Source: an uncultured Acidimicrobiales bacterium
Lineage (GTDB): Bacteria; Actinomycetota; Acidimicrobiia; Acidimicrobiales; VFJN01
DNA length: 64,000 nt
NCBI GenBank assembly: GCA_963842395.1
Contig: CAWJGJ010000002.1
Location: 1,013,426-1,077,425 of the forward strand
Direction: 5' to 3'
The position numbers and the translations under genes were made by a program. Shown here in pieces: positions 1-64,000 of this stretch. Positions within the stretch are counted from its first letter, which is position 1, and each line of letters starts with the position of its first letter. The notes below the pieces were generated by a model. That model ran no database searches and was not told where the DNA came from. It was given only the letters and a program-made list of their open reading frames with translations.

Positions 1-131
1 AGAATGTAACCAGATCGCGAGCCGTCCGCCACCAATCCGCTACGGATCGGCTCGAATTGGCCTAGTTCGCCCACAGTGAGTGACAGACCTCGCGACGTGG
101 TCGGCCCTGGCCACGGGTGCCAGACTGCGGC

Positions 132-887
132 ATGCCCGAGGTCCTGACCGACATCGCCGACGGCGTCGCCGTCGTGACGCTCGACGCCCCCGACCGCCGC
201 AACGCGCTGACGCTGGCCATGGTCGGCGAGATCACCGCCGCGCTCGAAGCGGTCGAGGCCGACCCGGGCGTCGGGGCGCTGGTGGTGACGGGTACCGCAC
301 CCGCGTTCTGCGCCGGCGCCGACCTGTCCCACCTCGGCGACAGCCAGCGCGAGGGCCTGCTGGCCATCTACGAGGGCTTCCTACGCATCGGGAGGTCGCC
401 GCTGCCCAGCATCGCCGCGGTCAACGGTGCCGCCGTGGGGGCCGGGGTCAACCTCGCCCTCGTATGCGACGTCGTCGTCGCCGCCGCGTCGGCCCGCTTC
501 GACACCCGGTTCCTGCAGCTGGGGATCCACCCCGGCGGCGGTCACACGTGGATGCTGCAGCGGCGGGTGGGCCCCCAGGCGGCGGCCGCCATGGTGCTGT
601 TCGGCGCCGTGCTCGGCGGGCAGGCCGCGGCCGACGCCGGCCTGGCGTGGGCCTGCGTCCCGGACGACGAGCTCCTGGCCACGGCCCGGGGCCTGGCGGC
701 GGTCGCCGCGGCGGCGCCCCGCGACCTGGTGGCGAAGATCCGCCAGACCATGATCGACGTCCGGGCCATCGACGACCACGGCGACGCCGTCGAGCGCGAG
801 CTCGAGCCCCAGGTGTGGTCGATCAACCAGCCCGCCTTCCAGGAGAAGCTGGCCGCCCTCCAGAGCCGCATCAGCTCGCGCGGCTGA
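132..887 (+). CDS. Enoyl-CoA hydratase/isomerase (crotonase) family protein
   Basis: Motifs RRNAL, AFCAGADL, IAAVNGAAVGAG, LGIHPGGG. ATG at 132 chosen over GTG at 117. Confidence 0.93.
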   Translation: MPEVLTDIADGVAVVTLDAPDRRNALTLAMVGEITAALEAVEADPGVGALVVTGTAPAFCAGADLSHLGDSQREGLLAIYEGFLRIGRSPLPSIAAVNGAAVGAGVNLALVCDVVVAAASARFDTRFLQLGIHPGGGHTWMLQRRVGPQAAAAMVLFGAVLGGQAAADAGLAWACVPDDELLATARGLAAVAAAAPRDLVAKIRQTMIDVRAIDDHGDAVERELEPQVWSINQPAFQEKLAALQSRISSRG

Positions 888-906
888 GAGAGTGCGAGGA
901 TCGCGC

Positions 907-1657
907 TCAGCCCTCCGGGGCGAAGGCCAGCGTGCCGGCCAGCCGGGCGGCCAGGTCGTCGTGCACGGTCGGGTCGTCCGAGGTGACCACGACCGACCAC
1001 ACGATGCCGTCGTCGCCCAGCACCAGCGTGTCGGTCCCCCGGGCCTCCTCGCCGTCGCCGCCGACGGTGAACCGCAGCCGGACCGTGGGCCGCGCCGCGC
1101 CATCGACCGTCTCGATCTCCGGGTCGCTGCGACCCGCCTGCTCCGCCAGGTCCCGGGCGTAGTCCTCCAACCCGGCGACATCGGTGACGCCCGTCCCCGG
1201 TGCCGCCCGCACCAGCACGTCGCTCACCTGGCCCGCGTCGTCCTGGCCCGCGGCATAGACCAGGCCGCCCCCCGTCGCCGCCGCGTGGGCGCTGTCGACG
1301 AAGCCCTCGACCGCGGGCGCGGCGTTGGCCGAGCGCGGCCAGACCCTGTTCCGACAGCACCGTCGCCTCCCACCCGGGCGGCACCGCGAGGCCGATGCCG
1401 AGGTCGGGCAGGGGGATCGGCTGCCAGCCCTCGGGCACGTCGATCTCGATGCCCCCGGCGGCGAGCGTCGTCGACGTGTCGCCGTGCCCGGCGGCCGCCG
1501 CGCCGTCGCTTCCGCCGGCGCTGTCGTCGTCGCCGTCACCGGGGACGACCACCAACAGGACGGCGACGACGCTCAGCACCACCGCCGCGACCAGCGCCAG
1601 CTTGGCCCGCACGGGCAGCGCCGCCACCCGCCGGGCCCACCCGCTCAGGACAGCCAT
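907..1657 (-). CDS. Membrane-anchored hypothetical protein (PsbP/Mog1p-like ectodomain suspected), frameshift near 1330
   Basis: The N-terminal TM helix and 'DVPEGW...LAVPPGWE' are in the frame of ORF 542..2161; the protein-like C-terminal half is in ORF 907..1539. The start overlaps the end of the upstream GNAT gene. Confidence 0.6.
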
Positions 1658-2265
1658 TCCCGGGTCAGCTCGTCGCGGCGGTCGTGCCACTCCTCGACGG
1701 TGAGCGCGTAGCGGACATGGTCCTCCCACACGCCGTTGATCTCGAGGTAGCGGAGGGCGATGCCCTCCTCGCGCAGCTTGAGCTTGTCGACCACCCGCCG
1801 GCTGCGGTGGTTGCGGGGGATGATCGACACCTGGATGCGGTGCAGCCGGACCTGCTCGAAGGCGAACCGGGCCACCAGCACCAGCGACTCGGACATGTAG
1901 CCGTGGCCGGCCTGGCTCTGGTCGATCCAGTAGCCGACGTAGGCCGACTGGAACGGCCCCCGCTGCACCGACGACAGGTTGATCTCGCCCGCGAACCGCT
2001 GGCGGGCCCGGCGGCGACCGACCGCGGGCTCGCGCACGAAGATCCCGAACCCGAAGCCGGTGCCGAGCTGGCGCTCGCGCTCGCGGGCGCTGCACCGCAT
2101 CGCGAACGCCTCGCTCGACTCGACGACGTCGGGCAGGTTGGGGTTGCGGGCGGGCTCCCACGGGGTGAGCCAGTCGCCGTTGGCCCGCCGCACGTCCTGC
2201 CAGGCGGCGAAGTCGGTGGGGACGAGCGGGCGCAGGGTGACCCTCGGGCCGGAGAGCTGGGTCAT
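1645..2265 (-). CDS. RimJ/RimL-family GNAT N-acetyltransferase
   Basis: RVTLRPL, WLTPWEP, AYVGYWID, GHGYMSE, LHRIQ, NHRSRRV, INGVWEDH. ATGA overlap with the upstream gene. Confidence 0.92.
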   Translation of the reverse strand: MTQLSGPRVTLRPLVPTDFAAWQDVRRANGDWLTPWEPARNPNLPDVVESSEAFAMRCSARERERQLGTGFGFGIFVREPAVGRRRARQRFAGEINLSSVQRGPFQSAYVGYWIDQSQAGHGYMSESLVLVARFAFEQVRLHRIQVSIIPRNHRSRRVVDKLKLREEGIALRYLEINGVWEDHVRYALTVEEWHDRRDELTREWLS

Positions 2266-3350
2266 CGCCCGTCCATCAGCTCGGCGAGCGCGCCCAGCAG
2301 CAGCGTCACGTTGCGGGGCCGGGCCGTGTGGCCCATGCAGCCGATCCGCCACACCCGGCCGGCGTAGTCGCCGAGGCCGCCCCCCACCTCGATGCCGTAG
2401 CGGTCGAGCAGGGCGGACCGGGCCTTGGCGTCGTCGACGGCCTCGGGCACCCATACGGTGGTGAGCTCGGGCAGGCGGTGGCCGTCGGCGGCGAACAGCG
2501 CGAAGCCCAGCTCGGCCAGCCCGTCCTGCAGCAGCCGGCCGCACTCGGCGTGCCGGGCGATGGCGGCGTCCAGGCCCTCGTCCAGGATGGCGCCCAGGCC
2601 GGCGTGCAGCGACATCACCATCGACACCGGCGCGGTGTGGTGGTACGTCCGGGCCCCGCTGGCCGGGCCCGTGTAGCGGCCGATCATCCGCAGGTCGAGG
2701 TACCAGCTGGGGCTGCGCTCGACCAGGCGCTCGCGGGCCCGCTCGCTGAGGGTGAGGGGCGCCAGGCCCGGCGGCACGCCCAGGCACTTCTGGGTGCCGG
2801 CGTAGGCGACGTCGACCCCCCAGCCGTCGACGTCGAGCTCGATGCCGGCCACGCTCGTGACGCAGTCGACCAGCAGCAGCGCGTCGCCCTTGGCCTCGCC
2901 CAGCGGGGCGATGTCGGACCGCACCCCGGTCGACGTCTCGGCGTGGACGACCGCGAGGATGCGGGGGGACGGATGGGCGGCGAGCAGCCGCTCGGGGTCG
3001 ACCGGCTGGCCCCATGGCACCTCGACGGCCACGACCTCGGCCCCGCAGCGGGCGGCCACGTCGCACATGCGGGCGCCGAACACCCCGTTGACGCCCACCA
3101 CCACGGGGTCGCCCGGCCGCACCAGGTTGACGAACGCCGCCTCCATGCCCGCCGAGCCCGTCCCCGAGATCGGCAGCGTCATGGGGTTCCCGGTGCGGAA
3201 CACGGTGCGCAGGCGATCGCACGTCTCGTCGAGGATGGCCACGAAGTCGGGATCGAGGTGGCCGAGCATCGGCCGCGCCAGCGCCTCGACCGCCTCGGGA
3301 TACGGATTGCAGGGCCCAGGCCCCATCAGGACGCGATCGGTCAACGGCAT
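2262..3350 (-). CDS. Alanine--glyoxylate/serine--pyruvate aminotransferase (class V PLP enzyme)
   Basis: [41 protein letters not shown] (PLP Lys), YHHT, WRIGCMG. Confidence 0.95.
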
Positions 3351-3387
3351 GTGGCCCAAGACGGTAGCGATGCGTAGCGGGGCCGGC

Positions 3388-4316
3388 CTACTCGACCAGG
3401 CTCAGGGCGAGCCCGTCCAGGATGTCGGCCTCGGACACGATCATCTCGTCCACGCCGAACCGCCGGAAGATGGCGACGAGCACGCAACACCCGCCCACGA
3501 TCACGTCGGCCCGGGCCTCCTCGAGGCCGGGATTGTGGATCCGGTCGGCCCGCGGCTCGGTGGCCAGGGTGCGGAACACGTCCTCGGCCGCGGCGCGGGT
3601 CAGGCGGAAGTGGTGGATGCGGTCGCGGTCGTAGGTGGCGAGCCCGATCTCGACCGCGGCGACCGTGGTGATGGTGCCGGCCACGCCCACCAGGGTGCGC
3701 GCCTCGGCCGTGCCCGGGACCTCGCGCATCACGTCGTCGAGGTAGGCGTCGGTGAAGCTGATGCAGGCGGACAGCTCGTCGGGCTGGGGCGGGTCGTGCG
3801 CGATGAACTTCTCGGTCAGCCGGACGCAGCCCACGTCGATCGACATCACCCCCTCCACCTGGTCGGTGCCGGCGATGAACTCGGTCGACCCGCCGCCGAT
3901 GTCGACGACCAGGAACGGCCCGAGCGCGCGGTCGAGCTCGCCGGTGGCGCCGACGAACGTGAGCCGGCCTTCGTCGGTGCCGCTCAGCAGCTCGGGGCGG
4001 GCGCCGACCACCTGCTCGACCGCGTCGAAGAACTCGTCGTGGTTGGCCGCGTCCCGGGCCGCCGAGGTGGCGGCGATGCGCACGCGGGCGACGTCGTGCT
4101 CGTCGAGGATGCCGCGGTACCCCCGCAGGGCGGCCAGGGTCCGCTCGATCGCCTCGTCGGCCAGGCGGCCGGTGGCGTGCACGCCCTGGCCCAACCGGGT
4201 GATGGTGTTGCGCCGGTCGAGCACGTCGAGGGCGCCGCCCGCGCCGCCCGCGCCGGGCGGGCCACCAGCACGCGGGTGGAGTTCGTCCCCAGGTCGAGCG
4301 CGGCGATGGCCGTCAT
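3388..4316 (-). CDS. ppx: Ppx/GppA exopolyphosphatase, 1-nt frameshift near 4253
   Basis: N-terminal [12 protein letters not shown] (frame of ORF 3984..4427) joins [37 protein letters not shown] (ORF 3388..4224). Usual position after DUF501. Confidence 0.92.
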
Positions 4317-4786
4317 GGCCCGGAATCTAGAGGCTCGGGTCCGCCGGGTCCGAGGTGGGCCTCGACCCAGCGGCCGACCGGGTCGTCGCCGCCGGCCAGC
4401 AGCCAGGCGAGGTGGGCGTGGAGGCACTTGACGCCCTCGCGGGTGCCGCCCACGCCGCCCGACGGCCGCGGCCCGCGGTGTCCGGCCGGCAGGGCGGCGT
4501 CGCGCTCGGCCGCGTACCGGCGGTGGGCGGCGGCGAGGGCGACCGGGTCGACCTCGGCCTCGGCCCGGGCCACGCCCCCCTCGCTCTCGAGCCGCGACAC
4601 CCAGGTGCGCTCGGGCTCGCCCACGAGCCAGTAGCGGGTCGGCATGGGCCGGCCGTCCTCGAGCAGGGGCGCGTTGCGGATCACGAGCGGGGTCCCGTCC
4701 GGGTGGCGCACCGCCACCTCGAAGGCCCCCTGGGGGCGGCGCCCCAGCAGCCGCTCGACCTCGGCGGCGTCGTCCTGATCACTCAC
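4313..4786 (-). CDS. DUF501 family protein
   Basis: [40 protein letters not shown]; adjacent to ppx. Confidence 0.92.
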
Positions 4787-4878
4787 TGGTGCACCCTCCG
4801 GGATGCACGCAGTGAGCAATCGGCACTGCGTGCCGAGTACCGCACCGTGCTCATGGTTCGCTCGCTGCGCTCGCTCAC
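4783..4878 (-). repeat. 92-bp structured insertion (REP/MITE-like) carrying a 31-codon mini-ORF at a GTGA stop/start junction
   Basis: CTCAC is duplicated at 4782-4786 and 4874-4878. Internal 10-bp stem 4805-4814/4824-4833. Encodes [31 protein letters not shown]. Confidence 0.6.
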
Positions 4879-6483
4879 GCCGGGGCGTGTGACCAGGTGA
4901 CGCGGTGGATCCGCCAGGGCTCGGACAGCCCCTTCAGCTCGACCTCGGCAGCCGGACCGAACGACAGGTCGCCGCCCGACACGGTGAGGTCGCGGGTCAG
5001 GCCCGACACCACGATCTCGCCGGGCGCGGCGTGATCGGTGATCCGCACCGCCACCACCACGTTCTGGCCGAACACGTCGCCGTCGACGTCGACGATCTCG
5101 CCCGTGTGCAGGCCCACCCGCACCTCGACCGGCGTGTCGGGGTTGTCCTCGCGGTACTCGCCGAGCGCCTGCTGCACGCCGACCGCGGCGAGGATCGCCC
5201 GCCGGGCGCTGGCGAACACCACCAGGAACCCGTCGCCCTGGGCCTTGACCTCGGTGCCGCCGTAGCGGGCCACCTGGTCGCGCACGAGCCGGTTGTGCTC
5301 GCTCAGCACCTGGATCCAGCGGCGGTCGCCCAGCCGCTCGGCGTACACCGTCGAGTCGACGATGTCGGTGACCATCATCGTGAGCGTGCCGCTCGGCGTG
5401 TCGCCGTTGCGGCGGGCGCCGCCGTCGTCGGCGGCGGGGGGCGGCGTCGTGGGCACGTCCGGTGACGGCGGCGCGGGGGGCGCAGGGGGCGCGGGGGTGG
5501 CCGGCGGAGTCGGCGCCTCGTCGGAGGCACCTCCGCCACCTCGGCGGGGCGCGGGGACCCGCTGCCGTCCCGGCGGGCCCCACGGTGATCCCGGCCGCCC
5601 GGGCGCCCCGGGGCCGGGGATGCGGGCCAGCGCCTCGGCGACCTCGTCGAGGATGCGCTGCGGCAGGGCCGGCGGCGGGGCGTAGACCCGGTCGCGTGCG
5701 GTCGCCGCGGCGTCGGGGTCGGCGTCGCTCGGCTCGTCCTGCGCGGAGGGCGGGCCGGCGTGGCGGTGGTGGGCGTCGGACCAGTCGTGCCAGTCGCTCC
5801 AGCCCCCGATGCGGTCGCGCTGGCCGGCCATACCGGTCGCGCGACCGGCCGCCGCGTGCGCGGTCGCGCGACCGGGGACGCTTGACCACGGCGCTGACCC
5901 CACCCCACAGACCTCGGGCGTGGATGCGGACGACCGGCGACTCGGGCGTGACGTCGACCGCGCGGGGCTGGTTGGCGCCCCCCATGATCACCATGCCGTC
6001 GACCTCGACCGCGACGCCCTCGCCGACCAGCACGGTCACCCCGCCCATGATCGCCCAGGCCGAGATCTCGGTCACCTGGCCCTCGAACTCGGCCTCGCGC
6101 ATGTCGAGGACCACGCCGCCCCAGAAGGCGAACGCGGTGATGAAGCTCGGGACCCTCCAGCGGCCCTTGGCCGTCGACCCGCTCATGACGGCGATGAACT
6201 TCCGGCTCGTCGCGCCGGCACCCGGGGACGCCGACGGCGCGGGCGCCGGGCGGGGCGCCCGGCCCGGGGTCGCCGGGGCGGGGACGGGCTCCGGCAGCAA
6301 CCCCGGCGGCAGGTTCTGGGCCACCGCCTCGAGCTCGCGGTAGGTCTGCGCCGCGTACACCTGGCTCGCCAGGTCGCCGAACTCGTCGAGCGTCAGCCGG
6401 CCCGCGCCGGTGTGCGCGCGCAGGAGGTCGATGGCCTGCTGGCGCTCCGCATCGCCGATGCGATGATCCCCCGGTTCGGCCAT
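4875..6483 (-). CDS. DUF1707 (SHOCT-like) + DUF2154/LiaF-like domain + class III adenylate/guanylate cyclase fusion, frameshift near 5823
   Basis: RIGDAERQQAIDLLR...GRLTLDEF (DUF1707); AFWGGVVLDMREA...AIMGGVTV; after a +1 shift VTDIVDST, EVKAQGDGF, VRVGLHTGE, GDVFG, ELKGL (cyclase). Confidence 0.8.
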
Positions 6484-6574
6484 GGCGAACAGTCTCGCGC
6501 CGCCGCGCTGCCCCGCGGGCACAGGACGTGGGCAGATCCGCACAGCTGAGACAAACGTCACGGGGCTCGCCTCT

Positions 6575-6592
6575 CTACCTACTGGTAGGTAG
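6575..6592. promoter_or_regulatory. Perfect palindrome CTACCTAC-TG-GTAGGTAG overlapping the -10 of the desaturase gene; probable repressor operator
   Basis: 8-bp inverted repeat; TAGGCT lies 6 nt before GTG 6602. Confidence 0.65.
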
Positions 6593-6601
6593 GCTGGCGC
6601 C

Positions 6602-7585
6602 GTGCCCGCCGCCACCATGCAAGCCGACGCCTTCGTCGCCGAGCTGGAGCCCACTGTGGCCCGGCTCCTCGACCGCCACCTCGCGCAGACCAAGGAATGG
6701 TTCCCGCACGAGCTGGTGCCATACAGCCGGGGCAGCGACTTCGCCGCCGACTACGAGTGGTCGCCCGACGAGGTGCCTCTGGCGGAGGCCGTGCGCTCGA
6801 GCCTGTTCGTCAACCTCCTCACCGAGGACAACCTCCCGTACTACTTCCGGACGATCGAGAACATGTTCGGCCGCGAGTCGGCCTGGGGCGAGTGGAGCCG
6901 CCGTTGGACCGCCGAGGAGGGCCGCCACTCCATCGTGATCCGCGACTACCTCACGGTCACGCGGGCCGTCGATCCGGTCGCCCTCGAGCGGGCCCGCATG
7001 GCCCAGGTGAGCTGCGGCCAGGTGCCCGAGCCCAGCACCCCGCACGAGGGCCTCGTGTACGTCACCCTGCAGGAGCTCGCCACCCGCATCGCCCACCACA
7101 ACACGGGCAAGCTGGTCGAGGACCCGGTGGGCTACGAGATCATGAAGCGGGTCGCCGCCGACGAGAACCGGCACCACCTCTTCTACCGCGACCTGTCGAC
7201 CGAGGCGCTGGGCCTCGACCCGTCGGGCATGGTCATCGCCATCGAGCGCCAGGTGCGCGAGTTCGAGATGCCGGGCACCGGCATCGTCGACTTCGACGCC
7301 CACGCCCGGGCCATCGCCAAGGCCGGCATCTACGACTTCCAGATCCACCACGCGCAGATCCTGCTGCCGGTGGTCGTGCGTCACTGGGGCATCGAGAACC
7401 TCACCGGCCTCAACGACGAGGGCGAGCACGCCCGCGACTCGGTGCTCAAGCGCATCGAGCGGATCGGCAGGGCGGCCCGGCGCCTCACCCGGCGCCGGGC
7501 GGAGTCCGAGTCCGAGCTCGGCATCGAGGCGTCCGAGGGACAGCCGGCCCGGGCGGACGACGAGCGCGTCCCCACCCCGGCCTGA
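6602..7585 (+). CDS. desA: Acyl-ACP desaturase (DesA1/DesA2 family, di-iron)
   Basis: WFPHELVP, NLLTEDNLPYY, WTAEEGRH, LQELATRIAH, IMKRVAADENRH (two ExxH motifs), FEMPG. Confidence 0.95.
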   Translation: MPAATMQADAFVAELEPTVARLLDRHLAQTKEWFPHELVPYSRGSDFAADYEWSPDEVPLAEAVRSSLFVNLLTEDNLPYYFRTIENMFGRESAWGEWSRRWTAEEGRHSIVIRDYLTVTRAVDPVALERARMAQVSCGQVPEPSTPHEGLVYVTLQELATRIAHHNTGKLVEDPVGYEIMKRVAADENRHHLFYRDLSTEALGLDPSGMVIAIERQVREFEMPGTGIVDFDAHARAIAKAGIYDFQIHHAQILLPVVVRHWGIENLTGLNDEGEHARDSVLKRIERIGRAARRLTRRRAESESELGIEASEGQPARADDERVPTPA

Positions 7586-7627
7586 GCGTCTCTCCCGGCC
7601 GGCGGGGCGGCCTGGGGGTCGGTGGGG

Positions 7628-9891
<2,264 letters not shown>

Positions 9892-9896
9892 TCACG

Positions 9897-11294
9897 TTAC
9901 TTGCGGGTGGGTGGTCGATCGGGTTCATACCGTGGCATCTCCTGCTCGCGGTACCGGTCGCGCACGTGCTCGGCGGCGATGCGGAGCTCGGTCTCGGCGT
10001 CCTCGCCGGCCAGGCGGGCGGCGTCCACGGCTTCGAGAAGGGCGCGGCCGCTGGGGCTGAGCCCGGTGTCGCCGGCCAGCAGGCTGCGCCAGTCGACGCC
10101 CTGCGAGTCGGCCTTCTTCTGGACCTTGGAGGCGTACAGCAGGGCCGGCAGCGCGGCGGGGATGCCGTCCATCACGCTGGCCCGGCCCTTCTCCGCCACC
10201 TTGGTCTGCTCCCACCGGGTGGCCAGCTCGTCGACGTCGTCGACCTCGACGCCGCCGAACACGTGGGGGTGGCGGGCCACCAGCTTGGCGACGATGCCCC
10301 GGGCCACGTCGGCCAGGGTGAACCGACCCTCCTCCGCGGCCAGCGCCGCGTGGATGGCCACCTGGAACAACAGGTCGCCGAGCTCCTCCTCCAGGGCGTC
10401 GAACCCCTCGCCCGCCTCGACGTCGAGGTGGTCGAGGGCCTCCAGCACCTCGTACGCCTCCTCGAGCAGGTGACGGCGCAGGCTGTGGTGGGTCTGCTCG
10501 CGGTCCCAGGGGCAGTCGGTGCGCAGGCGCCGGACGAGCTGGTCGAGGGCCGCCACCTCGCCGGCGACCGGCGCGGCCAGCGTGGGGATGTACACGGACG
10601 TGAGGTGGTCGGGCGCGACGACGCGGTCGAGCTCGTGCCACGGGACCTCGACCACCGACTCGTCGGGCAACCCGAGTCGCTGCAGCACCACGACCGTCGG
10701 TTCCCGCCCGTCTCCGTCGGCCGACACCGCTCCGGCGGCGCCGGGCGTCCCGCCGTCGACCACGTCGCCCAGGGCCAGCTTGATCTCGGACAGCACGTCG
10801 AGGTGGTCGCACTGGCCGACCAGCAGCGGGCCGCGCTCGCCGGCGGCCTCGACCGCGAAGCGGTGGCCGTCGACCAGGCGCACGCCCCGCTCGAGCGGAT
10901 CGACCCCGAGGCGCACCCAGGCCAGGTCGACGAACGACAGGCCCGGGACCAGCTCGACCGCCACCCGGTCGTCGACCACCAGCAGCTCGACCGTGTGCTC
11001 GGCCACCACCGGCGACCCGGGAACGGCGTACAGCACGCGACCGTGCGCGACCGCGGCGGCGACCAGCGCCTCGACGATGCCGTCGTAGACGTCCTCGATG
11101 CCGGCCGCCTGCTCGTAGAGGTGGTCGAAGCTGGCCGCGTCCCCCACCGCCGGCGCGGAGGGGTGGCGGGTGGTGCGCAGGTAGCGGTGGGGGATGTGCT
11201 CGACGGCGGCGGTCACCCCCGCCGTCACCAGGTCGGCGCCGCCCGGGCCCAACCCGCACACCACGATGGTGGGACGGTCGGGCGGCGGCGTCAC
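9897..11294 (-). CDS. mazG: Tetrapyrrole-methylase-like/MazG nucleotide pyrophosphohydrolase (YabN type)
   Basis: VCGLGPGG, RTTRHP, YAVPGSPVVAE; CPWDREQTHHSL, LLEEAYE, EELGDLLFQ, RHPHVFG. Confidence 0.95.
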   Translation of the reverse strand: MTPPPDRPTIVVCGLGPGGADLVTAGVTAAVEHIPHRYLRTTRHPSAPAVGDAASFDHLYEQAAGIEDVYDGIVEALVAAAVAHGRVLYAVPGSPVVAEHTVELLVVDDRVAVELVPGLSFVDLAWVRLGVDPLERGVRLVDGHRFAVEAAGERGPLLVGQCDHLDVLSEIKLALGDVVDGGTPGAAGAVSADGDGREPTVVVLQRLGLPDESVVEVPWHELDRVVAPDHLTSVYIPTLAAPVAGEVAALDQLVRRLRTDCPWDREQTHHSLRRHLLEEAYEVLEALDHLDVEAGEGFDALEEELGDLLFQVAIHAALAAEEGRFTLADVARGIVAKLVARHPHVFGGVEVDDVDELATRWEQTKVAEKGRASVMDGIPAALPALLYASKVQKKADSQGVDWRSLLAGDTGLSPSGRALLEAVDAARLAGEDAETELRIAAEHVRDRYREQEMPRYEPDRPPTRK

Positions 11295-11950
11295 CCGGCG
11301 CTCGGGTCCTCGGGCTGTGGCGCGTCGGTCGGCGCGGTGTCGGCCCCGTCGCCGGCGTCGTCGCCGCCCCCAGGCGCGACCGGCCCCGCGGGCGGGACGA
11401 CCGCGATCTGCTCCGGGTCCCACTCGCCGTACTGGGTGCGTACCGAGATGTCGGCGGCGGCGAAGGCGTCGGTCATGGCCGTGGAGAACCCCTCCTGCCC
11501 GAGCTCGCCCTGCAGCAGCGAGAACGTCGCGACGTCGTCGATGAACGCGTCACGCCGGTCCTCGGGCACGGACGACACCCCGCCGGGCACCTGCTGGGCG
11601 ATGAGCTGCTCGGCCTCGGCGCGGGCCTCGTCGGTGAGCTCCAGGCCCTGGTCGGCGAGCACGAGCTCGGCGACGATGAACTGCACGCGCAGGCCGGCGA
11701 CGGCGGCCACGTAGTCCTGGGTGAAGCTCTGGCCGAGCTCGCCCCGCAGGTCCTCCTGGGCCACCTCGCCGAACACGAAGGTGCGCAGGTCGTCGTTGTC
11801 GTAGTACAGGTCGAGCTCGTCCTCGAAGTCGGGGCGCGACACCGTGACGTCGTCGACCTGGACGGCGGCCGCCTGCTCGGAGCACGCGGTGGCCGCCAGG
11901 CCGGCAGCCGTGACGGCGGCGATCAGGGACACGAGGCGACGGTTCGGCAC
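11291..11950 (-). CDS. Lipoprotein, SurA N-terminal-like (conserved position between mfd and mazG)
   Basis: Lipobox ATAC, AAVQVDDVTVS, ADISVRTQYGEWD. Confidence 0.72.
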   Translation of the reverse strand: MPNRRLVSLIAAVTAAGLAATACSEQAAAVQVDDVTVSRPDFEDELDLYYDNDDLRTFVFGEVAQEDLRGELGQSFTQDYVAAVAGLRVQFIVAELVLADQGLELTDEARAEAEQLIAQQVPGGVSSVPEDRRDAFIDDVATFSLLQGELGQEGFSTAMTDAFAAADISVRTQYGEWDPEQIAVVPPAGPVAPGGGDDAGDGADTAPTDAPQPEDPSAG

Positions 11951-12007
11951 GGGCCCGATGCTAGGGACTGGCGCGTCCCGCCACGAACCTGGGCCGTCCC
12001 GACTCCG

Positions 12008-15000
12008 TCAGGCCGCCTCCTTGACCGGGAACAGCGACGACAGCAGCTCGACCAGCTCGGTGGCCACGCCCCGGCCGCCCGACACCGGGATCACGAGCTG
12101 GCCCATCTCGGCCTTGTAGAGGCCCTTGGGCATGAGGCGCTTCAGCCGCACCTCCTCGGACACCTTCAGCTTCACGGGGCTCATGCGGGCCGTCCACACC
12201 GCCGCCCCGATGCCGGTGACCTTGACCACGTTGAGCTCGCGGATGTCCAGCCGGGCGGCCTCGGCCCGCAGCCGGGCCACGTCCAGCAGGGCCGCGGCCT
12301 CGTCGGGCACCGGGCCGTAGCGGTCCTCCCACTCGGCGCGGATGTCGTCGACCTCGGCCTCGGTGGTGACCGTGGCGAGGCGGCGGTAGGCCTCGAGCCG
12401 CAGCTCCTCCTTGGCCACGTAGTCCTTGGGGAGGTTGGCGTCGAGGGGCAGGTCGAGCTTGATCTCCGCCGGCTCACGCAGCTCCTCGCCCTTCAGCTCG
12501 GCCACGACCTCGCTGACCATCTGGCAGTAGAGGTCGTAGCCCACCGCCGCCACGTGGCCCGACTGGCCGGTGCCCAGCAGGTTGCCCGCGCCCCGGATCT
12601 CGAGGTCGCGCATGGCGATCTTGAAGCCCGAGCCCAGCTCGGTCGCCTCGCCGATGGTCTTGAGGCGCTCGTAGGCCTCCTCGGTCAACGCGCGGTCGCG
12701 GGGGTGGAAGAGGTAGGCGTAGGCCCGCTGGCCCGACCGGCCCACCCGGCCCCGGAGCTGGTGGAGCTGGCCCAGGCCCAGCAGGTCGGCCCGGTCGACC
12801 ACCAGGGTGTTGACCGTGGGCATGTCGATGCCCGACTCGATGATGGTCGTGCACACCAGCACGTCGTAGGCGCCCTCCCAGAAGTCGAGCACCACCGTCT
12901 CCAGCGAGCCCTCGTCCATCTGGCCGTGGGCGATGGCGACCCGGGCCTCGGGCACCAGGTCGCGCAGGCGGGCGGTCACCTCCTCGATGTCCTGCACCCG
13001 GTTGTGGACGAAGAACACCTGGCCCTCCCGCAGCAGCTCGCGGCGGACGGCCTCGGCCACGGCCCGGTCGTCCTGCTCGCCGACGTAGGTGAGGATGGGC
13101 TGGCGCTCGGCCGGCGGGGTGTTGAGCAGCGTGAGGTCGCGGATGCCGGTCAGGCTCATCTCCAGCGTGCGGGGGATGGGCGTGGCGGTGAGCGTGAGCA
13201 CGTCGACACCGGTGCGGAACTGCTTGATCTGCTCCTTGTGGCTGACCCCGAACCGCTGCTCCTCGTCGACCACCAGCAGGCCCAGGTCCTTGAACGTGAC
13301 GTCGCCGGAGAGGAGGCGGTGGGTGCCGATGACGATGTCGACCTCGCCGGCCTCGATCGCCCTGGCCACCTTGCGGGCCTGGCCGGGGGTGAGGAAGCGG
13401 GACAGCACCTCGACCCGCACCGGATACGCCGCGAACCGCTCGCTGAAGGTCTGGAAGTGCTGCTGGGCCAGCAGGGTCGTGGGGACGAGGACGGCGACCT
13501 GCTTGCCGTCCTGCACCGCCTTGAACGCGGCCCGGATGGCCACCTCGGTCTTGCCGAAGCCGACGTCGCCGCACACCAGGCGGTCCATGGGGGTGGCCTC
13601 CTCCATGTCGGCCTTGACGTCGGCGATCGCGGTGAGCTGGTCGGGCGTCTCCTGGTAGGGGAAGCCGTCCTCGAACTCGCGCTGCCAGGGGGTGTCGGGG
13701 GTGAAGGCGGTGCCGGTCTCGCTGAGGCGCTTCTGGTAGAGGACCACCAGCTCCTGGGCGATCTCGGCCACCGCGGCCCGCACCTTGGCCTTGGTGCGCT
13801 GCCAGCCGTCGCCGCCGAGGCGGCTCAGGGTGGGGCTGTCGCCGCCGGTGTAGTGGCGGACGGCGTCGATCTGGTCGGAGGGGACGTAGAGGCGGTCGTC
13901 GCCCTTGTACTCCAGCAGCAGGTAGTCGCGGTCGACGCCGCCGATGGCCCGCTTGACCATGCCGCCGTAGCGGGCCACGCCGTGCTGGTGGTGGACGACG
14001 TAGTCGCCCTTCTTGAGGTCGTCGAAGAAGCCCTCGGCGTCGCGCCGGCGGGGGCGGGCCCGGCGGTGGGCGCGGCGGCGGCCGGTGAGGTCGGGCTCGG
14101 CCAGGACGGCCAGCTTGACGCTGCGCAGGAGGGCGCCTCGCTCCAGCGGGGCGACCCGCACGTCGGCGCCGATGCCCTCGCCGGCGAGCAGGTCGCGCAG
14201 GCGGGCGGCCGAGCCCTCGCCGTCGGCGCCGACGACGATGCGGTACCCGTCGGCGCTGAGCTGGCGGAGCCGGGTCATGAGGCCGGTGCCGTCGCCCACG
14301 ACCGGATCCCACCCGGAGCCCAGCACCTGGGGGGTGTCGGGGCTGTCCGGCACGCTCACCACGTGCCAGGCGCTGGCCCGGGTGTGGGCGAGCAGCCGGT
14401 CGAACGTCAGGTGCAGGCGGGGGAACCCGTGCTGGGCGCTGCGGTCCTCGACGGCCCCCCACGTGACCGCCAGGGTGGCGGCGAGGTCGGCCTCCTCGGC
14501 CAGGAGGTCGGCGGCCCGGTCGCGCATGCGGCGGGGCTCGCACAGCAGGACCTGGGCGTCGTCGCCCACCACGTCGAGCAGGGCGTGCTCGTCCCGGGTG
14601 AGCCAGGGGAGCCACGACTCCATGCCGTCGAAGACGAGGCCCTCGGCCAGCCGCTCCCACTGCTCGCGGCCCCAGGGCTCGAGGCCTACCAGCCGCTCGG
14701 CGCGGGCGCGCACCGCGGGAGTCGGCAGCAGCTCGCGGCAGGGGAACAGCAGGACCTCGGGCTGGTCGCCGGTGGACCGCTGGTCGGACACCGAGAACTC
14801 GGTCAGGCGGTCCACCTCGTCGCCCCACAGGTCGATGCGCACCGGCCGGTCGGCGGTGGAGGGGAACACGTCGACGATCGACCCCCGCACGGCGAGCTCA
14901 CCCCGGTGCTCGACCATCTCCTCACGCCGGTAGCCCACGGCGACGAGGTCGGACACCAGGTCGTCGCGGTCGACCCGGTCGCCGGGCGTGACGCGGACGG

Positions 15001-15448
15001 GCTCGACGTCCTCGACGTGGGGGCCCAGCCGCTGGACGAGGGCGCGGACCGAAGCCACCACGACGTCGGGCGCCCGCCGCTCGTCCCGGAGGCGCCACAG
15101 CACGCGGAGGCGGCGGCCCATGGTCTCGACCCCGGGGCTGACCCGCTCGAACGGCAGGGTCTCCCAGGCGGGGAACAGCTCGACCCGGTCGTCGCCCAGG
15201 TAGGCCGACAGGTCGTGGGCGAGGCGCTCGGCCTCGGTGGAGGTCGGCACCGCCAGCACCACCGGCCGGCGCGTGGTGAGCCCGGCGAGGCCGGCGGTGA
15301 CCAGCGCCCGGGCCGCCTCGGGGACGGCGAGGGTGGCGGTCGTGCGCCCGAGGACCCGCGCGAGCGCAGGCTCGTCACGCAGGGCGGCGGCGAGGTCGGC
15401 CAGGGGCGCGCCGGTGCGCGCCCCTACGTCTGTGGGGGCGGGTGTCAT
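12008..15448 (-). CDS. mfd: Transcription-repair coupling factor
   Basis: [81 protein letters not shown]. Confidence 0.99.
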
Positions 15449-15525
15449 GGCCGGGCCAACGCTACCGGTTGGACGCCTGTGTGGGCCTCCGCCGGCCCCG
15501 ATCGCCGCGTCGCTGTCGCGGCGGC

Positions 15526-15668
15526 GAGCCGGTGGGACCGAAGTGGTTGCCCACCAACCGTTTCTGACCCAGCCGCTCGCCCGACCGACCTCCACCCGAC
15601 GTCGCCACCCACACCGAGCCGGTGGGACCGAAGTGGTTGCCCACCAACCGTTTCTGACCCATCCGCTC
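15526..15668 (+). repeat. Doublet of a 53-bp hairpin repeat (units 15526-15578 and 15616-15668, 90-bp period)
   Basis: 47 identical bp (15525-15571 = 15615-15661); core GGTTG-CCCAC-CAACC; imperfect outer stem. Confidence 0.9.
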
Positions 15669-15698
15669 CGACGAGCGGGATGGGCGGCGATGGGGGTG

Positions 15699-16364
15699 TC
15701 AGCCCCAGCGGTCGGTCGGCGGCTCCGTCGTCGGACCGACGTGGGCGTCGAGCCAGGCGACCAGCGGACCGGACGCCCGCCAGGCGCCGGTCACCCGGTC
15801 GCCGGCCGCTTTGGTCCCCAGCCATCGGCCCGGCGGCCACGAGCGGAACGCGGCCAGGCTCTTGTGGCGCAGCAGCTCGATGCGGGGGTGGTCCCGGGGA
15901 TACCCGCGCGGTGCCGTCTTGAGCGCATGCCCCTCGATGCGGAGCTTCTCGCCGCGGACCTCGGCCACCGCGGCGGCGAGCTCGTTGCCCGCGACCTCCT
16001 CGTCGACCGCGGCCCGGTACCGGGCGAGCTGGTCGTTGGCCATCATCCAGTAGCCGGCGCCGGCCGACAGGCCCTCGGCGGAGACCTCGACGTAGTAGTG
16101 GGTACCGCCGACCCCCTCGCCCACCGCGTAGCAGCGGGTTTTGTACGGCGTCTTGTCCTTGCTGAACCGGATGTCACGCTGGGGCCGGAACACCTTCAGC
16201 GGCCCGAACTCGTCGGCCACGAGGTCGCTCAGCGCCTCGAAGGGCGCCCGCACCTCCGTCTCGAACACGGCCTTGTTCGCGGCGAAGAAGGGACGACTGT
16301 TGTCCGCTTCGAGCCGCCGGTAGAAGTCGAGCGCGGCCTCGGACCAGCCGCGGAAAGCTGTCAT
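15699..16364 (-). CDS. DUF2461 (TIGR02453) family protein
   Basis: LEADNSRPFF, KVFRPQRDIRFSKDKTPYKT, LKTAPRGYPRDHPRIELLRHKSL. Confidence 0.93.
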   Translation of the reverse strand: MTAFRGWSEAALDFYRRLEADNSRPFFAANKAVFETEVRAPFEALSDLVADEFGPLKVFRPQRDIRFSKDKTPYKTRCYAVGEGVGGTHYYVEVSAEGLSAGAGYWMMANDQLARYRAAVDEEVAGNELAAAVAEVRGEKLRIEGHALKTAPRGYPRDHPRIELLRHKSLAAFRSWPPGRWLGTKAAGDRVTGAWRASGPLVAWLDAHVGPTTEPPTDRWG

Positions 16365-16434
16365 GGGAACAGCCTGTCACGCCTCCCCGCTGGGACGACG
16401 ACGCCCTGGGCTGGGCGCCGCCACTGGTGCCGAT

Positions 16435-17133
16435 CTACGGGTCGTAGGTGACAACCGCCTGGAGTTCGGTGACGGTCATCCCGAAGGTGGTGGTCCGGCT
16501 GGCGTCGGCCAACACGCCGGTCGCTCCCGTCGAGGCCCGCCAGGTGATCGACCACTCCAACGTCGCGCTCGCCGCGTAGCGGCCGCCGGGCTCACCTGCC
16601 GACACGAACTGGTAGATGTGCTCGCAGTCGGTGCTCTGGGCGTCGTCGGCGACACTCGGGTCATACGGCGTGCCCGGCCCGTTGCACACGACCTCACCGC
16701 CGTCTCCCAGGTCCCACACAACCCGCTGTGGCTTCGCCGTCACCTCGACCCAGAACCCGGCGAGGTCGGCCCGCGCGGTCAGGTCACGCCAGCCACCGGG
16801 ATCGATCCACAGCCAGGTCGGCAGTCCGGTGATCTGCTCACCGTCGATCGCCGGCGAGCTCACCGGCTGAGGGAACACGAACGCCACCTCGTCGAACGCC
16901 CGGCGGGCGAGCGCCTCCAAATCGGGCCCGGGGTTCGCCGGATCCCCCGGCGTGTACTGCCAGTAGCCCGACGACAACAGCTCCCCGGTCTCGGCGTCGA
17001 TGCAGGTCTGGTAGTACCAGTCCCCCTCGACCAACGGCGGCACCGCAGGAACGAGCGCCCCCTGCTCGCTCGCCCCGCCCCCGGGACCACCCGGCGCCTC
17101 ATACGCCTCACACGTGACCGGACCGCCCGCCAC
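16435..17133 (-). CDS. Secreted protein with C-terminal PKD-like domain (actinobacterial family often annotated 'ATP/GTP-binding protein'); 5' end disrupted by frameshifts
   Basis: ITGLPTWLWID, VTAKPQRVVWDLGDG, VCNGPGTPY, DCEHIY, ATLEWSITW, ELQAVV; paralogue of 55465..56394. Confidence 0.75.
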   Translation of the reverse strand: MAGGPVTCEAYEAPGGPGGGASEQGALVPAVPPLVEGDWYYQTCIDAETGELLSSGYWQYTPGDPANPGPDLEALARRAFDEVAFVFPQPVSSPAIDGEQITGLPTWLWIDPGGWRDLTARADLAGFWVEVTAKPQRVVWDLGDGGEVVCNGPGTPYDPSVADDAQSTDCEHIYQFVSAGEPGGRYAASATLEWSITWRASTGATGVLADASRTTTFGMTVTELQAVVTYDP

Positions 17134-17391
17134 CCCCCGCCGGACCGCGCCCTGCCACCCGCCCCTGTGGCCCGCAGCTCGTCGTAGCTCACTGTCGCCT
17201 GCAGCGAGTCATCGGCCTCAAGCGCACCTCCGAACGGCTCCACCACCAGCGTCGATCTTCGACTCGATCGGGAGGCTCCTGGTCCCGGCTGTACCAGGCA
17301 TGTCCTGGGCTCTGCGCGCGAGCGCCATTGACAACGAGCAAGCGCGGCAACCGCCACGCCCAATGAGTCGAGCGCCTGTCTCGGTGATCGC

Positions 17392-17974
17392 CTACTCCGG
17401 GCATGGGACCTCACCCTGCTCGCAGCACGATCGTGTCGATCTTGCTCACCATCCAGGACTCCGTCGATCAGGACGAGCCGTGGCTTCAAGAACCCTCGTT
17501 GACAGGCCTTCACCGACGATCGATCCCGTCGTCCCGATCGATCCGTAGTGTCGTTGCCCACGTAGCAGTCCGGAGAGGACGACCATCCGGTGCTCGGGAG
17601 CAACGACCGACATCACCCGATGTGACGTGCGGGGCCCGTCTCGACGATGTGGTTCTCGGCCTGCCATCGTCGTCAGGCTGTCCCGGAACGTGCCCAGCAC
17701 TGGATCGGTGGCAAGCCGAGGCAGATCAGGATCGTCAGGATCCGGCTCCGGTCGTCAGCAGACGGTCCACTGTTGCCACGAACTCCAGGTACACCGCCTC
17801 CGCTGCCTCTTCCGGCGTCGGCGGGGCTGTGGTGGCCGGAGCGGTCGTGCCGGTCGTCTCCGATGCCGTCGACCCTCCGGCCTCCTCGTCCTCGTCATCG
17901 CCGGCGTCGTCACCGCCGCAGGCCGCTGCCAGTACAAGCGACGTCACGAGGCCGAACGCCATGGCGCGACGCAT
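17392..17974 (-). pseudogene. Multiply frameshifted lipoprotein gene, paralogue of 56379..57008
   Basis: Lipobox LAAAC and TPEEAAEAVYLEF, then fragments in alternating frames: PDPDDPDLPRLATDPVL, DCYVGNDTT, VLIDGV, WMVSKID, EVPCPE*. Confidence 0.7.
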
Positions 17975-18474
17975 GACGATTCCCCATCGTCGACGTGGTC
18001 CGGTCATCTGCTACGGCACCTCAACCCAGCTCATCCCCGCCTGCGCCAGGTTCACCCTCAGCCAGTTTCAGCTGACGACCGCACCCAGAGCACCACGCAA
18101 GGTACCACCGTCCTCACGGCCTGTCTAAGGCACATGTGATCCACTCTCATCACTGGAGAACCACAGAGATGCCAAGCCCGACGGAAGACTCCGTACCTGT
18201 GCCACCGTCTCGGCTCCGGGGCTGGGCGCAAGCGACCAGGACGTACCCATGGGCAAGTTCGTGTCGAACTTTCTTCAGCTCGCTCGACGGGCGGTCGAGT
18301 CACCCGAGACATTGGCAGTCCCCTACTTCAACGACCAGATGGGCGCCCCCATCAACGAGGGCGCCCGTAGGTCCGACGCCTTTCCGACATGCCGCGCCCT
18401 CTACGACGAGTGGGTCGAGTCTGGCCCAAGCAGGATGTGCTGACCGCCCGCTTGGCCGTGGCGGCGGGCCCCGA

Positions 18475-19470
18475 CTACGACGCCGACGCGGCGGTGCTCG
18501 CCGCCCGCTTGGCCGTGGTGGCCGTCCGCTTGGCGGTGGTGCGGGCCGTGCGTCCCGTTGTGGTCGCACCACGCTTGGCCGTGGTGGCCGTCCGCTTGGC
18601 CGAGCGGCGGGCCGAGGTGGCCGTGCCCTTGGCGCCTGACTTGGCCGCTCGCGCCGTGCTCGTGCCGCCGGCCTTGGCCGACGTGGCGGTGCGCTTGGCG
18701 CCGGACGCAGCTGACGACCCCTTCGCCTTGGCGGTGTCCACCGCGGACTCGCCGACACGCTGCGCCTTGCGGACGGTGTCGATGGCGGCGTCGGTGGCGG
18801 CCGCGGGAGCCGAGCGCACCCGGGCGGCGGTGCGGCGTGTCGACGTCGATCCACGCGGGGACCGCCGGGACCGCTTGCGGCGCAGCACCGTGTCGATCAC
18901 GTCGCCGAGCGCCGACGCCCCGCCCTGGGCCAACCCGCTCACCGTGTCGCCGACCCGGTCGGCCACGCTCGCCGCGGCGCCCACCGCCAGGTTGCCGGGC
19001 GGTGTGTCGGGTGACCGGGGATGGGGGTGGGTGGGGGCGGTCTTCTTGGCCTCGACCATGGCGTCGCCGAGGTCGCCGAGGGCGTTGCGGCCGAGCTCGT
19101 CGCGCACCATGGGGAAGAGCTCCTTCTCCTCCTCCTCGACGTGGTGGCGGACGTTCTCCATGAGCACGGTGACCTTGGCGTCGAACCGCTCGTCCTCGGG
19201 CGACATCGAGTCGAGCTCGGAGAGCACCCACTTGACGATGTGGTGCTCCTCCAAGCTCTCCAGCGAGAGGTCCTCGGTTTCCGGCACGGTGGCTCGGATG
19301 ACCGGGTAGAAGAGCTGCTCCTCCACCGCGGCATGCACCGAGAGCTCCTCGATGATGCGGTCGACCACGTTGCGCTTCTCGACGAGCGCCCGGTCGCCGG
19401 CCTTCTCGAACCGCTTGAAGAGCGTCTCGACCGTCTTGTGGTCGTCCTTGAGCAGAGTGATGGCGTCCAT
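18475..19470 (-). CDS. Hemerythrin-like (HHE) domain protein with basic Lys/Arg/Ala/Thr histone-like tail
   Basis: DAITLLKDDH, HAAVEEQLFYP, EEHH, HHVEEEEKELFP, APTHPHP; tail with repeated AKRTATT. Confidence 0.92.
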   Translation of the reverse strand: MDAITLLKDDHKTVETLFKRFEKAGDRALVEKRNVVDRIIEELSVHAAVEEQLFYPVIRATVPETEDLSLESLEEHHIVKWVLSELDSMSPEDERFDAKVTVLMENVRHHVEEEEKELFPMVRDELGRNALGDLGDAMVEAKKTAPTHPHPRSPDTPPGNLAVGAAASVADRVGDTVSGLAQGGASALGDVIDTVLRRKRSRRSPRGSTSTRRTAARVRSAPAAATDAAIDTVRKAQRVGESAVDTAKAKGSSAASGAKRTATSAKAGGTSTARAAKSGAKGTATSARRSAKRTATTAKRGATTTGRTARTTAKRTATTAKRAASTAASAS

Positions 19471-19482
19471 ATGGTGGGGGCC

Positions 19483-19507
19483 TACCCGCCACCGGCCACG
19501 GTCAGAC
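19483..19507 (-). promoter_or_regulatory. Possible SigB/SigF-type stress promoter GTCT-N16-GGGTA
   Basis: GGGTA lies 12 nt upstream of the hemerythrin ATG; the -35 element has one mismatch to GTTT. Confidence 0.45.
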
Positions 19508-19522
19508 GCCTCCGCGTGACGG

Positions 19523-21004
19523 TCAGCGCTTCCAGGCGAGGCGCTCGGGGCCCCAGGGGTCGTCCTCGACGGTGCAGTCCTCGCGCCCGAAGAGCATGGT
19601 GGGCCGGGCGTCGAGGTCGTATGGCGGCCAGTCGGCCAGTCCCTCGTGGTTGGGGTCGCCGGTGCGGGCGAACGCCAACCAGGCGCCGGCCATCTGGTCG
19701 GCGAGTCGCTGGCGGCCCTCGGACGGGTGGATCACCGGCTCGTGGATGTTGTCGAACACGAACGGCAGCTCGTAGCCGTGCGCCGATCGCATCGGCCCGG
19801 CGGCCCAGGTGAAGAGGTACATCCAGACGGGTGCGTCGCCGCCCTCCCGCTTGCGCTCGGCCAGCCGGATCGAGGGCATGCGCATGACGGCGTCGGTCTG
19901 CATGGCGACGAGCAGATCGATCGGCGTGGCGTCCGGGCGGTTGGCCCGGTAGGCGGTGAGCAGCTTCTCCGCACGGTCGCGGAACATGCGGGCCCGATTG
20001 TCGAGGTCCTCGTCGGACATGAGCGTCGGATCGCGCAGCGCCGGCTCGCCGGCCATGAACAGCGTCGCCTCGTCACGCGTGGTGCCGATCATCAGCGGGA
20101 CGTCCGGCGCCTGGCCGCCCTGGACGGCCTTGGCCGGATGCTGGGTCAGATCCTGCCCGTCGAGCACGGGGCCGAACCCGCCGGCCATGGGCGAGCGGCT
20201 CGCACCGGTCGCCGCAAGCTGCGCCGCCAGCAGGGCCTCGGCCGGCGTCGACCGCAGCCCGGCGATGGCATCGTCGTCGGACAGACCGAGCTCGCCCAGC
20301 ACCTTGGCCGTGAGGGCAGCCGCCTCCTCGGGCGTGCTGAAGAACTGCATCGGTCCGCTCTGCACCACGCCGCGGTGGAACAGGCCTCGGGCCGCCGGCA
20401 GGGCCAGCATCGAGCACACCTTGGCTCCGCCGCCCGACTCGCCGAAGATCGTGACGTTGCCGGGATCGCCACCGAAGCGCGTGACGTTGTCGCGCACCCA
20501 CTCCAGCGCCGCGACGAGGTCGAGGGTGCCGGCGTTGCCCGCGGCCCGCTCGGCCTCGTCGAGGTGGGCGAGGTGCAGGTAGCCGAAGACGCCGAGGCGG
20601 TGGTTGACGGTGACCACGACGACGTCGCCCTTGCGGGCGAGGTTGCTGCCGTCGTACAGCGGCCAGGACCCGGACCCGAGCGTGTAGCCGCCGCCGTGGA
20701 ACCACACCATGACCGGGCGGCGGGCGTCGTCGGCGGCGGGGGTGAAGACGTTGAGGAAGAGGCAGTCCTCGTCGGTGGCGTCCTCGCCCATCCACCCGTC
20801 GGGCCGGGCCTCGGGCTGCGGGCACGACGGTCCGAAGGCGAGGGCGTCGCGCACGCCCTCCCACGGCTCGACGGGCGCCGGCGCTGCGAACCGCAGCTCG
20901 CCCAGCGGCGGCGCGGCGTAGCGCACGCCCTTGAACGTGGCCACGCCGTCGCTGGCGGCGCCACGCACCGTCCCGGCTGTCGTGTCGACGATCACGTCGT
21001 CCAT
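19523..21004 (-). CDS. Type-B carboxylesterase (PnbA-like)
   Basis: FKGVRYAAPPLGELRF, EDCLFLNV, WFHGGG, FGGDPGNVTIFGESGG (catalytic Ser), GTTRDE, AHGYELPFVF. Confidence 0.96.
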   Translation of the reverse strand: MDDVIVDTTAGTVRGAASDGVATFKGVRYAAPPLGELRFAAPAPVEPWEGVRDALAFGPSCPQPEARPDGWMGEDATDEDCLFLNVFTPAADDARRPVMVWFHGGGYTLGSGSWPLYDGSNLARKGDVVVVTVNHRLGVFGYLHLAHLDEAERAAGNAGTLDLVAALEWVRDNVTRFGGDPGNVTIFGESGGGAKVCSMLALPAARGLFHRGVVQSGPMQFFSTPEEAAALTAKVLGELGLSDDDAIAGLRSTPAEALLAAQLAATGASRSPMAGGFGPVLDGQDLTQHPAKAVQGGQAPDVPLMIGTTRDEATLFMAGEPALRDPTLMSDEDLDNRARMFRDRAEKLLTAYRANRPDATPIDLLVAMQTDAVMRMPSIRLAERKREGGDAPVWMYLFTWAAGPMRSAHGYELPFVFDNIHEPVIHPSEGRQRLADQMAGAWLAFARTGDPNHEGLADWPPYDLDARPTMLFGREDCTVEDDPWGPERLAWKR

Positions 21005-21109
21005 CTGGTCCCCCTGGACGTCCCCGTCCCGGCCACGGGATGGCCGGGTTGCCCGACATCCTGACCCGCGGTCAAGTCGGTGTCCAGAGGGGGCGTGTGA
21101 GCTCATGAG

Positions 21110-21131
21110 CGTCACACCCGACGGCTAAGGT
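21110..21131 (+). promoter_or_regulatory. RecA-NDp/PafBC-like promoter cGTCAC-N10-TAAGGT
   Basis: Same geometry as TGTCRG-N10-TANNNT; upstream of CDS 21197. Confidence 0.45.
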
Positions 21132-21196
21132 TCGCTCACCGGTTCGACGCCGACCGCACAACGGTGTCCTCCACATTCCACCCTCTGGAGGCCACC

Positions 21197-21700
21197 GTGA
21201 CCCGTCCCCGCCGTCGTCCTGTCCGCGGCGAAGCCGACTTCCCTCCCCTGGCGCCCGACGAACAGCGCATCGTCGTCGAGCGGGTCATCCCCCCTCAGCA
21301 GCAGGACACGTTGCGCGGCCCGCTCAGGTGGGAGATCGCCCTCGACCAGCGGGCGTTCGGGCCATGTCGGGTGCTCGTCGCGGCTACAGATCGCGCCGGA
21401 ACTCTTCTCGAGCTCATCCACGCCGAGCGGACCGACCCGCCCGAGCTGGCGTTCGGGCTGTGTCTGCGTACCGCCGGACCGTCCACGGTCGCTGCAGTCG
21501 CGTACTGCGACGAGCCTGTCGACATGGGCGCGTCAGCGACCGAGCTCAACGCGATGGTCGATCGCTTCCTCGATGCACGGCAGTTCGCCGCCAACCACTT
21601 CGGGGTGCATCTCGTCGACTGGATCGCATGCGACGACCAGAGGATGCGCTCGTTCCTGCTCCTACACGATCCAGGCGCCGACCAGTGGCCGATCGCTTGA
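21197..21700 (+). CDS. Hypothetical protein with weak RadC/JAB-like C-terminus
   Basis: GGAGG before GTG 21197; 'FGVHLVDWIACDD' resembles the RadC GIxLLDHII end, but there is no HxH motif. Confidence 0.6.
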   Translation: MTRPRRRPVRGEADFPPLAPDEQRIVVERVIPPQQQDTLRGPLRWEIALDQRAFGPCRVLVAATDRAGTLLELIHAERTDPPELAFGLCLRTAGPSTVAAVAYCDEPVDMGASATELNAMVDRFLDARQFAANHFGVHLVDWIACDDQRMRSFLLLHDPGADQWPIA

Positions 21701-21781
21701 TCCGACTCGCGGGGCGCATCGTGCCCCGCGGCGTACCGGCCGGGACGTCCATGCCGATGGCATCGCCAGCTGTGGCAGGTT

Positions 21782-22117
21782 TCATTCCCCGGGCGACTGC
21801 GCCAAGAGGCGGCGGGCCCGGCGTCCCAGGTCACCGAGGTCGACACGCCCGGCGTCTGCGGCCGTGACCAGGCGCTCGGCCAGGTCGAGGGCGTCGTCGA
21901 CGAGCGGAGACGCCGCGCTCGCGTCCTGGCCCATCTCGTGGAGGATCGTGCGCTCCGTTCGGGAGGCGACGATCGGGTCGGCGATGCCCTCGACCCACAC
22001 CCGCGTGCGTCGCCCGTCGCCCCGCTCGTCGCCCCGCAGCGGCTCGAGCGCGTAGATCCGGTCGGCCCGGGCGAACTTCCCGAACCCCAATGACACCATG
22101 CGCGGCGCATCGGCCAT
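21782..22117 (-). CDS. Small protein resembling the RemA/DUF370 family
   Basis: MVSLGFGKFARADRIYAL and GRRTRVWV resemble RemA INIGFGN..RIIAI and GRRTRAV. Confidence 0.65.
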   Translation of the reverse strand: MADAPRMVSLGFGKFARADRIYALEPLRGDERGDGRRTRVWVEGIADPIVASRTERTILHEMGQDASAASPLVDDALDLAERLVTAADAGRVDLGDLGRRARRLLAQSPGE

Positions 22118-22236
22118 GGGCACGATCATCCACCAATCGGTGTGCGGTGTGGTGGACGCGTGACCCCTCATCTGGCGATCAGCCGGTCGACTTCCGTGCC
22201 GCAGGGCGGTTGTCCGCGTCGGACGGGCGCGCTAGG

Positions 22237-22276
22237 TTGACAGGAAATCATCTGAAAAATACTGGAGTATGCGTAA
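22237..22276 (+). promoter_or_regulatory. AT-rich promoter region with perfect TTGACA upstream of the WXG100 locus
   Basis: TTGACA at 22237-22242 followed by an A-rich tract; the -10 is ambiguous. Confidence 0.5.
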
Positions 22277-22642
22277 ATGCAGTTGGAGCTACCCACGCCC
22301 GTGGAGGCGAACGATGGTGTGATCGCTGTCGGCTTCCCGTGGACGTCGGCCGCCAACGCCCTGGCCGCGGTGCAGGGTGCGGCAGGCGGGCTGTCGGCGT
22401 CGCTCGAGGCCCGAGCGATGATGCGCCCGGCCATCGTCGACTGGGCCGGCGCCTACCGGGACGAGTTCGACGTCGCCTACCGACGTCTTGTCGCCGCGGC
22501 GGGAGACCTCGTGGAGAGGGCGCCGGGGCGCATGGGATCGGTGGTCGCCGCGGCCGAGGCAGCCAACGACCGGCAGCGGCGACGGAACGAGCAGGCAGCC
22601 GCCGACGACCTGGCGGACCGGCGCCTCCTGCTGGCGCGATGA
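22277..22642 (+). CDS. WXG100-like protein
   Basis: 121 aa, helical, central WAG (DWAGAYRDEFD); ATGA-coupled to the next gene. Confidence 0.75.
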   Translation: MQLELPTPVEANDGVIAVGFPWTSAANALAAVQGAAGGLSASLEARAMMRPAIVDWAGAYRDEFDVAYRRLVAAAGDLVERAPGRMGSVVAAAEAANDRQRRRNEQAAADDLADRRLLLAR

Positions 22643-24571
22643 CCGGCACCACCAGCAGCGCCAACCCCGCCGAGCTCGCTCGGTTCGCGACCGATGGGAT
22701 CTCGGTCGGCGCCACGCTGCAACTCGCAGCCAGACGCGCTCAGCACCGCGGTCGACGACCTGGCCGGCGCGGGCGGTGACGTCCCCGGGCTGGCCGGGTT
22801 CGCTGGAGACCTCCAGGACCTCGTGCTCGACTGGCTCCACCTCGACGAGTTCGCCGGAGCGGTCGCCGCGGGCTTCGCCGCCCACCTCGCCAGCAACGGG
22901 CTGGCCGGGAGCCCCGACGCGGTGCACACGATCGGTGACGATGCCCTGGCCGACCACCTCCGCGTCGGCTACGCCGACCGCGACCGGTCGATCCGGCTGG
23001 CGCTCCTCGTCGCCGCCAACCTCCGGTCGCTGCGTGAACGCGCCGGCGTCGACGTGGCCGACATCGAGCGGGCGCTGGACCCGGCCCGTATCGGGATGTA
23101 CGACCCGGCGTTCGCCGTCACCCTCAGCGAGAGCCTGGGTGTCGACGGCTATGTCGACGTGGTCACGCTCATCCGCGAGACCAACCACGCCGAGCACGGC
23201 GCCGACGGAACGGACGACGCCCTCGGCTCCGTCGCCGTGCTCGCCACGATCCTCACCACGGCGCTCGGCCGAGCACGAATCGGAGTCGACGACGATGGCG
23301 GCGCGGACGGCGGCAACCGGCGGGACGACACGGGCGGCGAGGCCGACGCCCGGAACATGCCAGACGACCAGGTGCTCGACGCCGAGTTCGTCGACGACCT
23401 CGTGAGCGGCAACCACCCAGGGGGCGGCCACGCCGAGACCGACCTGTCCGTCCTCCTGGGCATGAGCGACCCGCCGACCGCGATCGCCGTCGACATCGCC
23501 AACCACCGGCTGTCGCCGCTGCTCCACGCTGCCACGCTCACCGACCTCCACGACGCTGTCGACCTGGCGTGGGGCGACCGCTCCGGCATCGCCACCAACT
23601 ACGCCGAGATGCTCGGTCGCAACCCCGACGCCTCGGCCAAGTGGCTGGTGGCGAACCCGCCCGGGCCCGGCGGCGCCAACCTCGACCTCGTGCTCCGGCA
23701 GGACGGCGACCTCTACATCGACGACGGCAGGGCGCTCGCCTCGATCGTCGAGAACGGCGTGACCCACCCCGACATCCACACCCGCCACGACGTGGTCGAG
23801 CACGCCATCACCACCGTCGGGGCCGAGGGCGACCTGCTCGACAACCGCTACCTGCCCGACGCCCTCGCCAAGGGAGCCGCCGCCGACATGGCCTTCCTCG
23901 ACCACCTGATCAACGTCGACTGGGACCAGCAGCACCTCAGCCAACTGCCGCCCGGGACGGCCCGCCACACGCACGGGTTCCTGCGGGAGATCATGCTCGA
24001 CGAGTCAGCGGCCAACCGGGTCTACGCCGCCCTGGAGACCTACACGCTCGACCAGCTCAGCCAGGCGCCCCCAGCCGGCATCGACTGGACGCCGGGCGAC
24101 GGCATCGACAACCGCACGCGCGAGCTGTGGCGGATCGGCTCCCTCCAGGGCACGATCGTCGCGGCCGAGGGCAACGCATACCAGGACTCGGCCGAGGCCT
24201 ATCTCGAGGCCCAGAACGCCAGGGCGTCCGCGCTCGACTTCATGATCGGACTGGCCCCGTACGGCGCCATGAACGACCTGGCGGCGATCGATACGGGCGT
24301 CGGCGAGCTCGTCTTCCCGTCGGACGTCTCGGCCATGGTCGACGCAGAAGCGCACCAGTCGCTCCGGGACAGGGAGATCAGGCTCCACAACGCGATCCTC
24401 CTCGCCCTCGCCGAGCACCCCGCTCGCACCCCTCCCTCCCAGGTGAGCGGCCTGTCGGCCGACGAGAAGGTGGCGTTCGTCAAGTGGGCGCGGGGCTACT
24501 ACGACTCGGCCGACCACAACGCGCTCGGGGCGGCCTACGGCAGCGCCTCGTCCGCCCTGCGAGTCGGATAG
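22639..24571 (+). CDS. Large helical putative type VII secretion substrate (DUF6571-like suspected), +1 frameshift near 22732
   Basis: MTGTTSSANPAELARF joins ORF 22694..24571 when one base is removed; DPAFAVTLSESLGVDG motif; follows a WXG100 gene. Confidence 0.65.
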
Positions 24572-25624
24572 ATGCGACGTCGACGCCAGGCGCTCGTCGC
24601 CACCACCACGGTCGTCGCGTTGGTGGCGGGGACGGCCATGTGGCGGGCCAGCGCCGACTCCGGGCCGAGGCTCGGCGACGCGGAGCTGCTCGCCGACGGG
24701 AAGGGGCCGACGGATCTGATCAGGCTCGCGACCCCCTCGGGCGGGCCGGTCGACGCGAACCTCGACGACCTCCCGATGTGGTACACGACGATGGTGGTGC
24801 CTGGCCCGGGCGACAAGGTCATCCTGCTTGTCGAAGGGCAACAGGAGGTCCTGGTTCAGACGACTGCGGCGGGGGCGGTCGACCGCGTCGGTCTCGGCTT
24901 CACCAGCACGGTCACCGCCGTCAACGTGGCGGAGGACGGCCTCTTCGCCCGGGCCCACGGGGCCGAGGTGACGACCACGGCCAGCGACTGGGCCGAGGGC
25001 GGTCGCGGTCGCCCGAGCATCGTCGCCCCGTTCGAGGTCGGTGCCATCCTGCCCGTCACCGAGGACACCGTGATCGTCGGCAGCCGCCACGAGCCGGTGA
25101 TCGAGCAGGTCGGCACCGACGGCAGCGCGCGCCGGCTGCTCGGGCCTGCCGGTGACGCCGAGGCCCGGGTCACGACGGACGAGCCGCTCGGCCCCATCGT
25201 CGCCCTCACCCGTCTCGACGACGGACGCCTCGTGTTCGTGACCGAAACCCCCGACGGCTTCCAGATCTACCTCCTCGACGACGAGACGGTCCGCCCGCTC
25301 GACCCCACCGGGGACTTCCTCAGCCACGTTGTCGTCCGGGCCGCCGGCCACCCCGACTCCTACGTCATCTTCGAGCGCAAGGACCGGCTGCCGATGACGC
25401 CTCTGACCGCTGGCACCGACGACCAGGTCCTGACCATCGGGCTCGGCCCCGGCGACGTCCCCGAGATCAACCTGGTCGACGTCGACTCGGGCGAGGCCGA
25501 ACTACTCGTCCGGCTCGACGGCGTCGAGCCCACGATCGCCGAACCCGTCTCCGCCGCCCTGGCCGGCGACGACCTCGTCTTCACCGCCCGCGGCAACATC
25601 TGGCGCCTCGACGACGCCGTCTGA
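24572..25624 (+). CDS. Exported/membrane-anchored beta-rich (propeller-like) hypothetical protein
   Basis: RRRR plus hydrophobic signal; ATG directly after the upstream TAG; repeated beta-strand/DG turns. Confidence 0.75.
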   Translation: MRRRRQALVATTTVVALVAGTAMWRASADSGPRLGDAELLADGKGPTDLIRLATPSGGPVDANLDDLPMWYTTMVVPGPGDKVILLVEGQQEVLVQTTAAGAVDRVGLGFTSTVTAVNVAEDGLFARAHGAEVTTTASDWAEGGRGRPSIVAPFEVGAILPVTEDTVIVGSRHEPVIEQVGTDGSARRLLGPAGDAEARVTTDEPLGPIVALTRLDDGRLVFVTETPDGFQIYLLDDETVRPLDPTGDFLSHVVVRAAGHPDSYVIFERKDRLPMTPLTAGTDDQVLTIGLGPGDVPEINLVDVDSGEAELLVRLDGVEPTIAEPVSAALAGDDLVFTARGNIWRLDDAV

Positions 25625-25659
25625 CTACGGGTGACGGACCCCACCACCGCCGGGTTGCG

Positions 25660-25804
25660 GAGCCGCTGGGACGGATTTGGTTGGTGGGCAACCACTTCGG
25701 ACCCACCGGCTCCGCGTGGGTGGTGGGTTCGGTCGACAGCTGGCTGTGGAGGAGCGGCTGGGACTCACGTGGTTGGTGGGCAACCATCTCGGCCCCACAG
25801 GCTG
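25660..25804 (-). repeat. Second, inverted doublet of the 53-bp hairpin repeat (units 25660-25712 and 25752-25804, 92-bp period)
   Basis: GGTTGGTGGGCAACC at 25679 and 25771 is the reverse complement of the core at 15.5 kb; same 11-8-15-8-11 layout. Confidence 0.88.
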
Positions 25805-25857
25805 CGCTCCGGCAGCCGGGGAGCAGCCGCGGTTGGGCGGACCTGCGAAGGTGGGGG

Positions 25858-26457
25858 ATGGCTGAGGGACTGCCCGAGCTGACCGTGGCCGATGCTGCAG
25901 CCTGGCGGGCATGGCTGGAGGAGCACCACGGCGAGACCGGCGGGGTGTGGCTGACGCTCGCCAAGAAGGGCACGACCGAGCCGACCAGCCTGCGGTACGT
26001 CGAAGCCGTCGAGGAGGCGCTGTGCTTCGGGTGGATCGACGGCCAGGCGCGTAGCGGCGACGGCGCCACCTACAGCCAGCGGTACACGCCTCGCCGGGCC
26101 CAGAGCCGGTGGTCACAGCGCAACGTCGAGCGCATCGCCCGCCTCGAAGCCGAGGGCCGGATGCACCCCGCCGGGCGGGCCGAGGTGGAGCGGGCGAAGG
26201 CAGACGGCCGCTGGGACGCCGCCTACGCCGGGCCGGCGACGATCGAGGTGCCAGCTGACCTCGCCGCAGCACTCGCCGCCGAGCCCCGGGCGCAGGCGAT
26301 GTTCGAGATCCTCGACAGCCGCAACCGCTTCGCCGTCCTGTACCAGGTCGAGACCGCCAAGCGGGCCGACACCCGGGCCCGGCGCATCGAGCGGTTCGTC
26401 GCCATGCTCGCCCGCGGCGAGACGCTGTACCCACAGAAGCGCACCCTCGATCCCTGA
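25858..26457 (+). CDS. YdeI/OmpD-associated family protein
   Basis: WRAWLEEHH, AVEEALCFGWIDG, YTPRRAQSRWS, VPADLAAAL, AKRADTRARRI. Confidence 0.94.
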   Translation: MAEGLPELTVADAAAWRAWLEEHHGETGGVWLTLAKKGTTEPTSLRYVEAVEEALCFGWIDGQARSGDGATYSQRYTPRRAQSRWSQRNVERIARLEAEGRMHPAGRAEVERAKADGRWDAAYAGPATIEVPADLAAALAAEPRAQAMFEILDSRNRFAVLYQVETAKRADTRARRIERFVAMLARGETLYPQKRTLDP

Positions 26458-26620
26458 CCACCGCCCCGGGCGGCCGCTGGCTGGAGGGTCCGCGAGCGAA
26501 GGCCCATGACTCGCGGCCGCACACAGCGCACGGGTCATCCGCCACGGACGGTGCTGTCGATGTAGCGTGCTCCGACGTTTCGTTGGCCTGCGTCGCCGGG
26601 CCGGACGGGGAGGGGTTGGT

Positions 26621-27505
26621 ATGCGCCGCACGTTGATGCGCGTCGCGTTGTCGCTCGTGTTGCTCGTGTTGGTCACCGGGTGCGACCCGCTGGCCGAGCC
26701 GGAGGGCGCCGCCCCGTTGCGCTACCGGGACGACGTGTTCGCCGCCGTGACGAGGACCAACGGGATCACCTACGGCTCGGCGGTGAACCAGACGGGCGCG
26801 ACGGTGAACCTCGCCCTCGACATGTACCAGCCGACCGGCGACACGATCACCAGCCGGCCGGCGGTCGTGTGGGTGCACGGCGGTTCCTTCGCCGGCGGCG
26901 CCCGGACGTCGGGGGAGCTCGTCGAGCAGGCGAACTACTTCGCCCGCAAGGGCTTCGTCAGCGTCTCGATCGACTACCGGCTGTCCGCGACAGGTTGCCG
27001 GCCGGGCGGTCCGCTCAACGTGTGCCTCACGTCCATCCAGCACGCGCGCGAGGACGCGCAGACCGCCGTGCGCTTCCTGCGGGCCAACGCCGCGCTCTAC
27101 CGCATCGACACCACCCGCATCGCCATCGGCGGCTCGTCGGCCGGGGCGATCACCGCGCTCAACGTCGGCTACAGCCCCGAGAACCCGGGCCCGGGCAACC
27201 ACCAGGGTTTCTCGTCAGCCGTGCGGGCGGCGCAGTCCATCTCCGGCGCCGAGCTGGCGAGCGGCAGCCCGATCAATGCCGGCGACGCGGCGGCCCTGCT
27301 GTTCCACAACACCATCGACCCCCTCGTCGGCTACAACTCGGCGGTGTCGACCGTCGATCGCGCCCACGCGGCGAACCTGGTCGCCGTCCTGCGTACCTGG
27401 GAAGGCGAGGGCCACGTGCCCTTCGGCGATCACCGGACGCAGATCCTGACCGAGACACGCAACTTCTTCTACTCCCAGATGGACCTGGCGCACGCCGCCC
27501 GCTGA
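26621..27505 (+). CDS. Lipoprotein alpha/beta-hydrolase (esterase/lipase)
   Basis: Lipobox VTGC; WVHGGSF, SIDYRL, GGSSAG nucleophile elbow, DPLV, GEGH. Confidence 0.9.
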   Translation: MRRTLMRVALSLVLLVLVTGCDPLAEPEGAAPLRYRDDVFAAVTRTNGITYGSAVNQTGATVNLALDMYQPTGDTITSRPAVVWVHGGSFAGGARTSGELVEQANYFARKGFVSVSIDYRLSATGCRPGGPLNVCLTSIQHAREDAQTAVRFLRANAALYRIDTTRIAIGGSSAGAITALNVGYSPENPGPGNHQGFSSAVRAAQSISGAELASGSPINAGDAAALLFHNTIDPLVGYNSAVSTVDRAHAANLVAVLRTWEGEGHVPFGDHRTQILTETRNFFYSQMDLAHAAR

Positions 27506-27545
27506 GGCGGGCGCAGCCGGGCCCGGCGAAACGTCAGGCTGAGCG

Positions 27546-30479
27546 TCAGCCCGGGGCCAGGCCGGAGCGGACGGCCCAGGCGGCGACCTCGGTGCGGCTG
27601 GCCATGCCCAGCTTGGCCAGCAGGTTGGACACGTGCACCGCCGCCGTGCGGGGCGAGATGTAGAGCCGCTCGGCGAGCTGGCTGTTGGTCAAACCCTCGG
27701 CCAGCAGCGCGGCCACCTCGCGCTCACGGGGCGTGAGCTGGTCGGGGCCGGTCGGCTCGTCCCCCAGGCCGAGGCGCCGCTCGACCGCCCGGAGCTGCTC
27801 GACCCGCCATCCGCTCCACCGGGCCAGGTGGCGGGCGGCCTCGGCGACGTGGGGGCGGGCCTCGTCGAGGCGCCCCGCCCGCACCAGGTTGGCCGCCGCA
27901 CCCACGTGCGCGGTGCCCCGGTGCCCGGCCAGGATCTCCGGCGCCATGCCCAGCGTGCGGGCGGCGGCCTCGAAGCCGGCGATGGCGGCGTCGACGTCGC
28001 CGGCGGCCTCGGCCAGCTGCGCCTCGAGCATCTGCCGCCAGGGGTTGTCAGGGTCGAGCCGGTGCCCGACGTAGTGGCCCACCCGGTCGACGAGCGGTCG
28101 CAACTCGTCCGCGCTCATCCCGGCCCCCAGCGCCGCCGCCAGCAGGTCGTGCGCCTGCGACGGCGAGGCGTAGCCCTCGGCGTCGGTGGCCGCCACCAGG
28201 TCGACCAGCAGCGCCCGGGCCCGGGCGAGATCGCCCCGCCGGCAGGCCAGGTGCAGGTCGAGGCCGATCACGCCGACCGCCGTACGGGTGGTGGCGGGCT
28301 TGGACAGCTCGGTGAAGAGCTCGGCCGTGTCGAGGTCGCCCGCCTCGAGCGCCAGACCGGCACGGAACACCGTGGTCCACCCCGCCTTGGTGCGCCGGGT
28401 GCGGGCGTCCGCGCCGCGGAGCGGCTCGTCGAGGTGGGCGATGGCGCCCGCGAGGTCGCCCTCGAGCGCCGCCAGGTGGGCCAGTGACCCGGCGACATCG
28501 GCGACGACCGCGGAGTCGAACCCCGCGGCGGTCGCCTCCGCTCTCATGCGCTCGATGAGCCGGCGCACCTCGTCCGCGTCGCGCCACTGGCGGGCGTGGG
28601 ACACCAGGTTGTTGAGCGACCGCGCCGCCAACACGTGATCGCCCGCCCGCTCCGCCTCGTCGGCCGCGGCCTCGAGCAGGTCGCGGGCCTCCTCCGCCCG
28701 GGACGGGTCCATCAGCAGCGTCGAGCCCTTCTCGACCATCGCCGCCAGCCGCACATCGTCGAGGCCCTTCTCCTCGGCGAGCGCCAGCGCCTTGTCAGCC
28801 CACATGTAGGAGGCGTCGACCTTGTCGCGCAGCATGTACGACTGCGCCACCGCGGCCATCGCCCGCCCCCGCGCCTCGTCCCCCGGCAGACGGTCGATGA
28901 TCTCCACCAGCGCGTTCGTGTGAGCGCTCATGGCGGCGATGTCGCCGCGCTCGTAGGCCACCCGGGCGCGCATGGCCAGCGCGGCGGCCTCGTGGTCGAC
29001 GTCGCCCGCCCCCCGGGCCAGCGTCAGCCACCGCTCGGCGTGGACCTGGGCGTCGTCGAGCAGGCCGGCCAGCCACGCCGCCCGGGCCGCCAGCGACAGC
29101 AGCTCCTCGTCGTCGGATACCTCGGCAAGGCCGGTCTCGGCGAGCTGGAGCGCCTGGTACGACGAGCCGAGCGCCAGCGACTCCCGCGCCCCCAACCGGG
29201 CCTCGTCGACCATGTCGTCGAAGCGGCCGGCGCCCCGGGCGTGGTGGGCCAGCGAGACGTGGTCGCGGCTGCCCCCGGCCCGCAGGGCGTCCAGCGCGGC
29301 CTCGTGCAGCCGCCGCCGCTCGCGCCCCAGCAGGCCGCTCTCGACGGCCTCCCGGGCGAGCTCGTGGTGGAAGCCGAAGACGTCGGGATCGACCTCGACC
29401 AGCAGGCCCTGGTCCACCGCCACCCGTAGCCGGGCGATGAGATCGTCCTCGTGCGCCCCGGTCACGGCGGCCAGCAGGTCGAACCCGAACCGACGGCCGA
29501 GGACGGCGGCGGCGTTGACCATCGCCCGCACGTCGGGACCGAGGTCGGCCAGCTCGGACCGCACCAGCTCGGCGACCGTCCAGGGAAGCGGCGCGTCGGG
29601 CTCGTCGCCCGGCATCTCGCCCGAGCTGGCCATCAGCTCCTCGAGGAAGAACGGGTTGCCGCCGGTGCGGGTGTGCAGCGTGTCGACGACACGGAACGAG
29701 GGCTCGACGTCGTACACCGCGGCGAGGAACCCGCTCACGTCGGCCGGGTTGAGCCGCCCGAGGTGGACGTGGGTGACCGAGTGGCGACGCTCGATGCGGG
29801 GCAGCGCCTCGGCCGCGGCGTGGCGGCGCGACAGGCCGTCGGGCCGGTAGGTGCCCACCAGCAGCAGGGCGGGAGGGGCGACGTCCCCCGCCGGCGCCGG
29901 CTCGGCCAGCCGCTCGAACACCGAGACCGACTCGGAGTCGGCCCAGTGCAGGTCCTCGAACACCAGCAGCGTCGTGACGTCGGCCCCGAGCCGGCGCACG
30001 AGGTCGACGCCCGCCCGCACCCGCTCGTCGGCGGGCCGGTCGGCGTCGCGCACCACCGCCAGCAACCCATTGCCGGACCCGTCGCGGGCGCGGTCGTGGG
30101 ATCCGTCGCCGACGACCACACCCCGGCCCCCGGCACGACTCGCCTCGCCGCCTCCGGCATCACGCGGGACGGCCGCGCCCGCGGGTCCCCGGTTCGCACC
30201 GTCGGGATCGGCCGCCGTCACCGCACCCTCGACCGCGTCGAGGAACAGCTCCATCGGCCGGCCGACCGTGCCGGGGTCGGCCTGGCCCGCCAGCACCAGC
30301 GTGCCGGGCGGGACCCGGCGGAGCAGCTCCTGGACCAGCCGGGTCTTCCCGATGCCGGCCTCGCCGGCCACCAGCGCCACGGCCGGTTCACGGCGGGCGC
30401 CGACAAGGCCGACGAGGCGGTCGAGCTCGGCCGCCCGACCCACCATCACGGGCGACAACCCCGTTCGACCCACGAGCAC
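27546..30479 (-). CDS. LAL-type AAA-ATPase/LuxR-HTH transcriptional regulator
   Basis: MVGRAAEL, GEAGIGKTRL, FEDLHWAD, TGGNPFFLEEL; C-terminal LTPREREV...GLTNSQLAERLYISPRTAAVHVSNLLAKLG. Confidence 0.95.
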   Translation of the reverse strand: MLVGRTGLSPVMVGRAAELDRLVGLVGARREPAVALVAGEAGIGKTRLVQELLRRVPPGTLVLAGQADPGTVGRPMELFLDAVEGAVTAADPDGANRGPAGAAVPRDAGGGEASRAGGRGVVVGDGSHDRARDGSGNGLLAVVRDADRPADERVRAGVDLVRRLGADVTTLLVFEDLHWADSESVSVFERLAEPAPAGDVAPPALLLVGTYRPDGLSRRHAAAEALPRIERRHSVTHVHLGRLNPADVSGFLAAVYDVEPSFRVVDTLHTRTGGNPFFLEELMASSGEMPGDEPDAPLPWTVAELVRSELADLGPDVRAMVNAAAVLGRRFGFDLLAAVTGAHEDDLIARLRVAVDQGLLVEVDPDVFGFHHELAREAVESGLLGRERRRLHEAALDALRAGGSRDHVSLAHHARGAGRFDDMVDEARLGARESLALGSSYQALQLAETGLAEVSDDEELLSLAARAAWLAGLLDDAQVHAERWLTLARGAGDVDHEAAALAMRARVAYERGDIAAMSAHTNALVEIIDRLPGDEARGRAMAAVAQSYMLRDKVDASYMWADKALALAEEKGLDDVRLAAMVEKGSTLLMDPSRAEEARDLLEAAADEAERAGDHVLAARSLNNLVSHARQWRDADEVRRLIERMRAEATAAGFDSAVVADVAGSLAHLAALEGDLAGAIAHLDEPLRGADARTRRTKAGWTTVFRAGLALEAGDLDTAELFTELSKPATTRTAVGVIGLDLHLACRRGDLARARALLVDLVAATDAEGYASPSQAHDLLAAALGAGMSADELRPLVDRVGHYVGHRLDPDNPWRQMLEAQLAEAAGDVDAAIAGFEAAARTLGMAPEILAGHRGTAHVGAAANLVRAGRLDEARPHVAEAARHLARWSGWRVEQLRAVERRLGLGDEPTGPDQLTPREREVAALLAEGLTNSQLAERLYISPRTAAVHVSNLLAKLGMASRTEVAAWAVRSGLAPG

Positions 30480-30762
30480 GCCATGAGCGTACGACCGCGT
30501 GCGGGTGCGGCGGGTGTGACGCCGGTCGCCGGGGGAACGAAGGCCGGTGTCACGCCCGTCGCCGGACCGGCGTGCGGGCCCACCGCCCGCCTCGGTCGGC
30601 GCGACCGGGCCGACGCCGAGGGTCAGGACGGCCACGACCGGCTACCTGGGACCGGGACCCGCGCGCGACCGGCCCCACCGGGCACGATGGGCGACGCCGG
30701 AGTCCGGCGGATCCCGTCGAGGCCGGTGGGGCCGATCGGGCGGATGGGGTAGGCAGTCAACG

Positions 30763-30900
30763 TCAGCGCCACCAGCGCCGCACGCTGTCGCGCCGGGAGC
30801 CGGAGCGCCGGTGAGCCGGACGGGACGAGCGGGCGGAACGGGCGAGGTCGTCGTGGTGGCTGTCGATGATCGTCTTGAGGGTTTCGTAGTCGTTGAGCAT
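30763..30900 (-). CDS. Putative 45-aa small protein upstream of the LAL regulator
   Basis: MLNDYETLKTIIDSHHDDLARSARSSR...RRWWR; downstream of repeated operator-like motifs. Confidence 0.55.
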   Translation of the reverse strand: MLNDYETLKTIIDSHHDDLARSARSSRPAHRRSGSRRDSVRRWWR

Positions 30901-30961
30901 GGTCCGATCGTGCGCCTCTGAACCCCCCGCCCACATCGGACGATGTACGCGTCTTCCCCGC

Positions 30962-30998
30962 GCCCGACCTACGTAGGCGCGACCGGCCCGACCTACGT
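30962..30998. promoter_or_regulatory. 13-bp direct repeat GCCCGACCTACGT (24-bp period) containing palindrome CCTACGTAGG
   Basis: Copies at 30962-30974 and 30986-30998 in the divergent region between the small ORF and ctaC. Confidence 0.6.
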
Positions 30999-31054
30999 CG
31001 ACGCAGTCGCCGGCGCTCGCCCACGCTCGGGAGCGCGTCGGGTACGGTCGCAAC

Positions 31055-31849
31055 GTGCCCCGTCCCCCCGGAGCGTGGCGCCTGCTCACCCTCGCCATCG
31101 TGGTCACCGCCGCCGCGGGCTGCGACGTGCCCGGGTTCGGCGCCCCCGATCCCAAGTCGACCCAGGGCGAGAGCATCTACTCGCTGTGGCAGGGGTTCTT
31201 CATCGCCTCGCTGTTCGTCGGCGCGCTGGTGTGGGGGCTGATCGTCTACTCGATCATCCGCTTCCGGCGGCGCAACGACGACCTCCCCAGCCAGAAGCCC
31301 TACAACATCCCGGTCGAGGTCGTGTACACGGTGGCGCCGATCGTCGCCGTCGCCGTGCTGTTCGGCTTCAGCGTGATGACCGAGCGCGAGGTCACCGACC
31401 TCGAACCGGACCCCATCGCCCACATCGACGTGCTCGGCTTCCAGTGGTCGTGGCAGTTCGCCTACGTCGACGAGGGCGTCGTCGTCACCGGCGAACCGGG
31501 CGAGCCGCCGGAGATGGTCATCCCGGTCGGCCGGCCGGTGCAGCTCCGGCTCGTCAGCAACGACGTGGCCCACTCGTTCTGGGTGCCCGACTTCCTGTCC
31601 AAGCGCGACCTCATCCCCGGCGTCGACAACGAGATCTCGATCACCCCCACCGAGACGGGCAGCTACGTGGGACGGTGCGCCGAGTTCTGCGGCCTCGACC
31701 ACTGGGCCATGAACTACACGGTGCGCGTCGTCGACGAGGACGAGTACGAGCGCTGGCTCGACGACCGGCAGGCCGAGGCCGAGGCGGCCGACGGCGGGGC
31801 CGAAGGAGAGCCGGCCGACGACGCCGGCAGCGGGACGGCGGCGCCGTGA
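31055..31849 (+). CDS. ctaC: Cytochrome c oxidase subunit II
   Basis: Lipobox [21 protein letters not shown], CuA motif [12 protein letters not shown]. Confidence 0.97.
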
Positions 31850-33528
31850 CGACGCTCGACGAACGCCCCCTCGCCGCCGAGGAGCCGCCCGAGCCCGCAC
31901 CGGAGCAGCCCGCCGCCCGGGGCGTGCTGGCGTTCCTCACCACCACCGACCACAAGCGCATCGGCATCTCGTACATGCTGACCGCCTACGCGTTCTACCT
32001 GGTGGGCGGCGCGCTGGCGATGGTGATCCGCACTGAGCTGGCGGAGCCCGGCAGCCAGGTCGTCTCCCAGGGCCGCTACAACGAGATGTTCACCATGCAC
32101 GGGAGCATCATGTTGTTCCTGTTCCTGGGGCCGTTCGCGTTCGGGCTGGCCAACTACTTCGTGCCGCTCCAGGTCGGCGCCAGGGACATGGCGTTCCCCC
32201 GGCTCAACGCCCTGTCGTACTGGTTCTACCTGTTCGGCGGCATCACGATGCTGACCGGGTTCCTCACCGCGGACGGCGCCGCCGACTTCGGCTGGACCGG
32301 GTACACGCCGCTGTCGTCGGTGGTCCGCTCCCCCGGCCTGGGCGGCGACCTGTGGCTGATGGCCGTGGTGCTCACCGGCCTGTCCGGCGTCTTCACGGGG
32401 GTCAACATCGTCGCCACCGTGGTGTCGATGCGGGCGCCGGGCATGCGGATGTTCCGGATGCCCATCTTCACCTGGAACATGCTGGTGACCAGCGTGCTGG
32501 TGCTGATGGTCTTCCCCGTCATCACCAGCGCGGGCGTGATGCTGTTCGCCGATCGCCAGTTCGGCGCCCACATCTACGACGCCGTCGCCCAGGGCGGCGT
32601 GGTGGGATCGCCGGTGTTGTGGCAGCACCTGTTCTGGTTCTTCGGCCACCCCGAGGTCTACATCCTGGTGCTGCCGTACTTCGGGGTGATCACCGAGATC
32701 CTGCCCGTGTTCTCGCGGCGGCCGGTGTTCGGCTACGCCGGGCTGGTCTTCGCCACCATGGCCATCGCCGCGCTGTCCATGGGCGTGTGGGCCCACCACA
32801 TGTTCGCCACCGGGGCCGTGCTGCTGCCGTTCTTCACCGGGTTCTCGATGCTGATCGCCGTGCCCACCGGGGTGAAGTTCTTCAACTGGATCGGGACCAT
32901 GTGGGGCGGGAGCATCGTGTTCCCCACGCCGATGCTGTTCGCGCTGGGGTTCCTGTTCACCTTCCTGCTCGGCGGGCTGACGGGCGTGATGCTGGCGGCG
33001 GCGCCGATCGACTTCCACGTCACCGACAGCTACTTCGTCGTGGCCCACATGCACTACGTGCTGTTCGGCGGCTCGGTGTTCGCCCTCTACGCCGGCATCT
33101 ACTACTGGTGGCCCAAGGTGACGGGGCGGCTGCTCGACGAGCGCTGGGGCAAGGTGCACTTCTGGATGACGCTGGTGGGCTTCCACCTGACGTTCATGGT
33201 GCAGCACGTGCTGGGGCTGGAGGGCATGCCCCGGCGGGTGGCCGACTACCTCGACAGCGACGGCTTCACCGGCATGAACCAGCTGTCGACGCTGGGCTCG
33301 TTCCTGCTGGGGGCGTCGACGCTGCCGTTCCTGTGGAACGCCGTGCAGACCTGGCGGGGCCGCCTGGGCACCGAGGCGGGCGACAACCCGTGGGAGGGGC
33401 ACACCCTGGAGTGGGCCACCACGTCGCCGCCCCCGGTCGAGAACTTCGCCGGGCCGCTCCCGCCCATCCGCTCGCAGCGCCCGGTGTGGGACCTCGACCA
33501 CGCCGGCGGGCCGGGGAGCGACCATTGA
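31846..33528 (+). CDS. ctaD: Cytochrome c oxidase subunit I
   Basis: [49 protein letters not shown]. Confidence 0.98.
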
Positions 33529-33941
33529 GCAGCCACGGGGCCCGGCGGCCCACCGCCGACCGGCAGGTGCCGTGGCGCGTGTTCACCTTCATCGGCGCGG
33601 GGATCGCCACGCTGGGCCTCATCTACTGGTCGACCGCCTACGAGGAGGCGGGCGTGGTGATGCTGCTGCTCGCCGCCGTGGTGGCGCTGTGGATCGCCAC
33701 CTACCTGTGGCTGCACCAGCGGACGGTGGCCGGCGAGGCCGACGAGCCCGAGGGTGTGCGGGCAGCGGGGGACGACGAGCACTACCTGCCCCACGCCAGC
33801 GCGTGGCCACTCGCCATCGGGTTGGGCGGGGCGACCGTGGCCAACGGCCTGGTGCTCGGCCTGTGGGTGATCGTGCCCGGAGTGGCCCTGCTGGCCCTGG
33901 GAGTGGGTGGTTTCGTCCGCCAGACCCGCCGGCGGGACTGA
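33525..33941 (+). CDS. ctaF: Cytochrome c oxidase subunit IV (actinobacterial)
   Basis: Small multi-TM protein with YW...YEEAG and PHASAWP; TTGA overlap with ctaD. Confidence 0.82.
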
Positions 33942-34009
33942 GCCTCGGCCCCGGGAATACTTGCGCGTACAATATGTTCTGTAGGGCAGCCCCACTTTGG
34001 AGGTACCCC

Positions 34010-34981
34010 ATGCCCGCCATCACGGTCGACGATCCCCTCACGCTGCCCGCCGTCGCCGAGCCCGACCCCCGGGTCTCGACGGAGCGCCCGGTGCTGTCGG
34101 TCACCACCGCCCCGTCCGGCTTCGAGGGCGAGGGGTTCCCGGTGCGCCGCGCCTTCGCCGGCGTGGCCATGCACCTGCTCGACCCCTTCATCCACATGGA
34201 CCAGATGGGCGAGGTCGACTACGCGCCCGGCGAGCCCAGGGGCACTGCATGGCACCCCCACCGCGGGTTCGAGACCGTCACCTACATGATCGACGGCACG
34301 TTCCAGCACCGCGACTCGGTGGGCGGCGGCGGGCTCATCACCGACGGCGACACCCAGTGGATGACGGCCGGCTCGGGCCTGCTGCACATCGAGCGCCCGC
34401 CGGACGACCTGGTGGCGAGCGGCGGCCTGTTCCACGGCGTGCAGCTGTGGGTGAACCTGCCCGCGGCCGACAAGTTCGTCGACCCCCGCTACCAGGACAT
34501 CCGCGGCGGCGAGGTGAAGCTGCTGCGCTCGCCCGACGGCGGCGCCCTGCTGCGCCTGATCGCCGGCTCACTGGACGGCTACGACGGCCCGGGCGTCACC
34601 CACACCCCCATCACCTACGTGCACGCCACCGTGGCACCCGGCGCCCGGATGCTGGTGCCGTGGTCGCCCGATCACAACGCCCTCGTCTACGTGCTGGCCG
34701 GACGGGGCACGGTGGGCGACGCCAGCGGCGGGCGCCCCGTGCGCACCGGGCAGCTGGCCGTGCTGGGCCAGGGCGACCACCTCGCGGTGTCGGCCGACGC
34801 CGACCAGGACAGCCACACCCCCAACCTGGAGGTGCTGCTGCTGGGCGGGCGGCCCATCGGTGAGCCGGTGGCCCACTACGGCCCGTTCGTCATGAACACC
34901 CGGGCCGAGCTGGCCCAGGCCTTCGACGACTTCCAGGCCGGCCGCATGGGCCACATCCCCGCCGACCACCTGCACACCTGA
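34010..34981 (+). CDS. Pirin family protein
   Basis: EGEGFPVRR, DPFIHMD, HPHRGFETVTY, QWMTAGSG, QLWVNLP, YGPFVMNT. Confidence 0.96.
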   Translation: MPAITVDDPLTLPAVAEPDPRVSTERPVLSVTTAPSGFEGEGFPVRRAFAGVAMHLLDPFIHMDQMGEVDYAPGEPRGTAWHPHRGFETVTYMIDGTFQHRDSVGGGGLITDGDTQWMTAGSGLLHIERPPDDLVASGGLFHGVQLWVNLPAADKFVDPRYQDIRGGEVKLLRSPDGGALLRLIAGSLDGYDGPGVTHTPITYVHATVAPGARMLVPWSPDHNALVYVLAGRGTVGDASGGRPVRTGQLAVLGQGDHLAVSADADQDSHTPNLEVLLLGGRPIGEPVAHYGPFVMNTRAELAQAFDDFQAGRMGHIPADHLHT

Positions 34982-34994
34982 GACTCCACGACGG

Positions 34995-35549
34995 TCACCC
35001 GGCCACCAGGGTCAGGTGGCCCCGGGTGATCGTGCGCGGCACGTCGCGACCCTCGTCGTCGCCCGCACCGACCTCGTCGTCCTCCTCGTCGAGGTCGAGG
35101 TCGAGCGCCGGCTCGCCGGCCGGGCCGGCGGCGCCCGGTCGGGCGTCGTCGGGCAGGGCCGCGCCGCCCCCCGGCCAGGCGGCCGGGTGCCACGCCGGCC
35201 CGGGCGGGTCGTAGCGGACCGGCGCGACCACGTCGGGCAGGCGGGCCCGCCACAGGGCGGTGCGGACGGAGCACCGGCGGAACTGGCCCACGCCCTTGGC
35301 CCGGGGCGTGGCCACGAACTTGTAGGTCTGCCCCGTGGCGTCGACGCACACGGAGCCCCGGTTCTCGTGGTGGTCGTAGATCCAGATGTCGGGCCGGCCC
35401 TGGCGCCTGACCCGCCCGGCCAGGCGGAACTCGTCGAGGTGCACGGGCCAGGGGAAGCGCTCGGCCCGGGCGTGACTGCTCACGAGCATGAGCGGGCGCC
35501 ACCACTCGAGGAGGTGGGGCGCATCGTGGGGCGGGGACCAGAGATCCAT
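34995..35549 (-). CDS. Hypothetical protein
   Basis: Protein-like composition (LEWWRPL, IWIYDHHENR, CVDATGQTYKF), acidic patch and C-terminal RGHLTLV; leaderless-type -10 upstream. Confidence 0.7.
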   Translation of the reverse strand: MDLWSPPHDAPHLLEWWRPLMLVSSHARAERFPWPVHLDEFRLAGRVRRQGRPDIWIYDHHENRGSVCVDATGQTYKFVATPRAKGVGQFRRCSVRTALWRARLPDVVAPVRYDPPGPAWHPAAWPGGGAALPDDARPGAAGPAGEPALDLDLDEEDDEVGAGDDEGRDVPRTITRGHLTLVAG

Positions 35550-35556
35550 GCCCCGA

Positions 35557-35578
35557 ACCGTACGGAGGGGGTATGACA
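35557..35578 (-). promoter_or_regulatory. RecA-NDp/PafBC-like promoter TGTCAT-N10-TACGGT
   Basis: Exactly 10-nt spacer; -10 lies 7 nt before ATG 35549. Confidence 0.55.
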
Positions 35579-35619
35579 GTTTCGGTGGATGCCATCGTCG
35601 GGCCGCCGCGCCGGACAGC

Positions 35620-35668
35620 CTTGACCCGCCGGTCAAGCTGGTGTTGGATGGACTGACTCCGGTGTCAG
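35620..35668. promoter_or_regulatory. Two TGAC-N6-GTCA palindromes (probable TetR-type operators) upstream of the amidohydrolase
   Basis: CTTGACCCGCCGGTCAAG at 35620-35637 and CTGACTCCGGTGTCAG at 35653-35668. Confidence 0.6.
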
Positions 35669-35707
35669 CCGGAGCGCTGGCAGCCATGGAAACAAGGGGA
35701 GCGCGGC

Positions 35708-37424
35708 ATGCACGACCTGGTGATCCGCAACGGACGTGTGATCGACGGGTCGGGCGGTCCGGCGCGCCGCGCCGACATCGCCGTCGACGGCGAGCACATC
35801 ACGATCGTCGGCACGGTCGACGCCCCGGGCGTCCGGGAGATCGACGCCGAGGGCAAGGTGGTCACCCCGGGCTTCGTCGACATCCACACCCACTACGACG
35901 GCCAGGCCACGTGGGACCCGGAGATGACGCCGTCCAGCTGGCACGGCGTCACCACCGTCGTCATGGGCAACTGCGGCGTCGGCTTCGCGCCCGCCGACCC
36001 GTCCAAGCGCGACTGGCTCATCCAGCTCATGGAGGGCGTCGAGGACATCCCCGGCACCGCGCTCGTCGAGGGCATGTCGTGGAACTGGGAGACGTTCCCC
36101 CAGTACCTCGACGAGCTCGACCGCATGGCCCGGGTCATGGACATCGAGCGCGCTCGTGCCCCACGGCGCCGTGCGCGCCTACGTGATGGGCGACCGGGGC
36201 GGGCAGAACGCCGAGGCGACGCCCGACGAGATCGAGGCCATGGCCAAGGTCGTGCGCGAGGCCGTCGAGGCCGGCGCGGTCGGGTTCTCGACCACCCGCA
36301 CGCTGTTGCACCGGGCGAAGGACGGCGAGCTGGCCGCCGGCACCACGGCCAGCGCCGACGAGCTGATCGGCATCGGCATGGCGCTGGGCGAGGCCGGGGC
36401 CGGCGTGTTCGAGCTGGCCAGCGACATGTTCACCCCCGAGTCGGAGTTCGCGTGGATGGCCACCGTGGCCCGCGAGACCGGCCGCCCCGTGACCTTCAAC
36501 TGCCTCCAGGACGACGGCCGGCCCGAGCACTGGCGCCGCCTGATCGAGCTGGCCGACGAGGCGACCGCCGGCGGGGCGCGGATCGTGCCGCAGGTGGCCG
36601 GCCGGCCGGCCTCCGTGCTGTTCGGCTGGAACTCGACGGCCCACCCGTTCATGTTCCACGCGACCTGGCAGGGGATCGCCGGCCTGTCCCCGAGCGAGCG
36701 GATCGAGCGCCTGCGTGACCCCGAGGTGCGCGAGGCCATGCTGGCCGAGAAGATCGAGGCGGGCGGCATCGCGGCCTTCGTCACCTCGGCCTTCCACAAG
36801 CTGTTCCCGCTGGGCGACCCGCCCGAGTACGAGCCGGCGCCCGACCAGAGCGTCCTCGCCATCGCCGAGCGCGAGGGGCGCACGCCGCACGAGGTCACCT
36901 ACGACCTGATGATGGCGGACGACGGCAAGGGCCTGCTGTACATCCCGCTGCTGGGCTACGCCCACGGCGACTTCGACGCCCTGCACGACATGCTGGTCCA
37001 CCCCGGCACCGTGCTGGGCCTCGGCGACGGCGGCGCCCACTGCGGCCTGCTGTGCGACGCCAGCCTGCCCACCTACATGCTGAGCCACTGGGCGCGCGAT
37101 CGCTCACGCGGCGAGCGCCTGGGCCTGGAGCAGGCCGTGCAGATGCAGACCCGGAACACCGCCGCCCTCTACGGGTTCGACGACCGGGGCCTGCTGGCGC
37201 CCGGCTACCTGGCCGACGTCAACGTGATCGACTTCGACGCCCTGGCCATCGACCCGCCCGAGATGGTGTACGACCTGCCGGCCGGCGGCCGGCGCCTCAT
37301 CCAGCGGGCGCGGGGCTACGTGGCCACCGTCAAGCGGGGCGTCGTGGTGCGCGAGAACGACGAGGCCACCGGCGCCCGGCCCGGCCGGCTGCTGCGTGGC
37401 GCCCAGCCGGCACCCGCCGGCTGA
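35708..37424 (+). CDS. N-acyl-D-amino-acid deacylase family amidohydrolase, +1 frameshift near 36146
   Basis: [24 protein letters not shown] in ORF 35708; [36 protein letters not shown] in ORF 36156. Confidence 0.93.
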
Positions 37425-37481
37425 CACACCGGCTGACACGCCGGCTCTCCGGGCGGGGCGGGACGGCGTACCCTCGGCCGG

Positions 37482-39740
37482 GTGGCATCTGGGGACGCGA
37501 CCACACCGCAGCGCAACGCACCGGGCACGACCGCGCCGGCGGGCCCCGACGCGCGGCGCGCCGCTCCCCCGGGTGACGACGACCTCGCCGCCCGCCTGGC
37601 CGACCCGGTGCTGGCGGCGGCCCGGGCCGAGCCGCCCCCGCCGGGCGATCCTCCCGACGTGTGGGGACGGCTGGCCGACGGCGCCCCCGCAGGCGGCCGG
37701 GGCCGCGGCGCGGCCGCGATCGACGACCGGGCCCGCGAGCTGCTGGACCTGCTGACCGTCCACGAGCGGCTGCACCTGCTGGCCGGAGACGACAGCGCCG
37801 GGCGCGGCGCAGGGCCGGGGGGCCGCGACGACGAGCGGGTGCCGATCGTGGCGGGTGAGCTGCCCCGGCTGGGGGTGCCCGGCGTCCGGGCGGCGGCCGG
37901 GCCCCGGGGCGCCGCCGTCGGGGTCGCCACCTGCTTCCCGGTGCCCATGGCCCGGGCGGCCAGCTTCGACCCCGAGCTCGAGGCCCGGGTGGGCGACGCC
38001 GTCGGGGTCGAGTGCCGGGCGCTGGGCGCCAACCTGGTGGTCGGCGTGTGCGCCAACATCCTCCGCCACCCCGCGTGGGGCCGCGCCCAGGACACGTTCG
38101 GCGAGGACCCCCACCTCGTGGGCGAGATGGCGGCCGCCCTCGTGCAGGGCAGCCAGCGCCACGTCATGGCCTGCGTGGGCCATCTCGCCGCGCCGGCCAC
38201 CGAGGACGGCCGCGACACGGTGTCGGTCGCCGTCGACGAGGACGACCTGCGCGACCTGGACCTGCCCGCCCTCCGCCGCTGCGTCGACGCAGGTGCGGCC
38301 GCGGTGATGACGGGCGCGCACCGGCTCAACGGCGTCCCCTGCGGGCACCACGGCCACCTGATCGGCGAGGTGCTCAAGGACGAGTGGGGCTTCGACGGCT
38401 TCGTCGTGGGCGACCTGAGGGCGGGGGCGGGCTCGGCCCACGCCGTGGCCGCGGGCCTCGACCTGGAGATGCCGTTCCACCGGCGGTCCCGCTCGCTGGC
38501 CCGCCAGGTGCGGCGGGGCAAGGTGGCCGGTGCGCGGGTGGACGACGCCGCGCTCCGTGTCCTGCGCCAGCAGGTCCGGTTCGCCGACCAGGCCGCGGGG
38601 GCCGAACCGGGTCGCTACGCGCCCGCACGGGTGGCGGGCGATGCCCACCGGGCGCTCGCCCGCGAGGCGGCCGAACGGTCGATGGTCCTGCTGCGCAACC
38701 AGGCGGTGCGGGGCGCGCTCGGTGGGACCGCCGCGCCCGTCCTGCCCCTCGACCCGGAGCGGGTGACGTCGCTGGCGGTGATCGGCGGGCCCGCGGCCGA
38801 GCCCCTCACCGGCGACCACGGATCGTCTCGGGTGCAGGCGCCGGCGGTGGTGACGCTGCTGGACGGGCTACGGGCGGCCGGCGAGCGGTGGGTCATCAAG
38901 GTCACCCATCACGGGGGCGACGACCTCGACGCCGCCGGACTGGCCGCCGCCGGGGCCGACGTGGCGGTGGTGGTGGCCGGCTTCACGCACCGCGACGAGG
39001 GCGAGAACCGCTCGCGACCCTGGGGCCGCCGGGCGGGCGGCGACCGCCGCTCGCTGTCGCTGCCGCCGCACGACGAGTCGCTGATCCGCACCGTCGCCGC
39101 CGCCAACCCCCGCACGGTCGTCGTGCTCGTGGGCGGGAGCGCCGTCGTCACCGAGTCGTGGCGCGAGCAGGTCGGCGCCCTGCTCGTGGCCTGGTACCCG
39201 GGCATGGAGGGCGGTCACGCGCTGGCGCGGGTGCTGTTCGGCGAGGTCGACCCCGGCGGCCGCCTCCCCGCCACCTGGCCCCGCGGCGCCGAGCAGCTGC
39301 CCCGGTTCGACCCCCGCGCCCGGACCGTGCGCCACGGGCCGCTCCACGGCTACCGGCTGATGGAGGCGACGGGCCGGGACCCCGCCTTCCCCTTCGGCTT
39401 CGGCCTGTCGTACACCACGTTCGAGCACGGGCGGCCGGTGGCGAAGCGCACGTCGGACGGCACGGTCCGGCTGAACGTGCCCGTGGTCAACACCGGCACC
39501 CGGACCGGCGACGAGGTCGTGCAGGTGTACCTCGACGAGGCCCTCGGGTCCGAGCCGCGGCCCCTGCGCACCCTCCGGGGGTTCCGGCGCGTCACGGTGG
39601 CCCCCGGCGCCATGACCAACGTCGTGTTCGAGCTCCCGGCCGAGGTGGTCGCCCCCACCGCCGCGGCACACGGCGGGGCGGTGCGCCTGCACGTGGGCCG
39701 CGACGCCGACCCGACCGGTCACCGCACGGTCGAGATCTGA
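37482..39740 (+). CDS. Glycoside hydrolase family 3 (beta-glucosidase-like), divergent
   Basis: TCFPVPMARAASFD, FGEDPHL, LKDEWGFDGFVVGD, AGLDLEMP, SMVLLRN, AWYPGMEGG, FPFGFGLSYT. Confidence 0.9.
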   Translation: MASGDATTPQRNAPGTTAPAGPDARRAAPPGDDDLAARLADPVLAAARAEPPPPGDPPDVWGRLADGAPAGGRGRGAAAIDDRARELLDLLTVHERLHLLAGDDSAGRGAGPGGRDDERVPIVAGELPRLGVPGVRAAAGPRGAAVGVATCFPVPMARAASFDPELEARVGDAVGVECRALGANLVVGVCANILRHPAWGRAQDTFGEDPHLVGEMAAALVQGSQRHVMACVGHLAAPATEDGRDTVSVAVDEDDLRDLDLPALRRCVDAGAAAVMTGAHRLNGVPCGHHGHLIGEVLKDEWGFDGFVVGDLRAGAGSAHAVAAGLDLEMPFHRRSRSLARQVRRGKVAGARVDDAALRVLRQQVRFADQAAGAEPGRYAPARVAGDAHRALAREAAERSMVLLRNQAVRGALGGTAAPVLPLDPERVTSLAVIGGPAAEPLTGDHGSSRVQAPAVVTLLDGLRAAGERWVIKVTHHGGDDLDAAGLAAAGADVAVVVAGFTHRDEGENRSRPWGRRAGGDRRSLSLPPHDESLIRTVAAANPRTVVVLVGGSAVVTESWREQVGALLVAWYPGMEGGHALARVLFGEVDPGGRLPATWPRGAEQLPRFDPRARTVRHGPLHGYRLMEATGRDPAFPFGFGLSYTTFEHGRPVAKRTSDGTVRLNVPVVNTGTRTGDEVVQVYLDEALGSEPRPLRTLRGFRRVTVAPGAMTNVVFELPAEVVAPTAAAHGGAVRLHVGRDADPTGHRTVEI

Positions 39741-39755
39741 CCGAGGCTTGACCGA

Positions 39756-42290
39756 CTACGAGTCGGGCGAGGCGTCCGCAGGCGTGGCCTCGGCAGGCGT
39801 GGCGTCGGAAGGTGAGGCGTCCGCAGGTGAGGCGTCGGCGGGCGGACCGTCGGCCGCCAGCACGCCGGTGGGCACCGGTCCCACGGCGACGCCGTCCGGG
39901 TGCTGGCCGTTGGTCTTGGGCAGCGGCATCGCCACGGTGTCGTGCGCCTGGTGGGCGTCGACCACCGCGGTGTGGAACAGCTCCATCTGCTCGACGAAGG
40001 TCTCGTCGACGTAGGCGGAGCCGTCGATGAGCGGGCCCGCGGCCCCCTCGATGACCGCCACGACGTCCTCGCCCGCGATGGTCTTGTGGGTCTCGAGGGC
40101 ATGGGCGACGCGCAGGACCTCGGCCCGGTTGTCCCTGAGCAGGGCCTCGGCCCGGTCCAGCAGGTCGGCCAGGTTGGCCTCGATGCGCTCGCCGAGGTTG
40201 CCCTTCAGCAGGTCGCGCTGGTCGTCGTCGTCGCCACCCGGCTTGCCGCCGCCGCCGATGCCGACCCGGTGCGTGACCCCGTGGGAGGCCACCGTGCGGC
40301 CCATGCCCCAGTAGCCCTCCATGAGCGTGGCCACCGTGGTGGCCGACTCGAGGTCGCCGGACACGCCCGACGAGTTGTCGCCCCCGAAGAACAGCCGCTC
40401 GCCCGCCAGCGAGGCGAGCGAGACCATGATGTCGGCCTCGTACTCGCTGCGCCACCGGGTGAACTGGTCCTCGGGCTTGATGCTCGCCACCATGCCCAGG
40501 TACGTGCCGCCCTTCTCGATCGTGGCCAGGTCGATGGAGAGGTGCTTGCGGGTGCGGTACGCGGCCACCGCGTGGCACGCCTCGTGCACGGCGATGGCGT
40601 GCTTCTCGCGCTCGATGTACTCGACGTCCTCGGGCGGGCCGAGCTCCTTGAGGTGCTTGGCGTGGATGACGTCGGTCCACTGGATGGTGTCGCGCCCGTC
40701 GCGGATGGCGTTGATGAGCGCTTCGTTGACCAGGTCCTTGATGGTGGCCCCGGTGGCGTAGGGCGTGATGGTGGCGAGCTTCTCGACCTCTTCGGGCGAG
40801 AGCTCGTGGCTGACCTTGGCCAGGTAGCCCTCGTAGGTGCGCGTGCGGCCCTCCTTGGAGGGGTAGCCGACCTTGTACATGCGGTCGATGCGCCCGGGGC
40901 GCAGCAGCGCCTCGTCCAGCGCCTGGGGCATGTTCGTGGCCATCATCACGAGGATGCGGTACTTGGGCGGCGGCTTCGGCTGCATGCCCAGCAGCTTGCG
41001 GCCGTAGCGGTTGATGATGCCCTTGGGCTTCTTCAGGCCCGAGAGCTCGGAGAGCAGGGCCTGCAGCGTGCCCATGCCCCCGCCGCCCATGCCGGCCATC
41101 ATCACGCCGTCGCGGATGCGCCCGGGCGAGGGGTCGAGCGACGACGGGGCGGCCGAGGCGGCCAGCACGGCGGCCTGCGACTCTGGCGACAGCCAGCGCA
41201 GGTGCTCGCCGGCGTCGGGATGGACCGCGCCCACCTGACCGCCGAGGGGCCCGGGGGCCCCCGAGCCGCGGTTGCCCAGCGAGTCGGCCTCGTCGAAGAA
41301 CACGATGACGCCGCCGTAACGGAGGGCGAGCTTGCGGAGCTTGCGGAACAGCGACTTCACCTTCAGCACGCCCACGCCCATGAACATCTGGATGAACGCG
41401 CCCGGGTCGACGAACACGAACGGGCGGCCGGTCTCGCCGGCCACCGCCTCGGCCATCAGCGTCTTGCCGGTGCCGGGCGGCCCCCACAGGAGGATGCCCG
41501 AGGGCACGTAGCCGCCCTTGTCCTCGATGGCCTCGGGCCGCTCGAGGAACACCATGTTCTCCTTGACCCGGTCGAGCACCGGGTCCTGGCCCCACACGTC
41601 GGAGAACCGGGTCTTGATCTCGTCGGGCATGTAGGTGTCGACGCCGCCCCGCGACAGGAACCAGAACAGGGCGACGAACTGCCCGATCACCATCAGCATC
41701 AGCAGGAGCACCTGCAGGATGGTCGGCAGGAAGGTCCATATCCGGCTGGGCAGCTCCACCAGGGCGGTGGCGGGCGTGACGTCGTAGATGGCGCCCATGA
41801 CGACGCTCACCACGGCCAGCGCCACGACCACCTTGAACGCCCGGGCCGCCCGGTAGCGGTTCCAGTCGTTCAGCTTGCCCACCCGGCGCTCGAACCGCCC
41901 GAACACCTTCTCGGTCCAGAAGCGGTGGTAGCGCGCGGAGCGCTCGGAGATCAGGTAGTGGATCTGTCGGACCAGCTCGATGCCGCCCAGGACGAACAGC
42001 AGGCGCTTGCTGGCCGCCGTCTCGGACAGCGCGTCGCCGAGGGTGTTGAACGGGTTGGGATCGGAGTACTCGGACCAGACGAAGAACCAGAACAGCAGGA
42101 AGATCAGCACCAGGAACTTGACGCGGTCCCACGTCGGCAGCGGCTTGCGGGTGGTGCGCTCCGCGCCCGAGCCGACACCCATCTGGCCCGGCGCGGGCAG
42201 GCCCGTCCGGTCGCCTCCGTCGACGATCGCCACCCCGGTGCCGCCCACGTCGTCGCCGGGATCGTCCTCGGGCGGTGTCGGTGGCGTCAT
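39756..42290 (-). CDS. FtsH-like membrane AAA+ ATPase/M41 zinc protease paralogue
   Basis: Several N-terminal TM helices; GPPGTGKT, FFDEAD, ATNMPQALDEALLRPGRIDR, HEACH, SGDLESAT. Confidence 0.92.
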   Translation of the reverse strand: MTPPTPPEDDPGDDVGGTGVAIVDGGDRTGLPAPGQMGVGSGAERTTRKPLPTWDRVKFLVLIFLLFWFFVWSEYSDPNPFNTLGDALSETAASKRLLFVLGGIELVRQIHYLISERSARYHRFWTEKVFGRFERRVGKLNDWNRYRAARAFKVVVALAVVSVVMGAIYDVTPATALVELPSRIWTFLPTILQVLLLMLMVIGQFVALFWFLSRGGVDTYMPDEIKTRFSDVWGQDPVLDRVKENMVFLERPEAIEDKGGYVPSGILLWGPPGTGKTLMAEAVAGETGRPFVFVDPGAFIQMFMGVGVLKVKSLFRKLRKLALRYGGVIVFFDEADSLGNRGSGAPGPLGGQVGAVHPDAGEHLRWLSPESQAAVLAASAAPSSLDPSPGRIRDGVMMAGMGGGGMGTLQALLSELSGLKKPKGIINRYGRKLLGMQPKPPPKYRILVMMATNMPQALDEALLRPGRIDRMYKVGYPSKEGRTRTYEGYLAKVSHELSPEEVEKLATITPYATGATIKDLVNEALINAIRDGRDTIQWTDVIHAKHLKELGPPEDVEYIEREKHAIAVHEACHAVAAYRTRKHLSIDLATIEKGGTYLGMVASIKPEDQFTRWRSEYEADIMVSLASLAGERLFFGGDNSSGVSGDLESATTVATLMEGYWGMGRTVASHGVTHRVGIGGGGKPGGDDDDQRDLLKGNLGERIEANLADLLDRAEALLRDNRAEVLRVAHALETHKTIAGEDVVAVIEGAAGPLIDGSAYVDETFVEQMELFHTAVVDAHQAHDTVAMPLPKTNGQHPDGVAVGPVPTGVLAADGPPADASPADASPSDATPAEATPADASPDS

Positions 42291-42953
42291 CTACTGCACC
42301 TCCTGGATCGTCCACGAGTCGACCAGGTCGGCGATCTCGTCCTTGTGGGTCTCGAAGTAGCAGGTCTCGCTGCAGCTCACCTCGAAGAAGGCCACCGCGG
42401 TGGTGGCGTCGTTGCGCACCGCGGTGCGGTCGACCACCGCCGTGGCCCCCTCGACCTCCATCTGGAACACCGTGTGCACGCCGCTGAAGCCGGCGGAGCC
42501 GAAGTCGATCGGCTCGTCCACCAGCACCCGCACCTGGGGCTGGCCCTCGGCCGGGGGGGTCGCCTCGAGCACGAGGGGATCGCGGGCGGGATCGCCCCGG
42601 CCCCGCAGCATGCTGAGGTTCAGCGCATCGCGCTGGTCGGACCGGAGGGCCAGGACCAGCACCCCGCCGGTGGGACTGGACGCACCGATGATCTGCGACC
42701 CCTCGACGCTGGGGTCGTCGGCGGCGTCGAACGTGCGGACCCAGGAGACCGCGCTCTGCTGGTCGCGCTCACGCTCCGAGTCGTCGGGGAACAGGTCGGC
42801 CTCGTCGTAGACGGTCCACTCCTCGGGGATACGGGCATAGATCCCGAGGTCGTCGTTCTGGACGTATTGGTACCCGGAGTCCCCGCAACCGGACGCGACG
42901 ACCGCTACGAGGGCCCCCAACGCTGTAAGCGACCACGTAGACCGCATCCACAT
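42291..42953 (-). CDS. Lipoprotein of unknown function, coupled to the FtsH paralogue
   Basis: Lipobox ASGC; its TAG directly abuts the ATG of the downstream gene. Confidence 0.8.
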   Translation of the reverse strand: MWMRSTWSLTALGALVAVVASGCGDSGYQYVQNDDLGIYARIPEEWTVYDEADLFPDDSERERDQQSAVSWVRTFDAADDPSVEGSQIIGASSPTGGVLVLALRSDQRDALNLSMLRGRGDPARDPLVLEATPPAEGQPQVRVLVDEPIDFGSAGFSGVHTVFQMEVEGATAVVDRTAVRNDATTAVAFFEVSCSETCYFETHKDEIADLVDSWTIQEVQ

Positions 42954-43026
42954 AGTGTCGCCGATCACATCACGAATAGCGACACGTCACGCGCCTTACG
43001 TCGCGGAATCTCCTGTTACGACAGGC

Positions 43027-44412
43027 TCACCACCGCGCCGCAGCCGACCGGGGATCTGCGCGCACGGTGACCGACGAGGCGGTGGGCACACCGTCGCGAT
43101 CGGACAGCTCGCGGCACAGGCGGTAGGCCACCCATCCCACGATCGGCGGCGCCACCAGGACGAGGATCCGGAAGGTCCACAGGATGGCGTTGACCGACAG
43201 CCCGAACGTCGCGGCCAGGACGTCGGCGGCCCCGCCCAGGAACAGGACGGTGTAGAAGGCGATGGTGGCCGCCCCCAGCGCGGTGCGCACCGGCCGCTGC
43301 CGGGGCCGGTCGAGCAGGTGGTGCTCGTCGTGGTCCCCCGTCACCCGGGCCTCGAGGAAGGGCCACGCGTACAGCAGCGTGAACGTCAGCCCCGCCAGCA
43401 GCACCCCGGGGAAGAACGGGTTGGGGATCTCGAACCCGAAGGCGCGGATCTCCCAGCCGGGCATGATGCGCAGGGCGCCGTCGAGCCAGCCCATGTACCA
43501 GTCGGGCTGGCTGGCGGCCGACACCTGCGCGGGGTCGAAGGGTCCGTAGATCCAGATGGGGTTGATCTGGAACACGCCCCCGAGGAACGCCAGCACCGCC
43601 GAGGTGAGGAAGAACAGCCCCAGCGCCTTGGCCGCGTAGGTGGGCCACATCCGCTCGCCCACCACGTTGCCCTCGCGCCGCCCCGGCCCGGAGAACTGGG
43701 TGTGCTTCTGGCGCACCAGGATGGCGAGGTGGCCGGTGAGCAGCACCGCGATGGCCACCGGCACCAACAGGATGTGGATCACGTAGAGCCGCTCGATGAT
43801 GTCGGGCCCCGGGAACTCGCCGCCGAACAGCAGCGACGCCAGCCAGGTGCCCACCAGCGGCACCGACAGGGTGATCGAGTACACGATGCGCAGTCCGGTG
43901 CCCGAGAGCTGGTCGTCGAGCAGGGAGTAGCCGAACAGCCCGTTCAGCAGGGCGAGGATCAGCAGGGTGCAGCCGATCACCCAGTTGAGCTCCCGCGGGC
44001 GGCGGAACGCCCCGGTGAAGAACACGCGGGCCAGGTGCACGGCCAGCGAGGCCAGGAACAGCAGCGCCGCCCAGTGGTGGATCTGGCGCATGACCAGCCC
44101 GGCCCGCACGTCGAAGCTGAGCTCCAGGGCCGAGCGGTACGCCTCCGTCATCTGCACGCCGTCGAGCGGCGCGTAGCTGCCGTCGTAGACGACGGGCCGG
44201 GAGCTGGGATCGAAGAAGAACGTGAGGTACACGCCCGTCAGCACCAGCACCACGAAGCAGTACAGGCCCAGCTCGCCGATCATGAACGACCAGTGGTCGG
44301 GGAACACCTTGTTGAGCGCGGTGCGGGCCAGCTTGGCCGTGCCGAGGCGCGAGTCGACCCAGCGGGCCATGCGGTGGGTGAGCAGCCGCTCGGGCCGCGG
44401 GCCGCCGCTCAC
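43027..44412 (-). CDS. qcrB: Cytochrome bc1 complex cytochrome b
   Basis: KVFPDHWSF, RQIHHWAA, GAFRRPRELNW, QKHTQF, SQPDWYMG, LLDRPR. Confidence 0.96.
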   Translation of the reverse strand: MSGGPRPERLLTHRMARWVDSRLGTAKLARTALNKVFPDHWSFMIGELGLYCFVVLVLTGVYLTFFFDPSSRPVVYDGSYAPLDGVQMTEAYRSALELSFDVRAGLVMRQIHHWAALLFLASLAVHLARVFFTGAFRRPRELNWVIGCTLLILALLNGLFGYSLLDDQLSGTGLRIVYSITLSVPLVGTWLASLLFGGEFPGPDIIERLYVIHILLVPVAIAVLLTGHLAILVRQKHTQFSGPGRREGNVVGERMWPTYAAKALGLFFLTSAVLAFLGGVFQINPIWIYGPFDPAQVSAASQPDWYMGWLDGALRIMPGWEIRAFGFEIPNPFFPGVLLAGLTFTLLYAWPFLEARVTGDHDEHHLLDRPRQRPVRTALGAATIAFYTVLFLGGAADVLAATFGLSVNAILWTFRILVLVAPPIVGWVAYRLCRELSDRDGVPTASSVTVRADPRSAAARW

Positions 44413-45317
44413 CGGTCGCGGTCCCAGAAACCGGGGCCGACGGGGCCCGAGAAGTCGCCGGTGGCGAAGACGTAGCCCTCGTCGTCGAGCGCGAGGGGGA
44501 GCTGCGGGAGCGGCCGGGCGGCGGGGCCGAACACCGGGTCGGCGCCGTCCATGACGGCGAACGTCGACTGGTGGCACGGGCACAGCAGCAGGCCGGACTC
44601 CGCCTGGTACAGCCCGACCGGGCACCCCACGTGGGTGCACAGCTTGGAGTACGCGACCAGGTTGTCGACGGTCCAGTCCTCGCGGCCGGGCACGGGGGTG
44701 AAGCCCTGGTCGTCGCCGTAGCGGATCAGCAGGGTGGACGCGTCGGCGGCGTCGGTGTGCCCCTGGGGCCACACGGTGATGAAGCCGCCCGTCTCGAGGT
44801 CGTCGGGCCGGACCGGCGAGCCGTCCTCGCGCACGACCCGCAGGTTGCCGGCCTTGTACGGCGTCTCCTTCAGGCCCTGGCCCGGACGCGGGCCGAGCGA
44901 GCGGATGGGGAACAGCACCGCCACGCCCAGGGCCGCACAGGCGCCGCCCGCGGTGCCGAGCAGCACCCGGCGGCTGCGCAGGCTCGACTCGCCGGCCGCG
45001 AAGTCGGCGGCGAAGGCGGACACATCGTCCTCGCTCGACGCCAGCGGGGGGCGCTCCTCGGCCACCTCGTCGTCGGGCATGAACGCCTTGGCCCAGACCA
45101 CGATCCCCACCCCGATCCCGCCGAGGGCGAGCGCGAGCAGCACCCCCTCGGCCTGCGGCTGGCCGCCCTGCCAGTAGACGACGGCGAGGGCGAGGGCGGC
45201 GAGCATCGACACCACGAAGGCGGCCGCCGCGCCCCACTCCGCCCGCCCGGAACCGGCGCCCGGGTCGGGCGCATCGACGTCGACGTCTGGCGCGTCCGGG
45301 TCGTGCTCGTCGGTCAC
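44409..45317 (-). CDS. qcrA: Cytochrome bc1 Rieske iron-sulfur subunit
   Basis: CTHVGC and CPCHQS; FGPAARPLPQL. Confidence 0.96.
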   Translation of the reverse strand: MTDEHDPDAPDVDVDAPDPGAGSGRAEWGAAAAFVVSMLAALALAVVYWQGGQPQAEGVLLALALGGIGVGIVVWAKAFMPDDEVAEERPPLASSEDDVSAFAADFAAGESSLRSRRVLLGTAGGACAALGVAVLFPIRSLGPRPGQGLKETPYKAGNLRVVREDGSPVRPDDLETGGFITVWPQGHTDAADASTLLIRYGDDQGFTPVPGREDWTVDNLVAYSKLCTHVGCPVGLYQAESGLLLCPCHQSTFAVMDGADPVFGPAARPLPQLPLALDDEGYVFATGDFSGPVGPGFWDRDR

Positions 45318-46120
45318 GTCCGGCTCCGACGGATCGGGCTGCGGGTGCCGATCCACGCCACCAGCGCCAGCAACGCCACCATGCCCACCAGCCAGGCCAC
45401 GAACCCCTCGGGGATGGGCCCGGTGCGACCGATGGGGATGCCGCCGGGGTCCTCCGGGTCCTGGAGGTAGTCGACGTAGGCGACCAGGTCGTTCAGCTCC
45501 TCGTGGCTCAGCGTCTCGGGACCGAAGACCGGCATCTGGCCCGGCCCCACCCGCACGGCCGCCCCCACCTCGGTGGGCGTCGCGTCGGACAGGCGGGGCG
45601 CGGCGCTGCCGTAGCTCAGGGCGCCGCCGCTGCCCGAGGCGCTGTGGCACGCCTGGCAGTTGGCCCGGAACACCTCGCCCCCGGCCGCCAGGTCGCCGGC
45701 CTCGGCGTCGACGACCGGCACCGGCGGCCCGTCGCCCAGCGAGCCGACGTAGGCCACCAGCGCCTCGATCTCGTCGGCGTCGTACGCGGGCTCCTTGCGG
45801 GTGGGCTGCTCCTCGCTGTTGGCGAGCGGCATGCGACCGGTCGAGAGGTAGTAGTACGCGGCGGCCTCGCCCGCCTGCTCCAGCGAGGGGCCCTGCGCGC
45901 CGTCGTCCTCGTCGCCGACCACGCCCTCGCCCTCCGGGCCGTGGCAGCTCGAGCAGCCGGTGGTGTACAGCTCGCGTCCCCGCTCGACCAGCTCGTCGTC
46001 CTGGCCCGCCGCCGGTCGCACCGGGAGGCACGACAGCAGGCCCGCCACCGCCGCCACCACCGGCAGCGCCACCAGCAGTCGGGCCGGTCGTGCAGTTCCC
46101 TCGTCGTGGATCCGGGTCAT
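45314..46120 (-). CDS. qcrC: Cytochrome bc1 di-heme cytochrome c
   Basis: CSSCH and CQACH; TGRMP, GPGQMPVF, GPIPEG, C-terminal TM helix. Confidence 0.96.
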   Translation of the reverse strand: MTRIHDEGTARPARLLVALPVVAAVAGLLSCLPVRPAAGQDDELVERGRELYTTGCSSCHGPEGEGVVGDEDDGAQGPSLEQAGEAAAYYYLSTGRMPLANSEEQPTRKEPAYDADEIEALVAYVGSLGDGPPVPVVDAEAGDLAAGGEVFRANCQACHSASGSGGALSYGSAAPRLSDATPTEVGAAVRVGPGQMPVFGPETLSHEELNDLVAYVDYLQDPEDPGGIPIGRTGPIPEGFVAWLVGMVALLALVAWIGTRSPIRRSRT

Positions 46121-46130
46121 CGCAGCCGGG

Positions 46131-46706
46131 TCACCGCAGCAGGTACACGGTGGCGAACATGGCGACCCACACCACGTCGACGAAGTGCCAGTAGTAGGAG
46201 CACACCTCGACCGTCTGGTGGGTGGGCGCCCGCGACCGGCCGACGACGGCGGCGGCCACGGCCCCCATGAAGATCAGCCCTCCCAGCACGTGCAGGCCGT
46301 GGAAGCCGGTCATGAGGTAGAAGACCGAGCCGTAGGCGTGGTCGTCGATGCGGAACGGCGCCTCGACGTACTCGACCACCTGGTTGGCGAGGAACACCGC
46401 CCCCATCAGCGCCGTGACGCCGAGCCACCGGGAGGCGCCCCGCGAGTCGTCCCGCCGGGCCGCCACCACCGCCATGTGCATGGCCGCGCTCGACGCGACC
46501 AGCACGACCGTCGCCGCCGCGGTGCGGGCGGTGGCCAGCTCGACGTCGGCGGGGGGCCAGGTGTCGTTGACCGACCGCAGCGTGAAGTAGGCCGCGAAGA
46601 GCCCGGCGAAGAACATGAGCTCCGAGGCCAACCACACGACCACTCCCACCCCCAGGGGGGACGGGGGCGCATGGGCGGACGGGGTCGGCTCGACGGTGAC
46701 CGACAC
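46131..46706 (-). CDS. ctaE: Cytochrome c oxidase subunit III
   Basis: WLASELMFFAGLF, FYLMTGFHGLHV, YYWHFVDVVW. Confidence 0.96.
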   Translation of the reverse strand: MSVTVEPTPSAHAPPSPLGVGVVVWLASELMFFAGLFAAYFTLRSVNDTWPPADVELATARTAAATVVLVASSAAMHMAVVAARRDDSRGASRWLGVTALMGAVFLANQVVEYVEAPFRIDDHAYGSVFYLMTGFHGLHVLGGLIFMGAVAAAVVGRSRAPTHQTVEVCSYYWHFVDVVWVAMFATVYLLR

Positions 46707-46814
46707 GCCCGCCGTTGTAGCAGAGCGACGACCGATGGTGGGGCGATCGCCGCCCCGCCACCGGCACGTCCCGCTCCGGTCGGCCGGCCCGCACGCCGGG
46801 TACCGTGGCGGGCG

Positions 46815-47660
46815 GTGCCCGACCCCCGCGCCGCCGACCTGGCCTTCGGCTGGCAGCTCGACGCTGCGGCCCTGCTGCCGGCCGCGCTGGCGGCGGTGCT
46901 GTACGTCCGGGGCGTCCGCCGGCTGGCGGCCCGGGGCCGCAGGTGGCCGGCCGCCCGGGGCGCGGCGCTCGCCGGCGCCGTGGCGGTGGCCGTGGCCGCC
47001 ACCCAGTCGGGCATCGCCCGGCACGAGGACGCCCGGCTGTGGGTCCACATGGTGCAGCACGCCCTGCTCGGCCTGGTGGTGCCGCTGCTGGTGGTGCTGG
47101 CCGCGCCCCTCACCCTGGCGCTGCAGTCTGGATCGACCGGCACCCGTGCGTGGCTGCGGTCGGCGCTGCGCAGCGCGCCCGCCCGCGCGCTCACCCGCCC
47201 CGTCGTCGCCTGGGCGCTGTTCGGCGGGAGCCTCGTTGTGCTGTACCTGACGCCGCTGCTCGACCTGGCCTCCCGCAACGACGCCGTCCACGTGGCGGTG
47301 CATGCCCATGTGGTGGCGACGGGGCTGCTGTTCCTCGCCGTGCTGGTGGGCGTCGACCCGCTCCCCCATCGCCCGCCCCCGGGCGCCCGCCTGCTGGCGC
47401 TGCTGGTGGCGGTGCCGTTCCACGCGGTCGTCGGGCTGGCGCTGCTGTCGGCCGGTGCGCCCCTGGCGCCCGACGCCTACCCGCTGCTGTCGGACCAGCG
47501 CACCGCGGCGGGCCTGTTCTGGGGCACGGGCGAGCTGTTCACGCTGGTCGTCGCGGCCGTGATCGCGCGCCAGTGGTGGGTGGCCGAGCAGCGGGCGGCG
47601 GCCCGCGACGACCGCCGCCTGGCCGCGGCCACACCCTCGGTCAGTCGGGGGCCGTGTTGA
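46815..47660 (+). CDS. ctaG: Cytochrome c oxidase assembly protein (Caa3_CtaG family)
   Basis: HMVQHALLG, PLLVVLAAPLTLAL, LYLTPL, VGVDPLP, PFHAVVG, DQRTAAGLFW..GE. Confidence 0.9.
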   Translation: MPDPRAADLAFGWQLDAAALLPAALAAVLYVRGVRRLAARGRRWPAARGAALAGAVAVAVAATQSGIARHEDARLWVHMVQHALLGLVVPLLVVLAAPLTLALQSGSTGTRAWLRSALRSAPARALTRPVVAWALFGGSLVVLYLTPLLDLASRNDAVHVAVHAHVVATGLLFLAVLVGVDPLPHRPPPGARLLALLVAVPFHAVVGLALLSAGAPLAPDAYPLLSDQRTAAGLFWGTGELFTLVVAAVIARQWWVAEQRAAARDDRRLAAATPSVSRGPC

Positions 47661-48267
47661 CGCGGTTCATCGCCACGTCGACGCCGTCGGAGACGATCAG
47701 CTCGACGGCGTCGGCCGCCCGCTGAACCGCGACGTCGAGCTCGGTGCGGTCGCGCCGGCCCACCCGCTTGAGCACGTGATCGGCGCCCTGCTCGCGGCTG
47801 ACGGGCTTGCCCACCCCGATCCGCACCCGCAGGAACCCGTCGTCGTGGAGGTGGGCCTTGATCGAGCGCAGCCCGTTGTGCCCCGCGAGGCCGCCGCCGT
47901 TCTTGACCTTGACGCGGGCGAGCGGCAGGTCGAGCTCGTCCTGCACGATGACGATCTGCCCGGGCTCGGTGATGCCGTGCCGGCGCACCAGCAGGGCCAC
48001 CGACTCGCCGGAGAGGTTCACGAACGTCTGCGGGAACGCGAGCGTCACCCGCTTGCCGTCGATGTGGACCTCGGCGACGAGCGCCCGCTCCTTCGACCGC
48101 TTGAGCGAACCGCCGTGCCGCTGCGCCAGCAGGTCGACGACCTCGGCGCCGACGTTGTGGCGCGATCCCTGGTACTCGGCGCCCGGGTTGCCGAGGCCCA
48201 CCACCAGCACGTCGGCGGGGGTGCCCCGGCGCTCGGACGCCCGGCCCCCCCGACCGAACAGTGCCAT
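47641..48267 (-). CDS. pth: Peptidyl-tRNA hydrolase
   Basis: VVGLGNPG, SRHNVG, NLSG, DELDLP, GHNGLRSI, RVRIGVG. Confidence 0.97.
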   Translation of the reverse strand: MALFGRGGRASERRGTPADVLVVGLGNPGAEYQGSRHNVGAEVVDLLAQRHGGSLKRSKERALVAEVHIDGKRVTLAFPQTFVNLSGESVALLVRRHGITEPGQIVIVQDELDLPLARVKVKNGGGLAGHNGLRSIKAHLHDDGFLRVRIGVGKPVSREQGADHVLKRVGRRDRTELDVAVQRAADAVELIVSDGVDVAMNRVNTAPD

Positions 48268-48282
48268 CGGCGGTGCGGGGGG

Positions 48283-48960
48283 CTACTCGGCGTCGGCGTC
48301 GCCGCCGTCGCCGGCGCTCTCGCCTTCGCCCTCGGCACCCTCGCCCTCGGCGCCTTCCTCGCCTTCGCCTTCGCCCTCGGCCTCTTCCTCGGCCAGGGCC
48401 AGGCTGGTGAGCTTGGCGGTGACGACCGTCTCGTCGAGGTCGACCTCGGTCGTGACGCCCTCGGGCAGCACCAGGTCGGCGACGGTGATGGTGTGGCCGA
48501 TCTCGAGCTCGCTCACGTCGACCGCCAGGTGGCCGGGGATGGCGTCGGGCTTGGCCTGGATGATGAGGGCGTTCAGCACCTGGTCGACCACGCCCTGCTC
48601 GCGCAGGACCAAGATGGCCTCGCCCTCGAGCACGATCGGCACGTCGGTGGTGATGGCCACGTCGATGTCGACGGACAGGAAGTCGACGTGCAGCACGTCG
48701 CGCCGCACCGGGTGGCGCTGCATCTCCTTGACGATGGCCGTGGTCTTCGTCTTGCCCACCTTCACGGTGAGCAGGGCGTTGAGGCCCTTGTCGGTGGTGA
48801 GCGCCGTGCGCAGCTCGCGCCAGTCGACGGTGATGGGCTGGGGCTCGGCGCCCCGGCCGTAGAGCACGGCCGGCACCTTGCCGTTGGCCCGCAGGCGCCG
48901 GGAGGCGGCGGAGCCGGTGGTGCGGCCGGTCTCGGCCACCAGGATGATGTCGTCAGCCAT
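48283..48960 (-). CDS. rplY: 50S ribosomal protein L25/general stress protein Ctc
   Basis: SRRLRANGKVPAVLYG, QRHPV...LHVDF; lies between prs and pth. Confidence 0.97.
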   Translation of the reverse strand: MADDIILVAETGRTTGSAASRRLRANGKVPAVLYGRGAEPQPITVDWRELRTALTTDKGLNALLTVKVGKTKTTAIVKEMQRHPVRRDVLHVDFLSVDIDVAITTDVPIVLEGEAILVLREQGVVDQVLNALIIQAKPDAIPGHLAVDVSELEIGHTITVADLVLPEGVTTEVDLDETVVTAKLTSLALAEEEAEGEGEGEEGAEGEGAEGEGESAGDGGDADAE

Positions 48961-49064
48961 CGGAGTCTCCTACTTCTGACGTCGCGCCGGAGCGCTTCGG
49001 TTGTGGATGAGAGCCGTCAGAGGCTAGCGGCGCCGCCGCGTCCGGGACGAACCCGCGCCGGCGG

Positions 49065-50048
49065 CTACGACAGGTTGGCGCCGTCGAAGATCTCGGACAC
49101 CGACGTGTCCTCGAAGACCGCGTCGATGGCATCCGCGATGACCTTGGCCACCGACAGCACCTCGATCTTGTCGATCTGCTTCTCGGGCGGCAGCGGCAGC
49201 GTGTTGGTGACCACCACCTTGGAGATCACGGAGTTCTTCAGCCGGTCGATGGCGGGACCCGAGAGCACGCCGTGGGTGGCGGCCGCGCACACCTGGCTGG
49301 CGCCCTGCTCCATGAGCTGCTCCGCGGCGGCCACCAGCGTGCCGCCCGTGTCGATCATGTCGTCGATGAGCACGCACGGCCGCCCGGCCACGTTGCCGAC
49401 GACCTCCTTGGCCTCGACCGTGTTCTTCTCGCCCCGCACGCGGCGCTTGTGCACGATGGCCAGGTCGGCGTGCAGCACGTTGGCGTAGCGCTCGGCGACC
49501 TTCACCCGCCCGGCGTCGGGCGAGACCACCACGAGGTCGTGGCCCATGTCCTGCTCGAGGTAGCGCACCAGCACCGGCATGGCCACGAGGTGGTCGAAGG
49601 GGCCGTCGAAGAAGCCCTGGATCTGGCCCGAGTGCAGGTCGACCGACATCAGCCGGTCGGCCCCGGCCGCGGCGAAGGCGTTGGCCACCAGCTTGGCCGC
49701 GATGGGCTCGCGGCCCTCGGCCTTGCGGTCCTGGCGGCCGTAGCCGTAGAAGGGCATCACCGCGGTGATGCGCTTGGCCGAGGCGCGCCGGGCGGCGTCG
49801 ACCATCTGCAGGTGCTCCATGATGGTGTCGTTCACCGACATGTGGCCGCTGGCGCCGTGGCTCTGGATGATGAACACGTCCATGCCGCGCACCGACTCGC
49901 CGAACCGGCAGTGGATCTCGCCGTTGGCGAAGTCGGTGCAGTTCGCGTCGCCGAGCGAAACGTCCAGCGCCGCGGCGATCTCCTGAGCCAGAGGGAGGTT
50001 GGCCCGTCCGGACACCAGGTGCAGCTTCTTCTTGGTGACGAGCTCCAT
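49065..50048 (-). CDS. prs: Ribose-phosphate pyrophosphokinase
   Basis: FANGEI, PFYGYGRQDRK, DLHSGQIQGFF, VSPDAG, IDDMIDTGGT. Confidence 0.98.
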   Translation of the reverse strand: MELVTKKKLHLVSGRANLPLAQEIAAALDVSLGDANCTDFANGEIHCRFGESVRGMDVFIIQSHGASGHMSVNDTIMEHLQMVDAARRASAKRITAVMPFYGYGRQDRKAEGREPIAAKLVANAFAAAGADRLMSVDLHSGQIQGFFDGPFDHLVAMPVLVRYLEQDMGHDLVVVSPDAGRVKVAERYANVLHADLAIVHKRRVRGEKNTVEAKEVVGNVAGRPCVLIDDMIDTGGTLVAAAEQLMEQGASQVCAAATHGVLSGPAIDRLKNSVISKVVVTNTLPLPPEKQIDKIEVLSVAKVIADAIDAVFEDTSVSEIFDGANLS

Positions 50049-50082
50049 ACGACCTCTCCCCCGGCTCCGGCCGGGCTGCTGC

Positions 50083-51189
50083 CTAGCCGGTGCCGCCAGT
50101 GTAGAAGGGCCCGGTCCGCACGCCCGAACCGACACGGGATCCGGGCTCGAGCACGGCGAACGGGCCCACGACCGCGTCGTCGCCGATCTCGGCCAAGGTG
50201 GCCACCGTCTCGTTGACCTTGGCCCGCTCGCCCACCCGGGTGTCGGCCAGGCGGCTGGTCGGCCCGACCTCGGTGCCCGCGCCGACCACGGTCTGCCCCT
50301 GCAGCACCGTGCCCGGGAAGATGACGACGTCGGGGGCCAGCACGACGGTGGTGTCGATGAAAGTCGACGACGGGTCGACCATGCCCACGCCCTCGCGCAT
50401 CCAGTGCTCGTTGGTGCGGCGGCGCAGCTCGGCCTCGGCGACCGCCAGCTGCGCCCGGTCGTTGACGCCCTGGGTCTGCTGGGCGTCGTCGGCCACCAGG
50501 GACACGACGGGATGCCCCGCCTCGGCGAGGACGCCCACCACGTCGGTGACGTACAGCTCGCCCTGGGCGTTGTGGGGTGTCAGGCGGCGCAGAGCCGGGG
50601 CCAGCAGGCTGCGGCGGAACACGTAGATGCTGGTGTTGATCTCGTCGACGGCCAGCTCGGCCTCGTCGGCGTCCCGGTGCTCCACCACGCGGCGCACCCG
50701 GCCGTCCTTGTCACGGACCACCCGGCCGTAGCCGCTCGGGTCGTCCATGCGGGCCGTGAGCAGCGTGCAGGCCGCGCCCGACAGCCGGTGCTCGACCACG
50801 AGGTCGGCCAGCGACTCGGGGCGGATCAGCGGCGTGTCGCCGGGCAGGACCAGCACGTCTCCGTCGTCGGCACCGGGTGCGTCGAGGTCGTCGTCGGGCA
50901 GGCCCGTCAGCCCGACCGCCACCGCGTCGCCGGTGCCGTTCTGGACCCGCTGCTCGACGAACTCGAGGGGCACCGCGCCGGGGTCCTCCAGCAGGGTCTT
51001 GATGACGAGGTCGGCGCCGAAGCCCACGACCACCACCGCCCGGTCGGGGTCGCACCCCGCGACGGCGTCGAGCACGTAGCGCACCAGCGGCCGGCCGCAC
51101 AGCATGTGCAGCGGCTTGGGACGGGCCGAGCGCATGCGCGTGCCCTGACCCGCGGCCAGGACGATGGCGGAGAGAGGACGCTCGCTCAC
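50083..51189 (-). CDS. glmU: GlmU-like uridylyltransferase with truncated acetyltransferase (LbH) domain
   Basis: VLAAGQGTRMRS..PKPLH, QNGTGDA, GYGRVVR, NAQGELYVTD, GVNDR; ends after a few hexapeptide coils. Confidence 0.92.
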   Translation of the reverse strand: MSERPLSAIVLAAGQGTRMRSARPKPLHMLCGRPLVRYVLDAVAGCDPDRAVVVVGFGADLVIKTLLEDPGAVPLEFVEQRVQNGTGDAVAVGLTGLPDDDLDAPGADDGDVLVLPGDTPLIRPESLADLVVEHRLSGAACTLLTARMDDPSGYGRVVRDKDGRVRRVVEHRDADEAELAVDEINTSIYVFRRSLLAPALRRLTPHNAQGELYVTDVVGVLAEAGHPVVSLVADDAQQTQGVNDRAQLAVAEAELRRRTNEHWMREGVGMVDPSSTFIDTTVVLAPDVVIFPGTVLQGQTVVGAGTEVGPTSRLADTRVGERAKVNETVATLAEIGDDAVVGPFAVLEPGSRVGSGVRTGPFYTGGTG

Positions 51190-51221
51190 TGCTTCCCGCT
51201 GACACTGATGCACTCGCTCAT
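51186..51221 (-). other. Leaderless 11-codon uORF (MSECISVSGKQ*) whose stop overlaps the glmU GTG; apparent 32-bp insertion
   Basis: CTCGCTCA is duplicated at 51181-51188 and 51213-51220; TACAAC lies 7 nt before the ATG. Confidence 0.5.
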
Positions 51222-51271
51222 GTGCACAGTTGTAGCGCCCGCGGTGCCGCGACGCGCGCCACGGTCGGTGA

Positions 51272-52054
51272 TCATTCGCCGAGGGAGGCGAGGACGGCGT
51301 CGTGGACCGCGCCGTTGGAGAACACGACGGGACCGCCGCCGTAGATGTCGTGACGCCGGTGCAGGTCGCTGAACCGGCCGCCGGCCTCCTCGACGATCAC
51401 CGCCAGGGCGGCGAAGTCCCAGGGACCCCCGCCGAGCTGCACGCACGCCTCGACGCGGCCGTCGGCGACGAACAGCGCCCCGTGCTCGGCAGGCGCCCGG
51501 TACTCGGCCGACCGCTCGAGCCCGGCGACCAGCGCCTGTGACCGGGGCTCCAGCGCGTCCATCGGCGGGATGAGGCTGTACCGCCCCCGGGCCAGCTCGG
51601 TGCGGTCGCTCACCGCCACCGGCACGGCGGGGCCGCCACCGACCGAGAACCACGCCCCTGCTCCCCGGGCGGCCCACCAGCGCCGGTGGTCGGCGCCGCT
51701 GGTGCTGACGCCGATCACGGGCTCGCCGTCGACCTCGAGGGCGATCTCGGTGGCCCAGCCGGCCACGCCGGCCACGAACAGGACCGTGCCGTCGATGCCG
51801 TCGATGATCCAGCGCCGGCCCTTCGGCCCCGACTCGCCCACCTCCTCCCCCAGCAGGCCGTCCGCGGGCCGCTCACCGGCCACCAGCTCACGGATGCACC
51901 GCTCGACGGCGAGGTCGGTGGCGGACACCGGGCTGCCGTCCGGCTTGATCTCGTGGGCCACGGGGTCGCCGGTGAAGGCGGGGCCGCTCACGGCGTCGGC
52001 GGCGTCGGCGAGGCGGAGAGCGAAGGCGAGGTCGTCGGCGAGGTCGTGGGCCAT
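51272..52054 (-). CDS. Inositol monophosphatase family protein (HisN-like)
   Basis: KPDGSPVSATD, LLGEE, WIIDGIDGT, PWDFAA..VIVEEAGGRFSD. Confidence 0.92.
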   Translation of the reverse strand: MAHDLADDLAFALRLADAADAVSGPAFTGDPVAHEIKPDGSPVSATDLAVERCIRELVAGERPADGLLGEEVGESGPKGRRWIIDGIDGTVLFVAGVAGWATEIALEVDGEPVIGVSTSGADHRRWWAARGAGAWFSVGGGPAVPVAVSDRTELARGRYSLIPPMDALEPRSQALVAGLERSAEYRAPAEHGALFVADGRVEACVQLGGGPWDFAALAVIVEEAGGRFSDLHRRHDIYGGGPVVFSNGAVHDAVLASLGE

Positions 52055-52093
52055 GGCCGCAGTCTCGCCGACGGGCCGGGCGCGCCCGACAGC

Positions 52094-52540
52094 TCAACAG
52101 GCCGTCGTGGGCTCCGTGATGCCGAGGACGATGCACGCGGTGCCCTCGGCGGTGACCTGCTGCGGCCCACCGGGCAGCATGAGGAAGTCGACGGAGCCCT
52201 GCACCTGGACCGTGACCTGGTTGCCCTCGGCCGCGGCGAACGTGCCCGATCCGTTGCAGCTGTGGCCGGAGTGGGCGAGGAAGTCGCACGCGGCCGCCTC
52301 GGCCCCGGCCTCGTCGAGCACCTCGGCGCGGTTGGCGTGCAGCGCCTCCTCGGAGATGACCTGCGCGCCGGCCCGGGCCGCCGAGTCGGCCAGGTTGCCG
52401 GTGTGGCGGTGCTCCGCCAGCATCCGGCCTCCGTCGACCACCAGGCCCACCACGAACACGAGAGCCAGTGCGAACACGACCACGAACGCGGTGACCATGC
52501 CCTCGTCCGACCGCCCGCGGCGTCGCACCGCCCGCATCAC
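52094..52540 (-). CDS. TadG/TadE-like pseudopilin
   Basis: DEG|MVTAFVVV prepilin site, GLVVDGG, ADSAARAGAQ. Confidence 0.85.
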   Translation of the reverse strand: MMRAVRRRGRSDEGMVTAFVVVFALALVFVVGLVVDGGRMLAEHRHTGNLADSAARAGAQVISEEALHANRAEVLDEAGAEAAACDFLAHSGHSCNGSGTFAAAEGNQVTVQVQGSVDFLMLPGGPQQVTAEGTACIVLGITEPTTAC

Positions 52541-52984
52541 TCGCTCCGGTGGGCGTCGATGGGCTCCCAGGCGTCCTCGCTGACGGTCACGACGCCGGGC
52601 AGCGCCAGCAGGGCCAGGTCCCCGGTCGGGACGTCGCAGCGCACGGTGACGTGCAGGGTGCCCCCGGGGCCGAAGCCGTCGACGGGCACCACGTCGACGA
52701 CGGGCCCGCCCTGGCACTCGATCCCCTCGCCGGCCATGGTGGCGGCGGCGATGGACTGGGCCTCCGCCTCCGCGGCGCCCTCGCTGAACTGCAGCGACGC
52801 CACCCGGGCGGCATCGCTGGCCGCCGACACGACGTCGCTGCGGGCGTCGGTCAGCCGGCCGGCCGCGACCACCAGGAAGAGGAAGCCGATGAGCACGGGC
52901 ATCACGAGCACGAGCTCGGTCGAGGCCGCCCCGCGGTCGGTCGCCGCCGCGCCGCCACGACCGCCGCCGCCGGCCGCCGGTCAC
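52537..52984 (-). CDS. tadE: TadE-like pseudopilin, frameshift near 52940
   Basis: DRG|AASTELVLVMP, AASDAARVAS. GTG 52984 becomes in-frame if a 4-nt CCGA duplication is removed. Confidence 0.8.
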
Positions 52985-53451
52985 GGGCGGACCGCCCGCG
53001 GCACGCCGCCACCAGGCCGGAAGACCTCGACCGGCGTCTCGGCCACCTCGTTCACGCTGATCGAGAAGTTCACCCCGGGGATGACGACCACCTGGGACAC
53101 GTCGCCCTGCACCGTCATCCGCACCCGCTCGCCCCCGCCGACCACCTGACCGTTGACCACGGCGCCGGCGAGCAGCTCGGGCGCGAGCTCGTCCAGGAGG
53201 TCGCGCGCGGTCTGCTCGCCGGCCGCGGTGGCCGCCGCGGTGCCTCCCTCGAGGCTGGCGGTGTGGGCGCCCTCCTGCGCGGCGGCGCTGGCCACGCCGA
53301 TGGCGTGGAAGTACAGGCCCGCCTGCACGATCAGCATGATCATGAACAGGAAGGCGGGCGCGGCGATGACGAGCTCGGTGGTCGCCGCGCCGTCGTCCCC
53401 GCGCAGCCGGCGGGCGCGCGGCCGGCGGGCGCGCGGCCGACGTGGCGTCAT
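52981..53451 (-). CDS. tadE: TadE-like pseudopilin
   Basis: DDG|AATTELVIAAP, AAAQEGA. Confidence 0.87.
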   Translation of the reverse strand: MTPRRPRARRPRARRLRGDDGAATTELVIAAPAFLFMIMLIVQAGLYFHAIGVASAAAQEGAHTASLEGGTAAATAAGEQTARDLLDELAPELLAGAVVNGQVVGGGERVRMTVQGDVSQVVVIPGVNFSISVNEVAETPVEVFRPGGGVPRAVRP

Positions 53452-53663
53452 CCCAGGACGGCCAGCGCCCCGTCGATCTGCTCGCCGATGTCGGAGCCCT
53501 TGTTGGTCACGGCCTGCATGATGACCGTGGCGGCCGCGATGGCGCCGGCGGCCAGCAGGGCGGTGATGATCATCGCCTCGGTGGTCATCCCCCGGTCGTC
53601 GGCGTTCGCCTGCTGCAGCCGACCCCACAGCACGGTGATGAGCAGGACTATCGGTGCCAGCAT
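53448..53663 (-). CDS. Flp-type major pilin
   Basis: 71 aa, DDRG|MTTEAMIITALL; strong SD AAGGAG; directly after tadC. Confidence 0.82.
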   Translation of the reverse strand: MLAPIVLLITVLWGRLQQANADDRGMTTEAMIITALLAAGAIAAATVIMQAVTNKGSDIGEQIDGALAVLG

Positions 53664-53694
53664 GTGTGATTCTCCTTGGTGGGTGTCGGACGGT

Positions 53695-54606
53695 TCAGAG
53701 ACCGGTCATGACGAGCTGAGCGGCGGGATAGCCGATCAGGATGAGGAAGCCGAGGAAGAGCAACACCACCGGCACGGCCATCTTCTCGGTGGTGGACTCG
53801 GCCGTCGCCTCGGCCTCGGCCAGTGCGTGGTCTCGCAGAGACGACGCCTTGACGGCGAGCGACTCACGCACCCGGGCCCCCTCGGTGCCCGCCAGCGACA
53901 CGCTGGCCGACAGCTCGACCAGCTCGTCGACCCCGACCTCCCGGCCGAGGCGGGACAGCGCCGCCCACGGCGTCTCGCCGGTGAGCGCCGTGATGTCGAG
54001 TGCGTTGTGGAGCTGGGCGTAGGCCCAGCCCCGGCCCACGCCGGCTGCGTCGCGCAGCGCGGACTCGACGCCCGCGCCGCCCGCGAGGGAGATCACCACG
54101 AGGTCGAGGAACGACCCGAGGGCCCGCTTGAACTCCTTGCGGCGGTCGCCGGCCTCGCTGCGCAACGCCAGGTCGGGGCCGAAGAAGAAGAAGACCCCCA
54201 GGCCGAGCGCGGCGAGCACCGGCACGGTGAGCTTCACCTCGACCCCCGTGACCGCCCACACCAGCCCCAACATCATGGGCAGGGCCAGGCCGAACAGCCC
54301 CATCAGCACCTTCTGGGCCATGTGCTCCTCGACCGACCGGCCGACCAGCCGCAGGTCGGCTTCGAGCGAGTCGAGCCGGAGGCCGAGGGAGCGCATCAGC
54401 CGGGTGAGCGACGCGCCCACCGTGCGCCCGAGCAGGTCGTTGACGTTGCGGTCGCCCTGGTCGCGGTTGGTGATGCCCACCAGCTCGTTGCGGCGGCTGA
54501 GCCTGTCGATCGCGGCCTGGAGCGGTGGTGGCGCAGGGAACATCAGCCGCCAGGTGGCCAGGACACCGAAGCCGACCACCGCCCCCAACACCAGCGGGAC
54601 GATCAC
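53695..54606 (-). CDS. tadC: TadC / type II secretion F-family membrane protein
   Basis: FLDLVVISLAGGAGVESAL, LAGTEGARVRESL, EKMAVPVV. Confidence 0.9.
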   Translation of the reverse strand: MIVPLVLGAVVGFGVLATWRLMFPAPPPLQAAIDRLSRRNELVGITNRDQGDRNVNDLLGRTVGASLTRLMRSLGLRLDSLEADLRLVGRSVEEHMAQKVLMGLFGLALPMMLGLVWAVTGVEVKLTVPVLAALGLGVFFFFGPDLALRSEAGDRRKEFKRALGSFLDLVVISLAGGAGVESALRDAAGVGRGWAYAQLHNALDITALTGETPWAALSRLGREVGVDELVELSASVSLAGTEGARVRESLAVKASSLRDHALAEAEATAESTTEKMAVPVVLLFLGFLILIGYPAAQLVMTGL

Positions 54607-55457
54607 GAGCCCGTCCCGTCGGTGCGCAGGAACCTCTCCTCGGCGTCGATGCGGAACGAGCGCGACAGCCAGAAGAACGCCCCGCCGAAGCACAGCCCGA
54701 TGAGGGCGAAGACCAACTGGCCCTCGAGCGAGTTGTAGGGCTCCAGGTACTTGCGGTTGAAGACGACCAGGAACGTCGCGAAGAGCGTCGTGAAGACGGT
54801 GATGACCTTGACCGAGGTGCGGGTGCGGGCCCGGCCCGCCTCGATGCGCAGCCGCATGTTGACCTCGTCGCGGGCCGAATGGGCCAGACGGCCGAGGAGA
54901 TCGCCCAGGCGCTTGGGGCTCTTGTCGGCCGCCAGCACGAGCGCGGCCACCACCAGGTCTCCCGACGGGTCGTCGAGGTCGTCGGCGAAGATGCGCAACG
55001 CGGACGCCAGGCGGTCGCGTTCCAGCCGGGCGGCCAGGCGCACGACCTCGGGCCGGATCGCCTGGGGCGACACGCCCGCGGTGGCGATGATCGACTGCTC
55101 CAGCCCGCCGGCCCCTGCCATCGTGTCGCGCAGCATCTCGGCCCACGACGCCACGCCCTCGACCCGGGCGAGCTTGGCCTTCCTCTGGGACTCGCCCCCG
55201 AGCAGGCTGGGGGCCAGGAACCCGGCCGCCCCCAGCAGCAGCGCCGCCATGGGCCAGCGGGTGACGGTCCCCACCACGACGGCGCACGTGACGCCGAGCG
55301 CCACCCGCAGCACGAGGTTCTCGAACCGGTCGCGGGCGGCGACCACCGGCTGGCTCCGCGGGCGCACCTCGCCTGGGACGACCGGCCGCATGGCGACGGC
55401 GAAGGTCACCAGCCCCAGGGCGAACAGCGCCCCCAGCACCGCGGCGATCATGGTCAC
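54603..55457 (-). CDS. tadB: TadB / type II secretion F-family membrane protein
   Basis: WAEMLRD..AGAGGLEQSI, FADDLDDP..DLVVAAL, EAGRAR, YLEPY...GQ. Confidence 0.9.
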   Translation of the reverse strand: MTMIAAVLGALFALGLVTFAVAMRPVVPGEVRPRSQPVVAARDRFENLVLRVALGVTCAVVVGTVTRWPMAALLLGAAGFLAPSLLGGESQRKAKLARVEGVASWAEMLRDTMAGAGGLEQSIIATAGVSPQAIRPEVVRLAARLERDRLASALRIFADDLDDPSGDLVVAALVLAADKSPKRLGDLLGRLAHSARDEVNMRLRIEAGRARTRTSVKVITVFTTLFATFLVVFNRKYLEPYNSLEGQLVFALIGLCFGGAFFWLSRSFRIDAEERFLRTDGTGS

Positions 55458-55464
55458 CGGTCGA

Positions 55465-56394
55465 CTACCCGCCGCCCGTGTTGATGGCCTGGGCCTCGTT
55501 GACCGGGAGGTCGGGGAGCGTGGCCGTGCGGGCCACGGCGTTGGCGATGGGGAAGGGCCCCGCGTCGTTGACGGTGTAGGTCCCCGTCCACAGGATCGTC
55601 GAGGTGACGGTGTAGTGCCCCGCCCGCTCATAGGTGTGCGTGCAGTCGGAGGTGGCGCCCGCCTCGTACGGCGTGCCCCGGCCCGCGCACTCCATCGTGG
55701 TCCCGTCGCCGAGGTCGAAGCGGACGGCACCCGGGCTGGCCGTGGCGGTGACGGACATGCCCGGAACCGAGGCGGTCGCCGCCACGACGTCGTCGGCGCC
55801 GTCGACCCAGAACCACGTCGGCACCCCCACGAGGCTGCGACCGCTCGGGCTGCGGCGGACGGTCTGGGTGGGGATCAGGGCCAGCGCGTCGTCGATGGCG
55901 ACCTGCGCCAGGACTTGGGGGTTCACGGCCTGGAACTCGACCACGTCGACGAGCAGGCCCCACGGGCTCGACACGCCGGGAAGGAAGCACTCGAGGCGGT
56001 AGAACGTCGACGAGTCGTCGCCGCCGTAGGCGGCGTCCCAGTCCTCCTGGGCGACGGCCGTGAGGCGGTACTGCAGGTAGCCCTCGTGCTGGACGGTGCC
56101 GTCGTTGGCGCCGTCCTCGGTGCCCACGTAGTCGTTCGACTCGTCGGTGCAGGGCGGCGGGTCGTTGGCGACCGAGTTGAGCTCGGCCATCTCCGAGCGG
56201 GCCTGGGCCAGCAGCCCCTCCGGCGTGGGCGTCACCGCGCCCGTGCAGGTCGCACACGGGCCCGCCCCCGGCCCGTCCTGCGCCGCGGCCGGGGGACCAG
56301 CCGTGACCAGGCTCGCCCCGACGACCAGGGCGAGAGCCGCGCCGACCTTCAGGCCGGCCGTGAGGCAGCGGTGGATGCTCAGCCGGGGGTGCAC
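55465..56394 (-). CDS. Secreted Cys-containing protein with C-terminal PKD-like domain
   Basis: Signal peptide (AAA|Q); LVGVPTWFWV, ATASPGAVRFDLGDG, CAGRGTPY, DCTHTYE..G.Y.VT..W, EAQAI. Confidence 0.85.
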   Translation of the reverse strand: MHPRLSIHRCLTAGLKVGAALALVVGASLVTAGPPAAAQDGPGAGPCATCTGAVTPTPEGLLAQARSEMAELNSVANDPPPCTDESNDYVGTEDGANDGTVQHEGYLQYRLTAVAQEDWDAAYGGDDSSTFYRLECFLPGVSSPWGLLVDVVEFQAVNPQVLAQVAIDDALALIPTQTVRRSPSGRSLVGVPTWFWVDGADDVVAATASVPGMSVTATASPGAVRFDLGDGTTMECAGRGTPYEAGATSDCTHTYERAGHYTVTSTILWTGTYTVNDAGPFPIANAVARTATLPDLPVNEAQAINTGGG

Positions 56395-57008
56395 GGGTCG
56401 GTCCTCTCGGTCAGGAGGGCGATCTTCCAGACGCCGTCGGCGCGCTCGAGCTGGACGTCGAGGTGCTGCACCGTCTCGCCCGCCTCGCCGACGGGCTCGC
56501 CGCTGGCGAGGTCGACCATCTGCGTGTGGTCGACCATGCAGTCCACGAGGGTGGCCGAGTCGCCGACGACGACGACGTCGCTGGGGTGCAGCTCGGTGGA
56601 CGTGTCGGCCCCGGCGTTGATGCCGGCGTACTGCCGGAGCGTGCCCTGCAGCCGATCGAGGGTGTCGCCGGTGAAGCGTGCGAGGAAGTCGGGGTGCTCG
56701 GGGTCGGGCGGGTTGGCGGCGGCGGCGAAGGCGGCGAAGGCGGCCTCGTAGTCGCGCACCACCTCCTCCTCGGGTGTCAGGGCCTCGGTCGTGGTGGTGC
56801 CGGCCGGATCGTCGGCCCCGGTGGCGTCGGACCCGGCGTCGGCCGAGGTCGCGTCCTCGCCGGCCTCCGTGTCACCGTCACCACCACCCTCGCCGCCTCC
56901 ACCGCACGCCGCCGGTCCGACCAGGACGGCGACGGCCAGCGCGGCGGCCAGCGCCCGGGCGCGCGCGGCGCGGCTGACCTTCCACCGACGTGTTGTCTCT
57001 CCCAGCAC
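56379..57008 (-). CDS. Lipoprotein (NTF2/Mce-associated-like fold suspected); start uncertain
   Basis: Lipobox PAAC, TPEEEVVRDY, PPDPEHP, ATLVDC.VD, LERADGVWKI, DPC. Confidence 0.8.
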   Translation of the reverse strand: MLGETTRRWKVSRAARARALAAALAVAVLVGPAACGGGGEGGGDGDTEAGEDATSADAGSDATGADDPAGTTTTEALTPEEEVVRDYEAAFAAFAAAANPPDPEHPDFLARFTGDTLDRLQGTLRQYAGINAGADTSTELHPSDVVVVGDSATLVDCMVDHTQMVDLASGEPVGEAGETVQHLDVQLERADGVWKIALLTERTDPCTPG

Positions 57009-57098
57009 CCCAGTTACCCGCTTCCAGCCGCCCGCACGGCTCGTGCCCGCGAAACTAGCGGCTGCGACCGACCCCATGAACGCGCCGCGGCGTGCCGA

Positions 57099-57560
57099 TC
57101 AGCCGAAGTCCTCGGCCACCTCGCGGATGTCCTCGTCGTCGGAGCGGCCCGCGGAGGCGACGACCCGGGCCAGCAGTGCGGCCTGGCCCAGCCCGTCGAG
57201 CAGCTCGGCCAGCCGGCGGTACGCCTCCCAGTCGGCGTCGACGAGGGTGCGGTCCACCTCGGGGCCGAGCGCCATCGACAGCCAGCCACCGTCGAGGCGG
57301 CCCAGCGCCTCGCGGGCGGGAAGCAGGATCTCGGCGCGCGACACCAGCGCGGCCCGGTACAGCTCGGGCACCAGCTCCCGCACGTGCTCGTCGGGCAGCG
57401 TGCGCACCAGGCGCAGCGCGGTCGCCTGCCCGGGGCCGTCGGGCAGCACCTCGCGGAGCACCGACAGCATCTCGGGCATCGTCAGCGCGGCGCAGGCGAG
57501 CAGGTACCGCCGCTCGGCGTCGACGACCGCCTGCCACCGCTCGTTCTCGGCGGGCGTCAC
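57099..57560 (-). CDS. Putative immunity protein for the Rhs toxin
   Basis: 153-aa helical protein; GTGA overlap with the toxin stop; ends SDDEDIREVAEDFG. Confidence 0.75.
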   Translation of the reverse strand: MTPAENERWQAVVDAERRYLLACAALTMPEMLSVLREVLPDGPGQATALRLVRTLPDEHVRELVPELYRAALVSRAEILLPAREALGRLDGGWLSMALGPEVDRTLVDADWEAYRRLAELLDGLGQAALLARVVASAGRSDDEDIREVAEDFG

Positions 57561-60500
57561 TTGATCTTCCCTTCGTGCTGCCAGGGGAGGTCGTTGAACC
57601 CCTGGGTGAACTCCTCGGGCGGCATGTCGCGTGTCGGGTAGATCGTGTGGTGCGTCGGCGGCTGGGGCGACCCCGGGACGACGTCCGACCCGTCGGCCAC
57701 CACCGCGAAGCCGTCCGGCAGGTCGGTGCCGGCCGGCAGGCGGTGGTACTGGCCCGTGAGGCCCGCCTGGTTGGGGTCGGCGAAGGTCGACGCCCCGTGG
57801 GGCAGCGGCGGCTCCTCCGCGACGAACACCCCGTCGACGATCTCCATGTCCGGGCTGGGCCGGGGCGGGCGCGGCGCGGCCCTGTTCCCGAACGCGTGGA
57901 GATCGACGGGCGTCGTCGTCTCGTGGTGGATCGGCGGCGCGTCGCCGCCGCCGGCCCCCGCCGTCGAGCCGGGACCGAAGCGGTACCCCATGCCGCCCGT
58001 GGCCGTGCCCACGACGGTCTCGATGGCGACGTTCTCCATGTCGAACTGCCCGTCGCTGCCGGGGAAGGGCAGCATGTCGTAGCCCTCGGTGAGCACGCCG
58101 CTGGTGGCGCCGGCGCCGCCGCCCCGCAGCATGGCGTTGGTCAGGCTGCTGCCGGCGCCGCCGAACGCGAAGCCGACCCGCCCCGTGACGCCGCCGACGA
58201 GGCCGCCCTTGATGATGGCGCCCGCGTCCCAGTTGCCGGTGGTGACGCCCTGGATCAGCCCCGGTGCCATGCCCAGCCCGGCGCCCACCAGCGTGGCGAT
58301 GATCGGCCCGCCGGGGATGAAGAACGACGCCACCGTCAGTCCCACCAGGGCGACGGTGCCGATGTTCTGCCACTGCCAGCCGGTCTCCTGGGCGCGGATC
58401 TCGTTGTACTGGTCGATCGACAGCGGCTGGAGGCCGAGAGGGTCGGCGAGGCCCACGGGGTCGTTGGCGGCGTAGTGGTACGGATGGGCGGCCACCGGCA
58501 CGCCCGGGACGCCGGGCAGCGGGTCGGGGGTCAGGAACTGCCGGGTGCCGGCGTCGTAGACGCGGTGCCGCAGCCAGGTGAGGCCGCCGAGGTCGAGCTC
58601 GCCGAGGAAGCCCGGCCCGGGCTCGGCGCCGGCGCCGGCCCCGTCGACGGCGTCCCCCGTCGGCGCACCCCACGGGTCGCGCTCGGCCGCGCCGGCGGCG
58701 TCCGCGGAGCCCCGCCAGTCGGCGCCCAGCCACCGGACCGTCTCGCCGGGACCGCCGGGCGGGTCGCCCACGGTGCCCAACGCCTGGCCCGCCACGGTCA
58801 CGACCTCCCGGTCGTCGACCGCCACCAGCTCGGCGACGGGGCCGGTGGGATCCCATGCGAACCGGGTGCCGCCGATTCCGGCCAGGTGGCCGAGGGCGTC
58901 GACGTCGACGGCGCGCTCGCCCTGGCCGAGATCGACGCCGGTGAGGCGCCCGAGCCCGTCCCAGGCGAAGCGGCGGGACCGGGCGGGCCCCGTCTCCTCC
59001 GTGCGGCGGCCGGCGGCGTCGTAGGCGAACGCGGTGGTGCCCGCCGGGCCGGTGACGCCGAGGAGCTGATGAGCGTCGTCGTAGGTGTAGCTGGTGACGC
59101 CGTCCGGGCCCTCCTCCGCCACCAGGCGCCCGGCCTCGTCGTAGCGCCAGGTCCAGGCGCCGCCCGGCGTGACGGCCCCGACGAGCTGGCCGGCGGCGTC
59201 GTAGGCATAGCGGGTGACGCCCCCACCGGCGGCGGCCCCGCCGGTCGTCGCCTCGACCACCCGACCGGCGGCGTCGCGCACCAGCGTGGTGGCGCGCTCG
59301 CCCGCGGGGCCGGTCTCGCGGTACCCGACCACGACGCCGCCCGCGTCGCGGTCCCACGACCGCGCCACCCCGTCGGCCCGCAGCGCGACGAGCCGTCCGT
59401 CGAGGTCGCGGTCGAGCTCGACGGTGCCCCACCCGTCGCCCGCGGCCGAGGTCAGCCGGCCGGCGGCGTCGCGGGCGTAGGAGACGCCCCGCCCGGCCGG
59501 ATCGGTGCGCGACACCACCAGCCCGTCCCGGTCACGGCCCCAGCGCGTGACCGCGCCGTCGACGTCGAGCGAGGCCAGCCGCCCCCCACGCGACCAGCCC
59601 AGGGTGAAGGTGCGGTTGCGGGCCGGCTCGTGGACGAGGACCGGGCGCCCGGCCCCGTCGCGGTCGAACACCACGGCGTCGCGCCCGTTGAGGCGGACGT
59701 CGGTGGCCCGGCCCCGGCCGTCGCGCCGCCACTCGACCACGTCGCCGGTGGGCAGCTCGCGGCGGACCGCCCGGCCGGCGGCGTCGCGCTCGGTCCGGGT
59801 GGTGCGGCCCAGCTGATCGGTCACCGCCACCGGACGGCGCATCGCGTCGTAGGTCGTGCTCACCAGGCCGCCGAAGGCGTCGAGCACGGCCACCGGATCG
59901 CCCCGCTCGTCGTACCGCATCCGCACCGTGTTGCCCAGCGGGTCGGTGGCGGCCACCAGCTTGCCCCGCAGGTCGTAGCGGTAGCGGCGGGTGGCCCCCA
60001 GCGGGTCGGTCACCGAGGTGACCCGGCCGGCGTGGTCGTAGCCGGCCCGCCAGGTGCGGCCGCCCCGGCTCGTGGCCACCACCCGGCCGCCCAGGTCGTA
60101 GGTGCGGGTCTCGGTGCGGCCCTCGGGGCTGGTGGTGGCGACCAGCCGATCGCAGGCGTCCCACGCGAAGCGGGTGACCGCGCCGCGGGCATCGGTCAGC
60201 GACGCCAGGCGGCCCGCCCGGTCGTACTCGCTCGTCCACCCCCGACCCTCGGCGGTGGTCGCGGTCCGTACCCTGCCCGCGGGCGTGTAGGTGTAGGCCA
60301 GGGTGTCGCCGTCCGGGAACCGCACGCGGGCCGGCCGGCCCCACGCGTCCCACTCGTAGGCGACGGTGGCGCCGCCGGGGCCGTCCTCTGTGACGAGCCG
60401 GCCCTGGGCGTCGCGGGTGTAGCGGGTGGCGTGGCCGGTGGGGTCGATCACCTCGGCCAGGCGGCCGGCGACGTCGTAGCGCTGGTGCACCTGGTCGCCC

Positions 60501-62584
60501 ACCGGGTTGGTGGCCGCCACCATCCGACCCGCGGCGTCGTAGTCGTAGCCCCAGGTGCCGCCCGCCGGGTCGTGGACCAGCGAAAGCATGCCGGTGCCGG
60601 TGTAGCTGAAGCCCCACTTCGCACCGCCCGGCGCCGACAGCCCGGTCAGCCGCTCGAGGTGGTCGTGCGACAGCTCGAGCTCGGCGCCCAGTGCGTCGAT
60701 GATGCGCTGGACCGCGCCGTGGGCGCCGTGCTCGAACGAGGTGTGCGCCCCGTCGGGCCCGACCAGCCCCGCGAGCCGGCCGGCCGCCGTCCACTCGACC
60801 GTGTGCTCGTCGCCGAGCGGCGTGCGCAGCGTCAGCATGCGGCCCGCGTCGTCGCGGTCGACCTCGTAGGTGGCGCCGTCGGGATAGGTGACCCGGCTGG
60901 CCAGGCCGCTGACGTGGGGCACGGTGGTCGTGGTGGCGCCCAGCCCGTTGGTGACGGCCACCACGTTGCCGTCCGCGTCGTGGTCGAACCGCACGGTCAC
61001 CCCGTCGGCGTCGGTGAGCGCCGTGACCAGGCCTCCGACCGACTCGACCCGCATCTCCCACCCCTCGGGGCCGTGGAGGCGCGCGGGCAGCGGCGTGGCG
61101 CCGGCGTAGTCGATGAGCAGCTCGGCGCCGCCCTCGACCTGGTGGGACGTGAGCCGCCCGGCGTCGTCGTACGACCAGCGCTCGTCGACGCCGTCGGGGC
61201 CGACGCGCGTGGCCGACCGGCCGTCGGCGGCGACGTCCTGGCGCCGGACCGCACCGTCGAACCCGACCGCCTCGACACAGCGACCCTCCGCATCGAAGCG
61301 GCGCCGCATGTGGTGGCCCTGATGGTCGACCAGGCCCACCAGCCGGCCGGCGTGGTCGTGCTCGAAGATGCTGACCGGCCCGTCCTCGGTGTCGGACACC
61401 ACGGTCCGGTTGCCCGGGTGGTACGCGAACCGGGTCTCGCGCCCGAACGGCGACACCTGCGCCCGGACCCGGCCCTCGGCGCCGTAGCTGTTGCGGCACA
61501 GCCGCACGCCGTCGCCGTCCCACACCTCCACCACCCGGCCGTCGCCGTCGGTCACGTAGCGGCGGGCTCCCAGCACCCGCGCGGCGCCCACGAGGTCGCC
61601 CGCGTCGTCGTACCGGTAGGACGCGGAGCGGCCGCAGGACGAGCGCACAGCCACGACGCGGGCGCCGTCCCACTCGAGCGCGAGGGTGCGCCCGCCCTCG
61701 TGGGCGAGCGACGTGAGCAGGCCGCCCGTGTACCCGAACGTGAACGTGCCCGTGGCCGGCGACGTGACCGTGGCCACCAGCCCGTCGGCCCCGAACGCCC
61801 ACACCGCGTTCGGGTCGTCCGCGTGGCGGTCCCACCGCAGCTCCCAGCCGCCGTCGTCGCCCGGGTCGCGCACGAGCGTGGCCGCCACCCCGGGCACCCG
61901 CCGGTACCCGCCCGGCTCGTCGACCGCCAGCGACGGCACGAACACGGCGAGCTGGCCGTCCGGGCCCTGGTAGCCGACCGAGCCGTCGTCGCCCTCGAGC
62001 AGTGCGACCGACGCCCACGACGCCCAGCCCCGGCCGAACGGCCCGCCGGACACGAAGCGGGACGAGTAGGTGCGCCGCCACCGGAGCAGGGCGAGCCTGT
62101 CGGGCCAGGTGAAGTCGTCCTCGGCCTCCATGAAGTGCCCCGTGGCCGTGCACACGGGGTCGTTCACCCAGCCCGAGGTGCGGGGCGTCCCCGCCGCCAC
62201 CGGGATGTCGACGGTCACCGCGGGCCGGTCGGCCAGCAGGGCGGCGGGATCGAAGCCCGCGGCGGTGGCCGCGGCGTCGAAAGCAGCCGAGAACGCGCCC
62301 TCGTCGACCACCGCCAGGCCGTCGCCCGTGAGGGTGGCGTCGGCGTCGAGGAAGGCCTGCCGCACCACGTCCACGAACGACTCGTCCAGCTCGTAGCGGG
62401 TCATGAAGCCCGGGAGCTCGACCTCCATGAGGTCGTAGTTGCCCACGTAGGACGACCCCGACCACTGGAAGCGGTCGTAGGAGGCACGCAGGCTCCTTAT
62501 CCGGCCTGCGAGCTCACCCCTGATCGAGGCGGCGGCGTCGACGAACGCCTGCAGCGTCCCCGGCTTGGCGGATGCGGTCCCCAT
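57557..62584 (-). CDS. Rhs/YD-repeat polymorphic toxin: N-terminal helical domain, DUF6531, YD repeats, Rhs core, Gly-rich TM linker, Tse2-like ADP-ribosyltransferase tip
   Basis: DPVCTATGHF..RTYSS..GPFGRGW; many YDxxGRL repeats; RVYDAGTRQFLTPDP..YHYAANDPVGLADPLGL; tip GASTF..YHRLPAGTDLPDGFAVVAD..HHTIYP..M..EF. Confidence 0.93.
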   Translation of the reverse strand: MGTASAKPGTLQAFVDAAASIRGELAGRIRSLRASYDRFQWSGSSYVGNYDLMEVELPGFMTRYELDESFVDVVRQAFLDADATLTGDGLAVVDEGAFSAAFDAAATAAGFDPAALLADRPAVTVDIPVAAGTPRTSGWVNDPVCTATGHFMEAEDDFTWPDRLALLRWRRTYSSRFVSGGPFGRGWASWASVALLEGDDGSVGYQGPDGQLAVFVPSLAVDEPGGYRRVPGVAATLVRDPGDDGGWELRWDRHADDPNAVWAFGADGLVATVTSPATGTFTFGYTGGLLTSLAHEGGRTLALEWDGARVVAVRSSCGRSASYRYDDAGDLVGAARVLGARRYVTDGDGRVVEVWDGDGVRLCRNSYGAEGRVRAQVSPFGRETRFAYHPGNRTVVSDTEDGPVSIFEHDHAGRLVGLVDHQGHHMRRRFDAEGRCVEAVGFDGAVRRQDVAADGRSATRVGPDGVDERWSYDDAGRLTSHQVEGGAELLIDYAGATPLPARLHGPEGWEMRVESVGGLVTALTDADGVTVRFDHDADGNVVAVTNGLGATTTTVPHVSGLASRVTYPDGATYEVDRDDAGRMLTLRTPLGDEHTVEWTAAGRLAGLVGPDGAHTSFEHGAHGAVQRIIDALGAELELSHDHLERLTGLSAPGGAKWGFSYTGTGMLSLVHDPAGGTWGYDYDAAGRMVAATNPVGDQVHQRYDVAGRLAEVIDPTGHATRYTRDAQGRLVTEDGPGGATVAYEWDAWGRPARVRFPDGDTLAYTYTPAGRVRTATTAEGRGWTSEYDRAGRLASLTDARGAVTRFAWDACDRLVATTSPEGRTETRTYDLGGRVVATSRGGRTWRAGYDHAGRVTSVTDPLGATRRYRYDLRGKLVAATDPLGNTVRMRYDERGDPVAVLDAFGGLVSTTYDAMRRPVAVTDQLGRTTRTERDAAGRAVRRELPTGDVVEWRRDGRGRATDVRLNGRDAVVFDRDGAGRPVLVHEPARNRTFTLGWSRGGRLASLDVDGAVTRWGRDRDGLVVSRTDPAGRGVSYARDAAGRLTSAAGDGWGTVELDRDLDGRLVALRADGVARSWDRDAGGVVVGYRETGPAGERATTLVRDAAGRVVEATTGGAAAGGGVTRYAYDAAGQLVGAVTPGGAWTWRYDEAGRLVAEEGPDGVTSYTYDDAHQLLGVTGPAGTTAFAYDAAGRRTEETGPARSRRFAWDGLGRLTGVDLGQGERAVDVDALGHLAGIGGTRFAWDPTGPVAELVAVDDREVVTVAGQALGTVGDPPGGPGETVRWLGADWRGSADAAGAAERDPWGAPTGDAVDGAGAGAEPGPGFLGELDLGGLTWLRHRVYDAGTRQFLTPDPLPGVPGVPVAAHPYHYAANDPVGLADPLGLQPLSIDQYNEIRAQETGWQWQNIGTVALVGLTVASFFIPGGPIIATLVGAGLGMAPGLIQGVTTGNWDAGAIIKGGLVGGVTGRVGFAFGGAGSSLTNAMLRGGGAGATSGVLTEGYDMLPFPGSDGQFDMENVAIETVVGTATGGMGYRFGPGSTAGAGGGDAPPIHHETTTPVDLHAFGNRAAPRPPRPSPDMEIVDGVFVAEEPPLPHGASTFADPNQAGLTGQYHRLPAGTDLPDGFAVVADGSDVVPGSPQPPTHHTIYPTRDMPPEEFTQGFNDLPWQHEGKIK

Positions 62585-62631
62585 GGGGGCGATGAAACCA
62601 CACCGGGGCGCTCCCGTAGACTCGCCCCTCC

Positions 62632-63096
62632 ATGGGGGACATCTGGGCCGCCGCCAACGTCAACTTCGCCTTCGACGAGGCGCTGCAGGCCGCACGCGAC
62701 CTGTACGAGCTGGCGGGGGTGGTCGACACGAAGCACGACGCCCGGGCGGACGAGGCCCGCACGGCGGTCGACGGCTGGGAGGGCGGCCACCGCCTGGCCT
62801 TCGACACGAAGCTGACGACCGAGGGCACCGACGCCGAGACCATCCGCGCCGCCCTGGTCAGCCTGGCCGGGACGTTCGCCTCCGAGTGGGCGGCCGCCCG
62901 CGGTGAGCAGGACCGCATCAACCACGCCCGCTACGTGAAGCACGAGAAGGACAACGACAGCTGGGCCGAGGACGGCGTCGAGTGGATCGCGGGCGAGGAC
63001 GACTACGGCGCCCCGCCGGGCGACCCCGGCGTGCCCGAGCCGCCCGGCTACGAGCCCACCCGCGACCCCGTCCACCCGGAGTTCGAGAACGGCTGA
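62632..63096 (+). CDS. WXG100-like protein with Pro-rich tail, divergent from the Rhs gene
   Basis: Central WEG (DGWEGGHRLAFD); TAGACT lies 9 nt before the ATG. Confidence 0.78.
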   Translation: MGDIWAAANVNFAFDEALQAARDLYELAGVVDTKHDARADEARTAVDGWEGGHRLAFDTKLTTEGTDAETIRAALVSLAGTFASEWAAARGEQDRINHARYVKHEKDNDSWAEDGVEWIAGEDDYGAPPGDPGVPEPPGYEPTRDPVHPEFENG

Positions 63097-64000
63097 GCGC
63101 CGGCGGGCGCGGTCGGGGCGACGTAGACGTTGACCTTCCCGACCGCTCCTCCCGGCGCCAGGCCCACGCCGATCACGGTCGTCTCCCACGCCGGCGCGGC
63201 CGCCGGACCGTTCGACGGCCGCCTCCAGTGCGGCCAGGGCGGTGGGCTCGCCGTGCCGCTCGACGATGTCGTATGCCAACCGGGCCATGCCCACCGCGTC
63301 GAGGCCCAGCGCCTTGGCGGGCAGGTGGAGCGACAACCCCTCGGCTCCGGAGTCGGTGCACACGAACAGCGGGCGGCGCCACACCCGATCGCCCACCTCG
63401 GCGCGGCGCAGGAGCTCGGCGACCGGGCCGAGCTCGGCACCGAACCGGCGGGCGACCACGGCCAGTCCGGCTGCGTTGGCGCCCCGGGTGCGCAGGTAGA
63501 GCTTGTGCGCCAGGTGCCCGGCGGCGTCGACCTCGACGGTCGTGAAGTGTGGCGCCAGGAACGCGAGGTCGGCCGACCTGCGGTGCAGGTCTGCCAGGGC
63601 GGGCCAGCGGCGGGCGAGCCGGTCGAGCGCTGACCCGGCGGCCTCCCGCGGCTCGGGGGCCGCACGCAGGTTGCCGTAGAGCTTGAGCCCCGCCAGCCCG
63701 GCCGGCACCCGCTCGTCGTGCACGATGCCGAAGGTGGTGGCGAAGCGGGTGCGGGCCGGCACGGCGGCCGGGTCGGGGAACAGCAGGTCGACGGCCCGCC
63801 CCAGCTCGTCGCCTGCGGCCCGTGCGCCGGCAGGTAGGCAGCGCCACCAGATCCGCCAGCGCCGCGCGCTGCGCCGCCAGGCGGGGCCCGAAGAACGGCA
63901 TGCCCGTGGCGGTCTCGGTCACGTAGCGCAGCGCCGCCGAGGCCCGGTCGCCGCCCCCGGTGACGCTGGCCTCGAACGGCACGCCCGAGGGCGTGATGGC
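63048..64000 (-). CDS. Partial ABBA/DMATS-like aromatic prenyltransferase (5' end outside the window; frameshifts near 63840 and 63205)
   Basis: ITPSGVPFEASV, LRYVTE, LKLYGNL, HKLYLR, KVNVYVAP, spread across ORFs 63173, 62497 and 63048. Confidence 0.55.
   Translation of the reverse strand, partial: HHALGRAVRGQRHRGRRPGLGGAALRDRDRHGHAVLRAPPGGAARGAGGSGGAAYLPAHGPQATSWGGPSTCCSPTRPPCRPAPASPPPSASCTTSGCRPGWRGSSSTATCVRPPSRGRPPGQRSTGSPAAGPPWQTCTAGRPTSRSWRHTSRPSRSTPPGTWRTSSTCAPGAPTQPDWPWSPAGSVPSSARSPSSCAAPRWAIGCGAARCSCAPTPEPRGCRSTCPPRRWASTRWAWPGWHTTSSSGTASPPPWPHWRRPSNGPAAAPAWETTVIGVGLAPGGAVGKVNVYVAPTAPAGAQPFSNSGWTGSRVGS

Follow-up and report, generated by a model that had tools for sequence, protein, structure and literature searches.

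The repeats used worldwide for typing tuberculosis strains, called mycobacterial interspersed repetitive units (MIRUs), are reportedly the subject of Supply et al. 1997 (Mol Microbiol 26:991), and how elements of this type find start codons, spread and spare operons has been unsettled since 1997. In the parts of two papers that deal with them, MIRUs are units of 40–100 bp present in tens of copies, which lie inside operons, are co-transcribed and carry a small ORF whose ends overlap the neighboring genes (PMC12548453, PMC3184786). According to the same parts, MIRUs insert at start codons with the ORF coupled at −4, a tetranucleotide repeat flanks the filled sites, empty sites occur in relatives, and the number of tandem units is variable (PMC12548453, PMC3184786). 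MITEs (Correia/NEMIS, ERIC, RUP and the like) are characterized in the relevant part of one of these papers as non-autonomous, dispersed, often co-transcribed and able to alter the expression of their neighbors (PMC3184786). In bicistronic-design cassettes and leader-ORF coupling, as outlined in a portion of the other, a short upstream ORF ends on the start of a gene and carries ribosomes through inhibitory structure (PMC12548453).

Here we describe positions 4783-4878 (minus strand) of the window, which is the whole 64,000-nucleotide stretch of DNA that was analyzed. This segment is probably a non-autonomous, MIRU-like repeat of the Acidimicrobiales, inserted in this lineage right behind the DUF501 GTG that overlaps the cyclase stop, and its layout suggests that it works by relaying ribosomes. 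A literature search, in which subscription journals were thinly covered, returned no MIRU-like repeats outside mycobacteria and neither the head nor the tail motif of the repeat in print.

The cyclase–DUF501 junction and the repeat family

The features of the junction are the following.

4875..5903, minus strand: cyclase-domain ORF (adenylate/guanylate, PF00211), identified by Pfam, upstream of the element, with a putative start
4783..4878, minus strand: one repeat unit (GTG start 4878-4876, 31 codons, TGA 4785-4783), defined by its sequence, its ORF and about 40 full copies with the same ends
4875..4878, minus strand: head GTGA, made up of the cyclase TGA and the host-derived start codon that now opens the mini-ORF (sequence; empty-site orthologues)
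4843..4874, minus strand: sequence-conserved head, GAGCG-rich, with an in-frame ATG and without conserved pairing (alignment; all-column scan); together with the preceding GTGA it makes up element positions 1-36
4313..4786, minus strand: DUF501 gene (Pfam PF04417), downstream of the element

The cyclase stop (TGA 4877-4875) is overlapped by a GTG (4878-4876) that opens a mini-ORF of 31 codons, and the TGA closing this ORF (4785-4783) overlaps the GTG (4786-4784) that opens the DUF501 frame. A Shine-Dalgarno sequence, GGAGG at 4799-4795, lies 8 nt 5' of this second GTG. Both four-base overlaps, at 4878-4875 and 4786-4783, are those reported in the preliminary description of the locus. GTGAG is present at each end of the 92-nt segment, and excising 4787-4878 leaves a single plain GTGA, likewise as reported; the period of the unit is 92 nt because of the 4-nt NTGA overlap at either end. 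The DUF501 frame stays open in the 5' direction as far as a TTG at 4819. Further downstream, the DUF501 stop and the ppx start overlap in a plain ATGA (4316-4313), and the Ppx/GppA gene follows. The ppx gene shows an apparent frameshift, and assembly indel errors may distort some frame counts.

A 31-codon open frame is unremarkable by itself at 73.7% G+C; the observation exceeds chance because the unit at 4878..4783 recurs genome-wide with the same NTGA ends. A BLAST search of the unit against the whole 5.67-Mb assembly gave 71 matches at 56 loci, and an nhmmer profile gave 63 matches in the same places. The genome holds about 40 full-length copies and about 25 partial copies with NTGA ends, and the full-length copies carry GTGA or ATGA at their start in 40/40 cases and at their end in 38/40. 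Approximately 10 of the 56 loci consist of two or three units or unit fragments arranged head to tail at steps of 92 or 93 nt, and one locus has a single unit in a related species (G005) and three units in this genome. The relay steps observed are 92, 89, 83, 74, 59, 56, 53, 44, 41, 32, and 23 nt, so that the 3n−1 length predicted for copies is borne out across the variants, save for 3n forms of 93, 90, and 33 nt, which are fused in frame instead of being linked through an NTGA relay. The 33-nt form is a head-only deletion joined at an internal CAGTG direct repeat. The segment at the DUF501 junction is thus one member of a repeat family that has empty sites in relatives, occurs as tandem units and varies in unit number between species.

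An independent mark of the unit ends is provided by soil-metagenome contigs, which stack on 4781-4891 and diverge at 4782 and at 4877-4879. Contigs from one rhizosphere RNA library stack on 4781-4891 and diverge at these positions as well, indicating the presence of the repeat in the soil metatranscriptome only, not transcription of the DUF501 locus. The sequencing-run matches are all contigs, with no run covering half of the stretch, and gaps, strand and RNA level are uninformative in them.

The unit is present in 22/24 other genomes of the same genus that were searched (mostly incomplete assemblies), and the non-autonomous repeat family that had been proposed is accordingly real and genus-wide. 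Outside the genus, only weak matches were obtained, in 3/16 other families of the order. The exact 27-nt head, on the other hand, occurs in at least 104 stretches of a species-representative collection, and the 80 titles among the matches listed are all from Actinomycetota, including Acidimicrobiales MAGs, Nocardia, Micromonospora, Catellatospora, Streptomyces, Kitasatospora, Nocardioides, Aeromicrobium, and others. Copies of the same type are found in records titled Acidimicrobiales, Iamia, and Ilumatobacteraceae. The relatives in other lineages have a different body and units of 62–83 nt that are still NTGA-bounded and relayed; they keep just the first nine codons of the mini-ORF, the remainder being replaced. 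Nocardia carries a 77-nt relative with the same head, with 22 heads in one genome, and this relative was matched at E<1e-7 in about 17/201 genomes of Nocardia's family. With at most one mismatch allowed, the 27-nt head was found in 0/400 other genomes taken as an even draw of the phylum. The distribution of the head across Actinomycetota is very patchy. Complementarity to 16S rRNA was considered as a cause of the identity of the 27-nt head across classes and rejected, the duplex of head and 16S rRNA (−33.0 kcal/mol) being no better than that of shuffled heads (−34.1±2.6). An Rfam scan of positions 4000-6000 of the window at E up to 10 gave no match on the element, and Pfam gave no match to the product of the 31-codon ORF.

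Target site and position relative to genes

DUF501 was found in 25 other genomes of the genus, and the element profile matches none of these 25 loci. The cyclase lies directly upstream of DUF501 in 20/25 genomes, and the element is absent from 20/20 of these orthologous junctions, indicating that it was gained in the line of this genome. A plain GTGA with the GTG in the DUF501 frame, the empty site that had been anticipated, is present at 11/20 junctions, and the remaining 9/20 have spacers of 7-31 nt or a CTGA with an earlier start. In the closest relative (86% identity), the junction reads TGA, 13 nt, GTG. Judging by these orthologues, the DUF501 site before insertion was most likely a GTGA overlap.

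To define the target more generally, nine loci at which relatives carry the element were checked against this genome, and seven were placed. The HisRS-AspRS locus is filled in a relative and is an empty GTGA overlap in this genome. The genes for a pyridine-nucleotide oxidoreductase and ThiS, also empty here, have ATGA starts with their own ribosome site and without a stop/start overlap, the spacers in front of them being 52 and 179 nt, and a fourth empty gene begins with ATGG. One of the compared loci is filled in both genomes, and one is ambiguous. Because these empty ATGA starts lie outside overlaps, the target appears to be the start codon itself, usually within NTGA, and overlaps are merely the commonest kind. 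The NTGA junction that had been named as the target is therefore confirmed insofar as copies lie on NTGA and in frame, but a stop/start overlap is not required. At three sites that have ATG when empty, the filled form has an ATG head and a GTG tail, showing that the first base of NTGA is not duplicated. As read from these sequence comparisons, the host contributes the head codon and the element the tail codon, and either TGA or nothing is duplicated; the GTGAG noted as a duplication is present at both ends of the segment, but only this smaller part of it, if any, is a true duplication.

The position of the copies relative to genes was assessed at all loci, oriented by the element, using ORFs with a third-position G+C of at least 0.85, the correct order of codon positions and no fewer than 60 open codons. 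An upstream coding frame terminates in the head TGA at 41/56 loci, the chain of NTGA-linked mini-ORFs ends in an in-frame downstream coding ORF at 43/56, and both apply at 32/56, with two loci that lack a located head counted as failures. Among 20,000 random GTGA or ATGA sites taken as a control, 2.8% pass the upstream test and 1.7% pass both, in line with the earlier expectation that copies sit at start/stop junctions rather than at random. Pfam domains were detected in the predicted frames of 11/13 downstream and 8/13 upstream ORFs tested, and the flanking pairs include histidine kinase followed by a LuxR-type response regulator, HisRS followed by AspRS, and amidohydrolase followed by acyl-CoA dehydrogenase. 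Of the 56 loci, 13 to 15 miss one of the automatic criteria; at least one copy, at C1:1620674, has a broken frame, and there is no clear gene downstream of the copies at C1:2226119, C2:629946, C2:200521, and C3:757851. Overall, the copies lie precisely and co-directionally on start codons.

RNA structure and the flank-matched segment

The structure of the repeat was derived from an alignment of 73 units. This genome supplied 41 of them and the genus 10, and the remaining 22 came from records of other Acidimicrobiales or of unclassified Actinomycetota. Base pairs were counted in 59 terminal units with eight flank bases, and these counts refer to sequences rather than independent events. RNAalifold on the unit alignment gave two hairpins (B and C), to which a stem reaching into the host gene (stem D) is added.

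4821..4835, minus strand: hairpin B, a 6-bp stem with a 3-nt loop, element positions 44-58 (RNAalifold, covariation)
4789..4808, minus strand: hairpin C, element positions 71-90, holding the GGAGG at 4795-4799 (RNAalifold, covariation, MFE fold)
4810..4821, minus strand: 5' arm of stem D, element positions 58-69, including a hypervariable 4-nt segment (60-63) (12-bp stem, flank complementarity)
4777..4788, minus strand: 3' arm of stem D, consisting of CA, the GTG 4786-4784, A 4783, and the first six host bases of DUF501 (MFE fold, covariation)

Hairpin B is paired in 98.6% of cells, with exchanges between AU and CG in 23 rows and between GC and CG in 7 rows, and hairpin C is paired in 97.4%, with exchanges between UA and CG in 23 rows. 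The states of the hairpin B and hairpin C pairs assort independently among copies. Stem D is paired in 83.7% of cells and has double-sided changes in 6/10 pairs, as seen for the pairs 68/94 (CG 29, UA 19), 64/98 (CG 32, GC 13), and 61/100 (CG 34, GC 9, UA 4). About 35 G-U cells in stem D give a better fit to the sense strand than to its complement. The covariation score of the whole structure is 0.258; shuffles give 0.112±0.007, with 0/500 as high as the actual structure, and sliding the partners yields no more than 0.058. The predicted fold of the DUF501 copy has an MFE of −55.1 kcal/mol (z −4.5), and its 12-bp stem D (4810-4821 with 4777-4788) encloses hairpin C, with the result that both the GGAGG and the DUF501 GTG are paired. 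Hairpins B and C and stem D are conserved in the repeat. An all-against-all scan of the columns gave no further helix, and the 5' variable patch (columns 37-43) and the head are without a partner. A stem between the head and the inner segment (stem A) was rejected in favor of stem D, as it is paired in 82% of cells with many mismatches and its end pair lacks covariation.

The preliminary description had pointed to two mutually exclusive hairpins and to a possible translational switch. Both hairpins, one of 10 bp (46-55/65-74) and one of 7 bp (43-49/53-59), are present in the DUF501 copy and exclude each other, but a switch is not borne out by the family. Of the 10-bp hairpin, 78% of cells are paired and the covariation falls below the shuffled value, whereas the other, the counterpart of hairpin B, is conserved and carries compensatory exchanges.

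The 5' arm of stem D holds the least conserved columns of the element, and the 3' arm is formed by the tail NTGA and the next four bases of the host gene. Among 46 distinct terminal copies, the segment forms Watson-Crick pairs with its own copy's flank at 125/184 flank positions, compared with 82.2±5.2 of 184 for permuted flanks, and none of 10,000 permutations reaches 125. When every element column was compared with every flank position, the predicted register gave the top two signals (z 4.8 and 4.0), and the upstream flank gave no signal above z 2.3. At the last position of the segment, the base covaries with the tail's start codon (C with G in 22 cases, T with A in 17) and not with the head codon. 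The 62-83-nt relatives in other genera show a weak flank match, with a mean of 7.68 for own flanks versus 7.35 for cross comparisons out of 11, a difference reached by 9/2000 permutations.

Near-identical copies at different sites were compared in 102 pairs having at most 5 differences at 82 core positions; the pairs overlap and are hence non-independent. In these pairs, 4.9% of core sites differ compared with 30.6% in the 4-nt segment, and at 66/125 of the differing segment positions the flank differs as well and both copies pair. Point mutation followed by selection seems too slow for this divergence, suggesting that the segment is re-templated from the flank or is involved in the choice of site. 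Strict guiding is disfavored because many young copies with the common segment TCGGTCAC keep a mismatch to the flank, mostly at one position. For an old copy carrying ATGAAGAC, the nearest orthologues of the gene have 66-68% identity and a different N-terminus, and at one of these the same upstream gene meets it in an empty GTGA overlap. It is tempting, although distinctly speculative, to view the hypervariable 4-5-nt segment as written from, or selecting, the first codons of the target gene, which would make the repeat a nucleic-acid-guided, start-codon-seeking, geneless mobile element with a custom stem for each copy. If true and common to MIRUs, this could be a clue to how MIRU-type repeats move and stay harmless. 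The flank-matched stem is an unusual feature and the most noteworthy of the family.

Proposed working, alternatives and comparison with known systems

From the anatomy of the copies we infer a ribosome relay. A ribosome ending the cyclase, or initiating at a host Shine-Dalgarno sequence where there is no upstream gene, would start at the host start codon. At this locus the host GTG, still overlapping the cyclase UGA, would now open a disposable ORF of 31 codons, and the element would bring a new Shine-Dalgarno sequence (GGAGG) and a new GTG overlapping the UGA of the mini-ORF. In reading the mini-ORF, the ribosome would melt stem D and hairpin C, terminate at the UGA and restart 4 nt back on the element-borne GUG. 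With the Shine-Dalgarno sequence inside hairpin C and the start codon inside stem D, translation of DUF501-ppx would need a ribosome that has passed through the mini-ORF, and such passage would make the insertion non-polar, with translational coupling kept or tightened. The downstream gene would become strictly dependent on translation of the upstream gene. Independent initiation could also occur, as the tail carries its own Shine-Dalgarno sequence. The inner arm of stem D may be re-templated from, or chosen for its match to, the first bases of each host gene. The mini-ORF peptide itself is unlikely to matter, given the residue replacements caused by compensatory changes, the tolerance of deletions and the retention of only the first nine codons in other lineages.

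The means by which the repeat is mobilized allows more than one reading. It is possible, though somewhat doubtful, that no dedicated enzyme takes part and that copies spread and multiply through template switching during replication and through unequal exchange at the short NTGAGCG homology. Intrastrand template switching would then perfect, several bases at a time, the imperfect inverted repeat formed by the inner segment and the start-codon region. Such quasipalindrome correction is known from E. coli. It would account for a 4-nt segment that differs six times more per site than the core with changes that restore pairing (66/125 positions), for tandem arrays carrying the segment of the terminal unit, for the difference in unit number between species at one locus and for the deletion forms joined at the internal CAGTG direct repeat, and it agrees with the failure to find a transposase candidate in the genome. 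However, many G-U and mismatched positions remain in young copies, template switching is rare between distant loci, and the exact conservation of the 27-nt head across classes is left unexplained. Alternatively, the repeat could be a palindrome-associated, IS200/IS605-like or REP-like single-strand transposable element, in which a guide pairs with the cleavage or target NTGA and 4 nt and a tyrosine HUH transposase acts in trans. The layout of guide, hairpin, short linker and conserved tetranucleotide conforms to this, as in stem D the sequence 5' of hairpin C is paired with the NTGA and four flank bases (a role in cleavage being putative), the guide-like segment fits each flank, and a host head codon with an element tail codon fits insertion 3' of a tetranucleotide without true duplication. 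IS608 is said to use guides of such a kind and reportedly reads its target on the 5' side, whereas the pairing of the present repeat extends into the 3' flank. Moreover, the young TCGGTCAC copies mostly mismatch the flank at one position, near-identical copies have different segments, which is unexpected for a slowly mutating inherited guide, and no match to a Y1/HUH transposase (Y1_Tnp, PF01797) was obtained in this 95%-complete genome, whereas 6/14 control genomes gave one. The two IS110-family genes are single-copy and unrelated, sharing chance words alone with the element, and no long autonomous parent bounded by head and tail is among the genome BLAST matches. A single-strand transposable element is considered unlikely.

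The remaining explanations dispense with insertion or place the function in the peptide. A host cis-regulatory RNA before particular genes (an attenuator, a thermosensor or a protein-binding leader) would explain the conserved covarying structure burying the Shine-Dalgarno sequence and start codon, as well as the agreement of the G-U pairs with the sense strand. It is nevertheless very improbable, given that the repeat has no Rfam family at E up to 10, that the downstream genes (response regulator, AspRS, ThiS, acyl-CoA dehydrogenase, DUF501) are unrelated, that presence and absence differ between close species at the same locus, and that tandem arrays are formed. It is scarcely credible that the 31-codon ORF is a gene for a functional small protein, which would make the repeat a family of small genes; nearly every copy keeps the frame open and its length varies in multiples of three, but the product has no Pfam match, compensatory stem changes swap residues (Ser/Arg, His/Arg), deletions that leave 7 to 28 codons are tolerated, and other lineages retain the first nine codons alone. 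An ordinary private intergenic spacer or an ancestral DUF501 N-terminus, compatible with the DUF501 frame being open upstream to TTG 4819, is refuted by the 56 loci in the genome and the 25/25 orthologous DUF501 loci without the element.

Segment 4783-4878 is a genuine copy of a MIRU-like start-codon repeat, with well-defined ends and a recent insertion. The family provides hundreds of natural copies in harmless soil bacteria with clear empty sites, a covariation-supported structure and a flank-matched stem, and makes the questions of guide versus templated correction and of ribosome relay versus independent initiation concretely testable. For annotation, spacers of this kind conceal putatively translated mini-ORFs, start codons that are false or shifted, and N-terminal extensions derived from the element. 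For design, the unit is a natural counterpart of the bicistronic cassettes with which engineers shield translation from mRNA structure, and compared with the cassettes as outlined in the part of PMC12548453 that treats them, the repeat is a natural, mobile and multi-copy version.

When the repeat is compared with other mobile elements, it shares with MITEs the non-autonomous and dispersed character but is without terminal inverted repeats, the consensus head being unrelated to the reverse complement of the tail, and it keeps a set position with respect to start codons and the reading frame. With the IS200/IS605 palindrome-associated elements and REP/RAYT it shares small size, subterminal hairpins, a fixed end tetranucleotide and a segment beside a hairpin that pairs with the element end. 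In contrast to these, this genome is without a Y1 transposase, the pairing of the repeat extends into host sequence on the 3' side, and the element is strictly co-oriented with genes and presumably read through by translation. By anatomy and behavior, the closest known kind appears to be the mycobacterial MIRU as depicted in the relevant parts of PMC12548453 and PMC3184786, the likeness being one of description. Measured against those parts, the unit of 92 nt at 56 loci is within the MIRU range of size and copy number, the repeat takes one orientation relative to co-oriented genes (41/56 upstream, 43/56 downstream), and the start and stop of its mini-ORF overlap the stop and start of the neighbors at −4. 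Filled and empty sites and a variable tandem number are likewise found in the Acidimicrobiales repeat, with the first base of NTGA not duplicated, and one copy lies between a histidine kinase and its response regulator. The repeat differs from MIRUs in its host, an Acidimicrobiales bacterium and not Mycobacterium, and in having two covarying hairpins and a flank-matched stem, a kind of stem that the MIRU passages of PMC12548453 and PMC3184786 do not mention.

Genes flanking the repeat

The following features lie on either side of the 92-nt start-codon repeat found between the cyclase gene and DUF501.

3388..4224, minus strand: ORF carrying the rest of the Ppx-GppA domain, after the ppx frame change
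4316-4313, minus strand: start of ppx, in an ATGA overlap, with the usual DLGTNS N-terminus
5850-6693, minus strand: ORF with DUF1707 and a LiaF-like C-terminal part, in the frame of the repeat's 31-codon mini-ORF

The reading frame of ppx shifts inside a GCGGGCGGC repeat that lies within 4225-4320 (minus strand), reflecting either an assembly indel or a genuine frameshift. The DUF501 stop and the ppx start (4313-4316, minus strand) meet in an ATGA overlap that lacks the element; this is the next junction along and is of the same site type as the filled one. On the upstream side, the DUF1707/LiaF-like ORF extends through the entire cyclase gene as Arg/Pro-rich, out-of-frame-looking text; the end of the DUF1707/LiaF-like gene and the start of the cyclase gene are putative.

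Unit number and head-only forms

The MgsA-DUF948 junction contains three units in the source genome, G000 (C1:293937-294219), compared with one in the related species G005. Both inner steps of the G000 array measure 93 nt, and a single uninterrupted 93-codon ORF therefore runs across the three units. Shortened forms, consisting of only the 33-nt head in one to three tandem copies, are fused in frame with the downstream gene in G000, at these sites among others.

C1:1569742-1569866: head-only form
C1:1086666: head-only form
C1:2904814: head-only form
C3:578061: head-only form

Such a fusion may lengthen the N-terminus of the downstream gene product by 11 element-encoded residues for each 33-nt unit.

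Occurrence in soil, Streptomyces and a two-component operon

Contig depth at 4781-4891 was 10 to 100 times that of the neighboring sequence in runs X1, X2, and X7, which comprise soil metagenomes and one rhizosphere RNA library and whose contigs carry no strand or transcription information, indicating that the repeat is abundant in soil and rhizosphere samples of this kind. The Streptomyces chromosome G045 contains three tandem 77-nt units (C1:2531159-2531339) that have the same 27-nt head as the G000 repeat, and one more head elsewhere; some genomes thus hold very few copies of the family.

One copy in G000 (within C1:523039-526144) separates a GAF/HisKA_3 histidine kinase from its LuxR-type response regulator. 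Mycobacterial interspersed repetitive units (MIRUs) were first described in an operon of the senX3-regX3 type, and this copy occupies the same type of kinase/regulator operon.
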